A DNA stretch of 64,000 nt from Setoptus koraiensis (GCA_048013815.1 CM106586.1:21576001-21640000); one strand, 5' to 3'; positions 1 through 64,000 are shown, numbered from the stretch's first letter. The notes: generated by a model not told the origin, from the letters alone. Numbers and translations: made by a program.

Positions 1-2
1 TC

Positions 3-773
3 GAATTCTATCATCTCCGTAGTAATAGTAATCCTATAACGTTCAGATGCATAGAAATAGAGCCAGATGCTTCTAATCTGAACTCTGGATTTTGTTACAT
101 TCTGAAACTTGCGACTGGTCAGCAAAGCAATTTAACGAACGGATCTCACACGAATGGCAATGGAATTCACGATAAATCAAATCTTTCTCTTAACGATAAG
201 GACTGTGTGGTCTATGTTTGGATAGGATCAAAAGCTGACAGTTCAGATGCCAAACTAGCGCTAGAAGTGGCTTCGGAGAAATTTATTTCGTCAGAAATAA
301 TAACTGTCAATGAGGGTCAAGAGCCGGACAATTTCTTTTTAGTTGGACTGAATGGAAAGAAAGAGTATGATACTGAATCAACGTTCATGCAATTCACCAG
401 GTTGTTCAGATGCTCTAATGATAAAGGATACTTTAGTATTTCAGAGAAATGCGCAGATTTTTGTCAAGACGATTTATCAGACGAAGATATTATGATTCTT
501 GATAACGGGACTCAAGTGTTTCTCTGGGTTGGTTCTAAATCAAGTGAAGTTGAGATCAAATTGGCCTACAAGAGCGCGCAAGTATATGTGCAAAATTTAC
601 GAATCAAACAGACAGATCGACCACGACAACTTATGTTGACTTTTAAGGGTAAAGAGACTAGAAAGTTCACCAAATGCTTTCATGGTTGGAGCCAACACAA
701 AACTATTAGAGACCCTAGAGGCGACGAAAGGAAGTTCCTACTAATCAATGCACAAGCAGATGGTGATATGTAA
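3..773 (+). CDS. FLII: Flightless-I, C-terminal gelsolin repeats (5'-partial; frame open from window start)
   Basis: Frame 3 is open from base 3 (EFYHLRSNSNPITFRCIEIEPDASNLNSGFCYILK...VYVWIG) to TAA at 773. RLFRCSNDKGYFSISEKCADFCQDDL and DNGTQVFLWVG...KLAYKSAQVY...FTKCFHGW match Flightless-I gelsolin domains 5-6. Confidence 0.93.
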   Translation, partial: EFYHLRSNSNPITFRCIEIEPDASNLNSGFCYILKLATGQQSNLTNGSHTNGNGIHDKSNLSLNDKDCVVYVWIGSKADSSDAKLALEVASEKFISSEIITVNEGQEPDNFFLVGLNGKKEYDTESTFMQFTRLFRCSNDKGYFSISEKCADFCQDDLSDEDIMILDNGTQVFLWVGSKSSEVEIKLAYKSAQVYVQNLRIKQTDRPRQLMLTFKGKETRKFTKCFHGWSQHKTIRDPRGDERKFLLINAQADGDM

Positions 774-814
774 ATTTCTAGTAATGTTATTTTTAGTAAT
801 AAAGCCAATAAGAT

Positions 815-1573
815 CTAAGCTTGCATACGAAGTGCACCATCCAAACGGATAACAGATCCATTGAGAAAAGAATTTTCTAATATAGATTGAACTAGGTGTC
901 CGAATTCCAATGGATCACCCAATCTCGGTGGACATGGGACTTGTTGAGCTAGAAGGGTTTTCACCTTCGGGGGAAGTTTGTCCATAAGTGGCGTATCGAA
1001 AACGCCTGGCGCAATAGTCATACATCGTATGCCTAGGCCAGCCAAATCTCTAGATATGGCCAAAGTCATAGAGTTGACCGCACCTTTACTCGCGGCATAG
1101 GCAATTTGTCCAACTTGGGCATCATAAGCTGCTATTGATGATGTTAGAATAATGCATCCCTTTAGACCATTTTCAGCATCATTTTTAACCATATGTTGAG
1201 GACTAAGACGGACCAAGTTGAATGTTCCCAAGGTATTAACTTCTAGCACTTTTTTGAAATCTTCCATTGAATGAATTTTATCACGTTTGGCATCGTAAGT
1301 CTTGGCAGCAATGCCTATACCAGCACAACTAACCAAGGCATTGAAGTAGCCAAACTTATCTATTGTCTCTAGGTAGGCACTGGACACATCAGTTTCATTG
1401 GCAACATCCCCTTGGATGGATATAAGATTGGGATGTTTAAAATCGGGCGTCTTTAAATCAAATGAGACACATCCTTTGATTCCTTGATCTAATAGTCTTC
1501 GAACCGTTCCCAAGCCCAGTCCCGAGGCTCCTCCACTGACAAAAGCTACCATGTTTTTTAGTGATCCAATCAT
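815..1573 (-). CDS. HSD17B10: 3-hydroxyacyl-CoA dehydrogenase type-2 (SDR, scully/HSD17B10), 252 aa, intronless
   Basis: GGASGLG Rossmann motif, VSCAGI, catalytic YAASK, C-terminal RLDGALRM. Start placed at the ATG at 1573 (MIGSLKNMVAFVSGG), which gives the family-typical length, not the upstream ORF-track start. Confidence 0.95.
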   Translation of the reverse strand: MIGSLKNMVAFVSGGASGLGLGTVRRLLDQGIKGCVSFDLKTPDFKHPNLISIQGDVANETDVSSAYLETIDKFGYFNALVSCAGIGIAAKTYDAKRDKIHSMEDFKKVLEVNTLGTFNLVRLSPQHMVKNDAENGLKGCIILTSSIAAYDAQVGQIAYAASKGAVNSMTLAISRDLAGLGIRCMTIAPGVFDTPLMDKLPPKVKTLLAQQVPCPPRLGDPLEFGHLVQSILENSFLNGSVIRLDGALRMQA

Positions 1574-1970
1574 TGTGGAAATGTTCTGTATTCTCAAGTA
1601 AAAAAAGAAATAAGAATATATTGCGCTAGTAATAATGACCACTTTGTTGATTATTTGCACAAAAAGAAGTAAATGTACATTTATCACGGAAACCCAAGAA
1701 GAGAGATCCTATTTCACAAGACTACTCTGTACTAGAGATGGCAAGAGCAAGTGGCACCTTTGCTCCTGCTGTTTAAGCTGCGTGCCTTCTACAGTGCATT
1801 TTCTAACAAAATGTGCCGTGGATATAAAATCTTATCGCTGGTCACACCACAGAATGCAGCAAAAAAGTGCGGTGCACCCGACCCGCGTCCCGGCCGTCGC
1901 GCCCCCAACAATCATCAATGATGATGAAACAGATGACATGTAATCATTCTATAAGTTTATTTTAACTTTA

Positions 1971-3878
1971 TTAGCCGGTGTTTTCTGTAATAAATTTGGA
2001 CAGGGTCTGATAGTTAATTACGTTTCGCAGAAATTTGCGACTATCTGTCTTTTTCTTGGATGGAAATATGACTATGGTCGGATAGCTATCGACACTATAT
2101 TGCTTGGGCAAATCATTCGTATGACTGTTTATCCTTACAAATTTGATTCTTTCATTTTCGCTGAATTTCATAGCAACCTCCAAGAATACATGATTTATTG
2201 TAGAGCACATTATACACCACGGGGCATAGTAGTAAACAACTACATCACGATCTATATCCTCAATTACTTGCTTGAAATTTTTGCTATTGATCTCTTGCAC
2301 TGAAAATGTTTCCCCACCAGATGTGGACTCATGCAAGTCATTTACATTTGAGTTCTTAAGGTATTGTTCCACTCTATTTAAGCTCCAATCTTCTATGAAT
2401 TTTGATAATCCACCGACGGTATTATCATACGGATTCAGATAGATGCTTTCATTTTTGTGATCATAGATTAGAGCTTGCGAACTAGTCATCTTCATGTCAT
2501 GCAATCCCAGTTGGCTCAAGAACGACGAGCATAGGTATGTGTCCATGGCTAAAAACTGTAAGCCAGTATTTGTGGAAGAATTACCTGAATTGAATGTCTC
2601 TTCCGGATCACAATGGAGACTACTGATATCAAAATCATTTCCTTTGATGGTGGGCAACTTAATAAAAGCCTTTTCTGAAACAGATTTTAGAAGGGTGTCG
2701 ACTGTGGGTGTATTACATGAGTGATAATACATGGCTAATATTTTCAAAGCTATGTGATCTTTACTGCGAGCTAGATCGAAACCTCTTCTGGTAAAAAGAA
2801 TAAGGATAGGATTTCCAGTTAATACTCGAGATAACTGGTCGCCCTTAGCTCCGGCAGGAGAGAACCATGGAACTAAAGTTTTTGACATGAGATTTGCCAT
2901 AGTTGTCTCTATGATCACATCAATTTGATTAGATTTTAACGTGGTGGAGGAATTCCAAGTATAAATTATAGAAGCATCGTCCCAAGATATGTTTCGGACT
3001 CGGTGATCTCTGAGCTTGTCGTCTGTGACCACAACGAACTTTGCCCGTCTGAATGGGTCCCGATGGAGGGCCATCAGTGATGCCTTCCAGTAATCTTTAA
3101 AACCATTTGGGTAAAGACTTGAAGAGTCGAATTTGAATTTTTTCAAAATAACTATATCATGTTTTAGTCGGTAGTCCACAAAATCCGAGCCATCATGAAG
3201 ATACTTGATCGGATGTATGATATTTTGAATGAATGCATTGAGATACTTCACAGAAAGGGGCCCTATGTATTCGATCATAATATCTTTGATCACAGCATGT
3301 ATGTGCGGATATCTTGGAAACGACTTCTCACCAAATGCAGCACACTGGCCCCTTGGGTGCCAGCAATTGACCGCGATAAAACTGACTTGGCCTTCGTATC
3401 TCCTCGAAAGGTACTCATAGTGCTTTTTAAATTTCTGACTGTCAAGATCCCATGGTGCATAAAAGAATATTAATGAAATTTCATTTTTAGCAATCTGTGT
3501 CCATGCGTCTTGCGTCTGTCCAAATTCAAAATCAATCACAGTAGATGAGGAATTGAAAAACTTTTTCGGTTCTGGTGATTGTCTCGTTGATAAATATTCA
3601 CTGCATAAGATGAGAGTGTTCATGTGTGAAGTTAATATTGTGTTGATAATAAACATCAAACAAAGAGGAAGAAATTGTCTATAGAGGTCAACTCACGTTT
3701 GCCATGCAATCAAAACAACGCATGCTGACAGGATGGATCCCAATAGAAGGATCTCTAGGGTTAAAATTTTTCTCCTATGTCCCATCAAAGGTTTGATCTT
3801 AAACTGTGGCGATTGAATAACACTCCCAACTTGATCACAACTGTCGACATGGCAGTCTGTTTGGCTTGTTTCTTGCAT
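1971..3878 (-). CDS. TXNDC11: Thioredoxin domain-containing protein 11; exons 3878-3697 and 3600-1971
   Basis: FFYAPW...VSFIAVNCWHPRGQC and YYYAPWCIMC...NDLP..Y.VDSYPTIVIFP match TXNDC11. The intron 3696-3601 (GTGAGT...TGCAG) joins a signal-anchor exon (ILLLGSILSACVVLIAWQT) in frame. Confidence 0.88.
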
Positions 3879-5704
3879 GAGACTGAGGAGAGATATAATA
3901 ATTTAGAACCCAGGCAACAACATTGAGCAATAGTAACCAGAAACTTGAGACGATCTCTCGTCTTAGTTGTTTTGATGATTATACAGTATGGAAAGAATCC
4001 TAACTGATGTTAAAAATTGAACATAATAATCTATATAAGCGATCTGTGAAAATATAGAATGTGAATGTCCTTCAGTCTTGTTATGGGGCTCTAACACTTT
4101 GGGTATCAGATGTCTCTCGCATTATTGAGATGAAGTAGAGGACAATGTGTTTTTCAAGCTTCTTTGGAACACTTCGGATGTCAGTAGAAATGTTGTAGTT
4201 TTTCCCAGTTTGTCAAATGTTTCAATGGATTGACAGTTGTGTCATATTATGTTATATGAACTTGAATATAATGACACATTCGGAATGATTCGTAAACAAT
4301 GTGGAGCATTCAATAATAATCGGTCATATGATCTGCCAGCGGCAAATAATGATGCGAGCGCAAAGCCCAGCTCGCCCACATGGGAGGCGATTATCCAAAT
4401 GATGGGAGATAGGCATGCAGATGATAGGAGACTGGAATGGGCATGATGGGAGACAGGCATGCCTGTGATGGTTTCTGTGTCGTGCAACAACAAGTGGTGT
4501 ATCTCCCCCACTTTAAATACTAGTTGGGTTCTTTTGCACTTAATCCTCGCTCAAGTGTCGGTAGAGAGCGTCACTAAAAAATAGAGATTAATCTTGGGGA
4601 ATTAAGATGAAAGAAACGAATCCCCCTATTCGTCATGTCCTCTTTGATATCATCTCCACAGCCGTGGATAAGAAACGTCGAGCTAATGTTGCCGTTGGGG
4701 ATTTGGTCCTGAGTTTGGGAGCTCACCAGCCTCATGTCTAATGGAGCTCTTATTAACTACAAGAAACCACACAGTATCTTCTATTGGTGTCATTGAGTAG
4801 AGCTCAACCGGAAGAGACCAGACAACGCCTGACGGCACACAATTCTTCCGTTTGAAAAGATTCATTTGCTTCTATGAGCTGTGGCTGATTCAAAGTCTCT
4901 GTGTAGAAAAAATTGTTCAATACTAAGAAATTACATTCAGAAATTCTCTGTCGGAAAACCAATCAGTTGCCTGACCCGATGATAGTCCAACCAGGCTGAA
5001 TACGGGCATTCTCTATAGAACCAAAAAACTCAAATATCATTATAGGTTTCATTAGTGACTGACAAGCCAATAGTTGTGAGCCAATAGAATTGCTCGCTCG
5101 AAATTCTGACATTTAGACTGGTCAATCACACAATCGAGGACATGATATTTGGTATAGGGGTAGGAGCAGCATGTTTTTCCCTGCGCAGAACAGGGCGCCA
5201 ATTTGAAACGACTGGAACATTCGCTCTTCGGCCTCAGAAATGACGATTTTGCGCATAGAGGGGAAAGAGGCGCTGCTCTTACCCCTGTACCAAAAATCAT
5301 GCCCTTGATCGTACGTGCACCAATTCTTTATGCTTGGCCCCTTGGAATCATGTGGTGCACGCGCTACAACACAGTTGTGCGCTCGATTAATGTTGCTCGT
5401 CTGTGCAGCTGCAGCATCGCCACTGACTAGGCAGTGCAACCAAGCAAGACGAGTGTTGGGAAGCGCTGATAGCACAGCAAGTGGTAATCGAGCAGCAGTG
5501 CAATAATACTGACAAGAGAATGTCAACGTTGGACTTGAATCTCTTATCCACCGATCGATATTGTAACACTTCAGGATCTACGTTTTATATTGAATCGTTT
5601 CGATTATTTTACTTCAGCACAATCACTGAATAGGTGGCTCAATCGCAGGAGATATCGACGCAGCGAATTTAAATCATCAATTATTATTCGGCCACTCTCT
5701 CAAC

Positions 5705-8293
5705 ATGTCGAATCAGTGGAACAATGAGGGAATGGGAGGTCTCATTGCCTTGGTCAATAGGCTACATGAGGCATTCATTACCATAGGAACCAATTTAGCT
5801 TTAGACTTGCCGCAGATAGCCGTCATAGGCGGGCAATCGGCCGGCAAATCTTCCGTTTTAGAGAATTTTGTTGGTAAAGATTTTTTGCCTAGAGGATCGG
5901 GAATAGTTACAAGACGACCGCTAATATTGCAACTGATATATTCGCCAGATGTGGAATATGCTGAATTCGCGCATTGCAGAGGCAAAAAATTCACTGATTT
6001 CGAATTGGTCAATAAAGAAATCCAAGATGAAACTGACAGAGGCACTGGCAATAATAAGGGTATCTCGCCCATACCCATTAGTTTGAGGATCCATTCGCCT
6101 CACGTTCTCAATTTAACTCTCATAGATTTGCCCGGGCTAACAAAGGTTCCCGTTGGAGATCAACCACCAGATATCGAAAATCAGATACGTGAAATGCTAT
6201 CGACATTTATTAAACGTGATAATTGCTTAATTTTGGCCGTCACACCAGCCAACCAAGATCTCGCCACTAGTGATGCGCTTAAACTGGCCAAAGAGGTTGA
6301 CCCAGAAGGATTAAGAACCATCGGTGTTATAACAAAGCTTGATCTTATGGATGAAGGAACCGACGCAAGGGATATTCTTGAGAATAAGGTTTTTCCTCTT
6401 CGAAGAGGTTACATAGGCGTTATCAATCGATCTCAAAAAGATATTGAAGGGCGTAAAGATATTAAAGCCTCCTTAGATAATGAAAGGAGGTTCTTCTTAG
6501 CTCATCCATCTTATCGGCACATGGCCGATCGTTTGGGCACACCTCATCTGCAGCGCGTTCTAAACCAGCAACTCACTAATCATATAAGGGACACTTTACC
6601 ATCGTTGAGAGATAAATTTCAGAAACAGCTCTTAGTACTGGAGAAGGAAGTTGGAGAATTCAAAAACTTTCGTCCTGACGATCCAACGAGAAAGACCAAA
6701 GCTATGCTACAAATGATCCAATCACTTCAAAATGACTTTGAGCGCTCGATTGAAGGCTCTGGAAACTCGGTTATAAACACCGCCGAGTTATCCGGAGGAG
6801 CTAAAATTAATCGATTATTCCACGAAAGATTTCCTTATGAATTAGCAAAGATGGAATTCGATGAAAAAGAATTGCGTCGTAAAATAGCTTTAGCAATTCG
6901 TAACATTCATGGTATCCGTGTCGGTCTGTTTACACCAGACATGGCTTTTGATGCTATTGTAAAAGACCAAATAGGCAATATGAGAGAGCCGTCGCTAAAA
7001 TGTGTCGACCTCGTTGTTCAAGAACTTACTAACGTCTTGAGGAAAGTCGCAGAAAGAATGAATCGATTTCCGAGATTAAGAGAAGAAACTGAGAGAATTA
7101 TTACCACACATATCAGAGAAAAGGAACAAGTAGCTAAAGATCAACTAATGCTCCTCGTAGATGTTGAGCTAGCATATATGAACACAAATCATGAAGATTT
7201 CATAGGATTCTCAAACGCTCAACCTAATAGCGACTCTTCTAATGCTACGAGACAGCATGTGAAGTTGGGTAACCAGGTCATAAGAAAAGGTTGGATGTGT
7301 ATTCACAACTTGGGAATCATACGTGGAGGTTCCAAAGATTACTGGTTTGTCTTGACTTCAGAATCTTTGAGCTGGTACAAGGACGACGAAGAAAAAGATA
7401 AAAAGTATATGCTACCTCTTGACAACTTAAAGATAAGGGACATAGAAGCAGGATTTATGTCAAGACGCTGCACATTTTGTTTGATTAATTCAGATAACCG
7501 CAATGTGTACAAAGATTTTAAACAACTCGAACTCTCATGTGAGTCTCAAGAGGAAGTCGATTCTTGGAAAGCATCTTTTCTGCGCGCAGGTGTTTATCTT
7601 GAACGTTCTAACAGGGTTTCTAACGATTCTGAGGAGGGCACCAACCATAGTCAAAGCGATACCTCCTTAGATCCTCAACTGGAGCGTCAAGTGGAAACAA
7701 TTCGAAATCTTGTTGACTCTTATATGAAGATTACAACGAAGACTTTTCGTGATATCGTACCAAAACTAATCATGCACGTCATAATAAATTCAACGAAAAG
7801 TTTCATATTTGGAGAACTGTTAGCGGCTCTTTATGCAGCTGGCGATCAATCAACCTTGATGGAGGAATCACCAGAAGAAGAGCGAAGGCGTCAGGATTTG
7901 TTGAAAACCTATCATGCCTGCAAAGAAGCTTTGAAAATCATTGGAGATGTCAGCATGCAGACTACTTACTCACCTGCACCTCCACCCGTCAAGAACGATT
8001 GGCAATCATCAAGTATCACACCGTCTCCTGCACCTCCATCTCCTAAAATCTTATCATCGCACAATCGTGGACCGCCGCCTCCCCCTCAAAATCGCGCGGT
8101 TCCACTACCAGCAGCTGGAAGGCCAGCACCTTCTATTCCAAATAGAACGGGTTCTCAAAGAGGTGGCAACCCTCATATGCCATCTCTCCCTCCCAGGGTT
8201 CAACAACAGGTACAAGACGCTGTTTCTAACACCGTTCAACAAGCTGTAACAAATAGTATAAATGATGCATTCAGAGGTAAACTTAAAATGTAA
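5705..8293 (+). CDS. shi: Dynamin (shibire orthologue), 862 aa, intronless
   Basis: [23 protein letters not shown] and TKLD GTPase motifs, middle domain, PH domain (RKGWM...YWFVLT), GED ([12 protein letters not shown]) and a proline-rich tail. Confidence 0.98.
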
Positions 8294-8391
8294 AACAGAG
8301 TTCTAGCCCACGCGGAGTCAATGCTCATAATAAAAATTAAGTTAGATGAAGTTTAAGTTACATGATGGAAGAATTTTTATAAAAACAAGAT

Positions 8392-11300
8392 TCATAGTTC
8401 GGTGTGAGGGTGGTCTATAGCATCTTCGACATTTTCGTTGAGATCCTTGATAGAGTCTGTGGTCGATTCAGCTTCAGTAATCACCGAATCATTCTGTGGT
8501 TTGCCTAAGAACTGCTCATAAACAGCCTTAATCTCATTGTCGTAATCTTGCCATTCTTTGATAATTCTTCTCGCGCTTGTCAGTTTGGGCTCCTTGGTTT
8601 TGGGATTGTTGCATAAGTCTATAGTCTTGGCCTTCGCTTTAGATTGATCATCACACCAAGTCTCGCACCACAGCCATTCTTGAGGGAGTGACTTTATAGC
8701 GACTTGATGAATCATGTTATTAGGCAAGTCTTGATCTAGATTTGACAGACTATTCGGATCCTGACTTAGTCCCTGATACTGACCTCTCAAACGATCGCCT
8801 GCAGCTATTTTACGGAATTTCTGTAGGTCAACGACATAGAGAGCACTGATGTGATATTTTCTACCGTGTAAATGGCTATTCCAGTATCCTGTCTTCCAAA
8901 ACCGGAAACCATCCATATCCGTGCGACTATCACAGAAAGGTGTGTAGCCATAAGGGGCACCATCAAGGCTCAAGTCTCTGAGTTCTTTTAGGTCAGCTCG
9001 AACAACTTGATCCGCGTCAACGAATATAATCTTTTTTACATCAAGTGGGAATAATACATCGAGAAATAAAATCTTGTACCCCCATATGATACGTTGCTTC
9101 TCACTTTGTTGATGAAGCCATCTAGGCCATTTGTACTGGACGAGCTCATAGTCGAAGTTGTACTTCTGTGCATAGTAAGGCAGGAAGTCTTTGAAAGTTG
9201 GGGATAAGTAGTTCTTTAAGAACCAAAACTTCACAGGCGTTCTTGTGTTCTTCAAAACGCTCAACATCATGATGCGAGCCAGTCGTTCATAAAGATGACC
9301 AGAAGCCAGTGAGAATATATTGATTCGATTCGTCTCAGTGGTCCTTGCCTCTAGATTATTCTCCTTCGATTTCTCGAGATCAAGATTTGGCTGATTGGGC
9401 TCAGACCATACACTGCTTCGAATAGAACCCCAAATGTCGTTCGAAGATTGATGCACACTTTCATCACCGTCGTCCTGTAGAAGATCCATATGACGTTTTT
9501 CGCGTTTCTTACTCACTCTGACCTTCATGAAACGACTGCGGAAATCGGTCAAGAGAGCAGGTATTGAGACATCTGATTTCAGCTTTTTATCTTGGTATAG
9601 TATAAACTCAGCACCATCCACATAAGAAATAGTATATATCTCCGCACTGCGTCCATGTCGCAATCTAAGACTCCAAGCACCCGGACTAGCCTTTAATTGG
9701 AAGTAACCTAGATTAGCCATGACTATGGTATCATAATAGGCAGGGTTGTTTTTTGTCCCGAGTACAAACTGTAGACCACGTGGTGGATTACTAGTAGACA
9801 TATCGAAACAGTGACCCTCCAATAATAGATGCTCCAATTCGAAATCGGCCCAAACACTATTCCCTTGTATCTCGGCCAAATGAATATTATCCAAATCGAA
9901 AGGTGTTTTTACTGATTCTACAAGCCAATTCTCGGGTGTTGCCATGTTGAGAGTCAACAAGGAAGAGGGTGGCATATTACGAAAGTGTGCTTTCAAAGAA
10001 GGGACGTTGTTTGGTCCATCACGGAAGTTTGGCTCCGATTCCAGCACAAACCGATAAAAGTTTTTCAGGGGCATTTCGGTATGACTGTCGTCACAATTAA
10101 AAAGAATTCTGATCCGCAAATTTATCACTTTTGACAGAGTTATCAGGATTGGGACGATTTTTTGAGCACCTCTCGTGATAGGATCCATTATGACCTGCAT
10201 TTTCAAATGCGGCTCCTTTGGGTGAGCTGGCGGTATGATAAACTCTGAGTGTACATCACTGTAATGTTGGTTAAGAAATCTCTCGATATCACTTTCTCTC
10301 TCATCGTCATCGCCAGATTCGTAAAGTTCTTTGATCTTGTTTTTGATAACTTCTGTGAAAGCAAATATATCCATCGCATCCACATCGAAATAGATACCAT
10401 TCATGAATACGGCTGTATCTTGCGGTGCTAGCGCGAAATGTCTAGCAAACAGTATTTGGTTCTTTTCTAACTCCAATCGCAACTTTTTGTTGACTTGTAG
10501 TTCGCTGAGGGATTTCGCAACAATGGGGAAATTTTGATTCAAATCCTGCATCAGAGCTAGCCTTTGCTCAACTGGAACGGAGAGTACTAAACTGACAGCT
10601 TGTGTGCTCAAGTCTGCTAAAGCACTTTCGTTGAGATTGGGTATCTGTTTGATGGATTCTAGTATATGCTCATGGAAAAGATCAGATTTATTATTTCTGA
10701 TCAGTTCAGAAAAGACAAGATCTTCAACTTCATCTGGTCGTTCCAGTTCTCCATCAACTACCAATTTGCTCTCTTCTCCTTTGACACGGGTGTCGTCTTG
10801 AGCTTTATATTCAGTACTCTTTATAGCCAGTTCTAAGCCATATCCGCCAAGGCTCACTTTAGGTGAATTCTCATTCGACTTGTGACTCAAAGGCAAATGT
10901 CGCACGACGAAATTCATTTTGCCGAGGTCAGCAATTTTCTTAGCAAAATCATACAGCTTTATGAATGCTTCAGATCCGATTTCGCCATAGATTACCGAAG
11001 TGATCAATCCAAATTTCTTTGCTTTCGGGTTATTGTGGGCATAATATATGTGATCATTTTTGTATATTGTTGGTTGATAATATTTTTCGTTGAAATCCTC
11101 TGTGGAGATGATTTTCTCAAAAACTATAGCTGCATCATCCGCATTACAATAAATATTAATGTCACTATAGTGTCGTGTGATATTGTAGGGATTCTTTGAA
11201 TCGCTCTGAACATCATCGAGACTATCGTCCGATGGAGGTTGAGGGAATTCTATGTAGGCATCACAATTTCCGAAGTTCTTTCCTAATCTGTCTAGTGCTA

Positions 11301-11730
11301 TCTGCTCGTGTGCTGCTATAAAAGGGGAACTAGATCTGAGTGCGAGCGCAAATTTAAGTAAAGGTAACTGGTAAGGCTCTTCTAGAATTTCATCGGCTAT
11401 ATCGACAACATCCATGTATTGCCGATAATAATCATAACTCTGAATAGGATTACTGGTGTTATATCTGTCATGTACAATTTTGATGTAATTCCAAAAATAT
11501 TCGTTATTTTCTTGAGCCAACAGTTCGCTCGCCTCAAGATACAGTGGAGTGTATCTCCATTTAGAGTATAAGTTGATGTTTACGGATGAGGTGGACGTCT
11601 GTTTTAAATTACTATCATTATTCTGTTGTTGTTTGACCTCATTGATTTGGCATGTTATCTGCATGGAGATAAGTATTAGCATAAATAATGTGCTTAGGAT
11701 AACATTGTACAACTTGTTTCTTGCACCCAT
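8392..11730 (-). CDS. UGGT: UDP-glucose:glycoprotein glucosyltransferase, 1112 aa, internally shortened, intronless
   Basis: Signal peptide from the ATG at 11730. GYGLELAIKSTEYKAQDD, GT24 domain (INIFSLASGHLYER, FVDADQVVR, LSNLDQDLPN, WLWCETWC, TIDLCNNP) and C-terminal HTEL ER-retention signal. Confidence 0.96.
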   Translation of the reverse strand: MGARNKLYNVILSTLFMLILISMQITCQINEVKQQQNNDSNLKQTSTSSVNINLYSKWRYTPLYLEASELLAQENNEYFWNYIKIVHDRYNTSNPIQSYDYYRQYMDVVDIADEILEEPYQLPLLKFALALRSSSPFIAAHEQIALDRLGKNFGNCDAYIEFPQPPSDDSLDDVQSDSKNPYNITRHYSDINIYCNADDAAIVFEKIISTEDFNEKYYQPTIYKNDHIYYAHNNPKAKKFGLITSVIYGEIGSEAFIKLYDFAKKIADLGKMNFVVRHLPLSHKSNENSPKVSLGGYGLELAIKSTEYKAQDDTRVKGEESKLVVDGELERPDEVEDLVFSELIRNNKSDLFHEHILESIKQIPNLNESALADLSTQAVSLVLSVPVEQRLALMQDLNQNFPIVAKSLSELQVNKKLRLELEKNQILFARHFALAPQDTAVFMNGIYFDVDAMDIFAFTEVIKNKIKELYESGDDDERESDIERFLNQHYSDVHSEFIIPPAHPKEPHLKMQVIMDPITRGAQKIVPILITLSKVINLRIRILFNCDDSHTEMPLKNFYRFVLESEPNFRDGPNNVPSLKAHFRNMPPSSLLTLNMATPENWLVESVKTPFDLDNIHLAEIQGNSVWADFELEHLLLEGHCFDMSTSNPPRGLQFVLGTKNNPAYYDTIVMANLGYFQLKASPGAWSLRLRHGRSAEIYTISYVDGAEFILYQDKKLKSDVSIPALLTDFRSRFMKVRVSKKREKRHMDLLQDDGDESVHQSSNDIWGSIRSSVWSEPNQPNLDLEKSKENNLEARTTETNRINIFSLASGHLYERLARIMMLSVLKNTRTPVKFWFLKNYLSPTFKDFLPYYAQKYNFDYELVQYKWPRWLHQQSEKQRIIWGYKILFLDVLFPLDVKKIIFVDADQVVRADLKELRDLSLDGAPYGYTPFCDSRTDMDGFRFWKTGYWNSHLHGRKYHISALYVVDLQKFRKIAAGDRLRGQYQGLSQDPNSLSNLDQDLPNNMIHQVAIKSLPQEWLWCETWCDDQSKAKAKTIDLCNNPKTKEPKLTSARRIIKEWQDYDNEIKAVYEQFLGKPQNDSVITEAESTTDSIKDLNENVEDAIDHPHTEL

Positions 11731-12306
11731 GATGATTGTCAATGCCGAACGAACCTGGCCTCTATTATCATTCATATGTATATACATCGTCTCGGGCTAA
11801 TCAGATATCGGCAAATGGCAACTATTGATATTACGAGAGTGCAAAATAGATAACATAATCAATCATCAGGAAGCCTAATAAGACATTGTCGTTCCTTTTG
11901 CTCACAATTATATGTCTGGAATGATGCTCTATTTAAATGTTTTATTCTGTTAGAAGTGATAAGATTACCAAACTAATAATATTTGTCCGTGTAGGACCAG
12001 CGCAAAGTTGCAAAAGGAAACCCAAACACAACATTTAGCCTGTGGTGCTTTGGTGAAAACAGCTGAAATCAGCGTGCGAATCAGAAGAAGCGTGCATGAT
12101 ACACAGATTTTATTCACGCGAGATGTCGCTCCCATATGAGAGGGTTTCTCTTGTAGTGTTTATCACCGATAAGTTATCGGTATGAACGAAAATTTCCGTT
12201 CCCTATATCAAATTTTATATAGATGTTATGCCTTATTTATTATTATCATCTTCGCAGCGCCACCCTGTTATTATAAAATGTCACTCTTTTAAAATAATCA
12301 ACTTGA

Positions 12307-14800
12307 CTAAGCATCAGGTAAGACTGAACTTGTTTTTGTTATCGTGCTGGACACAGGCACTCGTTCCGTTATTGTCTTGAATTTCTGTTGAGATGCTGCT
12401 TCCTCTTTCGGTTTTGCGCCCGTCTTCTTAATTTTTGGAACTCTTATAGTAGTCCATTCTACTTGGTCTTTATCGCCTTGCTCTTCAGTTTCCTCTGGTT
12501 CAGCCTCAACAGTTTCCACATCGACGTTTGTTGGGTCCTCCGATTCTTCTTCCTCTGCACCTTCTTCTTTGTATTCGATAGGTACAGTACGCTGTCTTTC
12601 AATGTACTGAACCTCTTCATTTTCTTCCTCAACAGCTTTCTCAGGTTTTGGTTTCTGCTCTGATTTTTTCTCAGTTTCATGCTGCAAAAATTTATTGGGT
12701 GAAAAATTTATCGGCTCCTTATTTTCTTTCCTTGCAGACAGCACCGTAGGCTGCTCGTGTCTCTCATGGTGTCTCAAATACTGTGGCACAGGAACCGGAA
12801 CAGGATAAGGAGAATATGCATAGGAGTATGGCGAGTACGCGAAGGGACTTGGCATCATAGATGGAGGAGTCCACAATGGGTATGGACTATAATTGCTCTG
12901 GTTTTGATGTGATCTAATTTGGGGAACATAGTCATTGTAGGCTCGGGATAATTGAAATGGTGTCGGAGGATAAGGCATGGGCGGATAGATGTATCTCACA
13001 AATGGTGAGGCAGTGGGCGGCATCGGCGGCGGAATCGAGGGTCGCACACCATTGAATGAACCAGCCCAGTATGGATCGATAAAATTGATTGGCTGAGGTT
13101 GTGATGCTGGTGCGTAACGGACAAATCTTGGATTTTGGTAGATAGCCGGAGAGGTCGTGAAAAGATTGTTCACTGCTTCACCGGAAGTTGTCATCACGGG
13201 ACCTGCCATAGACTGGATGGTGTATGGCGATGAGACAAATATTGGTTCAGGCTTACTAACAACAACTGGAGGTGAAGCTGTTACAACTGGTTGCTGAATT
13301 GTTAATTGCTGAGGTGATTGCTGCTGGTTGGGTACTTGATTATATTGAATGAAAATGGGTGGAACAACAACTCGTGGATCTTGCTGACCATTCAGCTCTC
13401 TAGATTCCGTGGCGGTCTTGTTTCGGTTTTTACGCATACGTCTTTTCGACTTTGGTAATGATTCCTCTTCCGGCAGCACCGGTTGACTTTGTTGGTACAT
13501 TGGTGGTTGTGGTATGTTTAGCAGGTTGCTAGGATTGTGAGTTGGTGCGTTTATGTAGGTATTGTGATTTTCGCCGACATTGCCCATATTGACAGATTTG
13601 TTGGTGCCAATTTCAGCCTGAACAGTGCTTGGTGCTCGAGTTAGAGCAGCCAGTAGATGATTGTTTAGCATGTTGTGATTTGGCATCATCATGCGAGAAT
13701 CAAACTGATTGTTTGGTTGGTTATATTCGATTGGCATGATTTGGTTTTGGATTGTTTGTGGCTGTGGCAAGTTACTCATTTGATTGGCGAGACCTTGATA
13801 AGGGACAATGGTCTGTGTTGGCTCTTTGTAGGGTACAATTTGATCGTTGGATTCTGGTACCGAAATGGGAACTCCTGGCAATCCTGGTGTCTCTGTTAGT
13901 CCAGGTGTGTCTACGATAACAAGTTGTTTGTTGTTGTCGCTAGCACTTTCTTCGTCTTCTGGCAACTCCACTGAATATCCTTCCTTTGGCAATCTTTTTC
14001 TTGGTGTGTATTCAATCTGGCGTATTCTAGAGTCTAATGAACACAGTTTTCATGTAGCCAAAAATAATAAATAATAGAAAGAAAACAATCGATTGTTGAT
14101 GAATGTTTTATTGATCGATGAGTTATTAATAGAGTTCACCTATCGATAATTCAACTCCTACTTGTTCCCCCTAGCCAGTTACGTCTACCAAGACTTGCCA
14201 ACTAATGAAGTCAACTAGGGCCGATATCGAGCGAACTTTTCGCACGTCATTTGAGCGCGCGTTTGGAAGTCGCGCTAAGTTTAAAGTAACAAGATTTCAA
14301 CTTTGGACATGATTTCAGTGAAATCATCTCACTTTGGACCATCAATAAATCGTGCACTTACTTGGACTCTTCAAATCCTGGGGAGCTGGCTCTGATTGTT
14401 GTTGTGTTGGAGATACAACATTACTATTACTGTTTTTTAAAGGCTGGGCAGGGGGCTGCTGCTGAGAAGCCTCCGGCTGTTGATTCAATTCATCAGATTG
14501 AGATTGAACGGATACAGTGGGCACTTCGATGTCGATCGCCGGAGAGACATCGATATTATTGCTAGCAGTTGCCTGAGTAGATTGTGGCTCAGCTTCCTTA
14601 TAACTGTTCGGTTCTAACACTCTGATCTTTCTGATGATCCTCTTACCTGATGGAGTTTTGATTTTTCTTATCACCTTCTCTGTCTCAGCGGTAGCCGAAG
14701 ATCCTGCCTCCACAGAATCGTTTGCTTCCAATGTTGCTGTGATCAGGTGAAGGCCCACCACCAGCAATAGGAGAAAATGCTTAGAATATATCGAATTCAT
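12307..14800 (-). CDS. Orphan secreted Pro/Gln/Tyr-rich protein, about 721 aa; exons 14800-14362 and 14033-12307
   Basis: Signal peptide MNSIYSKHFLLLLVVGLHLITATLEA. The intron GTAAGT(14361)...CATTAG(14034) joins the two ORF-track ORFs in frame (phase 1). No recognisable domain. Confidence 0.75.
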
Positions 14801-17423
14801 TTGGTCAATCTTGAGAAAAGATATTCTCAAATTGATATTGTTTCAGTATAATGATCAGAATGATCAATAAACGAAATAGTGTCCGGGTGGGAAAATCTCT
14901 ATCACTAAGACTTAATCTTAGTATCTTTGGCGGGTATATTGTTGCGATCGATATCGGATAGGTTGGATTGATTAGTATCGGTTCTATTGGAAATTCTGGC
15001 AACTAGTGAATGCACAATTGCATCCGAGTCATTCTATGTGTTCCACTCGAAATATAGAAACTTACGAATTTTCGGTTTTACTTATCACTAGCATTAAAAA
15101 ATCTAGTAGAAGTAAGATCAAATACCTGAAATGATTTTTTTAAACAATAGAGGAGGAGTAGTAGAACAGTAGATGCGAACTGTGGTTCTATCTTTATCAG
15201 AACCAGTTACAACTTCAATTTTAAAAATAGATCATGACGTCAGAACATTTTACTCTTCCATACATTACGAAACATACGTTAAATATCACCAGTGAAAATC
15301 TAAAAGTCCAACAAAGCGAATGGAACCAGGAAAGTGTATCTCCAACATTGAGCCCAGATAGCGGGAGGTGAATATTTGCTCTTCCGGTCCCTCGCAAAAT
15401 TATCAGAGCGCGATATGATTAGCCACGCGAAGACAAGCATTGCCTCAATTTATTTCGAGTTTTCTGCTCAAAGGATCCAAGTCTAGATTTCTTTGGTTGA
15501 TAAGATTTATTTTCAACTGAGATGATTCGTATCAGCCTTCTGTGAAACTGCCTCTTTATCATATTTCAATAATGATAGCTAATCATTAGAGAGTCAAACT
15601 GCAGTTTGTTATGAGACGCTAATGAATCACAAGCGCTGCATCATAGTGTGAATGATGAATTTTCAAGTCATTGAAACAACACTCACATATACCGGTTGAT
15701 AGCGAACACTATCGTTTTACATCCGATTTCACTACTGCTACTCGTTCATCACAAGGGACATTTATTTCTGATGAAGTTCAGAGTAAAAATCGGAAGTTGA
15801 AAGTAGCTCCTCAAAGTGAGAGACAGTATGGCACACAATCACTCACAATTAGAGTTGCGCATCTAACAGTTGATGAAGACTTATTGTGCCATCGAATAAG
15901 ATTATACTCGGGACTGAACTGTTTTTGAGTGATTGGGTCTGGGGACCATGTGAAAATCCATCCTTTGGGATATTTTCTCACTCTACATTAGGAAAAGAGG
16001 GTCTGGTTCCCCCACCAACTTCACCACTGAATCCGGATTGCGTAGACTAGTCCGAAAATTGATAAACTCCTGCTCCAGCCTAAAAGCGAAAGTTTTCAAA
16101 AAGCGAGATACAGCCATTGTCAAGCATCTGTACCCAAGATTAAGCGATTGTCCTCAAATGTGCCTATATTTACAATGGCTGACGACAGAAAATACAGGTG
16201 AATATGGTATATGCATCGATTTATAGTATCTAGTCATTATCCAGGATTTGGAAATATCTATCAAAATCTTTTTTCCCAGCAAAATGACAACTGGCGATTT
16301 GGAAAAGCAATTCAGCACAATCATCTACACTTTTCGTGTTTACCACACCAGATATCTTTGATTGTTATGTCTGCTGAAAGACTGATGATGCTCTTGAATA
16401 TTTGTAGTTGTACAATGTAATGTCAGTTGTGAACCAAAGAATCAGTTTCTCGGCATGAATGAAAATTTAGTTGGCACTCCTGTACCCAGCGATTACGTAT
16501 TAGCTAACTCGCACCAAGGCTCAACTATTTAGCTAGTCAAAGGTCTCGGAAACTGATGGAAGCCTACAAAAGGATTGTCTGCACTGATCTCCAATTCATA
16601 ACTAGTTCATTTGAAAGTTGATGAATGTTGATCTTCGATTGTGCCAGTTTATTATGTTTGCTGTTTATTAATGCGAGGGAGGAGAACAAGCCGAGCCCTC
16701 GTCTATTAGTTTCTATGCATTCAATGGAGTCTCTCATCAAATTTGACTATTGTTATCTGCACAAACAATACAAACATGTTGATATTAATGTGTCGAGATC
16801 ATTATGCACTTTGTCGCCAATCAACATACACCCGATTGCGAATTAGTCACTCGTATATGTCACTTTCGGTAACTTGGTCAATATGATGAATATATTTTTT
16901 TTTGTGAGCCTCATTTGAATCGATCAACAATTATCGCTTTGAGTAGCTGAGCCACGCAAGCATCGCCGATCTGCATAAATTTATTATGGAAATCGTCGTC
17001 GAATAGAAGCATATGCATATGAATGGCTGCTCATTTATTATTGCTGACACAATGCGACAAATGTAACACAATCAACATTTTTGATGAGCTGACAGGTGAC
17101 GCCATGTCACATATTGACTCATTGTATCGGCTGTCTGATATCTCTACTTGATCCCTGTTTCTAGCTGACAATCCTCAAGGTCAAAAAGAAATCCATTCAG
17201 TTGCTATTATACTTTTATCATGCAACTTCGATAACAATTGTGATCGAACTAACACAACGAGATTATTTGAGTATTTAAGCGTGATACTCGTCAGTCATTC
17301 GCAGCTAACATCAACATCGACTTTACAGCAAAAATCAACGAAGCATATCATTAAAACCTCAGGATAATCTACTTCTCACTCTACTATCTCCGAAAAAGAC
17401 CCCCAAAAAAAAAACAAAACATC

Positions 17424-17648
17424 ATGTCTAAGCTAAGCGCCTACGTTTTAACTTTGGTAGTTCTTGTTGCATTAATTCAAATGACTTCCGCCCAAGGTAC
17501 TCCACCGGCCCCAGCACCAGCACCAGCTCCAGCTGCAGGCCCACCAGCAGGAGCCCCAGCTGATCCAAATTGTCCATTTGCTCGCGCTCGTGCAGCATTA
17601 TCCAACATGCGACAAAATCTAGTGAATTTGCCATCTAGGTTGGGCTAA
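17424..17648 (+). CDS. Small secreted Pro/Ala-rich peptide, 74 aa
   Basis: Signal peptide MSKLSAYVLTLVVLVALIQMTSA, A-rich Kozak context (AAACATCATG), PAPAPAPAP linker, one Cys. A TATA-like TATTTAAG lies at about 17272. Confidence 0.75.
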   Translation: MSKLSAYVLTLVVLVALIQMTSAQGTPPAPAPAPAPAAGPPAGAPADPNCPFARARAALSNMRQNLVNLPSRLG

Positions 17649-18225
17649 TAGACGGAACACTGGAAATCGCAGCACTCACAGATCTAGCTGGACATCCCTT
17701 TAGATGAATGAAGATTTATTTGCGTCAACTTTTGATTCTTTCATAGGGAACACATCAGTTGGCGCAAACCTTTTTTCAACATCATACGATAAGTCCATGA
17801 AGTAACCTACAACCGACACAATTACCATGACCCGAACGTACCAGTTTAATCCATTCTGATCATCACATTACAATGTTAGCAACTTGACGACCACGGCAAA
17901 ACTAGGAATGTTCTGAATAGTTAACTAAGCGTTGAGACCAAAATCAAAGCTTGTGGAACTTTCTACGACGCCTACTGACATTGTACAACTGGTTGTCAGT
18001 GGTGCATGAAAATGCAGATATCGTAAACAATGTTACTTGATGAAATTTGAAATTGAATAATAAAAATAAAAGAACAAACTAGTTTCTGTGACTGTGACCT
18101 ATAAGTTATTGAAGTGTTCCTCTGGTAATGTACATTTATTTTGAGTGCTTTTGCTTTGACAAGAACATATTTGTCTGAGAGAACATGATTAGTAATCATG
18201 AGTTTTAGGCTAATCATTGATTATC

Positions 18226-18948
18226 CTAAAACTCTGCAGCTGGGCATATACTATTGTTGAGACACTGCGAACACTTTGGCCTAAGAGGTGTACATACGGT
18301 CTGTCCAAAACCAACTAAAAGATGATTGATCTCTGCCCAATAATCTCTAGGCAGCCAACTTTCCAGGGCTTTTCTCGTATCTTCGGGAGTTTTAGTTTTC
18401 TTTGGAACCCATTGAAGACGCTGGGCTATTCTGTGTACGTGAGTGTCGACTCCAATTCCCGACAGAACATTCCAGGCTTCCAACATGCATAAATGAGCCA
18501 TCTTTGGACCAACTCCAGGCAACTTGCACAAGTCCTCAAGAGTTTTCGGTATGTCTGAGTTGTATTCGTCCTTTAAAATTTGTGCCACTTTCTTGATATA
18601 AGTGGCCTTGCGACGATAAAATCCCACTGGATAAATCATGGATTCTATCTCTTTCTCACTCTTTTGTAGTATTCCGTCGACATTGCCACAACCCTCCTCT
18701 TTGAGCTTTTGAACTGCACTCCAGGTGATCGGGTCTTTCGTTTGGCTAGACAACATTAATGATACAAGTATCTGAAAGCGTCTATCAACCCCATCGGCCG
18801 TGTGCACCTGATCACAACCCATCGTATCAACTGGAGCTGGGTATTTAGCGCGCACATCTCGTATGTTGGCTATTGTGGCCTCCCAATTTGCTGGGGGACT
18901 TCCTATTAATATCGGATTTTTAGGAATAGAGCTGGATGCACGCGGCAT
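18226..18948 (-). CDS. NTHL1: Endonuclease III-like DNA glycosylase, 240 aa
   Basis: LMLSSQTKD, VGFYRRKA, HhH motif LPGVGPKMA, VDTHVHRI, and a 4Fe-4S motif C-x6-C-x2-C-x5-C (CTPLRPKCSQCLNNSIC). Confidence 0.96.
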   Translation of the reverse strand: MPRASSSIPKNPILIGSPPANWEATIANIRDVRAKYPAPVDTMGCDQVHTADGVDRRFQILVSLMLSSQTKDPITWSAVQKLKEEGCGNVDGILQKSEKEIESMIYPVGFYRRKATYIKKVAQILKDEYNSDIPKTLEDLCKLPGVGPKMAHLCMLEAWNVLSGIGVDTHVHRIAQRLQWVPKKTKTPEDTRKALESWLPRDYWAEINHLLVGFGQTVCTPLRPKCSQCLNNSICPAAEF

Positions 18949-18963
18949 CTCGCAGATGAACCG

Positions 18964-19068
18964 GATTGCTGTGATATTTCTAATGATTGCTGTGATATTT
19001 CTGATGATTGCTGTGATATTTCTGATGATTGCTGTGATATCTCTGATGATTGCTGTGATATTTCTAAT
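18964..19068. repeat. Tandem repeat, 5 x 21 bp (GATTGCTGTGATATTTCTRAT)
   Basis: Five adjacent near-identical units read directly, ending about 15 bp upstream of the NTHL1 ATG. Confidence 0.95.
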
Positions 19069-19537
19069 ATCAAAACAAAAAAAAATACCAATCTTGGAGA
19101 TTGAGTTGGTTGGTCACAAAATATGCACGTGTGATTATTGGGTCGGGCGAGCGCAGCGAGCTAAATCTATCAGTTGAAATTTTTCTTTTTCCCCCCTTTT
19201 GCAGCAACAATTCATATTCAATTTTCTCCTCCGAAGATCAGCTGTGGTGCTCGTGCTCCCATCAGGACGGATTTCACGAGATGTGAGTTGTTAGACCGCT
19301 GAAGAGGGTGGTTGTCGAAGTGGAACAGGACACTACTGATTATTTTTTCGTGGTTTATTACATCCTTATTGTAGGCGCCATATTTATCACCATATTTACT
19401 CATTACAATGTCACCAACCATTAATCACCTGATTGATTACTCGATCATAATTACTGCTCGTGAGTTGTTAAGAATCAACCAACCAAAACATCATTCATAT
19501 TATCCTTGCCAAAGCCAACGGTTGTCAATCGAACAAT

Positions 19538-19806
19538 GACGGTAATGTTATCTGTGATACTTAAATCAGCAGAATGGATCCGAAAATCGTACAACAAAAC
19601 CATCATGCAGATCATCGAAAAAGCCAATCACAATATTGTTGTAACGAGCACCATTATCGACGCTCACCTTATTCAAGGGGATGCACGAGCTAGGATGTTC
19701 GCAAAAGTTTCGCAATGGCTCGGCCAGGAAGGTGCACCACGATAGGCAATTGAAATTTGGACAAGACTTTAATGGCGACAATTACCATCACGTTGATGCT
19801 AGTCCA
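19538..19806 (+). pseudogene. Duplicated fragment of the DUF4807/F58A4.6-like pseudogene at 24974-25253
   Basis: Matches 24974-25253 with 5 substitutions and one 11-bp deletion. It abuts the CRELD remnant directly. Confidence 0.85.
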
Positions 19807-20529
19807 CATCGGATTTGGATGACGGAAAACAATCTAATAGTACCTGTTTGAAGTGTGATCAAGCCTGTGTTCGATGTGATGGACCAGGACCACTAAATTG
19901 TCAAGCTTGTGCAAAGGGTTACAAAAACCCACAATGAGAATGGTTGTGTCGATATAAATGAATGCGAATTAGAAGCCGATGGCCAAGACAGAAGGAACTG
20001 TCATGGCAACACCTACTGTGTTAACACGGAGGGCTCCTCCGAATGTCAAGGTACGTAACATCAACGCCAGAGAGGTGATGATGAGTATTTGCAACTCATT
20101 AATGTGTTGTACATGTTTGCACCAATATCCTATCAACTCACCACAATGGATTCCTTCTGCAAATATTATGTATAAATGTGTTTAAAATAACTTTCTGCAT
20201 ACACAGAGTGTCACATATAGTGTCAAGGTTGCTATGGATTTGGTTCAACTATGTGCATTAACTGCGCCTCGCGCTATCAGACCCATGGTAATTCATGCCA
20301 GAAAGAAGGAACTCAACAGGCTGATAGTAGTGGTTGGATAGCATAATTTCAGGACCCAACGAGCAACTATTATATGTACTTGTTAGCGTTTCTTGTGGCT
20401 GTCATAATATTCAATCAGAACCACAAGATACTAGCCTTCTTCTCTGTGGGCTTGATAATTTTCATAACACTGACAGAGACTAACAAGGGCATTCCCTCCA
20501 CAGATACACTCTTGTCGGCATCAAATTGA
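19807..20529 (+). pseudogene. CRELD1: CRELD1-like (cysteine-rich with EGF-like domains) 3' remnant
   Basis: CLKCDQACVRCDGPGPLNCQACAKGY, a frameshift near 19930, then GCVDINECE...CHGNTYCVNTEGSSECQ. An intron at 20051-20206 is followed by ECHI*CQGCYGFGSTMCINCASRY. In-frame stops at 20218 and 20344, then two hydrophobic helices as in CRELD1. Confidence 0.8.
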
Positions 20530-20540
20530 AATGCTGTCTT

Positions 20541-20660
20541 ACAAGGTAAACCTCCTTTCCAGGTACAAAAGATTCCAACTGACTATAGCCTAAATCTTCT
20601 CTCCTGATCAAGCTGAGCAAGAAAAGGTATATAAAAACCTCAACTAAAGTCTAGTTTTTG
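20541..20660 (+). repeat. Dispersed 120-bp repeat, copy B
   Basis: Ungapped 101/120 identity to 48551-48670. Its first 16 nt match the reverse complement of 21113-21128 exactly. Confidence 0.85.
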
Positions 20661-20999
20661 GAATAATCGTAATATTTTCCAGAACTCTATTGTTTTGCTT
20701 CTATTCGTCGCGAGAATATAGTATAAGGTGATTTGAGTTGAAATAAAGTGTCAATTTTGACAATTATTTGATACCAAAAAATCCACAAATTTGTTGAAAT
20801 ACGCCCATTTACTACTTTACGAATACGCTGGCTGTATTAATTACGCTAGGAATTACCAACCAACCAACCAATCAACCAAAATTTTCATTATTAGTCCTGA
20901 TATTTACTGAAATTTATTTTCCACCCCAAGCATCATCCGTAGATGCTTGAGGGACTATTGTGGATCCAAATAGTGGGTCTAACTTCAGAAAATACGAAG

Positions 21000-21128
21000 A
21001 AAAATCTAGAATTTTTTTGGCCGAAGTTGGGAACGAGACTAGCGTATTCCTGTTCTCGGTACACTGGAGAGTTCATAAAGACTATAGTGGGCGTATTCTG
21101 AGTGTCACCCCTAGGAGGTTTACCTTGT
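21000..21128 (-). repeat. Dispersed repeat, diverged inverted copy A
   Basis: Starts with ACAAGGTAAACCTCCT (exact match to copy B) and keeps collinear patches (ACTATAG, CTCTCC, CAACT, CTAG-TTTT). Confidence 0.6.
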
Positions 21129-21948
21129 TAGTATGGTTGTCAGTCCTTGATGATACTGGATTTTTGGTAATTAGGCGATTTGTCATAGAAAGGGGGATAC
21201 GTCAGCACTTGATATCGACACAAGTATTCAGTATTTGGTTGGATATGAAGCTGAGTTGCTGAAAAGTCGGTTCCCATTACTGGACTAGAGATCACTGGCG
21301 GGCATGTTAATTTAGACAGATCGATGAAAACAGATTCTCTAGTTGATTGCTACAATTGATTGTCGCGTGAGATCTTTGCGTTGTTCGCATCAGATTACTT
21401 TACTATAATCACCACATTGGTTACGCAATGAGTTTGTGATGAGCATCCGCAATCATTAGTTTGATTTTCATTTCGATATGGGTCCTGCTGACGCAACAAA
21501 ATAATGAAAAGTCGTTGTGGGTGTTTTTGACAATAGACAATAGATAGATGGCGTTCAATATGCAATTAGAAATGATAGAAATCTCTCGCCAAAATACAAA
21601 CTACTAACAAATTGATCACCCCGGGAAGTGAGCAAACAGAAAGTGTAAGTTAGCATGGCAGTCATGTGACTGTCAATGTATAGCGGTTCGAGCTATTTAG
21701 TTCTATCATCACAGTTTTTATTTCCATGGTGACCTAGGGTCCAACAAACTAATCAGATTTGTGTCTGTCTGATGTAATCGCCACTGCCATAAATTGCTTT
21801 CTGTATACAATTGCCGTTGCCTATAATTCTTGTTGCCTAGTCATTGCAAGGATATTCATGCACCGAGTTACTCCACCACTTTCGTCTTACCAAATCAATT
21901 AGAGGAACCATGCGATCATTTAGGACTTTAGCTATTTTTCAATTACAG

Positions 21949-22440
21949 ATGTTCATTTTTACGAACATCTTCTTGCTGGCCGCCTTCATTGGGTCCATCA
22001 CGGCACAGGTAATCTGCACCCACGAGCGAGAGCCACAATCGTACAGATTGTGGCCTCTGTTCAGCTTATACGAGGAGTTAAAATTGGCCAAGGATAGACT
22101 GAAAATATTACTCGAACACTATGTGCAAGATGAGCAAACCTATCAGCAGCATAAAACAGCACCGGATGAAAATGGTGACTTTATCGCTGAATCAAGTCAG
22201 CAACAACAATCAGAAGAAAGTGGTACAAGCCACAACGACGAGAGCACCGTGGGTTGTGATTGCGATGAAGATTCAACTCTGGAGGACTTCAAATTGGCCG
22301 AAGAGAGATTACATGAACTTATGTCAGATGTGAGAACTAGACTGATTACGAAAACTCCTCACATGAGTATACCCCATGAAATTGAAGCGATTCACCTATT
22401 ACATTCAATTTCGGAGGCTTTCGAGGCGATAGGAATTTAG
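21949..22440 (+). CDS. Orphan secreted protein with an internal helical duplication, 163 aa (alternative ATG at 21910)
   Basis: Signal peptide MFIFTNIFLLAAFIGSITA directly after a strong acceptor (TTTTTCAATTACAG). Repeats EELKLAKDRL and EDFKLAEERL flank an acidic linker with CDC. AATAAA at about 22509 and 22517. Confidence 0.7.
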   Translation: MFIFTNIFLLAAFIGSITAQVICTHEREPQSYRLWPLFSLYEELKLAKDRLKILLEHYVQDEQTYQQHKTAPDENGDFIAESSQQQQSEESGTSHNDESTVGCDCDEDSTLEDFKLAEERLHELMSDVRTRLITKTPHMSIPHEIEAIHLLHSISEAFEAIGI

Positions 22441-22604
22441 AATTTGCTTGAGCAATCCTTGTGATATGCGTGTTTACGTATTTATAAATGTATACAACAG
22501 ATAGTGGATAATAAAAAATAAATAAAATAATCGTCACATTGCATAGTTTACTGATATCCTACTGACTACTATTACTGACTATTATCCTATGGTTGATGGC
22601 ATAC

Positions 22605-22606
<2 letters not shown>

Positions 22607-22650
<44 letters not shown>

Positions 22651-23463
22651 GTGTCCCTCACTTGGACACAAGTGTTCATTGATGATGTTCATGATGGTTG
22701 TCATGAGAGAAAAGTTGTTCGTGTCGTTGTTGTTGCCTCAAAAAAGCAACATCCAACACCCTCTCAAGTACCAGTAGTTGTCGCTGGTGTGATTGTATGT
22801 GCTTGTGTCTAAATATAAATATAATTCTTTGACAATATAGCTCATATTCGTATGCAACTTATGAGAGAAGTCAAGAGCTTGTTATATAATTAGCAAGTAT
22901 TCGTTGATTGGAATTAGCGCTGCTCCATGGTCATTCGGGATAGGTAGTGGCGACCTTCAAAGACGTCAGACAAACAACAACAAAAACGGCAGCAACTACA
23001 GCAGCATGACCAACGGTTGTAGCCATGCTGTTACCGATCACGATTACCATTTGCAATGCATGCCCGTAACATTTATCCTGTGTTTCGTGTAACCCTACAT
23101 AACTGCATGCAAAATCACGTAGACAATTATAAGATGGTGTGCGTGTGTGTGTATTTACCGTTGTGGATACCACACTAGACACTTGTTGATTGGTTTGGTC
23201 TAGGCGGCAGCAGTGGCGACATAAACACACTGTGCCAGCTAGACAGTTTTGTAAGGCGGCAGTGGGCACTACCTACTTTAGCAGTAGCTCGCACTTTATA
23301 AACTGGCCTTACCTGTGCGAATGCGTGTGTGTGTGTGTGTTATTGCATAACTGTTTAACTGAGTCGCGATCAATATTCACCTTGTCTTTTTGAATTCTGG
23401 CTGACATCAACAAAGGCTTACAAAGGCCAAAGCGACCAATGCAGACAGAACAGACATACCTTG

Positions 23464-23509
<46 letters not shown>

Positions 23510-23621
23510 TGAAAGGAGCTCACTTTGCTCACAGTTAGCTCTAGATTGTTATGTAATCATGGTCAATGTAGTATTGTCAGTGCGAAAGTTGTTATATTTG
23601 GGCAACAACAACCACCACCGT

Positions 23622-23657
<36 letters not shown>

Positions 23658-23750
23658 TCACGTAAGCGTTGTTGCATTGATAAACACATTAATCACTTTC
23701 ATCCATGGGCAAACAACTACTTTCTATTCTATATATATATATATATATTA
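22607..23750. repeat. Microsatellite cluster: (CT)20 at 22607-22646, (TG)n near 23325-23340, (AC)21 at 23466-23507, (TA)14 at 23625-23652, (TA)n near 23730-23748
   Basis: Read directly from the sequence. Confidence 0.95.
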
Positions 23751-24973
23751 TGTTCTGTTCTAACTTGCTGGATGTGCGTTTCTCTTCAACGAGGAACTGA
23801 CAGACAGCACAGTGTAGCGCTTAACAGTAGTTCCTTGATCAATCATACTATACTTATCGCGTTACGTAACTTTATTAATAAATAAATAATCTTGTTGCTG
23901 TTGCTGTTGCTGTTATCTGGTGATGTTGTATCATTAGCGACTACACCATTCAATTTTGCGTGTGCGTGTCTCAGTTATGCAACATGCAAACCAGAGCAAC
24001 GATGACAGCTATAGATTATTGTGTTGCCAAAGTTAGCTTAAAAAAGAAACGGTCTTGGCAAGCCACCAACTAAAGGGGGAAGAGCGCCATTATTTTTATT
24101 AATTAAACAAGAAGTACGAGTGAGAGTAAGGAAGATCCTAATATAACATCCTATTTGTTTATAAATATAGCCCAACAACAGCGCTAACTTGCGGCAGCGA
24201 CTGAACTCGACGACAATGCATCAATGGACAAAAACTATTTTCAGCTTCGCCTCCCGTTCAATATCGACGCCTGATGATTGCATGCGGCACGTTCCTGGGC
24301 ACGTGTTGCCAAAACCAACAAGAAGTTGCTGGTGAAAAGAGAAAAGTTTATTCATAACAGCACTAATTGGCATTCATTTTTTCTTTCTCGTCTTGCCAGC
24401 CAACCATCCAGCAATAAGCAAGTCAGCGCTCCAACAGAGCCAACCATCAGTATCTGGTGCATATAAATTGCAATCGATCTAGCGCTAATATATCGCCAAT
24501 CACACATCTTACCTTCATCTGTTTTTGACAATTGGGTTCTAAATTCTAAATAGCCTAACTATCCATCGGCAAGACCACCACGAGCTAGCGACACTTGATT
24601 GTCAATAAGATCATCATCATTTTTCACTCTCAAACTTGATGAAAAACGATAGAAGAATATCAACTAAAATGGCCCAACAAATCACCAACAAACAACAAAT
24701 GCAACAAGAAAGTCATTGTGATAGAAGAAAATTCAAAGTGATTTCAGCAACACTTATCAGCATAAGTGTCCTGTCCATTTATGCCATTACGCAACAACAG
24801 CCTGTTGTCGAATGCTCCATTGGATACTTCGAACATTATGGCTGGCCCACATACGGAATAGTGAAGCCATTTTGGATGGCACCGTTTTCGGCGTTTCCAT
24901 CGCGCGCCATTTCGGGCTATTCTAGAAAACACACCATGTCGCAGGGTCGCGGCGTGCTCAGACATTACCGTTA

Positions 24974-25687
24974 GACGGTAATGTTATCTGTGATACTTAA
25001 ATCAGCAGAATGGATCCGAAAATCTTACAACAAAACCATCATGCAGATCATCGAAAAAGCCAATCACAATATTGTTGTAACGAGCACCATTATCGACGCT
25101 CACCTTATTCAAGGGGATGCACGAGCTAGGATGTTCGCGAAAGTTTCGCAATGGCTCGGCCAGGAAGGTGCACCACGATAGGCAATTGAAATTTGGACAA
25201 GACTTTAATGACGATAATTAACATCACGTTGAGGTGGCTTCGATGCTAGTCCAAGCCAATACGGTCCTACCTATTGATTATGGAACGTGAGAGTGTTCAA
25301 TGTTGCATTAAGCAGGGTGATACTGGAGGATTGATATTCATGGCTCTCAACATTGGACGGAGCATTCTCGTCGCTCGGAGAGAACTTCGATGAATTCTCA
25401 ATTGAAGCAGGCCTATTAGCTGCCCAAAAACAATTTAAATCGGCCCTGCTTCTCGGAGACGAAAGATTGTCGGCTAAATGTCATTTATTTGTGTCATTAT
25501 AATTATGTCAACTTGGCAGGAAAAGGCAATGCGTGAGACATCTCAGGAATGTTGTCATTCCATATCTCAACTCTTTGCCCAAAATTGATAATTTATTGAA
25601 GAATATGTATCTGCACATTTTATTTGGATTGAAAAATCCATTCAAGCAAAAATTTGTAGATTCAAAATAGATATATTCGAGAAATAG
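24974..25687 (+). pseudogene. DUF4807 / uncharacterised F58A4.6-like pseudogene
   Basis: PIDY(frameshift)WNVRVFNVALSRVILED*YSWLSTLDGAFSSLGENF...QFKSALLLGDERLSAKCHLFVSL*LCQLG matches the recalled family motif SWLSTLGGAFSALG...ALxLGDP...ARCxL..SL.LIQ.G. Stops at 25332 and 25500, with more upstream. Family assignment is from memory. Confidence 0.7.
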
Positions 25688-26256
25688 TACCACTGTTGAT
25701 AAAAGACCAAGTTTCAAGAATCATACTGGCCAGACATCCATTTAACTATTTCATATTATCATACATCATGCTAGTATTATTAGCTTTGAAATTTTGGAGT
25801 TCATCCCGTTTGTCATTATTAGATGATTGTATGCAATATCGAGCGCCGTTCTAGAAAGTCGTCAGGTTAGTGAGCAAACCTTTTTCACACGAACATCTAG
25901 GTTTGACTGCCGGGAGATTACCTTCTCGGCACAACTGCTTTGACGACAGCACGAAAAAAAAATCAGGAAAAACCTTTCCGCCGTGATCATGATTGAAATG
26001 TGTGTCGAAATTTATTTATTGCAATGATGACACTCACTTGACTGTGTTTTATATATTCGAGAGAAGATTGATGGACGTCCTCAGCAATAATCTATCATTT
26101 GTCTAGACTAGGATCACGCTTTGAACTAACAAAAACTTTGAATCTGTCGGGAGATAGAGAACATATCGATTAGTGACAGACGTGAAGGAATTCTCACCAA
26201 AGTGTTCACGTAGAACAACACTACTCTTGAGTAAGAGCGAGAATCAACTTACCTAG

Positions 26257-26996
26257 CTATGGCCTCATCACTGACCGAGTTATATCGGTCGGCAAACTTT
26301 TCTTAACTCGATCCTCATATACCACTAATGATTTAAACTCACTCAAATCATAGTCGCATACTTCGCTCAAAGTTAGACCGCAAATATTCGAGACATCTGC
26401 AACAGTAAGGTTATTACCCGTGGAGAATCGTTTCCTTGTGAGAATCTCATCCAATTGTTTCAGAACACCTTTGAATTCTTTCTCATTTGCCTCATCCAGC
26501 TCAGGGTTGCCGAAAATGAATAGTTTCAGCAATTCGCTTTGGGCTTTGTACAATTTACTCAAATCCCGATAAAGCATCATATCAACTCTAGCTCTTTCAA
26601 CCGGATCTCGCGGGTACAGCGAATCGTCTTCGGAGCCGTATTTATTAACAAAGTAGGTGATAATGACGCCACTGATTTTGTGCGGCGTAAGGTTGATAAA
26701 AGAATTGGTTGGTGCTGTTAAAGCATAAAATATAAAGAATGACAAAGATAGAAATCACATACATAAGAAGACATTAGGTAGTTGAACGTTAGGTAAGATA
26801 ACCTTTCGCAGACAACCCCATCCACAATAGTTGGAACAGTATGTTGCGGATTTATCTCGAGGAATTCTTCACTCAGGTGTTCACCTTTGGCTAAGTCAAG
26901 GTATTTCTTGTTTAGCTCTATGCCAAGCTTGTTGGCTACCAATTCAACGGTTCAACATAGTGGGCTCTCCGGCATGTAGTAGAAGTCGACAGGCAT
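26257..26996 (-). pseudogene. Delta-class glutathione S-transferase, probable pseudogene; exons 26996-26803 and 26671-26257
   Basis: MPVDFYYMPESPLC*TV (TGA at 26954-26952), EINPQHTVPTIVD, spliced ES|GVIITYFVNKYG, SLYPRDPVERARVD, GNNLTVADVS. The segment before ES is shortened and the C-terminus is aberrant. Confidence 0.85.
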
Positions 26997-27460
26997 GTTT
27001 GCTTAGATGTTGATTACTCAATAATTCAGGTATATTCTTGATTAATTTTGACCCTGGTCAAATTAGTCTTCTAGTTCTCCAGAAGGCTAACTTTTCTTTC
27101 TTCTGAAGTCAATGAATGTATTTATTATCGATTTCCGAACTTGATTTTTGACACGTCCTTTGTATTGGGCCAGAGAAAAGAGAAAAAAGTTGTAAGAGAA
27201 AGTTTCATTTATCAATTGGTATGCAATGCATACTATGCATTTCGTTAATTCCATGCAGTTCATCACAAACCGTTCGCAGATTCGAAGTGCCCGCTTCTTA
27301 AAACTGATCACATGTTTCTCGTATTCCAAGTGCATCCTGAACAATAACAGATGTGACTGGTGGCCAATTCTAGTTGTGTCGCTCAAGGTATTATTTACTC
27401 TAGATCACAGATTGTAGATCACACCTTAAATCAAGGACTAATCAAGACAAATCTTACACA

Positions 27461-28081
27461 ATGACTATCCTTTCAAAGAACCTACGCACACTATTTACAA
27501 TAAAAAACGTATCTTGTGTAACAAAGAGATGGTCAGGACACAACAACCTTGAGCCTCACCCGTCAAATTTTAGCTGGTTAAAATGGAAGGATATGGTGCA
27601 TCTTTACACTATGATAGCCGTCATACCCCTTGGTTTGTTTACAACGATCGTAAACATAAGGGCTAATCCTGAACTCGCTGAAATACCAGAGGGTTATGAA
27701 CCCAGACATTGGGAATATTATAAGCACCCCATTACGAGGTTTATAGCTAGATACGTATTGGAACATCAAGATGAGGAGGACGAAACTTTGTTAGGTTTCA
27801 TGGATATAGAGTCGGAGCGCCAGATACTGAGGCAGCTGACCCATCGCATAAGCGAGGTGATGGCCTATTACGGTGACCATCGGTCCCTCTACTTTATGCC
27901 ATATCAGACTGCTGATCATATTCGCGAGGGTAGAGAAGACTATAGGTTTATAGGTGATTGGCACCTTGGAGCTCCGAGTACTTTATTCACAAACCTCAGC
28001 AAAGGGAATCAGCTTGAGGATGCCATGCCTACCGAGGCACTGATAGAAAGTAATGAGGAGACGAAAAAATTTGTTAAGTGA
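27461..28081 (+). CDS. NDUFB5: NADH dehydrogenase 1 beta subcomplex subunit 5 (SGDH)
   Basis: ELAEIPEGYEPRHWEYYKHPITRFIARY signature, with an N-terminal transit peptide and one TM helix. Confidence 0.95.
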   Translation: MTILSKNLRTLFTIKNVSCVTKRWSGHNNLEPHPSNFSWLKWKDMVHLYTMIAVIPLGLFTTIVNIRANPELAEIPEGYEPRHWEYYKHPITRFIARYVLEHQDEEDETLLGFMDIESERQILRQLTHRISEVMAYYGDHRSLYFMPYQTADHIREGREDYRFIGDWHLGAPSTLFTNLSKGNQLEDAMPTEALIESNEETKKFVK

Positions 28082-28256
28082 TCCTATATTCTCTATATAT
28101 TAGATATGTTTGTGCAGCTGTTGAATTACGGAATTTGTCATGATGTATCAGTTAGTTTAAGTCATAAATTTATGTAGGTCTAATCTTTAATGATCAAATG
28201 TAATCTAGTTAAACACATATATCTATGTAAAATATCTATATAATCATTAAAATCAA

Positions 28257-29618
28257 TCAGGGCGTTTGAGTTTGATTCAGCAGTCGTTGAGATGAAGTTG
28301 AACGCCGCCTGGGGCTTTTGGGCCAGGGCATGGGCCACTCGAATACGCGAGGAACAGTCAATGTAGCCGAGTCGCAGCAAGAACATAGACCATTTCTTCT
28401 GGTGGTGCATCTAATGTGGTTGAATTCGAAATATTTGAACAAAGGCCACCACCATACCCTGGATAGATAGTTGGTATGAGTTGGAAATCTCAAACTATGA
28501 TTGTAAACGATTGTATGGAATATCCAAAAAGTGCGTGTTGTCACGTAGTAGGCAAGTACTATATCTATTGTGTAGTGTCCACGAGCAATCAAAATAAATA
28601 TCACACCAATAATTGAACTCGACAGAGCTAATATGTTGAAAGCCCTCCAAACCAATGTCCGGCACCTTAATGGCATGAGATACTCACGAAGAGTTAGATA
28701 ACCTGTAGATGCAAAGAATGAGGTTAGAACTTGGGTTTGCGGGGCTTCTAAAGTTGGAGAGAATGATCGAGGGGATGGATGACTAAGATATATTGACTTA
28801 CAAAAGGTGAGTATAACAGTGTGACCAGAGTATAAGTAGTCGCCGCAATAAATCTGCTTGCCATTTATCGAAAGACCAAATCCTAACATCATGTGAAAAA
28901 CTCTACTGAATATAATCTGTATATAAAGGCCTGTAGTTAACTGATCAGGCGAGTGACTAGGGTCATCTGATATCTTAGGCGCACAGTAATCTTTCTTTAG
29001 CAATGGGACCTGTGTCGACATCATACAGATGGCTCGATACATGTATAATAGTCCAATGATGAGGCATAAACGCCTAAATATTATCACACGATATCTATGA
29101 AGGAACAATAGAATGAATAGTGAGAATGTTTGTATGCTGATGATGTACTCTGCAACATCCAATCCCCAAGCAGCTTCTGGTAGTATCACGTGAAGTATGT
29201 CTGGCAGTGGATCACTCTGTAGAGGTGCTCGTTCATGAATTATTGCTAAAACCAGAAAATTAAGTATCATATTAGTCAACAAAAAAAGTAGGGCGAGGCC
29301 ATTCTGAACAACACAGATATCCTCCTTCGGGTTATGGTCATCGGATTCAGGAGATCCAATCTGTAATACTGTCTGTTCATCTTCTTCTCTGGTAATAGCA
29401 TCGAATTTTCTTTTGAGTGAGCTAGCTTTTAACTTATCATCATCCGAATCACTGTTCGTTTTGATTGGGGTCTGAAAAGCAGTTGTGGATGATTGAGGCA
29501 CTACTCTATCCGCAAGGTTAGCACCAAATACAAAACTTGATGATTTTCCCGATTTCGTTGCATTCGTTTCGTCATGAGGCTTGAGGCCCGAAGGTTTAAG
29601 AGAGGGGGGTTCCTGCAT
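28257..29618 (-). CDS. Sphingomyelin synthase family (SGMS1/2-type) with a RANBP3-derived N-terminus; exons 29618-28802 and 28702-28257
   Basis: All four SMS motifs are present: PLPD, RRLCLIIGLLYMYRAICMMST, CGDYLYSGHT and HYTIDIVLAYY. A 99-nt in-frame intron runs GTAAGT(28801)...CTACAG(28703). No SAM domain. The first about 88 aa are homologous to the gene at 31018. Confidence 0.9.
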   Translation of the reverse strand: MQEPPSLKPSGLKPHDETNATKSGKSSSFVFGANLADRVVPQSSTTAFQTPIKTNSDSDDDKLKASSLKRKFDAITREEDEQTVLQIGSPESDDHNPKEDICVVQNGLALLFLLTNMILNFLVLAIIHERAPLQSDPLPDILHVILPEAAWGLDVAEYIISIQTFSLFILLFLHRYRVIIFRRLCLIIGLLYMYRAICMMSTQVPLLKKDYCAPKISDDPSHSPDQLTTGLYIQIIFSRVFHMMLGFGLSINGKQIYCGDYLYSGHTVILTFCKSIYLSHPSPRSFSPTLEAPQTQVLTSFFASTGYLTLREYLMPLRCRTLVWRAFNILALSSSIIGVIFILIARGHYTIDIVLAYYVTTRTFWIFHTIVYNHSLRFPTHTNYLSRVWWWPLFKYFEFNHIRCTTRRNGLCSCCDSATLTVPRVFEWPMPWPKSPRRRSTSSQRLLNQTQTP

Positions 29619-29698
29619 CCCTCAAATTGTTTTGGATACAAATCTCTGGTTAAATGTCTCTGGTTGGTATAAATGAATGATATTATAAATCTAATCTT
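29398..29698 (-). repeat. Left arm of a 301-bp perfect inverted repeat (partner 30938-31238)
   Basis: Base-by-base comparison found no mismatch. It covers 80 bp upstream of the ATG plus about 73 codons. Confidence 0.95.
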
Positions 29699-30937
29699 TG
29701 ATTAATCTATAAATATGTAATCACTAAATGTTGTATATTGCCATTTTCCCATATCGTTCCATTCAAGACATACCACAACAGGGAAAATGTTGAATTGCGA
29801 AAAAAAAAATCTAATCTAATCTAGTTTTCAGACCTTCAACTTTTGCGCGAATTTCAAAAGATATAATCACTCAATAGTGTCGGAAAATAATTACGCCATC
29901 ACCAGTGTTAGCTCTAATTCGATCTAAATTGCATTTGATTTGTCAGAGTTTTCTAGACTGTTGGTATGTTGTATTCAATATACACACTATACTATGTTGA
30001 AACAAACACATTCAAAGTGTAACATGTCGGTACGAATTTCTATTCTTATGTATAAATTTATAGGTTCTGTCTATCTATCTAAGGTAAATCAATTAAAGTT
30101 CAGACTATTATATATATATATATATATATATGTATATCGGTATATAGCAACGACAGCAACAATAATATCAACACAGTTGTTACTCGGTCGGAGTTGCTGG
30201 CCCCGCCCTGCTGCAACAACTACGAATAAACGTTGCTGCTGTAGTTACACAGTGAGATAATCTTGATATTGATATTCTCAATACAGAAATCTCGATACTC
30301 AGCTTTCAGAGCCTACTGTGCTAGGCTTTGATGTAAAGTATTTGTCCGGTGTTGCCTAAACCTATTCGTTTCGATTCTTACTTCAACGAGGTGTTGTAGA
30401 GAATATTGTAAATTAGATGCTCAGAGAGCTAATTCTAGAGAATGAAATAAACATTTCTTGCTCCTTAAATAAACTGCAAACTTGTCCACGCTGTTGCTTC
30501 TCGACTAACGAGATCATCACAGATTTGAAAGAACGAAAAATTGATATGTCAGATGATCATATCAGAACCTACAGTTGCAAATATTGTTGATTGTGCCATA
30601 AAACAAGCCTTTGCTCATCGAGTTGATAAAACGAAGCAAATGTGCACACTCTGAGCGATCATCGTATATTACGTAATGATCGATCTAATGCTGATGGTAG
30701 CAGCTACAGTGTATTGTTGTCGTACATGATAAACATGTAAAATGTCAATAAAGGCAATAAAGAACTTGTTGTTAGTTTGCTTTGGTCCTCAACCTTGAAT
30801 ACCGCTACTCATTATGAATTAAATTTAGCGCGCAGTTCTGCGCACAAGGGGTGGCAATATTTTTTCCCACTGTCCATATATTCAATCACACGATTGTTTA
30901 TCCTATTGTTATTGTTATTATTATTGTTATTTGTTTG

Positions 30938-31238
30938 AAGATTAGATTTATAATATCATTCATTTATACCAACCAGAGACATTTAACCAGAGATTTGTAT
31001 CCAAAACAATTTGAGGGATGCAGGAACCCCCCTCTCTTAAACCTTCGGGCCTCAAGCCTCATGACGAAACGAATGCAACGAAATCGGGAAAATCATCAAG
31101 TTTTGTATTTGGTGCTAACCTTGCGGATAGAGTAGTGCCTCAATCATCCACAACTGCTTTTCAGACCCCAATCAAAACGAACAGTGATTCGGATGATGAT
31201 AAGTTAAAAGCTAGCTCACTCAAAAGAAAATTCGATGC
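30938..31238 (+). repeat. Right arm of the 301-bp perfect inverted repeat (1239-bp spacer)
   Basis: Reverse complement of 29398-29698. Confidence 0.95.
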
Positions 31239-32004
31239 CATCACTGGCGAAGAGTGTGAACAAACTGTTCTACAAACGCCGGTGAAATTATTTGTTTGGA
31301 ATCTAAGCTCATCTTCCTGGGCAGAAAAGGGGCGCGGCTTGCTCAAGTTGAATGACCCGAAAACCGAAAATACCTTGATCGAAAAAGATCAAAAAAAAGT
31401 AGACGAAGAAGATAATCATGATGATGCTACAAAAGATGTAGTGCTAGAATTCCCAAGATTGATTATGCGTATAAGCGGCACATTGCGGATCATTTTGAAT
31501 GTAGCAATCAATCCAGAACATTTTAAAATTATAGGTGAAGATGATAAATCAAAAGTTTTTCGTTTCTCCGATAGTAGAGAACTGTACGCAGTCAGCGGTA
31601 GCGCGAAAGAAATTCTTGGACTAAGGCGAGCAGTTGAATGGCGGCTTCAGTCATCCAGAGAAAACAAATCAGCTCGATGCCCCAAAATGCAAGAAAAGAA
31701 AGAGAAGACGTCGCCAAAGGCGAGCTCACCGGAGGGCACCCCAACAGAGGACACCCCAGCAGATGGAACCCCATCGGAAAACACCCCAGCAGAGGGAACC
31801 TCAACGAAGGACACCCCAAGAGGGGGAACCCCAACGGAGGCCACCCCAACAGAGGGAACCCCGACGGAGGCCACCCCAACAGAGGAAACCCCAACGGTGG
31901 ACACCCTAACAGAGGAAACCCCAACGGTGGACACCCTAACAGAGGGAACCCCAACGGAGGACACCCCAAAAGAACAACCCTCACCAGAGAAAAAGTTACT
32001 TTAA
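31018..32004 (+). CDS. RANBP3: Ran-binding protein 3-like (FxFG motif plus RanBD) with a C-terminal pentapeptide repeat, 328 aa
   Basis: SFVFGANLADRV (RANBP3 FVFGQNLRDRV type) and ITGEECEQTVLQTPVKLFVW...WAEKGRGLLKLND...RLIMRISGTLRIILN, the RanBD signature. Confidence 0.88.
   Translation: MQEPPSLKPSGLKPHDETNATKSGKSSSFVFGANLADRVVPQSSTTAFQTPIKTNSDSDDDKLKASSLKRKFDAITGEECEQTVLQTPVKLFVWNLSSSSWAEKGRGLLKLNDPKTENTLIEKDQKKVDEEDNHDDATKDVVLEFPRLIMRISGTLRIILNVAINPEHFKIIGEDDKSKVFRFSDSRELYAVSGSAKEILGLRRAVEWRLQSSRENKSARCPKMQEKKEKTSPKASSPEGTPTEDTPADGTPSENTPAEGTSTKDTPRGGTPTEATPTEGTPTEATPTEETPTVDTLTEETPTVDTLTEGTPTEDTPKEQPSPEKKLL
31726..31965 (+). repeat. Coding minisatellite, 16 x 15 bp (consensus CCAACRGAGGRMACC; P-T-E-x-T)
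   Basis: Units read SPEGT PTEDT PADGT PSENT PAEGT STKDT PRGGT PTEAT PTEGT PTEAT PTEET PTVDT LTEET PTVDT LTEGT PTEDT. Confidence 0.95.
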
Positions 32005-32036
32005 TCTCAATCGATTTATTTTTTACATGTTTGAGC

Positions 32037-35000
32037 TTATAGATATAAACTTGCAGCGAAGACGATATCTCTTTTTATGTACGTTATTGACTCTGCAAAC
32101 TTGTTTTCCAGATCGGTATTACCAATGACCCTACTAGCTTGACACATCTGGCGTAACAACTCCTCCAATCTACGCATGCACCTTATAATTGATCCCTCAA
32201 AGGCATCTGTCATTTTGCAAAGCTGGGCGAAACTTGCTCCTCTCGACCATGCATGAACTACATCCATCAAATTTGGTTTGAACTTTTCTATATATTCTTT
32301 CTCATCCAACTCAAGCTTGGCCTCTTTGGAAACTGAAGCGATTCTTCTAGCTAAGTCCTGCATCGTCCTCAAGGGTTGATCTAATTCTTCGGTCAGCCGC
32401 GCCATCTGCTCAGTTTTTTCGTCGAAAACAAAACAACTTAATAATGCGTTAATCTGATAAGGAGTCAAGTCGTTGAACGCTCCATTAAATAGCATTTCAG
32501 TGAGGAGTAATTCGTCCCCACTTGTTATTTCACAAGCAACACGTCCTTTGATATCAATAACATCTTGAGCGGAGCAGTAACCGAGTCTGCGAAGAACCCT
32601 TTTCATGCATTTTAGTTCGTCCATCTGAAGAAGACTTCGAGCTTTTTGTAGATTCTGTTTTGTAGTTTCAATTTGGTCACCTAGTAGACTTTTTTCCATG
32701 TATTGTTCGAGTCGCTTCTGATCGATTTGGCCAAATTCCTTGAGGCGCTTCTCGTAGGTGTTGATCTTGCAAACTAGTGAGTTGAATTCTTCGCTTTTGA
32801 TCTGCATATCTTCAATCGGATCGAGCAATGGTACTTCTCCACCAAATTGTTTCTTTACAGCATTCACAGTCTTAGCGACAGTCTGTCTTTGTTCGAGGCG
32901 CTTCAGATCGTTTGGAATCTTCAATCTGACAGAGCTGATCTTGAATATGTTATCTAAACTTATGTTGACGACTCTCATTTGTGCGGTTTCTTTTGATTGT
33001 GGTGGTACCACAAGCAAGAAATGAATACTACCCATATAAACAACAACAACCACATAAAAAGCTTACACAACCAAATAAACTAAGCTAACAAAAAAGAAGA
33101 CAAAAAGACAAAACCAAGAGACCCATCACAAAAACAAGTAAAAACCCTCAAAAAAAAAAAACAATAACAAAACTACAGAACAAAAAAAATACAACAGCAT
33201 ACCACAAGACCACAAAAAACAAACAACAGAACACACAAAACCAGAACAGAAAAAGAAAAAACAAAACACACCCATTAAACCCCCAACAACCCGGCCACCC
33301 CCCCCACCATCACACACCACCACCCCCACAACCATATACGACACACCCAACCACACGCCCCCCACGACCCCCCACCCCCCCCCGACCCAGCCCCGCAAAC
33401 CGCGCCCACCCCCACCGCCCCCCACACGCCCCCCCCCACCCCCCCCGCCACCCCCCCCTCCACCCCCCCCCCCCCCCCTCCCCCCCCCCCACAACCCCCC
33501 CCCCCCCGTCCCTCCCCCCCCCCCCCCCCCCCTCCCATCCCCCCCCAGCCCCGACCCCCCGCCCCCCACCCCCCACCCCCCCCCCCCTCCCTCTCCCCCC
33601 TCCCCCCCCCCCATCACCTCCCACCCCCATCCCCACATCCCCCCTCCCACCCCCACCCCCCCCCCTCCCCCACCCCCCCCCCACCTCACCCCCCCCCCTC
33701 ACCCCTCCCCACACCACCCCACCCCACACTCCCCTCCCCACCCACCCCTCACCCCACCCCCACCCCCCCCCCCCCCTCCCCACCCTCCCCCCCCCACCCC
33801 CCCCTCTCCCCACCACCCCCTCCCCACTCACCCCTCCCCCCCCCCACCCCACCACACTCCCACACCCCCCCCACTCACCCTCCTCCCCCCCCCCACTCCA
33901 CCCTCCCCCCCCCTCCCCACCCCCCCCCCTCCCCTCCCCACTCACACACACCCCCCCTCACCTCCCCTCTCCCTCTCCCCCCTCCCCCCCCCCACACCTC
34001 TCCCCCCCACCCCCCCCCCTCCCACCCCCCCCCCTCCCCTCCCCACTCCCCACTCCCCCCCACTCCTCACACTCTCCCCTCCCCCCCCCCTCCCCCCCCC
34101 ACTCCCCCCCCCCACCCCACCCCCCCCTCCCCCCCCCACCCCCCCCTCCCCACCTCCCCTCCCCCTCTCTCTCTCCCCCACCCCCCCCCACTCACACTCT
34201 CCCCTCCCCACCCCCCCCCCTCTCCCCCCCCCTCCCCCTCTCCCCACTCCCCCCCCCACCACCCCCCCCTCACCTCACTCCCCCCCCCCTCTCTCTCCAC
34301 CCCCTCCCCCCCCCCTCCCCTCCCCCCCTCCCCCCCCCACCCACCCCCCCCCTCCCCCCCCCCTCTCCCCCACACCCCCCCTCCCCACCCCCCCCCACCC
34401 CACCCTCTCACCCCCCCCTCCCCTCCCCCCCCCACCACTCCCACCCCCCCCTCCCCTCTCCCCTCTCCCCACCCCTCTCTCTCCCCCCCCCCTCTCCCCC
34501 CCCCCTCACCCCCCCCCCACTCTCCCCTCACTCCCCTCCCCCCCCCCTCCCCCTCCCCTCTCCTCTCTCACCCTCACCCCCCCCCCTCTCTCTCTCCTCA
34601 CCCCCCACCTCCCCACCCCCACCCCCCCCTCTCTCCCCCCACCCCCCCCTCTCCCCCCCCCCACCCCCTCCCCTCCCCTCACCCCTCCCCTCCCCCCCTC
34701 ACCTCCCCCCCCCCCCTCCCCCCACTCTCCCCCCCCTCCCCTCCCCCTCCCCTCTCCCCTCCCCCCCCCACCCCCCTCCCCCCCCCACCCTCCCTCCCCC
34801 CCCCTCCCCCCCCTCTCCCCCTCCCCTCTCCTCCCCCCCCCTCCCCCACCCTCCCCCCACCCCCCCTCTCTCTCTCCCCCCCCTCCCCCCCTCTCCCCCC
34901 CCCCTCCCCTCCCCCACCCCCCCCCACCCCCCCTCACCCCCCTCTCTCTCTCCCCCCCCCCTCTCTCCTCCCCCCCCCACCTCCCTCCCACCCCCCCCCT

Positions 35001-36585
35001 CTCCCCCCCCTCCCCCCACCCCCCCACCCCCTCACCCCCCTCCCCCCCACTCTCCCCCCCCCCTCCCACTCACCCCTCCCCCACCCCCCCCCTCCCCCCC
35101 CCCACCCCCCCCCCTCCCCCCTCTCCCCACCACCCTCTCCCCCACCCCCCACCCCCCCCTCTCCCCCACACCCCCCCTCCTCCTCCCCCCCCACCCCCCC
35201 CTCCCTCCACTCTCTCTCTCCCCTCCCCCCCCCCACCCCTCCCCCCCCCCTCCCCCCCCCCTCTCCCCTCTCCCCTCCCCCCTCCCACTCCCCTCACCCC
35301 CCCCCCACCCCCCCTCTCCCCACCCCCCCCACCCCTCTCCCCCCCCCCACCCCACTCCTCCCCTCCCCCCCACCCCTCCTCCTCTCACCCCACCCCCTCT
35401 CCCCCCCCCCTCCCCTCCCCCCCCACTCCCCCCCCCCTCCCCCCCCCACCCCACCACCCCCCCCCTCCTCCCCCCCCACCCCTCACTCCCCCCCCCCACT
35501 CCCCTCCCCCCCACCCCTCTCCCCCCCCACTCCCCTCCCCTCCCCTCCCACTCTCCCCTCCCCCCCCCCTCACCCCTCCCCTCCCCCCCCTCACCCCCCC
35601 CGCCCCCCCCCACCCCCTCCCCCCCCACTCCCCTACCCCACCCCCCCCTCCCCCCCCCCTCCCCACCCCCTCCCCCCCCCCTCACCCCCTCCCCTCCCCC
35701 CCCCTCCCCTCACCCCCCCCCTCACCCCTCTCTCTCTCTCCCCTCCCTCTCCCCTCCCCCCCCCCCTCTCTCTCTCTCACTCTCCCCTCCCCCCCCACCC
35801 CCCCTCNNNNNNNNNNNNNNNNNNNNNNNNNNNNNNNNNNNNNNNNNNNNNNNNNNNNNNNNNNNNNNNNNNNNNNNNNNNNNNNNNNNNNNNNNNNNNN
35901 NNNNNNNNNNNNNNNNNNNNNNNNNNNNNNNNNNNNNNNNNNNNNNNNNNNNNNNNNNNNNNNNNNNNNNNNNNNNNNNNNNNNNNNNNNNNNNNNNNNN
36001 NNNNNNNNNNNNNNNNNNNNNNNNNNNNNNNNNNNNNNNNNNNNNNNNNNNNNNNNNNNNNNNNNNNNNNNNNNNNNNNNNNNNNNNNNNNNNNNNNNNN
36101 NNNNNNNNNNNNNNNNNNNNNNNNNNNNNNNNNNNNNNNNNNNNNNNNNNNNNNNNNNNNNNNNNNNNNNNNNNNNNNNNNNNNNNNNNNNNNNNNNNNN
36201 NNNNNNNNNNNNNNNNNNNNNNNNNNNNNNNNNNNNNNNNNNNNNNNNNNNNNNNNNNNNNNNNNNNNNNNNNNNNNNNNNNNNNNNNNNNNNNNNNNNN
36301 NNNNNNATACTCAGCCACGACAGTTTTGCCGGCCGAGGTGTGAGCTGATACGAGGACGCTCTGGCCATTCTCTATGCACATGATGGATCTATTCTGAAAT
36401 GAATCTAGCGTAAATTTGTAAGTTTTGACAGGCTTAAAATTTGATTTGAGTTCAACATAATACGAGTTAACAGGTATGACAACCTCATGCAAACAACCAC
36501 CCTCGGGTATCTCTAGATTATATACAGTGGTCCGTGGCGATAGCTCCACAGGTTCAATGGCATCTTCATCGGGCTTGTTGTCCAT
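32037..36585 (-). CDS. MTREX: Exosome RNA helicase MTR4 (SKIV2L2); only the 5' part (36585-36307) and 3' part (about 33030-32037) are assembled
   Basis: 5' part: YKFTLDSFQ...[17 protein letters not shown] (motif I). 3' part: KOW/arch [62 protein letters not shown]. Confidence 0.95.
33030..35806. other. Low-quality C-rich base-calling junk (assembly artefact)
   Basis: Real MTR4 sequence decays through an A/C-rich zone into aperiodic poly-C with scattered A/T and almost no G, ending at an N gap, in the middle of an essential gene. Confidence 0.9.
35807..36306. other. Scaffold gap (500 N)
   Basis: Exactly 500 N. Confidence 1.
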
Positions 36586-39043
36586 GTTCAATCAATTAAT
36601 TGAAGTAGAGATAAAATATATGGGAGCTGCTGAGATCTAATATTACAGCTACAATTTACCGGCTGGTTTAATGTCGCGAAACATCGTGGAAACAAAAACA
36701 TGTGCTCTTACCAACAAGCACAAGCAACATTGGTGCGATGCGCAAACGGACACCGTAAAGACCGCACAGTGACGCCTTTCTGAACACCTCCCATTTCCGC
36801 CACGCCTTCGAGGGGCGGCTGCCCGCTGGACGTGCCGAGTGCCAGCCTCTTACAATAGGCAGTCCCCATGACTAGACCGTATGCGACACACGCATTCACA
36901 AGCTGCTGCTATTCACTCCATGCTCATGCTACGTGAGATTGCTAGTGAGTGTCGTGCGTGTGTGTGTGTGTGTGTGCATGAGTATGTACATGGATATTAA
37001 CAAAGGAGACAAGCGTAAGACTGCTAAATTACTGTCTAGTGTCTGCATCGAAGAAACGGTGTCCTGATAGAAACTCCTCCGATTGTTATATCTCTGTCAA
37101 ATGAATCATTTATCAACAATTTACCAAATAAAACATCTGCACACAACCACACAGAACGCTTGTTAAGGAGAATCTGATATTATTTTATTGCAAGCTCATA
37201 ATAATATTACATGATCATGATTGTATAGATTCAATTGTACAGCACACCACTCGTTGTTGATGATGAACTGTGTGCGCTGCTCCCGGAGCTTACATTCCGG
37301 TCTGTGAGAAATCCGCGAGGGCGGCTCTTGAGGCTTTCTTCGTGCAGTGTGAGTTAGTTAGGCCATAGACAAACCAACTACGCAACGCGACGAAGTAAGC
37401 GCCCCTTGTGTCGGAAATCTCAGCATTAAACTTGTGTGCAAGATCTATCGAAAGAGTTGAAACATTTGACGAAACACTCAAGCTTCCACTATACGTTTTC
37501 GTGGCATCGCAAGTGCCCCTGGCGGAGTTTGTTATAAACTCATAAATGGTTTGAAATGAATAGCACACAATACATGTAGTATGTTGAACCATCTCAAGAG
37601 AGTGCACATATGTGTATCAGTGTTGGTTATTGACATCTATTGAGAAGATATTGTTGCCTCTGATTTGTCCACAGTATATATATTACATCTAATATATTAT
37701 CACGTCTATAATCAGATCATTCAATGGCCAGTGAACACTATCAAGATGTCATATCATTTGTAGAGAATCGGACCAACATCACACCCTGAGGTATCCCTCA
37801 TCTCTCCTATACATTATCAGCTTTAGAGTTTCTTCTATAGAAATCGAATTGAATTATCTGCGAATCTTACGACGTTACTACACGTTAAAAGCAACGACAG
37901 TATTTTATTATTACTATAGGACGAATATACTGTTATAATTACTTCGATCAAGCACACTCATACATGAGCTATTCTCGTCTATATAGCAACTTGAGGTAAT
38001 TTACAATCTATAAAGCACAATCATATACTCCTAATACTGGCTGTATTATAACTCTCATCTACTGAACTTGAGGTTGACAAGTCTCGTTAATATCTACCCA
38101 CCACCAGCTACAAGCATCACTGCAACACTTTTCACAGCACATAATTCAAGTGGATCACTGTCAGTTCTATTATAATTAATATATTCACACTACATTATAT
38201 ACATGTAATATCATCATATCATTCTGATCAATCGAATGAATTTGCTTAAATCAACGCATGACTTATGATTTATCAGCCATCTATATGAGTACTTGCTCGT
38301 AACTTATGTAGTACAACAAAATCATCACCTATAAGCGCGCACACATCATCTATCCAGTCGGCACTCTTCAACTATTGATATATCAAGAGATATTTGTCAT
38401 GAAGACACGCAGCTATCTCCGATCAATTAGATAATCATCTAGTCAAAACTAGTCTTCCTATCTGCACTTATTATAATTAATACCTATTGTCACGCCTGGC
38501 TGAGATTGCTTATTATAACTTGGAAATTCCTCACCGGGTTTACACTATTGAGCCTTCAAGAGAGGATGACACACAGTGTTTGAGAGATATCTGTAGCGCT
38601 CACTCTCACCATTAATTCGGCACTATAAGTACTGTATTACAACTATTGGTAGATTCCCATTGCGAACATATTTTCATGGTTGCAAGTATTCGGTAGAACA
38701 TATCATCCGCTATATGTGAAGTTTATGACAGTGCTGACCATATCAGAAACAACCTGGCACTCTATATAATAATGAAAAAAAAGTAATTGTCTTCCCATCG
38801 CATGTAAAGCATCGATCAGAAATGTTTTAGCTTTACAAACTGGTTACATTAACTTAGGTGACAACAATATCATCTGAACACACGCAAGCGGAAATTTGTG
38901 TAGTACCTATTCCTTTGCTGTTATCTTGTAATGACATTGTCTTTTAGTTATCAGCATCACTGTTTTCAACCATTATAATCAATTCAGAGAGTATTATCTT
39001 ATATAATTAATAATTTATAGTATTATCATAGAACACTTAGAGA

Positions 39044-40075
39044 ATGAGTAGTATTAAACCAATGTGCTCTTCACCAGTCCCGCTAAATCACGCTGCCATA
39101 GGACCATCTAATCTCATGATGTCTAGTTCGGCTAACGGTTCAGTTCATCCTATGGATAAAAATAAGCATCCAGAGAACCACAAGACCATTTGTCATTTGT
39201 ACCAGACTTCTACATCAAATACATCAGCTAATACTTCGGCCTTTGATAGCACTTTTTCCATTCAGAGAACTTCCAATAAGTCTAAAATACAGCAAGCCAA
39301 TTTAGTCGACAGCAATGGCAAACTCAATAGCAACACTAACGGTACAAAAGATTCCCATATACACAAACAAATGTCTTTTATTATAAAGCAATCACCGTTG
39401 CAGTCTAACGAGCAGAACAATTCTCGTTCAAAGGCCATGCAGCAACAACAGAAATCGTTTTATCAATCTCATCACGATGAACAATACTCTGCTACTGCAT
39501 TAAATAGACCGATAGTTATATGTGGACCTAGTGGCTCTGGTAAAAGTACTCTATTGAAGCGTCTCTTGAAAGAACATCAATCGAACTTCGCATTTACTGT
39601 ATCGCATACTACTAGGAAACCGCGTCAAGGTGAAAAAGATGGAACGGAATATTACTTCATAACCAGAGACCAAATGAAAACAATGATAGAAAACAAAGAG
39701 TTCCTGGAGTATACTGAATTCTCTGGTAACTACTATGGAACTAGTAAAAAGGCAGTTCAAGATGCTTTGAAAACTGGTAAAATATTCATACTAGAGGTAG
39801 ATATTGAGGGAGTTAAGACGCTTAACTCTAATAAGAGCTCAGAATTGGACCCTTTATTCATCTTTATAAAGCCACCTTCTAAGCAGATGCTAATTCAGCG
39901 CCTCTCGTCAAGAGGAACTGAATCCGAAGCTTCTTTGAAGAAGCGTCTCGATCGAGCTGACGAAGAGATCGAGTTCGCTGATAATGGAAATGTTAAGTTT
40001 GACCTGGTCCTTGTCAATGACGACTTGGAACAAACTTATCACAATTTGAAAAGTTTCCTCAAAATAGATGAATGA
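39044..40075 (+). CDS. GUK1: Guanylate kinase with a long polar N-terminal extension
   Basis: RPIVICGPSGSGKST P-loop, SHTTRKPRQGEKDGTEYYF, FLEYTEFSGNYYGTS, LEVDIEGV, RGTESEASL. Confidence 0.95.
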   Translation: MSSIKPMCSSPVPLNHAAIGPSNLMMSSSANGSVHPMDKNKHPENHKTICHLYQTSTSNTSANTSAFDSTFSIQRTSNKSKIQQANLVDSNGKLNSNTNGTKDSHIHKQMSFIIKQSPLQSNEQNNSRSKAMQQQQKSFYQSHHDEQYSATALNRPIVICGPSGSGKSTLLKRLLKEHQSNFAFTVSHTTRKPRQGEKDGTEYYFITRDQMKTMIENKEFLEYTEFSGNYYGTSKKAVQDALKTGKIFILEVDIEGVKTLNSNKSSELDPLFIFIKPPSKQMLIQRLSSRGTESEASLKKRLDRADEEIEFADNGNVKFDLVLVNDDLEQTYHNLKSFLKIDE

Positions 40076-40291
40076 TGGAAAAAGCTATCTGTTATTATGT
40101 ATCGAGCAGGCACTAAATAGATAAACAACAAAGTAGATTTACGAACCGGTGCCCATTAGCATAAAAATGATCGAATAAGTGCGAAAACTTAACATTACAA
40201 ATATTCACTGAAACTAAGTTAAAATGTTGCAAATTAAATATCCCAAACTGTTTCTAATAAATCTCCTCAGACTATCTTGGTCTTCACTTTA

Positions 40292-41515
40292 TTATTTTTT
40301 CTCTTTTCTGGTGCGTTTTTTCTTCGGCTTCATCTTAGATTTGTTCGGTTCCACTTTAAACTTACAGAATAAACTATTCAATCCCCAATCTCTAGTGACA
40401 GTGGGCTTTAGTGAACATGTAATCAACTGTTCGTGAAGCGTACTATAGCTCCTTCTTAGAATAAATAAGAATCTGTGGAAATACATCTCGCTCATTCCAG
40501 CCGTTAGATTGTGACTTAAATCGAATGGATCCTGGATGTTGAGAAAATCGTTGAATTTGAATGATTCTGAATAATATGGAGAATCAGCAAATTCTGACTT
40601 GCTCATACATCTTCCAGATCTAATATTCACATAGTCAGTAGCATAATTGAAATTAAGATACATCTCAAAGAAGCATAACAATAACAAGCTTAGTTTTTGG
40701 TTATTTTCCGATCTACGATAGGAAGACAAATCCATACATATCGAGCAATCCCATCCATTGTATTCAAATGCGCCTGGCTTTGCTTTATCCCTCATTGAAT
40801 CGTAGCTGGGCAACAATGGATTTTCTAAGGTCTGACAAAAAAGTATCAACATAGTGACCATAGCGTAGGAGGACATGTACCCCGGAACAATGAGATCTTG
40901 AGCTTTGGACCAATAACGAACAACAATCGCCAATAGATGGAATTTTGGTTCCAGTTGACATAGGAATCTGATGCATTTACTGTTGTGTAAGGTTAGTTGT
41001 TTCCCTTCAGCGATTGAAACATCAATTTTGGCGAAGTTAAAATGCCTCCTTTCTTGTTCCTTCTCTTGCACATGCCTGCTCTTTCTATCAAAACATTCTA
41101 TCTTAACTATTGGACATCGTTTACTATTAATTAAGATATATTTCCCTGGAAGGAATCTGGGGCCTACTTTTTTGATTGTCTTCAGTATTTTCCTTTTGTC
41201 GATCTTGGAGTTACCATCATCCGTTTCCACTTTTAATATCAAGTCAATATCTGAATCCTTAAAGCCCAATCCATTTACAGAGGAACCAAACACGCTGCCC
41301 TCTATATAGAGGCCGGAGTAGTGATAAATACAATCGACAATGAGTTGTATTAGTTTTGTTCTTTTATCAATGTCCTCTTGTTCTATTTGTACCATTTCCC
41401 TCAAGTCCACAAATTGATGTTCCACTGTCGGACATAACCAGAGACGCTGCCAAACTTGTTTGTGGTCGACCGACGGGAACCTGATTAGTTCATCTATTTG
41501 GTTCAGAGTTGCCAT
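40292..41515 (-). CDS. Terminal nucleotidyltransferase (TUT1/MTPAP/Cid1-like non-canonical poly(A) or poly(U) polymerase), 407 aa
   Basis: FGSSVNGLGFKDSDIDL nucleotidyltransferase motif, RCPIVKI, VRYWSK, MSSYAMVTMLILFCQ, PAP-associated NIQDPFDLSHNL, and a basic C-terminal tail. Confidence 0.88.
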   Translation of the reverse strand: MATLNQIDELIRFPSVDHKQVWQRLWLCPTVEHQFVDLREMVQIEQEDIDKRTKLIQLIVDCIYHYSGLYIEGSVFGSSVNGLGFKDSDIDLILKVETDDGNSKIDKRKILKTIKKVGPRFLPGKYILINSKRCPIVKIECFDRKSRHVQEKEQERRHFNFAKIDVSIAEGKQLTLHNSKCIRFLCQLEPKFHLLAIVVRYWSKAQDLIVPGYMSSYAMVTMLILFCQTLENPLLPSYDSMRDKAKPGAFEYNGWDCSICMDLSSYRRSENNQKLSLLLLCFFEMYLNFNYATDYVNIRSGRCMSKSEFADSPYYSESFKFNDFLNIQDPFDLSHNLTAGMSEMYFHRFLFILRRSYSTLHEQLITCSLKPTVTRDWGLNSLFCKFKVEPNKSKMKPKKKRTRKEKK

Positions 41516-42003
41516 TGTAACGAATCACTGAGAAACTCTAGACCTATGATGTGGATAATTCATTCTTTTGTTTTCTTCAGTCGTTGTTGTTTGAGTTGCT
41601 GAACATTCTATACAATGAGGCAACTTCATTTCAGGTGTTGATAATAATAATAATTCCACCATAATAATAATAATAACGCCATGTGAGCAGCCGACGAAAT
41701 TGTTCACAACCGTGACTGGCCGCTTGGGGAGCTGCAGATCAACGAGAATGCCGTGTGTTCAGTCGCCGCTGGGAAGATTGTGTGCGTGAGGTTATGCCCT
41801 ATTCTGTGTAGATATTCGGTGAGTCAAGCGCCATTGATGGGAGAAACAAAAATGGTGCTGCTGTGAATATCGAAAGCGTCAGCTGTTCGTAGCAATGAAA
41901 TTATTATTATTATTGTCTTGACAAGTCAGTCGGACAGAAAACAACTGACAATTGTGAATGGAGATATAATATAGAGATCTAGAAGCTAAGATTTGGCCGA
42001 ATC

Positions 42004-43164
42004 ATGGCGGACGTAGTCAATATGGAAACGTTCGAGCAATCTCTCCACAAAGCGGTCAACGCCAACGATCTGACTAGCATCAAACTGATAGTCAGGGACA
42101 ATCCCAAACTTGATCTTAATTGCTACGATAAAGATGGTTTGACGCCGTTACACCTAGCCGTTCACAAAGGCAACTATGAAATATCTAAATATCTTCTCGA
42201 GATTGGTGCAGACCCGAATTTTCTCGAACGCAAAGACAATTATACCGCGCTCATGTTTGCGTCCATAGGCGGCCGTTACGAAATTGTTAGGTTGCTTCTG
42301 GAGAACGAAGCAGATGTTACTTTGGAGAACCGCGTCAATAGAAACGCCGCCCAAATGGCTGCATTTGTAGGTCAATACAAATCTGTCGCTATAATCAATC
42401 ATTGGGTGCCATACAGTCTAGTCGAACCTTATACAAAGTGCAGAGAATTGGAGGATAAGCCTCGACTTACGTCTCTAGCACTAGGACACAATTTACATTC
42501 ATACATAGTCAATCCCAGTATTCATCCAATCAGAATTATATTATTCCTGCAAAATAATCCAAGATTAATCTTAGAGAAGAAATCTGTCAATTATGTGCTG
42601 GACAATTTACTGAGCAAATCCGTCAAATCTCCTATGAATGACGAAGTGCTAGCATTCAAATTGCACTATCTAACATGGATGCTTGATTTCATCTATAAAC
42701 TAATCGAAAAAGGAAAATCTATCTCGGATGTATCGCAATCGGAGAAGCTCCCTAACCAGCCTGACGAAGACCAGGCTCACATCAAAGGAGTTCTTGAAAA
42801 TCTTATCAAGAAGCTAGTCAAAAGGGAAGACCAATCAGATTGTAAATCGTGCACTACCCAAACTAATAAATTAATCATTGAATGTATAACTCAATTCCCA
42901 TACAAACAATTGAACATCTTCAAGACCATGGCTTACGCTTTGTCTCAAACGGGAAAAGATCAAGTATCAGCGCTACATGCTCTGAATCAAGCTCTCAATG
43001 GACCTAGGGCTTTTGGGTATGAAGATGAAACATGCAGCGTCTGCTCAGAAGTTGGAAAAACAAAGAAGTGCAGTTTGTGCAAATGTACATATTATTGTAG
43101 TCCCGAATGTCAAAAGATCGACTGGTTCCAGCACAAAAAAACTTGTAAGCAACCAAAGAGTTGA
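42004..43164 (+). CDS. ANKMY2: Ankyrin repeat and MYND domain-containing protein 2
   Basis: Three N-terminal ankyrin repeats (GLTPLHLA, YTALMFA, RNAAQMAAFVGQ) and a C-terminal MYND finger (CSVC...KKCSLCKCTYYCSPECQKIDWFQHKKTC). Confidence 0.93.
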   Translation: MADVVNMETFEQSLHKAVNANDLTSIKLIVRDNPKLDLNCYDKDGLTPLHLAVHKGNYEISKYLLEIGADPNFLERKDNYTALMFASIGGRYEIVRLLLENEADVTLENRVNRNAAQMAAFVGQYKSVAIINHWVPYSLVEPYTKCRELEDKPRLTSLALGHNLHSYIVNPSIHPIRIILFLQNNPRLILEKKSVNYVLDNLLSKSVKSPMNDEVLAFKLHYLTWMLDFIYKLIEKGKSISDVSQSEKLPNQPDEDQAHIKGVLENLIKKLVKREDQSDCKSCTTQTNKLIIECITQFPYKQLNIFKTMAYALSQTGKDQVSALHALNQALNGPRAFGYEDETCSVCSEVGKTKKCSLCKCTYYCSPECQKIDWFQHKKTCKQPKS

Positions 43165-43345
43165 TTATGACAAATATACACAACTTATATAAAGTTATCA
43201 AAAGTCTATTCTATAATAGTAGATTTCATCCATATCAAGAGTTTGCTGCGTTCACGTCAAGCATGTATTAAGTTATATCTTTTTCACCTGATCAACTTCC
43301 TTCGCATACACATGTATCACATCCTCCATGCTCTGAATAAAGAAG

Positions 43346-44887
43346 CTATATATCGATAAATTTCATAGTTATCGGCTTTTCTGGGACATTTATCAACATT
43401 GTCTTTGTTTTCACTATATCTTGACACTCCACCTTGAAATCCCTAATAATGTGGCCAACAAGAGAATATATTTGGAGCTCGGCGAATCTTCGACCTATGC
43501 ACATCCTTGCGCCATAACCAAACGGCAACAATGCATATGGATTAGGTTTATTCTGCGGTGGCCCGGATCGATAAGATTGCCATCGATACGGCTTATATAG
43601 TGACGCCTCTTCGAAAGTATTTTCGTCCAGGCATGCTATTTGATTATGAGTAATCACCATGGTATTTTTCTTAATACTGTAATTACGTATGACCGTACCC
43701 TCGTAATCTAAATATCGGCCAGTTCCAACTGACAGAGGTTGCAATCGCATACTTTCTTTTACACAATCGTGAAGGAATGTCATTTTGTCAAATGACTCCT
43801 TTGTGAATTTAGACTTGTTGCGTGGCAAATGGAGAAGAATCTCTTTTCTAAGCTCTTCTTGTACTGCTGGATTGAGAGCCAAATGGTAGAGAACGAAAGC
43901 GACGGAGAATGAGGTGGTGTGCAAACCAGCAAGAATAAGATCTAAGGTCATTGTTGTGATATCTTTATCATCGGCGCCGTCCAACGTCAAAAACTGAGAC
44001 AAGAGTGATTCTTTGGTTGACTTGCCCCCACTATTTGCCCTGGTTCTATTGATTTGATCAAAGACAAAATCATATACGGTTTCTTGTGATCTTAATAATT
44101 TCTGATAGTGCGGGCATTTAGCTGGGGCATTTTTCCATAATTCATTGTGGGATGTCTCAGTTTTTGCTATAGATTCCAACGTATCATGATTGGCTTGTAT
44201 CAATTTCCTGATATTAGACAAGTGCTTGCTGTCAAAATGATCATCATGAGTATTCAGTATAATCTTAAGAGAATTCTCCATAGACCAATCATATAAATAC
44301 TTTTGTAAATAGCTAACCTCATAAGTTTTGCTATCTCTATTGCTTACTAGATAAGGAATGAATTTTGTTGTTATGGATTCTATGATGTCGGCATAGCGTA
44401 AAACGTTAGACTTGGCCATCAGCAAATGGTTAAATCTTTTTCTTTGTTTATACCAATTTGCACCGTTTTCAGGAAATAAACCTCCATCATTATATTTCTC
44501 TGGCCTGTCAAGACGGTATTTCAGCAAAGCCCTGTGTGATCTTCGATGAGGATATTGACCCTTCAGTCTCAGGAAATGCCCCTCCTGTCTGAAGAGAGTT
44601 TCGATATCACTGGGATCGAATAAATGAAGAACAACAAGATCACTGTTTATTTGTTCCCTTACGATTGGGCCGTAACGTTTAAAATTGTATAATCCATTTT
44701 CTAGTATAGTGTCAGGGTTATATTGCCCTATAATGGGTAGATAACGCCATACGTTACCAATAAGTGGCAAACCGACTGGTCCAGGTATGTCATTAAAATC
44801 CCTAACGGTGGACGATTGCTGCCTACATGGAACGAAAAATCTTTTGGGAAGCTGGATCTTCTTTTGGATTCTCAAGAATAGACCCAT
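43346..44887 (-). CDS. CYP302A1: Mitochondrial-clan cytochrome P450, ecdysteroid 22-hydroxylase (disembodied)
   Basis: DIPGP, YLPIIGQY, YPHRRSHRALLKYR..PEKYNDGGL, AGLHTT, KESMRL, PYRW, heme motif PFGYGARMCIG. The mitochondrial presequence starts at the ATG at 44887. Confidence 0.85.
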   Translation of the reverse strand: MGLFLRIQKKIQLPKRFFVPCRQQSSTVRDFNDIPGPVGLPLIGNVWRYLPIIGQYNPDTILENGLYNFKRYGPIVREQINSDLVVLHLFDPSDIETLFRQEGHFLRLKGQYPHRRSHRALLKYRLDRPEKYNDGGLFPENGANWYKQRKRFNHLLMAKSNVLRYADIIESITTKFIPYLVSNRDSKTYEVSYLQKYLYDWSMENSLKIILNTHDDHFDSKHLSNIRKLIQANHDTLESIAKTETSHNELWKNAPAKCPHYQKLLRSQETVYDFVFDQINRTRANSGGKSTKESLLSQFLTLDGADDKDITTMTLDLILAGLHTTSFSVAFVLYHLALNPAVQEELRKEILLHLPRNKSKFTKESFDKMTFLHDCVKESMRLQPLSVGTGRYLDYEGTVIRNYSIKKNTMVITHNQIACLDENTFEEASLYKPYRWQSYRSGPPQNKPNPYALLPFGYGARMCIGRRFAELQIYSLVGHIIRDFKVECQDIVKTKTMLINVPEKPITMKFIDI

Positions 44888-47812
44888 AAGATAAAAATCT
44901 GAGAGCTCGAGGCACCTAGTAAGATTGCTTGATTGAAACAAATTTAAACTTTGACACAAATATTAAACTTTGAGATTACACTATGTATGCTTAAGATAAA
45001 AAATACACCTTGTTTCGGATGGTGCAAACAATTCTCATTGACACAGCCGGAATTTCCAATGCGGCTATATCAGCTGACATTGTGCTGATATCGTCCTGAT
45101 ACTGGCCACAATCGATTGGTTGCCATATATTAAACGAGTGGCCAAAATTGCCAATGGCAACTTTACCATCTACCTCAAGGTAAACTCAAATTGCATCTGC
45201 AGAGGACATGTGAAACATGTTTGAAAACACCTGCACGATTATGCAATAGTTATCAAAGTTGACAATTCAACTTCAACACTAAAACAAGGCGATTAGAATG
45301 GCATAATCAGCGAGAATTGAGTAAGTTCTATATATAAAGGAAAGAAAACAGGTTAGTCGCTGATTTAGCAAGCTTGGATATATCAGAGGCTGTTGAGCGA
45401 GCAGTCTGGTCGATTCATGAGCCAATCTATAGCTTGAGCTAAATTGATTGAGTTGCAATACATAGACACTTATAAGTAAATTATTACCTCATTGTGAACG
45501 AAAAAGGTGTATCAGCCGACTGATTGTTCATGACAATTGTATCACTTCGAATTGTTGCATCGAATTTAATGGTGAATAAATTAAATTAGTTACAAACTGT
45601 GTGTGATTTATGTTGTAAACCAGAATAGAAATACATATTCCATTCTGTGAAGGATATCAAGTTAGCGAGTTTATAGTGCTGACTTGAGTGAAATTGATTT
45701 TGGATTACTTCAGGCTATAGAATTGAGGACCGATCTGGATAATTAAGAATAAGCATCGCCTTTCATGGTGCTCGTCGATAAGTTGGTGGACATGCGGAAA
45801 TAAATGATCTTTTGATCATCATATTTTGTTTGTTTGTTATTAGAAGGTCAATACTCGCTTTTGTCTGCGAGAGAGAAACGATTGGATGCAAAGCCCTACT
45901 ACCCATCGATCTTATCATTACATCATATGTACAATAGCACTGGTAAGTGACATGTCCGTCATTAATTGTAATAAACGAAAATTTATCATAAAAATCATAT
46001 CAGTTTTTTTTTCATTCACTCTCACTTACTTTCTTTCTCTATCTCTCCAAGTTGTGCATCCTTTTCTGAGCTTGGATATCATTGATGACCCTGGTTTAGT
46101 GAACTATAACAGGTCGTAAGCGCTTATTTGATGAGCAGACAGTTAAACATGATTAGCGGATTGAAGTTTCTTAATTAATTGATTCTCATCGCAAATGGAC
46201 TCCAAGCATGCAACTTGAGATTGGTCCTCTTTATCTTGATACGCAATTATAGCGACGAGAAACGTTAATTTGTCTGCTATGGGCTCCCACTGCTCAATAT
46301 TGTCTATTATATAATCTTTCGACCTTGCGCTGAGTTAGCTGGCAAATTACTAATAACTTTTTTAGGTTAAAGTTTTTACTCAAGAAATTCATATTTCTAT
46401 AGAGAACCCGTGAATTAACTTATGGTATCGCCTGCGATAGTACCTGATGACAAGAGAGTGTATCCATGCCTAAATTATATCATTCTAGTGATACAAGATG
46501 ATCATTGCAATCAACCAAAACAACAAGCAACCAACGAAACCAATTATGTAACATCTCTAAACAGTGTTTCTGCCTATCTTAGCTTTATCGCAAATCGGGA
46601 GCTCTAAGTCTCAAACCAAATCACCTTCAAAACTCCTTCATAAGGCAAAAATAACGTTTATTGCGATAAGAGTGAATATTAATTGAATTCCTTGGCCAGA
46701 TACACAACACAAAAACACATATCTGACTTGGTCGCTTGGTTAGCGTGCAGAAAAAGCCTAAAATGTGACCATGAAAAAAGTCTAACGAGTTAGCATGAGG
46801 TAGCTACTATATAATTGTCTGGTGCTTGTAATGGATTGCCGCCAAATGATTATATTGTGATTGATAATACTACTCAGTTTAAATATTCTATATATTATTT
46901 AAAGTTATCCATCTATTTTCCTTTGCAATAATATTTGAATCGGCAACCAAATAGTGAGCTTAATTTAAACACTCAATCCTTATCATCGCCTGTGAGAAAA
47001 GAAAGAATTGTGTGATCTTGAACTAGTCTCACTTGAGTTATGTAATAGTGATAGTAATAATAATGACAATATAACAATTTAAGGTTAACTTATTTGGAGT
47101 GTAACTGTGTTTGTGCATTTATGTCGAGATAATGAGAAAGCTTTTCCGCTTGAGCTGGGCGCAGACGTGCCGTATAAGCATAATAACTGTGTAGAATTAC
47201 TCTGTTACGTAATTATATCTTCAGATGACTGATGATTACTGCAAATTGTTGCTAATTTCTCAGATTTCTACTACAACTAGTTATGAACATCACCTGAGTA
47301 CGAACGCAGAGATAAAAATCAACAAACAATCTTGTCAATCAGTCAAGTGTAGAGCGAGACCAGGGCTCTGCTCATGCCACTACCTGTATTTTTCATTGCT
47401 AGCAGGTATAAGGTAATGTGTACTAAAATCACACATCAGTTTGATGAAAGAGAACAAGTCGAAAACACTCCGCCTAGTTTGTGTTTATCCGACTAATAGC
47501 GTGCAACACAATGAAGACAGACATCAAATCTAGATTTGGTCACTTCCTTATGTAACTCTGAAACTATAGCGCGATGTCACCTAAGCACGCCTACCTTTAC
47601 ATCTGTGGCGTTGATTGTATTCATCATTGTTGGCTCGAAACTCATGGTCAGTGAAACACGTACCACAGCTAGGCCATTATAGATGGTATGGCCTTAGATA
47701 ACGAGGTTGAAGATAAGTTGGGTGGGCTTTGATTAGCTTCGACCGCTTTCACGTGTTGGCACGCATACTTTTGGGTGCCCGTCTAGAGTTTTCCCAAGCT
47801 GAGTTGGATTAG

Positions 47813-47819
47813 TATAAAA
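47813..47819 (+). promoter_or_regulatory. TATA box of the small secreted-protein gene
   Basis: TATAAAA about 29 bp upstream of an initiator-like TCATC at 47842, followed by an A/C-rich 5' UTR and the ATG at 47978. Confidence 0.6.
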
Positions 47820-47977
47820 TAAATCCATTTCGACTCTACAATCATCACAAATCAATTCATCCTCGATCAATTCACTACTACAAACAAGCAAACAATTAAG
47901 ATTTTACCAAACAATTGCATTTAAGCAAATAGTCACCACTCCAATCAACAAATTAAACTAAAAACAACTAAATCAAA

Positions 47978-48313
47978 ATGAACAAATCGGTGAGTGAACT
48001 ATCCACAAACACACTAGATATACTAACAAACAATCATATCGCTCTAATACTAATGGATAAAACTATTCTCATCCATCGCCAGATCGCTATCTGCCTAGTT
48101 TTTTTGGCTTGTGTTGCATGCGCTGCCGCCCAATACGGAGGCTACCATCAACCAGAACAGAAACACTTCCTTTCATTGCCCATTCCAAAGCTCAGGATAT
48201 CCATGGATAAATTGATGCTCCCAATCCCCAACTTGATGAGCCTATTCTCGTCGCACGATGATGACGAATACTACGCACCACCTCCCCATTACGCACCACC
48301 AAGATACTACTAG
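47978..48313 (+). CDS. Small secreted Tyr/Pro-rich (cuticle-like) protein, 80 aa; exons 47978-47989 and 48083-48313
   Basis: Removing the 93-nt intron (GTGAGT at 47990...CGCCAG at 48082) gives the signal peptide MNKSIAICLVFLACVACAAA, then QYGGY...YYAPPPHYAPPRYY. Confidence 0.8.
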   Translation: MNKSVSELSTNTLDILTNNHIALILMDKTILIHRQIAICLVFLACVACAAAQYGGYHQPEQKHFLSLPIPKLRISMDKLMLPIPNLMSLFSSHDDDEYYAPPPHYAPPRYY

Positions 48314-48550
48314 ATCATTGGTTATGTGTGCTAATAATCAATAATATTATTCACAACCACAACCAGCTCTTACTCGTCCTAACTATTTATGATGAGCTAC
48401 AATCACAATTTTTGATAATGAGTTTAATAGATCTGAACAAAGATCGACTATCTCAAATAACAATCTTGTAAAATTGATGCTTTATATACATTACTATGAA
48501 GAGCAAATAATAAACACTTCCAATAAACCAACAAACAAATAGTCTCATTG

Positions 48551-48670
48551 ACAAGGTAAACTTTTTTACGGGGTACAAGAGATTTCAACTGACTATAGCG
48601 TAAATCTTCTCTCTCGATCGAGCTGAGCAAGAAACTATATATCAAAACCTCAACTGAGGACTAGTTTTTG
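48551..48670 (+). repeat. Dispersed 120-bp repeat, copy C
   Basis: 84% ungapped identity to 20541-20660. Confidence 0.85.
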
Positions 48671-49060
48671 TTGGAACAGTTACATTGTTTATTTGAACTC
48701 AATTGTTCTACTCTGACAAAGTAAATCATCAATTCCTTGAGAGTGATCACTCCAAACATTGAGTTTTATTTGACAGTGATTAGCCAAAGTTTCAAATGCA
48801 TCTAGCTCAAATCTATTCCGCGCTGTGGCGCTCACCGCTCGCCATTTACAGAAAGGACAGGTGACTTGTTAACCGTGGTAGACGTGGAACCGCCAAATGA
48901 AAACACATGTGATGAAAATAGATTGTTATTGTGGAGAACAAAAACGTGGTTGTTTTCAAAACTTCAGCAAATCAATCGCAACCTATGTAGAGGAATGGAA
49001 ACTGGCAATCAATTAACCCACATCAGTCACATCTTCGTTGCGTTTATATATTAATTATCA

Positions 49061-51100
49061 GTGATGGGAGTAAGAGGTCTACAGACATTCATCAGAAACA
49101 ATGATGACCTATTGGACAAGGATTATCGGCTTCATAATACTTTTCTGGTTGTCGATGCTTGTAATTTTGTTAGTGCCTCCTTTTCTAGGAGCCAAAAGCA
49201 TGGACGTAAAGATTTATTTGGAGGAGACATGACAGAATATGGTCGATTTTTGCAGATGATACTTGCCAATTTCAAAAGGTGCAAAATAACACCCATATTT
49301 GTGTTTGACGGAGCCCAAACAAAAGAGAAATGTAAGGACAAAACGAAAGAGAAATTTCGCAGAGCTTTGGAACGATTCAAAGTAGTAATGAAGATAAACA
49401 GACTCGGCTTTGGTGATTTAGTATTGCCAGCAACAACAACGACTATTATGAAATCTATTCTGTCTGACAATGACATTACTTGTTGTCAGTCTATTTATGA
49501 AGCAGATGCTGACATCGCCAGAATAGCCAATAATCTCAAATGTCCAGTTTTGTCCAACGATAGCGACTTTTTCATATTCAATCTATCGCACGGTCTTATC
49601 TTGATAGAGGATCTCAATTTTTCTCAAATCAGAAAAGCAACTTATTCCGAAGCCAACGGTGATATTTTCGACGGCAGTGACGCTAATCACGCCGAACATG
49701 AATTCACCATCTATCATTATATGCCATGCAGACTATTCACTCAGGATAAATTTATCAGTTTTTTTCCCATGTTAGACAAAAGACTGTTACCTCTGTTAGC
49801 CATTTTGGCAGGGAATGATTTCATGAAACGGGCATACTTTGAAAAAGTTTGTTCACTGTTACCTAACCCTCAAAAATGTGGCACAAAAAGGATGAAATCT
49901 ATGCTTAAATCAAATCACCAGCATATAAAATTAATTAAAATTTTGTTCTGGTTATGTAACAAAACAATAGATGAAGCGATCAAACAAATAGTCATCAAAT
50001 TGCCTCGGGACGATAGAAAGACTGCACGACAGTTGATATTGGACAACTTGAAAGTGTACATTGTTCCCTCTAAGGACGAATTTGTTAAGGAACTTATCGA
50101 TTATTATATGCCGGGTTATCTAAGCACAATGAGTAACCAACCACCCGAAAAAGATTGTTCAGAGAAAGAAACTGATATTTCGCAATTGGAGCTTTCTATC
50201 TCGTGGATTCGTCGTTCAACAGAAAAATCAACCTTAAACCACACCTGTCTCGAATACATTTTCCGGAACAATGTCTATGTCAGCTCACACATGGATGATC
50301 CAGATTTACCAAGTGCCCACCTGTGTCAAATGAGACCCATTAGAGTAATGTTAACCTTACTAAGGTCGTCGTTATCGGATAATGATAAATTCTGTTATCG
50401 TTACGATCGGCTTGGAAATCGTTATGAAGCATACAAATTGTATCCACTTCTAACATTGGACAATTTCGGTGAAGTGCCTTATTTACTATATGACATACCG
50501 ACTATAGAAATTTCTGTTAAGCAGGAGCTCCTATTTTCAACTTTTCATTCATCAAAGGCTCATTTCAATGAGAAGGTGGCCAAATTTAACAAACACTTTG
50601 CTGACATGACAGCAATACAGATGTGTTTGATACCAATCATATTGAGATATATTGCTATCGAAGACACAAATAATATGTGGAAGGATTTCAGATATGCCTT
50701 GTTATTTTGCGCTATCTTTCACATGGTCACACAACGTAATGATGTGAGATTTCAAAATACTGTAGATCCAAATGGTGATCTTGCTGAGTTTTTAATATCT
50801 ACAACCAAAAGACTCGAGCTCGATAGTGTCCCAAGGTTGAACAATTCAAGACTATACAACTGTCGATTGATGCATTACATCACTCAATTTCAATCAGCAG
50901 TCATCTCATTTAATCATCTAAATGCTTTGTTGGGTGATTGTTGTCCTAGTGTGAGGACGGATTCTTGGTTGAATTCTTGCTTTGTTTATAATATGACAGA
51001 ATCCATCAGAAGAGGAAAATTTAAAATCATATCATTTCTCGACAAATTCTCGGAGTTCTCAAAAGTGATAAATAAATTCGAGAAGAACTGCAATATTTGA
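49061..51100 (+). CDS. ASTE1: Protein asteroid (XPG/PIN-like nuclease family)
   Basis: MGVRGLQTFI, LVVDACN, GGDM..Y, PIFVFDG, YEADADIA, CPVLSNDSDFFIF, LAGNDF. Confidence 0.9.
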   Translation: MMGVRGLQTFIRNNDDLLDKDYRLHNTFLVVDACNFVSASFSRSQKHGRKDLFGGDMTEYGRFLQMILANFKRCKITPIFVFDGAQTKEKCKDKTKEKFRRALERFKVVMKINRLGFGDLVLPATTTTIMKSILSDNDITCCQSIYEADADIARIANNLKCPVLSNDSDFFIFNLSHGLILIEDLNFSQIRKATYSEANGDIFDGSDANHAEHEFTIYHYMPCRLFTQDKFISFFPMLDKRLLPLLAILAGNDFMKRAYFEKVCSLLPNPQKCGTKRMKSMLKSNHQHIKLIKILFWLCNKTIDEAIKQIVIKLPRDDRKTARQLILDNLKVYIVPSKDEFVKELIDYYMPGYLSTMSNQPPEKDCSEKETDISQLELSISWIRRSTEKSTLNHTCLEYIFRNNVYVSSHMDDPDLPSAHLCQMRPIRVMLTLLRSSLSDNDKFCYRYDRLGNRYEAYKLYPLLTLDNFGEVPYLLYDIPTIEISVKQELLFSTFHSSKAHFNEKVAKFNKHFADMTAIQMCLIPIILRYIAIEDTNNMWKDFRYALLFCAIFHMVTQRNDVRFQNTVDPNGDLAEFLISTTKRLELDSVPRLNNSRLYNCRLMHYITQFQSAVISFNHLNALLGDCCPSVRTDSWLNSCFVYNMTESIRRGKFKIISFLDKFSEFSKVINKFEKNCNI

Positions 51101-51214
51101 TATCACAAACAATGTTTTTTAATCACCAATTCAATAATCTACAATTAGACTGATGACATTACATTTGAGATCATTTTACGGTCACAACCATATGACAAGT
51201 TGCATAGCACTAGG

Positions 51215-52264
51215 CTAACTAAGAGACGAGATCAAGATTGATATTGATGCGGTTAATAATAAAAATACTATAAGTGCTTTGAAAGCTATTTGTTGAATGC
51301 TACCTAGTTGGTATTTGTATAGATATGCTTCCCATCCTCCCTGTTGAGAAATCCACCATGCTAGATCTCTCTCGACAAAATCAAGGAATCCTTCCAAAAG
51401 GGGACAGACATATTCAGGTTGTCCTAATCGCAAACAATCCAAAGACATAGCACCAAATATGGCGAACAAAGCTGCAATTCTACTCCAAGTAATCTCGCTT
51501 CTTGTTAATTCTTGGCATATTGTTTTTTGAACGTTCAAGAGATTCCGGCATGAAGTAAATTTATCGATTCCAATATGCTCGTAGATCGAATTTCCATAAA
51601 AGCTTGGTGCCAATGTTTGCAACTCTTTTATCATATTTACTAATTCAATGAATATCTGATTGTTCATGGAAGGATTCAGCGGATACTTTCGAACCATGGG
51701 GGTATCTTTTTCATTTTGGCGAGTTGTTCTACTTGTTGAAGGTTTCAACCGGTTGAGTGCCAATTTCCTGGTAGGCATAGAGTTCTGCCTAAATTTCATG
51801 TACACATATCTGAGGCAAAGCCAGCGAGTTTGTTCAACTATTCTCTCCTGGCTGGCGGGTAACTTGAGACCTATTCTAGCTGTCAATTGTTGGCCCACTG
51901 CCAAGCCTACTTCCGATAGTCTCTTCGCTTGAAAGGACGACCGATGAAAAGGCAAAGCTGTTAACGGACTCATCTCATGAGTTGTAGAAGCCAGATAGTC
52001 GGCAGGCGAGTGTTGTCCTATGAGCGGTTGTAAACTTGATCTCCTGCCTCCACCTTCATAACCTAAATTCGAGTTTTGGTTGGTCAACCTCCTTTGAATT
52101 TCCAGCGCGGAAGGTGTAGCGTGAGTGGAATTGAAGAATGGATTCACATTTGAGGATAAGAACTGAGGCCCTTGCTTGGCAATATCAGCAGAAGCGGATC
52201 CTCTGGGAGGTTTATAATGGTTTTTACTATAAGGAGACATTCTAGATACCGATTCTGTCGGCAT
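51215..52264 (-). CDS. BOK: Bcl-2 family protein, BOK/Buffy/Debcl-like
   Basis: BH1 ITWSRIAALFA, SLDCLRLG, BH2 WISQQGGW and a C-terminal TM anchor. Confidence 0.8.
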   Translation of the reverse strand: MPTESVSRMSPYSKNHYKPPRGSASADIAKQGPQFLSSNVNPFFNSTHATPSALEIQRRLTNQNSNLGYEGGGRRSSLQPLIGQHSPADYLASTTHEMSPLTALPFHRSSFQAKRLSEVGLAVGQQLTARIGLKLPASQERIVEQTRWLCLRYVYMKFRQNSMPTRKLALNRLKPSTSRTTRQNEKDTPMVRKYPLNPSMNNQIFIELVNMIKELQTLAPSFYGNSIYEHIGIDKFTSCRNLLNVQKTICQELTRSEITWSRIAALFAIFGAMSLDCLRLGQPEYVCPLLEGFLDFVERDLAWWISQQGGWEAYLYKYQLGSIQQIAFKALIVFLLLTASISILISSLS

Positions 52265-53332
52265 TTATAACAACAGTACTGATATGTACTAAGTTCTTGG
52301 GTTTTAATATATTGGCTGCGTTGTAATACTGTGCTAATACTCTAAAGATTCTGTTGATCAAAACATAGGCAACTAAGAAAATGAATATTCCTAGAATCGA
52401 TTTTGTACGATGTACCTCCTAACACTACAAAAGCATATACATCTGCTGAAGTCATTATCAGAATTTGTTTGCAGTTATGAACGTTTTTATGAGTCGATTC
52501 TCTGAACACATGTTGATACCGTCAGCAGTCCATTGATGATTCTACATGTGACGGTTGACTGAATTGTTACATGACAGATATAAGGGCACGTCGGTATCGA
52601 TGATGTTTTTCAGCTGCAGAACTTGTTTTTAATGATTTAGCTTGTAGTATTGTTGATTTTAGTCTCTCCCACTAGCGAGAGGTGGAGGCACACAGCTTTT
52701 CAGGTATTTAGCTTTGTGAATATCAACCAATAATCGTCGGATATTTATTTTAGATTAATATTAGCAAAATTTTGATGCTATCCTAGAGTTCTCACTGGAT
52801 AATCCGCACTGCGGATACATTGTTTGTCGGATAGTATTCTTTCTAGTTGCGACGTTCTTTATGAGAGAGATGAGTTTGGTAGACTTAGAACTAGTTGATC
52901 TAGAGTTACCTGCGACTCAAAGTTGGCTTTGTTATGAGCAAACAGAGCTTGTTACTGTGGTTCTTCTCAAGTAACTACCTTCATCAAAGTGAGTCCTTGG
53001 CATGTTCGCTGAACCTTCTCTTACTCATTGCAAGATAGAATTAATCGACTTCATGACTAATTCATACAATTTTGATGATAAATAATTGGCATTGCATATT
53101 TTCCTCCTAATAACCCCGGTGAGTTCTCGGTCAATTATTCTGAGTATGGCTCACGATCAGATTTCATTCTTATCAAATATTTGCTGAGCCTTGTATTTCA
53201 GAATGAATAGGTCTCATTCTGCGACCTACTTACTCAACTCCTTACCCGGATCGTCGGGACTAATTATATGGGTGTATCCGACACTACCACATCTATTCGC
53301 TCCAAATATTCATGACTCCGAATAAGTTCAAG

Positions 53333-56300
53333 TTAAACTATCCGCTCAACCTTTTCCCATAGTCTATCACGTTCCTCAAACATCTATATCAAACAGTAGT
53401 AGAAGAGAAAATATTAGCTGAGTCACTTTGATCAGCGCTTTGATATGTTGTATACTATTTATACTAATTGTGAAGGCTTACCATTGATATCCATTCTTTA
53501 TCTTTCATGCATTTATCTAGGAGAACACTATGTTGCGGTTCATCGTCGACGATAAGGCTCAGCACCTGTCAAGTTTAGAAGATACGTCAGTCTCTGATAC
53601 ATAAGATATTTAGTAAAATGCTATAAAGAGAATCGACTTACCTTTTCATTAGCCTTAATATAAAGTTTCCATTTAAAATGTTGCATCTCAGAGTAGAGTC
53701 TAACTTTTTCGTTGCATGAGTTACATAATTTGATGGTTTTTAAGTCCTGTTGATCTGTCGATTTTTCAATGGCTTTTAGACTTTTTCGCTCATAAGATTC
53801 CTTTGTGAAACTTGTTATGTATGCGCTCGACACATTTTGACACCCCTAAATGATTGTTGAAGAAGTCTTTAAGTTAGAGACTACCTAGGATATGCGGAAA
53901 TCTTACGAGAAAAAAAGTTTGATGACAAACTTACCATGCAATGATGTTCCTTTTCTTCGTTTTCTGTCTCTTTTGTGATTGTGTTAGGATAACGATCGAG
54001 ACAGCTTATAATTTCTTGTTCTAGTTTCAATTTGCTGATAAGTTTTGCTTTGTTACGCTGTATCACATCATCGATGACTCTTGAACTTGACAAATAGTAG
54101 TCCAGGTTATCTATAGGATATGAATGCGAAGATTGTTCGATTAGAAATCATTCTAGACAAAATGAAAATAATGAAAGCTGAATTGGTTATAATGGTTGTA
54201 CTCACCAGGCTCGGGGATGGACCAGAACTGATTATCCAGACACATATTAAGTAGGATTTGGATGTAAACCGCGTAGTGCGAATCATAAAACTCAATTGCT
54301 TCCTTAGGTGTCTGTAGATTTAGGGAAAGCCGTTCCACCTGAATCTGATTTCTACTATGGTGGGTAACTTTAACATCTACACCAACATAATCCCCTTTTA
54401 TAATAGGATTCCAACCTTTATATTGATGCGTATTCTCATATAAGACTAGTCCGCCATCCTCAGCTGGCTCAATAGGTTCGAATTGTTGTAACAAGTTGTT
54501 ACCTTCTATTCTCCACAAATGAGGGTTTTTGTTTTTGAGATCTTTTTTTGCTATTACAAAGTCAGTTGTCCTCATCAAACCTTCGATGACAGACTCTTTC
54601 CTTTCAGAGGATCTTCTACGGCTAGATTTGTGACCACTTCCACCGCTAGAACCACTTCCGTTGCTAGTCGCTTTTGTGGCAGGGCTTATACTGGAGCCTG
54701 AACCAGAGATGAGACAAATAACTGGCTTATCTGATGAAAGAGAAGGGCTAAGATCTTGCTTTGCAACGCTGTTAGTCGAGGTAGAACTCAAACTCAAGGC
54801 CGGTGAAACTACAGACTCCAGCTTAGTTTGCTGCGCAGAGACAGAATTGAGTGACTCTTGTACCAGATCCGGCTCACAGCTTTCAGTTTTCTTACGTCTC
54901 CTCGATGGTTTATCACCGCTGGATTCACTTGGGCGCTTCCTTTTGAGTTTAGGTTTAGCGTCTCCAACAGTGTTTTTCAAGGATTCATCGATCTCACTGT
55001 CAGTTTTGGGACCTTCTGTGCATGTTTCAACCGCTTTGACAGTGGTTTCTTGAGCCTTTGCCTCGGACGAATCGTTTTCTACGGTACTATTATTGCTTTT
55101 AGACTTGATCTTACGTTTATGTGGGACATGGCCGGAGGTTTTATCTCGGGTATTTGTGGTTTCAGCATTAGATGTTAATGTTTTCTTGTCAATATTACTT
55201 GATGTATTCTCACAAATCGATTGATTAGGTTCAGGTGGCGGTTGCTCATGCATAGTTGCACTGTCTAAAAAAGTTGATTGAGAAGAGCTAGTCATAGTCG
55301 ATTGATTATCTACAATCTGGAGAGGAGTTGATTCAGATTGATTTTGTGCAGAGAACTGTGAGTGATTAGAATCTCCAACCAATTGTTTTTCCATAGTCTT
55401 CTTAGATTCCTTTGGTGCAGTGNNNNNNNNNNNNNNNNNNNNNNNNNNNNNNNNNNNNNNNNNNNNNNNNNNNNNNNNNNNNNNNNNNNNNNNNNNNNNN
55501 NNNNNNNNNNNNNNNNNNNNNNNNNNNNNNNNNNNNNNNNNNNNNNNNNNNNNNNNNNNNNNNNNNNNNNNNNNNNNNNNNNNNNNNNNNNNNNNNNNNN
55601 NNNNNNNNNNNNNNNNNNNNNNNNNNNNNNNNNNNNNNNNNNNNNNNNNNNNNNNNNNNNNNNNNNNNNNNNNNNNNNNNNNNNNNNNNNNNNNNNNNNN
55701 NNNNNNNNNNNNNNNNNNNNNNNNNNNNNNNNNNNNNNNNNNNNNNNNNNNNNNNNNNNNNNNNNNNNNNNNNNNNNNNNNNNNNNNNNNNNNNNNNNNN
55801 NNNNNNNNNNNNNNNNNNNNNNNNNNNNNNNNNNNNNNNNNNNNNNNNNNNNNNNNNNNNNNNNNNNNNNNNNNNNNNNNNNNNNNNNNNNNNNNNNNNN
55901 NNNNNNNNNNNNNNNNNNNNNNGATGATGTCGCAGATATCGGGGGTATATTGCTTCTATCTGGAGTATGAGATGTTGGTGGATGACCTCGCACTGATTGA
56001 TGTGGCAATGGCGATGCAGTAGGTGATTGTTGATGAAGGCCATGATGTTGCTGGAATCCACTTGACGTAGTTTGAGGCGATGGTAAAGTCCCTAGAGGTG
56101 GCTGCTGTGTCATAGGGGAGGCCCAATACTGTGATGCCAATACTGAGGGTGAATACTGTGAGTAATGAGATTGTTGAGGGTGTTGTTGGAATTGAGAATT
56201 TTGCTGTGGTAATTGTGATTGAGACGGAGTTGCTGTAGGTTGTATAGGTTGATAGAGCCCTGAGGTCCTTGGCATCTGCTGCTGCTGCAAGCTCTGATGA

Positions 56301-56506
56301 GGTTGCCGTGGAGGCATAGAATGTATTGGTTGCACAGATTGCATCGAGGGTTGGAGAGCTTCTGAGCTAGGCATACCAATCATTGGATTATTGGGCACAC
56401 TACCACTATAGTGCATCGTATTTGAGGGTGGTGGCGGTGGACCTTGTTGGTGCCACTGACTGATGCTGGTACCAGGAGGCCATCCGTACATTGGATTACC
56501 GCTCAT
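53333..56506 (-). CDS. QSER1/PRR12-like (DUF4211) protein; exons 56506-54206 (spans the gap), 54110-53935, 53845-53642, 53565-53482, 53383-53333
   Basis: Q/P/S-rich N-terminus, then DFVIAKKD..HLWRIEG.NLLQQFEP, YAVYIQILL, HCMGC and LCNSC..LYS..QHFKW, DKEWI..MF....WE. Four GT-AG introns all join in frame. Family call is from recalled motifs. Confidence 0.75.
55423..55922. other. Scaffold gap (500 N)
   Basis: Exactly 500 N, inside the QSER1-like CDS. Confidence 1.
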
Positions 56507-58686
56507 TGTGGCTGATTAATGCTCAGCTAGATGTACAACGCAAATATAATTTGATCGAGAAAGATTAAGATGATCTTGATAAACGAGACCAAATAATACT
56601 GTACGTCAAAATGGAACTAAGTATAAATATTCTAACAGCCTACTTATGATAGTTGTGCTCTGTAATATTCTAGCATTTTCTTTCTGCTTATTCGTTGAGG
56701 CAATATCCTTAAGGGTCTACAATTTAAATCCATAATGGTGACTTAGTAATTTATGCAATGTGTAAAAAGCTGGTGGTCTAATTAATAACCAGATTTAGGT
56801 GAGGTGATGTATGTTTGATAATAAATGTTTAAGCCAGTCTGCTTAAGTTTTGATATACATTTTGTTTGTATATATGTGTCTGTGGAAGGATCAAGTGACC
56901 GATTTGAATGGATTATGCTACGTGCCTTCTAAAGTGCATTCCAAAAAATGAGCAGTGTGTTGAGCGTAAGCACAGATCGTGCGTTAGCTCATGGCTGTGT
57001 GGAGGGCACTCAACGAATTGATCGCACACCCAACATACACAATAAATGCAACACAAGTGGCACATACAAAACTCTCGAGTATTCTGTGATTTTGTGCGGC
57101 ACAGTATTAGTCATGGCTGGAAAGACTTGATGTTGACACCCTCTGCTTTATAATAGTGTGTGTCCCTATGTGTGTTTGTGCAACTATGCCTATGTCACAC
57201 AATCTAAACATGTTAGTGCCATGAATTTTTCAGAAAAATCTCACGCATTACACTATTGTAGCATACGTAGGCTTTAACAGTGCATTCGTACGAAACTGTG
57301 CCGCACAATTCTGAGTATTCTACGAGACGAACACACTGTGCTAGAGCAGCCAAGTAATCACAATTGAGGACATGTCTGACAACTGGTGTACTGATTAACC
57401 GAGGCAATGCGCAACCTGTACCTAAATTGTGTCTGTGCTGTCCTCTGTGTGCGGCCACAAATAGTTACACCGAGATAATAGTTCTAAACAATGCGTAGAG
57501 GAAGCCTCAGTGTTGCAACAACTATGTGAGTGACCAGTTAAAGTGACGCCTTCAGGAGAAACTTGAAACTAGTGCAAACTATATGGTTATGTTTAGCTGA
57601 ACAAGCCAATAGTGTGGTCCAAGCAATCAATGTCCTCTCAACTGTTTATTCTATACCCACGCCTTCTGCAGTGCATCTCTTGCACAGCAAAATGCATTGT
57701 TATAGGCTGCACAGCGTGTTTTGTATCTCTATGCGCATCGGAACTAGACTCTCTGCCTATTTGGTGCACTCTAGAGAATCATTGGTGACTGGTAGACTTC
57801 TCACTTGTATGTCTGGCTTCGATGCAGCCTCTTGGCGCTTGGTGCGTTTGTTTGTCTGTGTGTCCGTGTTCTCCATGATGGCAAAAGAGAATTGTTTTGA
57901 TTCCTTCATCCAGGTCCATTTGCCCGAACGTCTTTGAGAATTTATCATCAATGTCATCACTTGGACAACGAAACACATCCAGTTGATCTGGATAAGTTTT
58001 GAAACACAGTGGACAAAGGCTATACTAGGTGGTCAACTGTGGCACCTACGGCAACCATTCATAAACAAATTCATCATATTTCCTAATTGGCGAAACAACA
58101 ATAGGATTAGCGACTAAGATTATTATCAGTATATTCGATCTATTTTTATTTTTTTCCATTCTATTTCAAATGAAGCAACGCCACATCCACAAGAAGAATC
58201 GAATATTTCTCATGATAGCACGATACGAATGTTTCTATTCACCCATGTGAGAGAAACAACATTTTGTTAGATGTAAATAAATTGTTTTCAGACAATATAT
58301 CCTTAGTAAGCATAATTTTCAATTTGCACATATGAATTAAGCCAGCGTCAAATTCTGACTGGATTCGGATTTATACCGGTATAAAAACAAGCGAATTCTC
58401 AATATAACACTGATAATACTCCGCACGTTTTCCATTTGAAACATCAATGTACTCAATACGATTAAGACTACCGTGATGATTTCACTATTTGACATTCTAT
58501 CCGGCTCCACCGCTTCTAACACAATCGGAGGGATACTCCTATTCACTTGCACCAAATGCAACAGCCGTCATCCATTTGAAGAGCTATCTAGAGATAACCT
58601 AGATAGCTCAAGTAACTTTCATCTTTCTTTTGTTAGATTGCTCTAAGGAGTCCAGTATACGTCCCCTCGTTTAGACCACATGCAGC

Positions 58687-61600
58687 ATGGTGGGAATCAA
58701 GCGGTCTTTTTTTCAGGTAGTGGGTTTCTTATTGGCCTCGCTTACCCTCTACCTGATACTCCGGTATACTATACTAGAGCCTCACAATCACTGTAGAATG
58801 ACATTCATGATGGAGCCACCCAAGTTCTTTACAGTGCCCATCAACACAAGCAACTCTTTTCATGAAAAGATGGATGAAACAATTTTTGTTCACAAAGATT
58901 ATAAACTTTTCATGTACAGCGAGTTCGATTTCCCACAATTAAACGATCCCCATCAAGATCTCAAAGACTCTATGCCAGTTCTTTTTGTACCTGGGAACGC
59001 CGGTAGCCATCAACAAGCAAGAAGTTTAGCGTCTACAAGCATTAGGAGACAATTGAGATCACTAGAGGCAGCAAAATTCATTTTCTACACTGTTAGCTTT
59101 GGTGAACAATTATCTGGCATAAACGGAAAACTATTGATTGAACAAATTTATTTCGTTGGTAAAGCTATAAAACAAATACGAGACAACCATCCTAATCAAA
59201 CAGGAGGCATAATACTTATTGGACACTCTGTCGGTGGATTTATTTGCAAGGCACTAGTTGCACAATCTAATTTTTTACAAGAATCTGTTGGATTGATTAT
59301 AAGTTTGGCTGGACCACTTGTGAGTTTACCTATATTTTTCGATGGCGATGTTAGAAATTTATATGAACGAACTAATCGACATTGGAATGAGATGAGTAAG
59401 GGTGAAGAACCACGACCTTTGGCCATATCGATAACTGGAGGCTACGCCGATCGACTTGTGCCTCCGCATCTTGCTATGGATCCTAATTTCGATATATCTA
59501 TCACAACAAGTGCCCTATTAGGAGTCTGGTTACCTACAGATCATGTCCCTATAACTTGGTGTCGTGAGTTGATGCAAAAACTCTCTATCATTATGTCATC
59601 CATTATCGACAAAAAGACATCCAAATTAAAAACAATAGGTCGAGAACAAATTGTGGGCATTCTCAGAGAGCAACTGATCCAAGTCCATGATGTCCTTAAG
59701 GAGAATCCAAAGCTAGAAAAGATATATGTAAACTGGACAAACACGAAATCATTCAGTATCATGAGCGAAAAACTATTTTATCATGATCAGCGTTACAAAA
59801 TGGTCAATGAGTTAAAGATAATCAACTTGGACGCAAGTGAAGATCTATTTATTCTAGTTGATCACGTGGAAGATCTACCTGAGAGATGGATAACAGGATG
59901 TGATAATAAAGTTAAGCACGAATCGAATAGGAGAATTACATGTGCTAACCGACTAGAGCTATCTCATCTGGTTCGAAGCATACCTTCCAGATATTACGAA
60001 CCGCAATCGAGTTTTGTGTTGTTCTCTTCGAAGTTAGTTCAGACTCACAATATCTTGAGTATCATCATTGACCTAGTTCCAGATAACAATAGATTTCACG
60101 AGACTGGAACAGCTTATAGAAGAATGTAAGTATTGTAATTCACTTCCATCAATCACTGTACTGCTAAATTTTTCACAATTTAACCGGACAATGTTTTCTT
60201 TATCCTCTAGGCCGGAAACTTTCTCTTATTTTAGAGCGAAGCCCTACAACTATATAAGGGATATTTATCTACCAACGATGTTTGAATATATTTACTACCA
60301 AGCAGTCTCTATTATTACGGGTCAACGGTATCTTCATGAACACATAGATGCCAAACCGAAATTTCCCATTCACTATATGAGGTTTTACCTCACAGGATTC
60401 AAATATCTCACACAAACTTTTATAATCAACCTTGAGGCTGAATCTTGCTCAAATCTAACACCCGATAGGGGTTTGATGTTGTTCGGCGCTCCATGGAACC
60501 ATGAATCTTATCATTCACCCCTCACTAGTGATGATTTGTCTAGATTGAAAATGAATTTGCGTCTGATGGAAACATATACACACTATGGATATCATAATGA
60601 AAGCGCCTACATAGAGTTATTCATCGATGGTAACTGTAGTTATAATTTAAGCTTTAAATTTAATTTTCTTGATTTATTCAACATAATAGTCCAGCATAGA
60701 TTGGCATCGATCTTGACATGTTTGGCCACACTTTTGATTGTCCGAATTACTTTAGACTTACCTGTGATTATCTGTGATGATACAAAATTAATTTCAAATA
60801 AGGCTAAAAATTCGAATATCGATCTCGTGTTAAAGAACAATTCCCCCAATAATCAACAGAAGCTTTTGATAGGTAAAATAATCGAATTTTCAGTAACAGG
60901 TATAATATTAGAATCATCAAATGCTATTTTCTACTTTCTAGCACCAAATATCAAGTTGAGAGACTGGAATCCAGTAGATGAAATCGTCATTACCTCAAGC
61001 ATATATACATTTAGCTGTGGGGCAATTTTGGGAACCGAATTCGTAATACGAAAATTGGTTTGGTTCCTAGCCCATATCAGTTTTTATTCAGGATCATTCA
61101 ATCATTCTACCAAAGAGGATAAATTAAACTTAACGAAAACAGACAATTCTAGGAGCTCTAATCACAATGTCGCCTCAAACAATCATGTCACGTCAGAGGA
61201 TCGAATATTTTCAAGTAGTTATATAGGTAACAAATACATTATTAGAAGTCTGACTAATTATTTTTATTTGTATACAAATAAGAAAATGCTAGACATTACT
61301 GGTATCATAGTGATAATAGCTATAGTTCTAGGTGTGTTCTGGTGTACATTTTGGCTTTCTATAGGCGTAAGCACTATTCTCGTGATAAAGAATGTTGCAG
61401 ACAAAAAGAACTCAATCGCCAAGGTTAAGAAAATACCAGTAAATGGTAGAAGTAACTTCAAAGAAAAGATAACATACACCTCATCCGACGCCTCTAAATC
61501 TCGATTAGATATCAATGTATTGCTTCTTGCTATACTGTGTGTCATACCAACAATCCCCGACGCCTTAATCACATTACACGATAGAAAAAGCTTAATCAAT

Positions 61601-61861
61601 TCAACTACCTCAAAGATAAGTGATCTAGCATTGTTCACTTCTATTCCGGCGCTCATACTGACTTATGTTTTCATGCATCGTTCGTTTTGTCGGGTACCAT
61701 GGAAACTGAGACATGTAAGAACAGAAGAATCGAATGTGTATCACTTCAAGAACATACCTTCAAGGGGGCTTCTCTTTGCACCCATCCTGTTAATACAATC
61801 CAATGTATATTTTCTAAGTGTGACACAACTTACAACTCTTTTGTGGCTAGCTTTCTATTAA
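58687..61861 (+). CDS. PGAP1: GPI inositol-deacylase, about 1029 aa; exons 58687-60125 and 60211-61861
   Basis: N-terminal TM, PVLFVPGNAGSHQQARSLAS, lipase nucleophile IGHSVGG, PTDH..ITWC, and a multi-TM C-terminus. The intron GTAAGT(60126)...CTCTAG(60210) joins the two ORFs in frame. Confidence 0.93.
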
Positions 61862-63067
61862 CTTTCAGAATAAACGATGCCTTTCAATTTTCATGAATAT
61901 CTCATAACCTGAACTATCATCATCAGTTCTTTGATAACTCCAAAAGCCACGAAAAGCCACCGGTCAAGTCCAACGTATCAATGTAACGCTTATCTCTAAG
62001 TTTATCCTTTGAGACACAACAACTTTTAATCGAAACTTAGATTCTCATCTATCGAAGATATGGACATATCTCATTCGGAGCGATTCTCTGGCAACGACCT
62101 GAATTAGGAGTGTTCTATCTTTAGACTTGTCGAGATCCTCACTTTAAAAGCAAAGAGTACCAATAGCTTAGACAAGAGTTATGTTGAGTTACGTCCACTC
62201 TATCTAACTACACAATAATCTGTCTCGGCATATATTCTTTATTCGATTGATCGGCACAGCATCATCGCTTATTGCTAACTGGTGCACAATTTATAAATGA
62301 AACGTTCATGTCCGGATAAATATCCATCACTAAGACATCTATCCTTTCACTGCATCGATCTGACAGCCAGTAGGCGTAATCAGGTCCCACTGAGTCGGTA
62401 TTTCACCGTCGATAGATTGAAAAAATATTGCAATCAGGAGAAGAGATCTGTTAAAGTATCAACTGTACTGCTATGTGTTTAGTGAGTGGTAAAAAATAAA
62501 GCGCAGATAATCTATGAATATTCACTCCTGTGTCTCATTCTCTTCCTCTCAATCTATCACCGTAAGGTAGTTTTCATATCTCACGCATTGCTAACCAACA
62601 GATTCCTCCTCTACTGAATAAACAAATTCGGATGAATAGATTGAGTCTCAATATATATATATATATTGAGACGTCAACACATATATGCTAACGTAATATT
62701 CAGTTTAAAAATATTCTCTCATCGATTATCTTCATTGAACATGTGACAAAAACAAGCTCATTCAGATTACTAACTTATCTACATGAGGCGAAGATATGAC
62801 GTCTTGGAGATAAGATGGTTTTGCAACAACACATATGTGTATGTGTGTGTTTCACATGGTGATAAATAAAACTTTTATTATTATCAATAGTTTAGTATTA
62901 GAAATAACAGTTATTCGTCTTTGCAAAATATATCGATTGATACATTTATTATATTGGGGTGATTTTAAGCCAAGTTCACTCATAGGCTCCATATTATCAT
63001 ATCTGATCATCTGGAACCGGCCCGATCGACAACGACTAATCCTTTTCACACTGATCATTCGCTAAAC

Positions 63068-64000
63068 ATGAATAACAAGAAAGCTGAAAACACAACAGAG
63101 GTTGGCAATAAGAATGAAGATGGTCAGAATTCTTCAACAAGTGATACTCATTCCTATAAAGGCGAGACTGTTCGTGGTATCAATTCGAGCGAACTCGACC
63201 ATGTTGTTTATTCAAATACAATCTCTGATGCCGATACATCTGAAACTAAAGATATCACTGTTACGGATATTATCGGAGAATTTGGTTTATATCAGTGCTC
63301 ATTGAGTGTCATAACATTCATTCGTTATGTTTGTGTTGCCATGATGACCAATACTGGGCCACTTATTGCACCCGACATGGATTATTTCTGTCAATTGCCA
63401 GATAATTTAACCAATATTTTAACCATTAACGGCTCCATTTACATTAAAAATCATCTAAACAATTCTTGCCAAGTTTGGATACCTCCATGGACAATAAACA
63501 GTGATTTTGAAAATAAAAGTAAAACTATTTTAACAGAGAACAACACATTTAATTGTATTAATTGGACATATAACACAAGCCTCGTAGGTAGAACGATGAC
63601 AGATGAATTCAATTTAGTCTGTGATAGAGACTGGCTGAGATCCTTATTCCAGAGTAGCGTATCCATAGGTGTAGTGGTAGCATCACTATTCTGGGGTACT
63701 CTATCCGACAAGCGTGGTCGTTACTATACAATGAAGATTTGCTATCTAGTCTCATTCATATCCGGTTTAATATCATTTTTGGCGCCAAATTTCATGATCT
63801 ATGTTATGGCACGATCAATATGCTCATTAGGTGATTTAGGTTTAGTGGTATCATTGGCCACTATACTTGTGGAAAGTGTCGGAAACCAATACAGAGGGGC
63901 AGTGTGTATCATAGTTTATTTGGGTTGGGCAATAGGTGTAATGATTATGCCATGGATTACAGATTATTTTAGAGATTTTAGAGTGCTAATGTTGGCGACA
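63068..64000 (+). CDS. SLC22 / organic cation transporter-like MFS protein (3'-partial)
   Basis: Open from the ATG at 63068 to the window end: IIGEFGLYQ, TMTDEFNLVCDRDWL, WGTLSDKRGR, LVESVGNQYRG, FRDFRVL. Confidence 0.92.
   Translation, partial: MNNKKAENTTEVGNKNEDGQNSSTSDTHSYKGETVRGINSSELDHVVYSNTISDADTSETKDITVTDIIGEFGLYQCSLSVITFIRYVCVAMMTNTGPLIAPDMDYFCQLPDNLTNILTINGSIYIKNHLNNSCQVWIPPWTINSDFENKSKTILTENNTFNCINWTYNTSLVGRTMTDEFNLVCDRDWLRSLFQSSVSIGVVVASLFWGTLSDKRGRYYTMKICYLVSFISGLISFLAPNFMIYVMARSICSLGDLGLVVSLATILVESVGNQYRGAVCIIVYLGWAIGVMIMPWITDYFRDFRVLMLAT

Follow-up and report, generated by a model that had tools for sequence, protein, structure and literature searches.

The sphingomyelin synthase (SMS)-family gene of the window, the 64,000-nt stretch of Setoptus koraiensis DNA that was analyzed, is a real, lineage-specific chimeric gene in which sequence copied from a neighboring RanBP3-like gene replaces the start of the ancestral gene. 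We consider it likely that this expressed chimera arose through an inverted partial duplication of the RanBP3-like 5' end, that the copy is maintained by gene conversion, and that its main role is to supply a start codon and leader. The genome is gene-dense and intron-poor; acariform mites give its best matches, and, judged from the sequence, an eriophyoid-type mite is likely. An open reading frame (453 aa unspliced) occupies 28257-29618 on the minus strand, from an ATG at 29618 to a stop codon at 28257. An earlier sequence-only reading of this DNA had claimed an in-frame chimera, and the frame does read without a stop from the RanBP3-like head into the SMS-family body. The features of the locus are as follows.

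27461-28081, plus strand: NDUFB5 gene, the tail-to-tail neighbor of the SMS gene, an adjacency conserved in relatives.
28257-29618, minus strand: chimeric SMS-family gene, from the borrowed ATG to the stop codon; spliced product of 420 aa.
28257-28702, minus strand: exon 2, with motif D4 (HYTID..) and the C-terminal tail.
28703-28801, minus strand: intron of 99 nt, GT..AG, removed in RNA contig record 1 of run X7.
28802-29618, minus strand: exon 1, with the RanBP3-derived head, the native juxtamembrane residues, and the first transmembrane (TM) helices up to motif D3 (..SGHTVILTF).
29313-29360, minus strand: native SMS N-terminal residues (IGSPESDDHNPKEDIC..), which align just past the start codon of unfused relatives.
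29361-29399, minus strand: diverged tail of the copy, codons 74-86 (AITREEDEQTVLQ), with the fusion point after codon 86.
29398-29698, minus strand: SMS-side arm, 301 nt that are 100% identical to the reverse complement of 30938-31238.
29619-29976, minus strand: transcribed leader on the SMS side, of which 29699-29976 is unique and outside the arm; six short upstream ATGs.
29699-30937, no strand: unique spacer of 1239 nt between the arms, with no similarity to the relatives' loci.
30938-31238, plus strand: RanBP3-side arm, identical to the SMS-side arm.
31018-32004, plus strand: intact RanBP3-like parent gene, 328 aa, with a Ran-binding domain and with N-terminal motifs conserved in seven mite orthologues.

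By every sequence test, the chimera is a member of the SMS family. The body contains a PAP2_C domain (PF14360, 47.1 bits against a Pfam cut-off of 27, E 3.6e-12) and matches the structure of human SMSr (8IJQ, E 3.7e-25) over two stretches that cover motifs D3 and D4, with D1 (PLPD) in the first stretch. The catalytic motifs, which the earlier reading had described as kept, are intact: PLPD, CGDxxxSGHT, and HYxxD are invariant across the chimera and 13 relatives. In the numbering of the unspliced frame, the invariant residues are P139, D140, C258-D260, S264-T267, H348, Y349, and D352, and they include the catalytic His, His, and Asp (H266, H348, and D352). The enzyme keeps 76 of the 77 columns that are invariant among the 13 relatives, which is within the relatives' own range, and in a maximum-likelihood tree its branch is not long (0.29), with seven unfused proteins forming its sister clade. 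Because of this column conservation and the unremarkable branch length, the enzyme carries no sign of decay or relaxed constraint. The body has 238 homologues, the closest named ones being from the acariform mites Oppia, Halotydeus, Brevipalpus, and Panonychus. Hydropathy analysis of the chimera places hydrophobic segments at residues ∼100-130, 153-175, 178-203, and 289-325. An AlphaFold2 model of the unspliced frame, computed from a 14-row alignment, is helical and of low confidence (mean pLDDT 51, pTM 0.30). A search of NCBIfam returned nothing, as expected for a eukaryote, and a scan for bacterial-type promoters and terminators is not applicable to a eukaryotic sequence.

The presence of an intron, also part of the earlier reading, is supported by two observations. 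The 33 intron-encoded residues of the unspliced frame are missing from all relatives in the alignment with the 13 relatives, and an RNA contig skips 99 nt at this position, with GT..AG ends on the minus strand once the cut is moved by 2 nt. The same single intron position is found in the window (28703-28801), in locus L007 (5998-7134) and L008, and in the genes behind P0019 and P0020, and the intron is absent from L001 (184-1182) and L003 (10001-10984). Judged from these gene structures, the pattern is one of lineage-specific loss among these mites.

The next in-frame Met of the chimera is M117, which is located within the first hydrophobic helix (∼residues 100-130), and eight out-of-frame ATGs are found between the borrowed ATG and M117. 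The enzyme is therefore dependent on the borrowed ATG, and the earlier claim to this effect is borne out, as there is no other in-frame ATG upstream of TM1.

The origin of the head is apparent from the adjacent gene. Residues 1-86 of the chimera match the product of the RanBP3-like ORF (31018-32004, plus strand) at 84 of 86 positions, a level of sequence similarity that is far beyond chance, and similarity to the parent gene stops entirely past codon 86. The two copies form a head-to-head inverted repeat with arms at 29362-29698 and 30938-31274, separated by 1239 nt. Of the 301 identical nt on the SMS side, 80 lie upstream of the ATG and 221 are coding, extending from codon 1 to the second base of codon 74. 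This identical run is followed by a diverged tail of 13 codons, which reads AITREEDEQTVLQ in the chimera and AITGEECEQTVLQ in the RanBP3-like parent, with nine silent and two amino-acid differences. The sequence-only reading had put the copied piece at about 88 codons of RanBP3 homology; the homology stands, and the length is revised to the 86 codons accounted for by the identical run and the diverged tail.

The contrast between the two parts of the copy is sharp, with 0 differences in 301 nt of the identical run and 13 in 39 nt of the tail (Fisher p ∼1e-18). The chimera has the ancestral Asp found in all orthologues (GEEDE), whereas the RanBP3-like parent now has a Cys at that position. Saturated silent sites in the tail, together with retention of the ancestral Asp in the chimera, therefore point to an old duplication, after which gene conversion has continued to act on the 301 nt. 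Despite its divergence, the tail retains 11 of 13 residues (P ∼5e-4 for at least 9 of 13 changes being silent if all 13 were neutral). When the share expected on the chimera's branch is considered, the silent excess has a P of 0.01-0.03 over a stretch of only 13 codons. On the basis of these 13 codons, the pattern suggests purifying selection on the tail, that is, that the head is translated and constrained in the chimera.

Two further observations concern the copied sequence itself. Within the copied 80 upstream bases (29635-29690 and 30946-31001), TATA-like text (tttataatatcattcatttata) can be seen by eye ∼50-65 nt before the ATG. By this visual reading, the arm may bring the core promoter of the RanBP3 gene along with its leader. 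At the joint, the RanBP3 residues TV(F/L)Q and the native SMS residues SVFV could reflect microhomology, which is suggestive only. The spacer at 29699-30937 contained no tRNA and no Rfam family, and blastn and tblastx searches with it returned nothing.

The parent gene encodes a Ran_BP1 domain (PF00638, E 2.6e-8), and its best matches among solved structures are those of the human RanBP3 Ran-binding domain (RBD; 2CRF and 2Y8F, E ∼2e-13). Three N-terminal motifs are common to the parent and its seven orthologues from public assemblies, namely MQxxPxLKxSGLKP, VFGxNLxxRV, and KRKFDAITGEE.E. The parent also has features of its own. The C-terminus (31701-31989) contains a 15-nt tandem repeat (5 aa, TPTEG/TPTEA-type) in at least 11 copies, which is absent from the orthologues, where unrelated acidic tails are found instead. 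In addition, an acidic insertion of ∼24 residues (..EKDQKKVDEEDNHDDATKD..) is located in the Ran-binding domain (∼31360-31460, residues ∼117-147) and occurs in none of the seven orthologues.

Downstream of the parent, the assembly is of poor quality. The region 33055-36306 is A/C-rich, then near-pure poly-C (GC up to 0.80, GC skew -1), and ends in a 500-N gap (35807-36306). The gene for an MTR4/SKI2-type helicase is interrupted here, with the C-terminus (aa ∼630-951) at 32037-33002 and the N-terminus (aa 4-81) at 36307-36525, both on the minus strand, and with ∼550 residues missing from the middle. This interruption is a contig-end assembly artefact and not biology. A second 500-N scaffold gap is found at 55423-55922.

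Comparison with related species indicates that the fusion is specific to this lineage. The related SMS genes are unfused in all cases found (P0001-P0008, P0019, P0020, and loci L001-L004 and L007-L009; 50-65% identity), in agreement with the earlier claim of lineage specificity. These relatives begin MET(S/F).., ∼16-21 residues ahead of a conserved IC.LQ, and no RanBP3-like sequence was found within 6-10 kb upstream of their SMS genes. In the alignment, the native start falls a few codons ahead of the fusion point, and the copy thus took the place of these native codons. A HMMER search with the 102-residue head, run exhaustively against 1.84 billion representatives, returned only five proteins of 100-311 aa, all RanBP3-like. 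These align at their own N-termini and are thus RanBP3-like proteins rather than chimeras.

The gene neighborhood provides additional context. SMS and NDUFB5 form a tail-to-tail pair that relatives share, which makes the chimera the positional orthologue of their SMS gene. In relatives, the order is Nth(-) SMS(+) NDUFB5(-) dynamin(+), with the Nth glycosylase gene upstream of SMS in L003 and L007. In the window, Nth (18235-18897) and dynamin (5717-8272) are both on the NDUFB5 side, 8.5-20 kb away. This gene order implies at least two rearrangements, one of which would have had its breakpoint at the SMS 5' end. Relatives also keep RanBP3 and MTR4 as a tail-to-tail pair. Taken with the changed order of Nth and dynamin, this conserved pairing points to the SMS 5' end as a rearrangement breakpoint in this lineage.

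The transcript evidence consists of contigs assembled from a single run (X7); they carry no strand information and break at the 301-nt repeat. Run X7 behaves as RNA because the intron is skipped and 29977-30930 is uncovered. Record 1 (1928 nt) aligns to 28100-28700 and 28800-29427 with zero mismatches, is spliced, is colinear over the fusion point, and stops 30 nt inside the identical arm. The RanBP3 mRNA is represented by record 3, which has precisely these 30 nt in common with record 1 and whose loose end carries the tail in its RanBP3 form. Record 2 is a single unbranched unitig over 29398-29976. The contigs thus branch precisely at the onset of identity between the SMS-side and RanBP3 mRNAs, and these records are the graph expected for two mRNAs with an identical 5' segment. 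The ATG region and the SMS body are located on separate records, and none spans the whole 301-nt repeat. The junction and the 301-nt identity are nonetheless real in this independent sample. The sequence-only reading had proposed looking for RNA over 29400-29300, and an X7 contig runs unspliced through the junction at this position. A different upstream exon spliced onto the SMS, which that reading named as a possible refutation, is not seen in X7, the one informative RNA data set. The text tattacag|ATT at the junction was considered as a splice acceptor for such an exon and was ruled out in X7, since the contig runs straight through it.

On the SMS side, transcripts reach at least 278 nt upstream of the arm, whereas RanBP3 transcripts seem to start inside the arm or just upstream. 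A transcript start at or beyond 29976 would place six short upstream ORFs before the main ATG. Within this leader, the X7 contig has one extra A in the A10 run at 29799-29809, which is either an assembly homopolymer error or a strain difference. Runs X1, X2, and X4, whose samples and studies differ from the likely source sample, also contain all sampled 31-letter words (share 1.00) of the sequence from 28257 to 29420, which crosses the junction. Plant-surface and air metagenomes hold part of the sequence (word shares of 0.27-0.28). The RNA-seq runs X21, X24, and X27, which carry the same label as X7 ("organism C"), have 0 reads on the locus, and the label is probably that of a host and not of the mite. 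Runs X7-X9 would then probably be host samples that also carry the mite.

Our current working model is conditional on these observations. At least 80 nt of upstream sequence and 86 codons of the RanBP3-like gene would have been copied in an inverted partial duplication, and the copy would have landed head-to-head ∼1.2 kb from its parent, where it joined the SMS-family gene in frame, a few codons downstream of the original start. The copy would have replaced the native SMS ATG, and the joint would lie at the SMS 5' rearrangement breakpoint. Since this old duplication, conversion between the two arms would have held the 301 nt identical. Apart from the one spliced intron, the mRNA would be colinear from upstream of the borrowed ATG to beyond the junction. 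A ribosome starting at that ATG would make a protein of 420 aa with a hydrophilic head of ∼86 residues followed by the intact SMS catalytic core. We infer that what the borrowed piece mainly provides is a start codon and a leader, perhaps along with proximal promoter elements. On this view, the head would be an extension that is tolerated and maintained by selection, and it may have a specific targeting role.

The head is hydrophilic and rich in Ser, Asp, Lys, Pro, and Thr (mean hydropathy -0.99), and it is probably disordered, mainly judging by this composition; pLDDT is low over most of the head, within an overall poor model. The N-termini of SMS1 and SMS2 face the cytosol, and by analogy with this topology the head is expected to be cytosolic. 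A role in functional retargeting would follow if the N-terminal motif, the FVFG, and the KRK patch of the head bound CRM1 or karyopherins at the cytosolic face. Part of the enzyme would then be retained at nuclear pores or shifted to the inner nuclear membrane, resulting in local production of sphingomyelin and diacylglycerol. The sequence-only reading had put forward tethering to export or pore machinery, or relocalization to the nuclear envelope. We regard this as speculative and unlikely, although the cytosolic orientation of SMS N-termini, the presence of the whole pre-RBD region of mite RanBP3 in the chimera, and the conservation of the tail peptide despite saturated silent sites all favor it. 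The earlier statement that FxFG motifs of RanBP3 bind CRM1, which also favors retargeting, is correct for the human protein, in which Crm1 binds mainly at the F domain, with its two FxFG motifs, and also at the N domain (PMC2150735; PMC3045386). However, the chimera has a single FG motif (FVFG, residues 29-32) where the mite RanBP3 orthologues have HVFG, and therefore the conserved element is VFGxNLxxRV rather than FxFG. The Ran_BP1 domain is absent from the chimera (Pfam), and only residues 71-86 (∼16 residues) align with the start of the human RanBP3 RBD. The KRK patch, as read from the sequence, falls outside the minimal K-K/R-x-K/R classical NLS pattern. Furthermore, conservation of the 301 nt can be explained by conversion from a constrained parent, without selection on the chimera. 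Because of the one FVFG, the HVFG of the orthologues, the RBD remnant, and the KRK mismatch, we rank tethering below plain capture, in which the copy would bring a start codon, a leader, and a proximal promoter and the head would be tolerated. The sequence-only reading had offered capture of a promoter and start codon as its alternative. This idea is the better fit to a breakpoint at the SMS 5' end, although SMS-side transcripts also reach past the copy on its upstream side.

The remaining explanations question whether the head is a protein segment, whether the repeat is a regulatory element, or whether the locus is correctly assembled. It is quite improbable that the head is untranslated, with the copy serving as a 5' leader or promoter only and the enzyme starting elsewhere (at a non-AUG codon or M117), or with the gene decaying. 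The six upstream ATGs of a long leader would be consistent with this, and arm identity maintained by conversion is uninformative on coding in the chimera. However, the frame is kept through the junction, the tail outside the conversion tract shows the silent bias described above (11 of 13 residues, nine silent changes), the eight out-of-frame ATGs and the TM1 position of M117 disfavor a later start, and conservation of the enzyme body matches that of its relatives. A smaller chance still is given to a flip-flop element, in which the 301-nt arms would let the 1239-nt spacer invert and thereby swap the upstream regulatory DNA of the divergent genes, with the fusion as a by-product. Perfect inverted arms around a short unique spacer would suit such an element, as would the finding that only one spacer end is joined to an arm in RNA. 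On the other hand, there are no reads for the second orientation, gene conversion alone accounts for the identity, and inversion would be compatible with our main explanation rather than exclusive of it. We find it hardly credible that the junction or the perfect arm identity results from misassembly or polishing, even though the A/C-rich and poly-C junk from ∼33055 and the 500-N gap in MTR4 begin ∼1 kb past the RanBP3-like gene. The X7 RNA contigs reproduce the junction of SMS, tail, and arm with zero mismatches, and the RanBP3 mRNA merges at the exact start of identity. The arm is a single unbranched unitig in X7, the full word share over the junction recurs in X1, X2, and X4, and a tail that is diverged yet conserves its peptide is unlike the product of an artefact. 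Misassembly, the other refutation named in the sequence-only reading, is thus argued against by independent X7 contigs that cross the junction. A fold-back long-read artefact, suggested by the junk at the contig end, was ruled out, as different genes lie beyond the arms and RNA contigs confirm both junctions.

The preferred reading, an expressed chimera whose borrowed 5' end is maintained by conversion, can be compared with several known systems. The body resembles the SMS1/SMS2/SMSr family in its PAP2_C domain, its D1-D4 residues with the His-His-Asp set, its multiple hydrophobic helices, and its similarity to SMSr and to arthropod SMS1- and SMS2-like proteins. In contrast to the family, its N-terminus is RanBP3-derived, unlike both the short native start in the closest mite relatives and the SAM domain of SMS1 and SMSr. 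In common with the CRM1 export cofactor RanBP3 (Yrb2 in yeast), it has the complete pre-RBD region as found in the mite RanBP3 orthologue, including the N-terminal motif, VFGxNLxxRV (FVFG), and KRKFDAIT.EE. It differs from them in that it has ∼16 RBD residues and is not Ran-binding, and in that it has one FG motif as compared to the two FxFG motifs of human RanBP3 (PMC2150735). The chimera is not a member of the RanBP3 family because it lacks the RBD.

Chimeric genes that arise from partial duplication include Drosophila jingwei and Sdic. As in those cases, the parent is intact, and a different gene has received, in frame, a 5' fragment together with upstream sequence and is transcribed in this form. 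Unlike in those cases, the recipient is the ancestral single-locus orthologue rather than a spare copy, and the copied piece is inverted, adjoins its parent, and is kept identical to it by gene conversion. Concerted evolution of head-to-head inverted duplicates is exemplified by the Drosophila Hsp70 pairs and by Y-chromosome palindromes, which likewise have a perfect-identity tract with a sharp boundary and much older divergence beside it. Here, by contrast, conversion is confined to a 5' end that two genes have in common, the genes being unrelated elsewhere. The combination of a CRM1-cofactor N/F region with an SMS-family enzyme was found in none of the protein collections and literature searched. 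What is new is this domain combination, the remodeling of the ancestral orthologue itself, and the conversion-maintained identity with the parent.

Taken together, the locus is a clean, datable case of a gene born by fusion within a highly streamlined animal genome. An ancestral single-locus enzyme gene, having lost its own start at a breakpoint, now relies on a copied piece of its neighbor, and the short tail that escaped conversion is a record of both age and coding constraint. If the head is inert, the gene would be an example of how compact genomes repair broken 5' ends. If instead retargeting were true, it would be a natural experiment tying the nuclear transport machinery to sphingolipid synthesis at the nuclear envelope.
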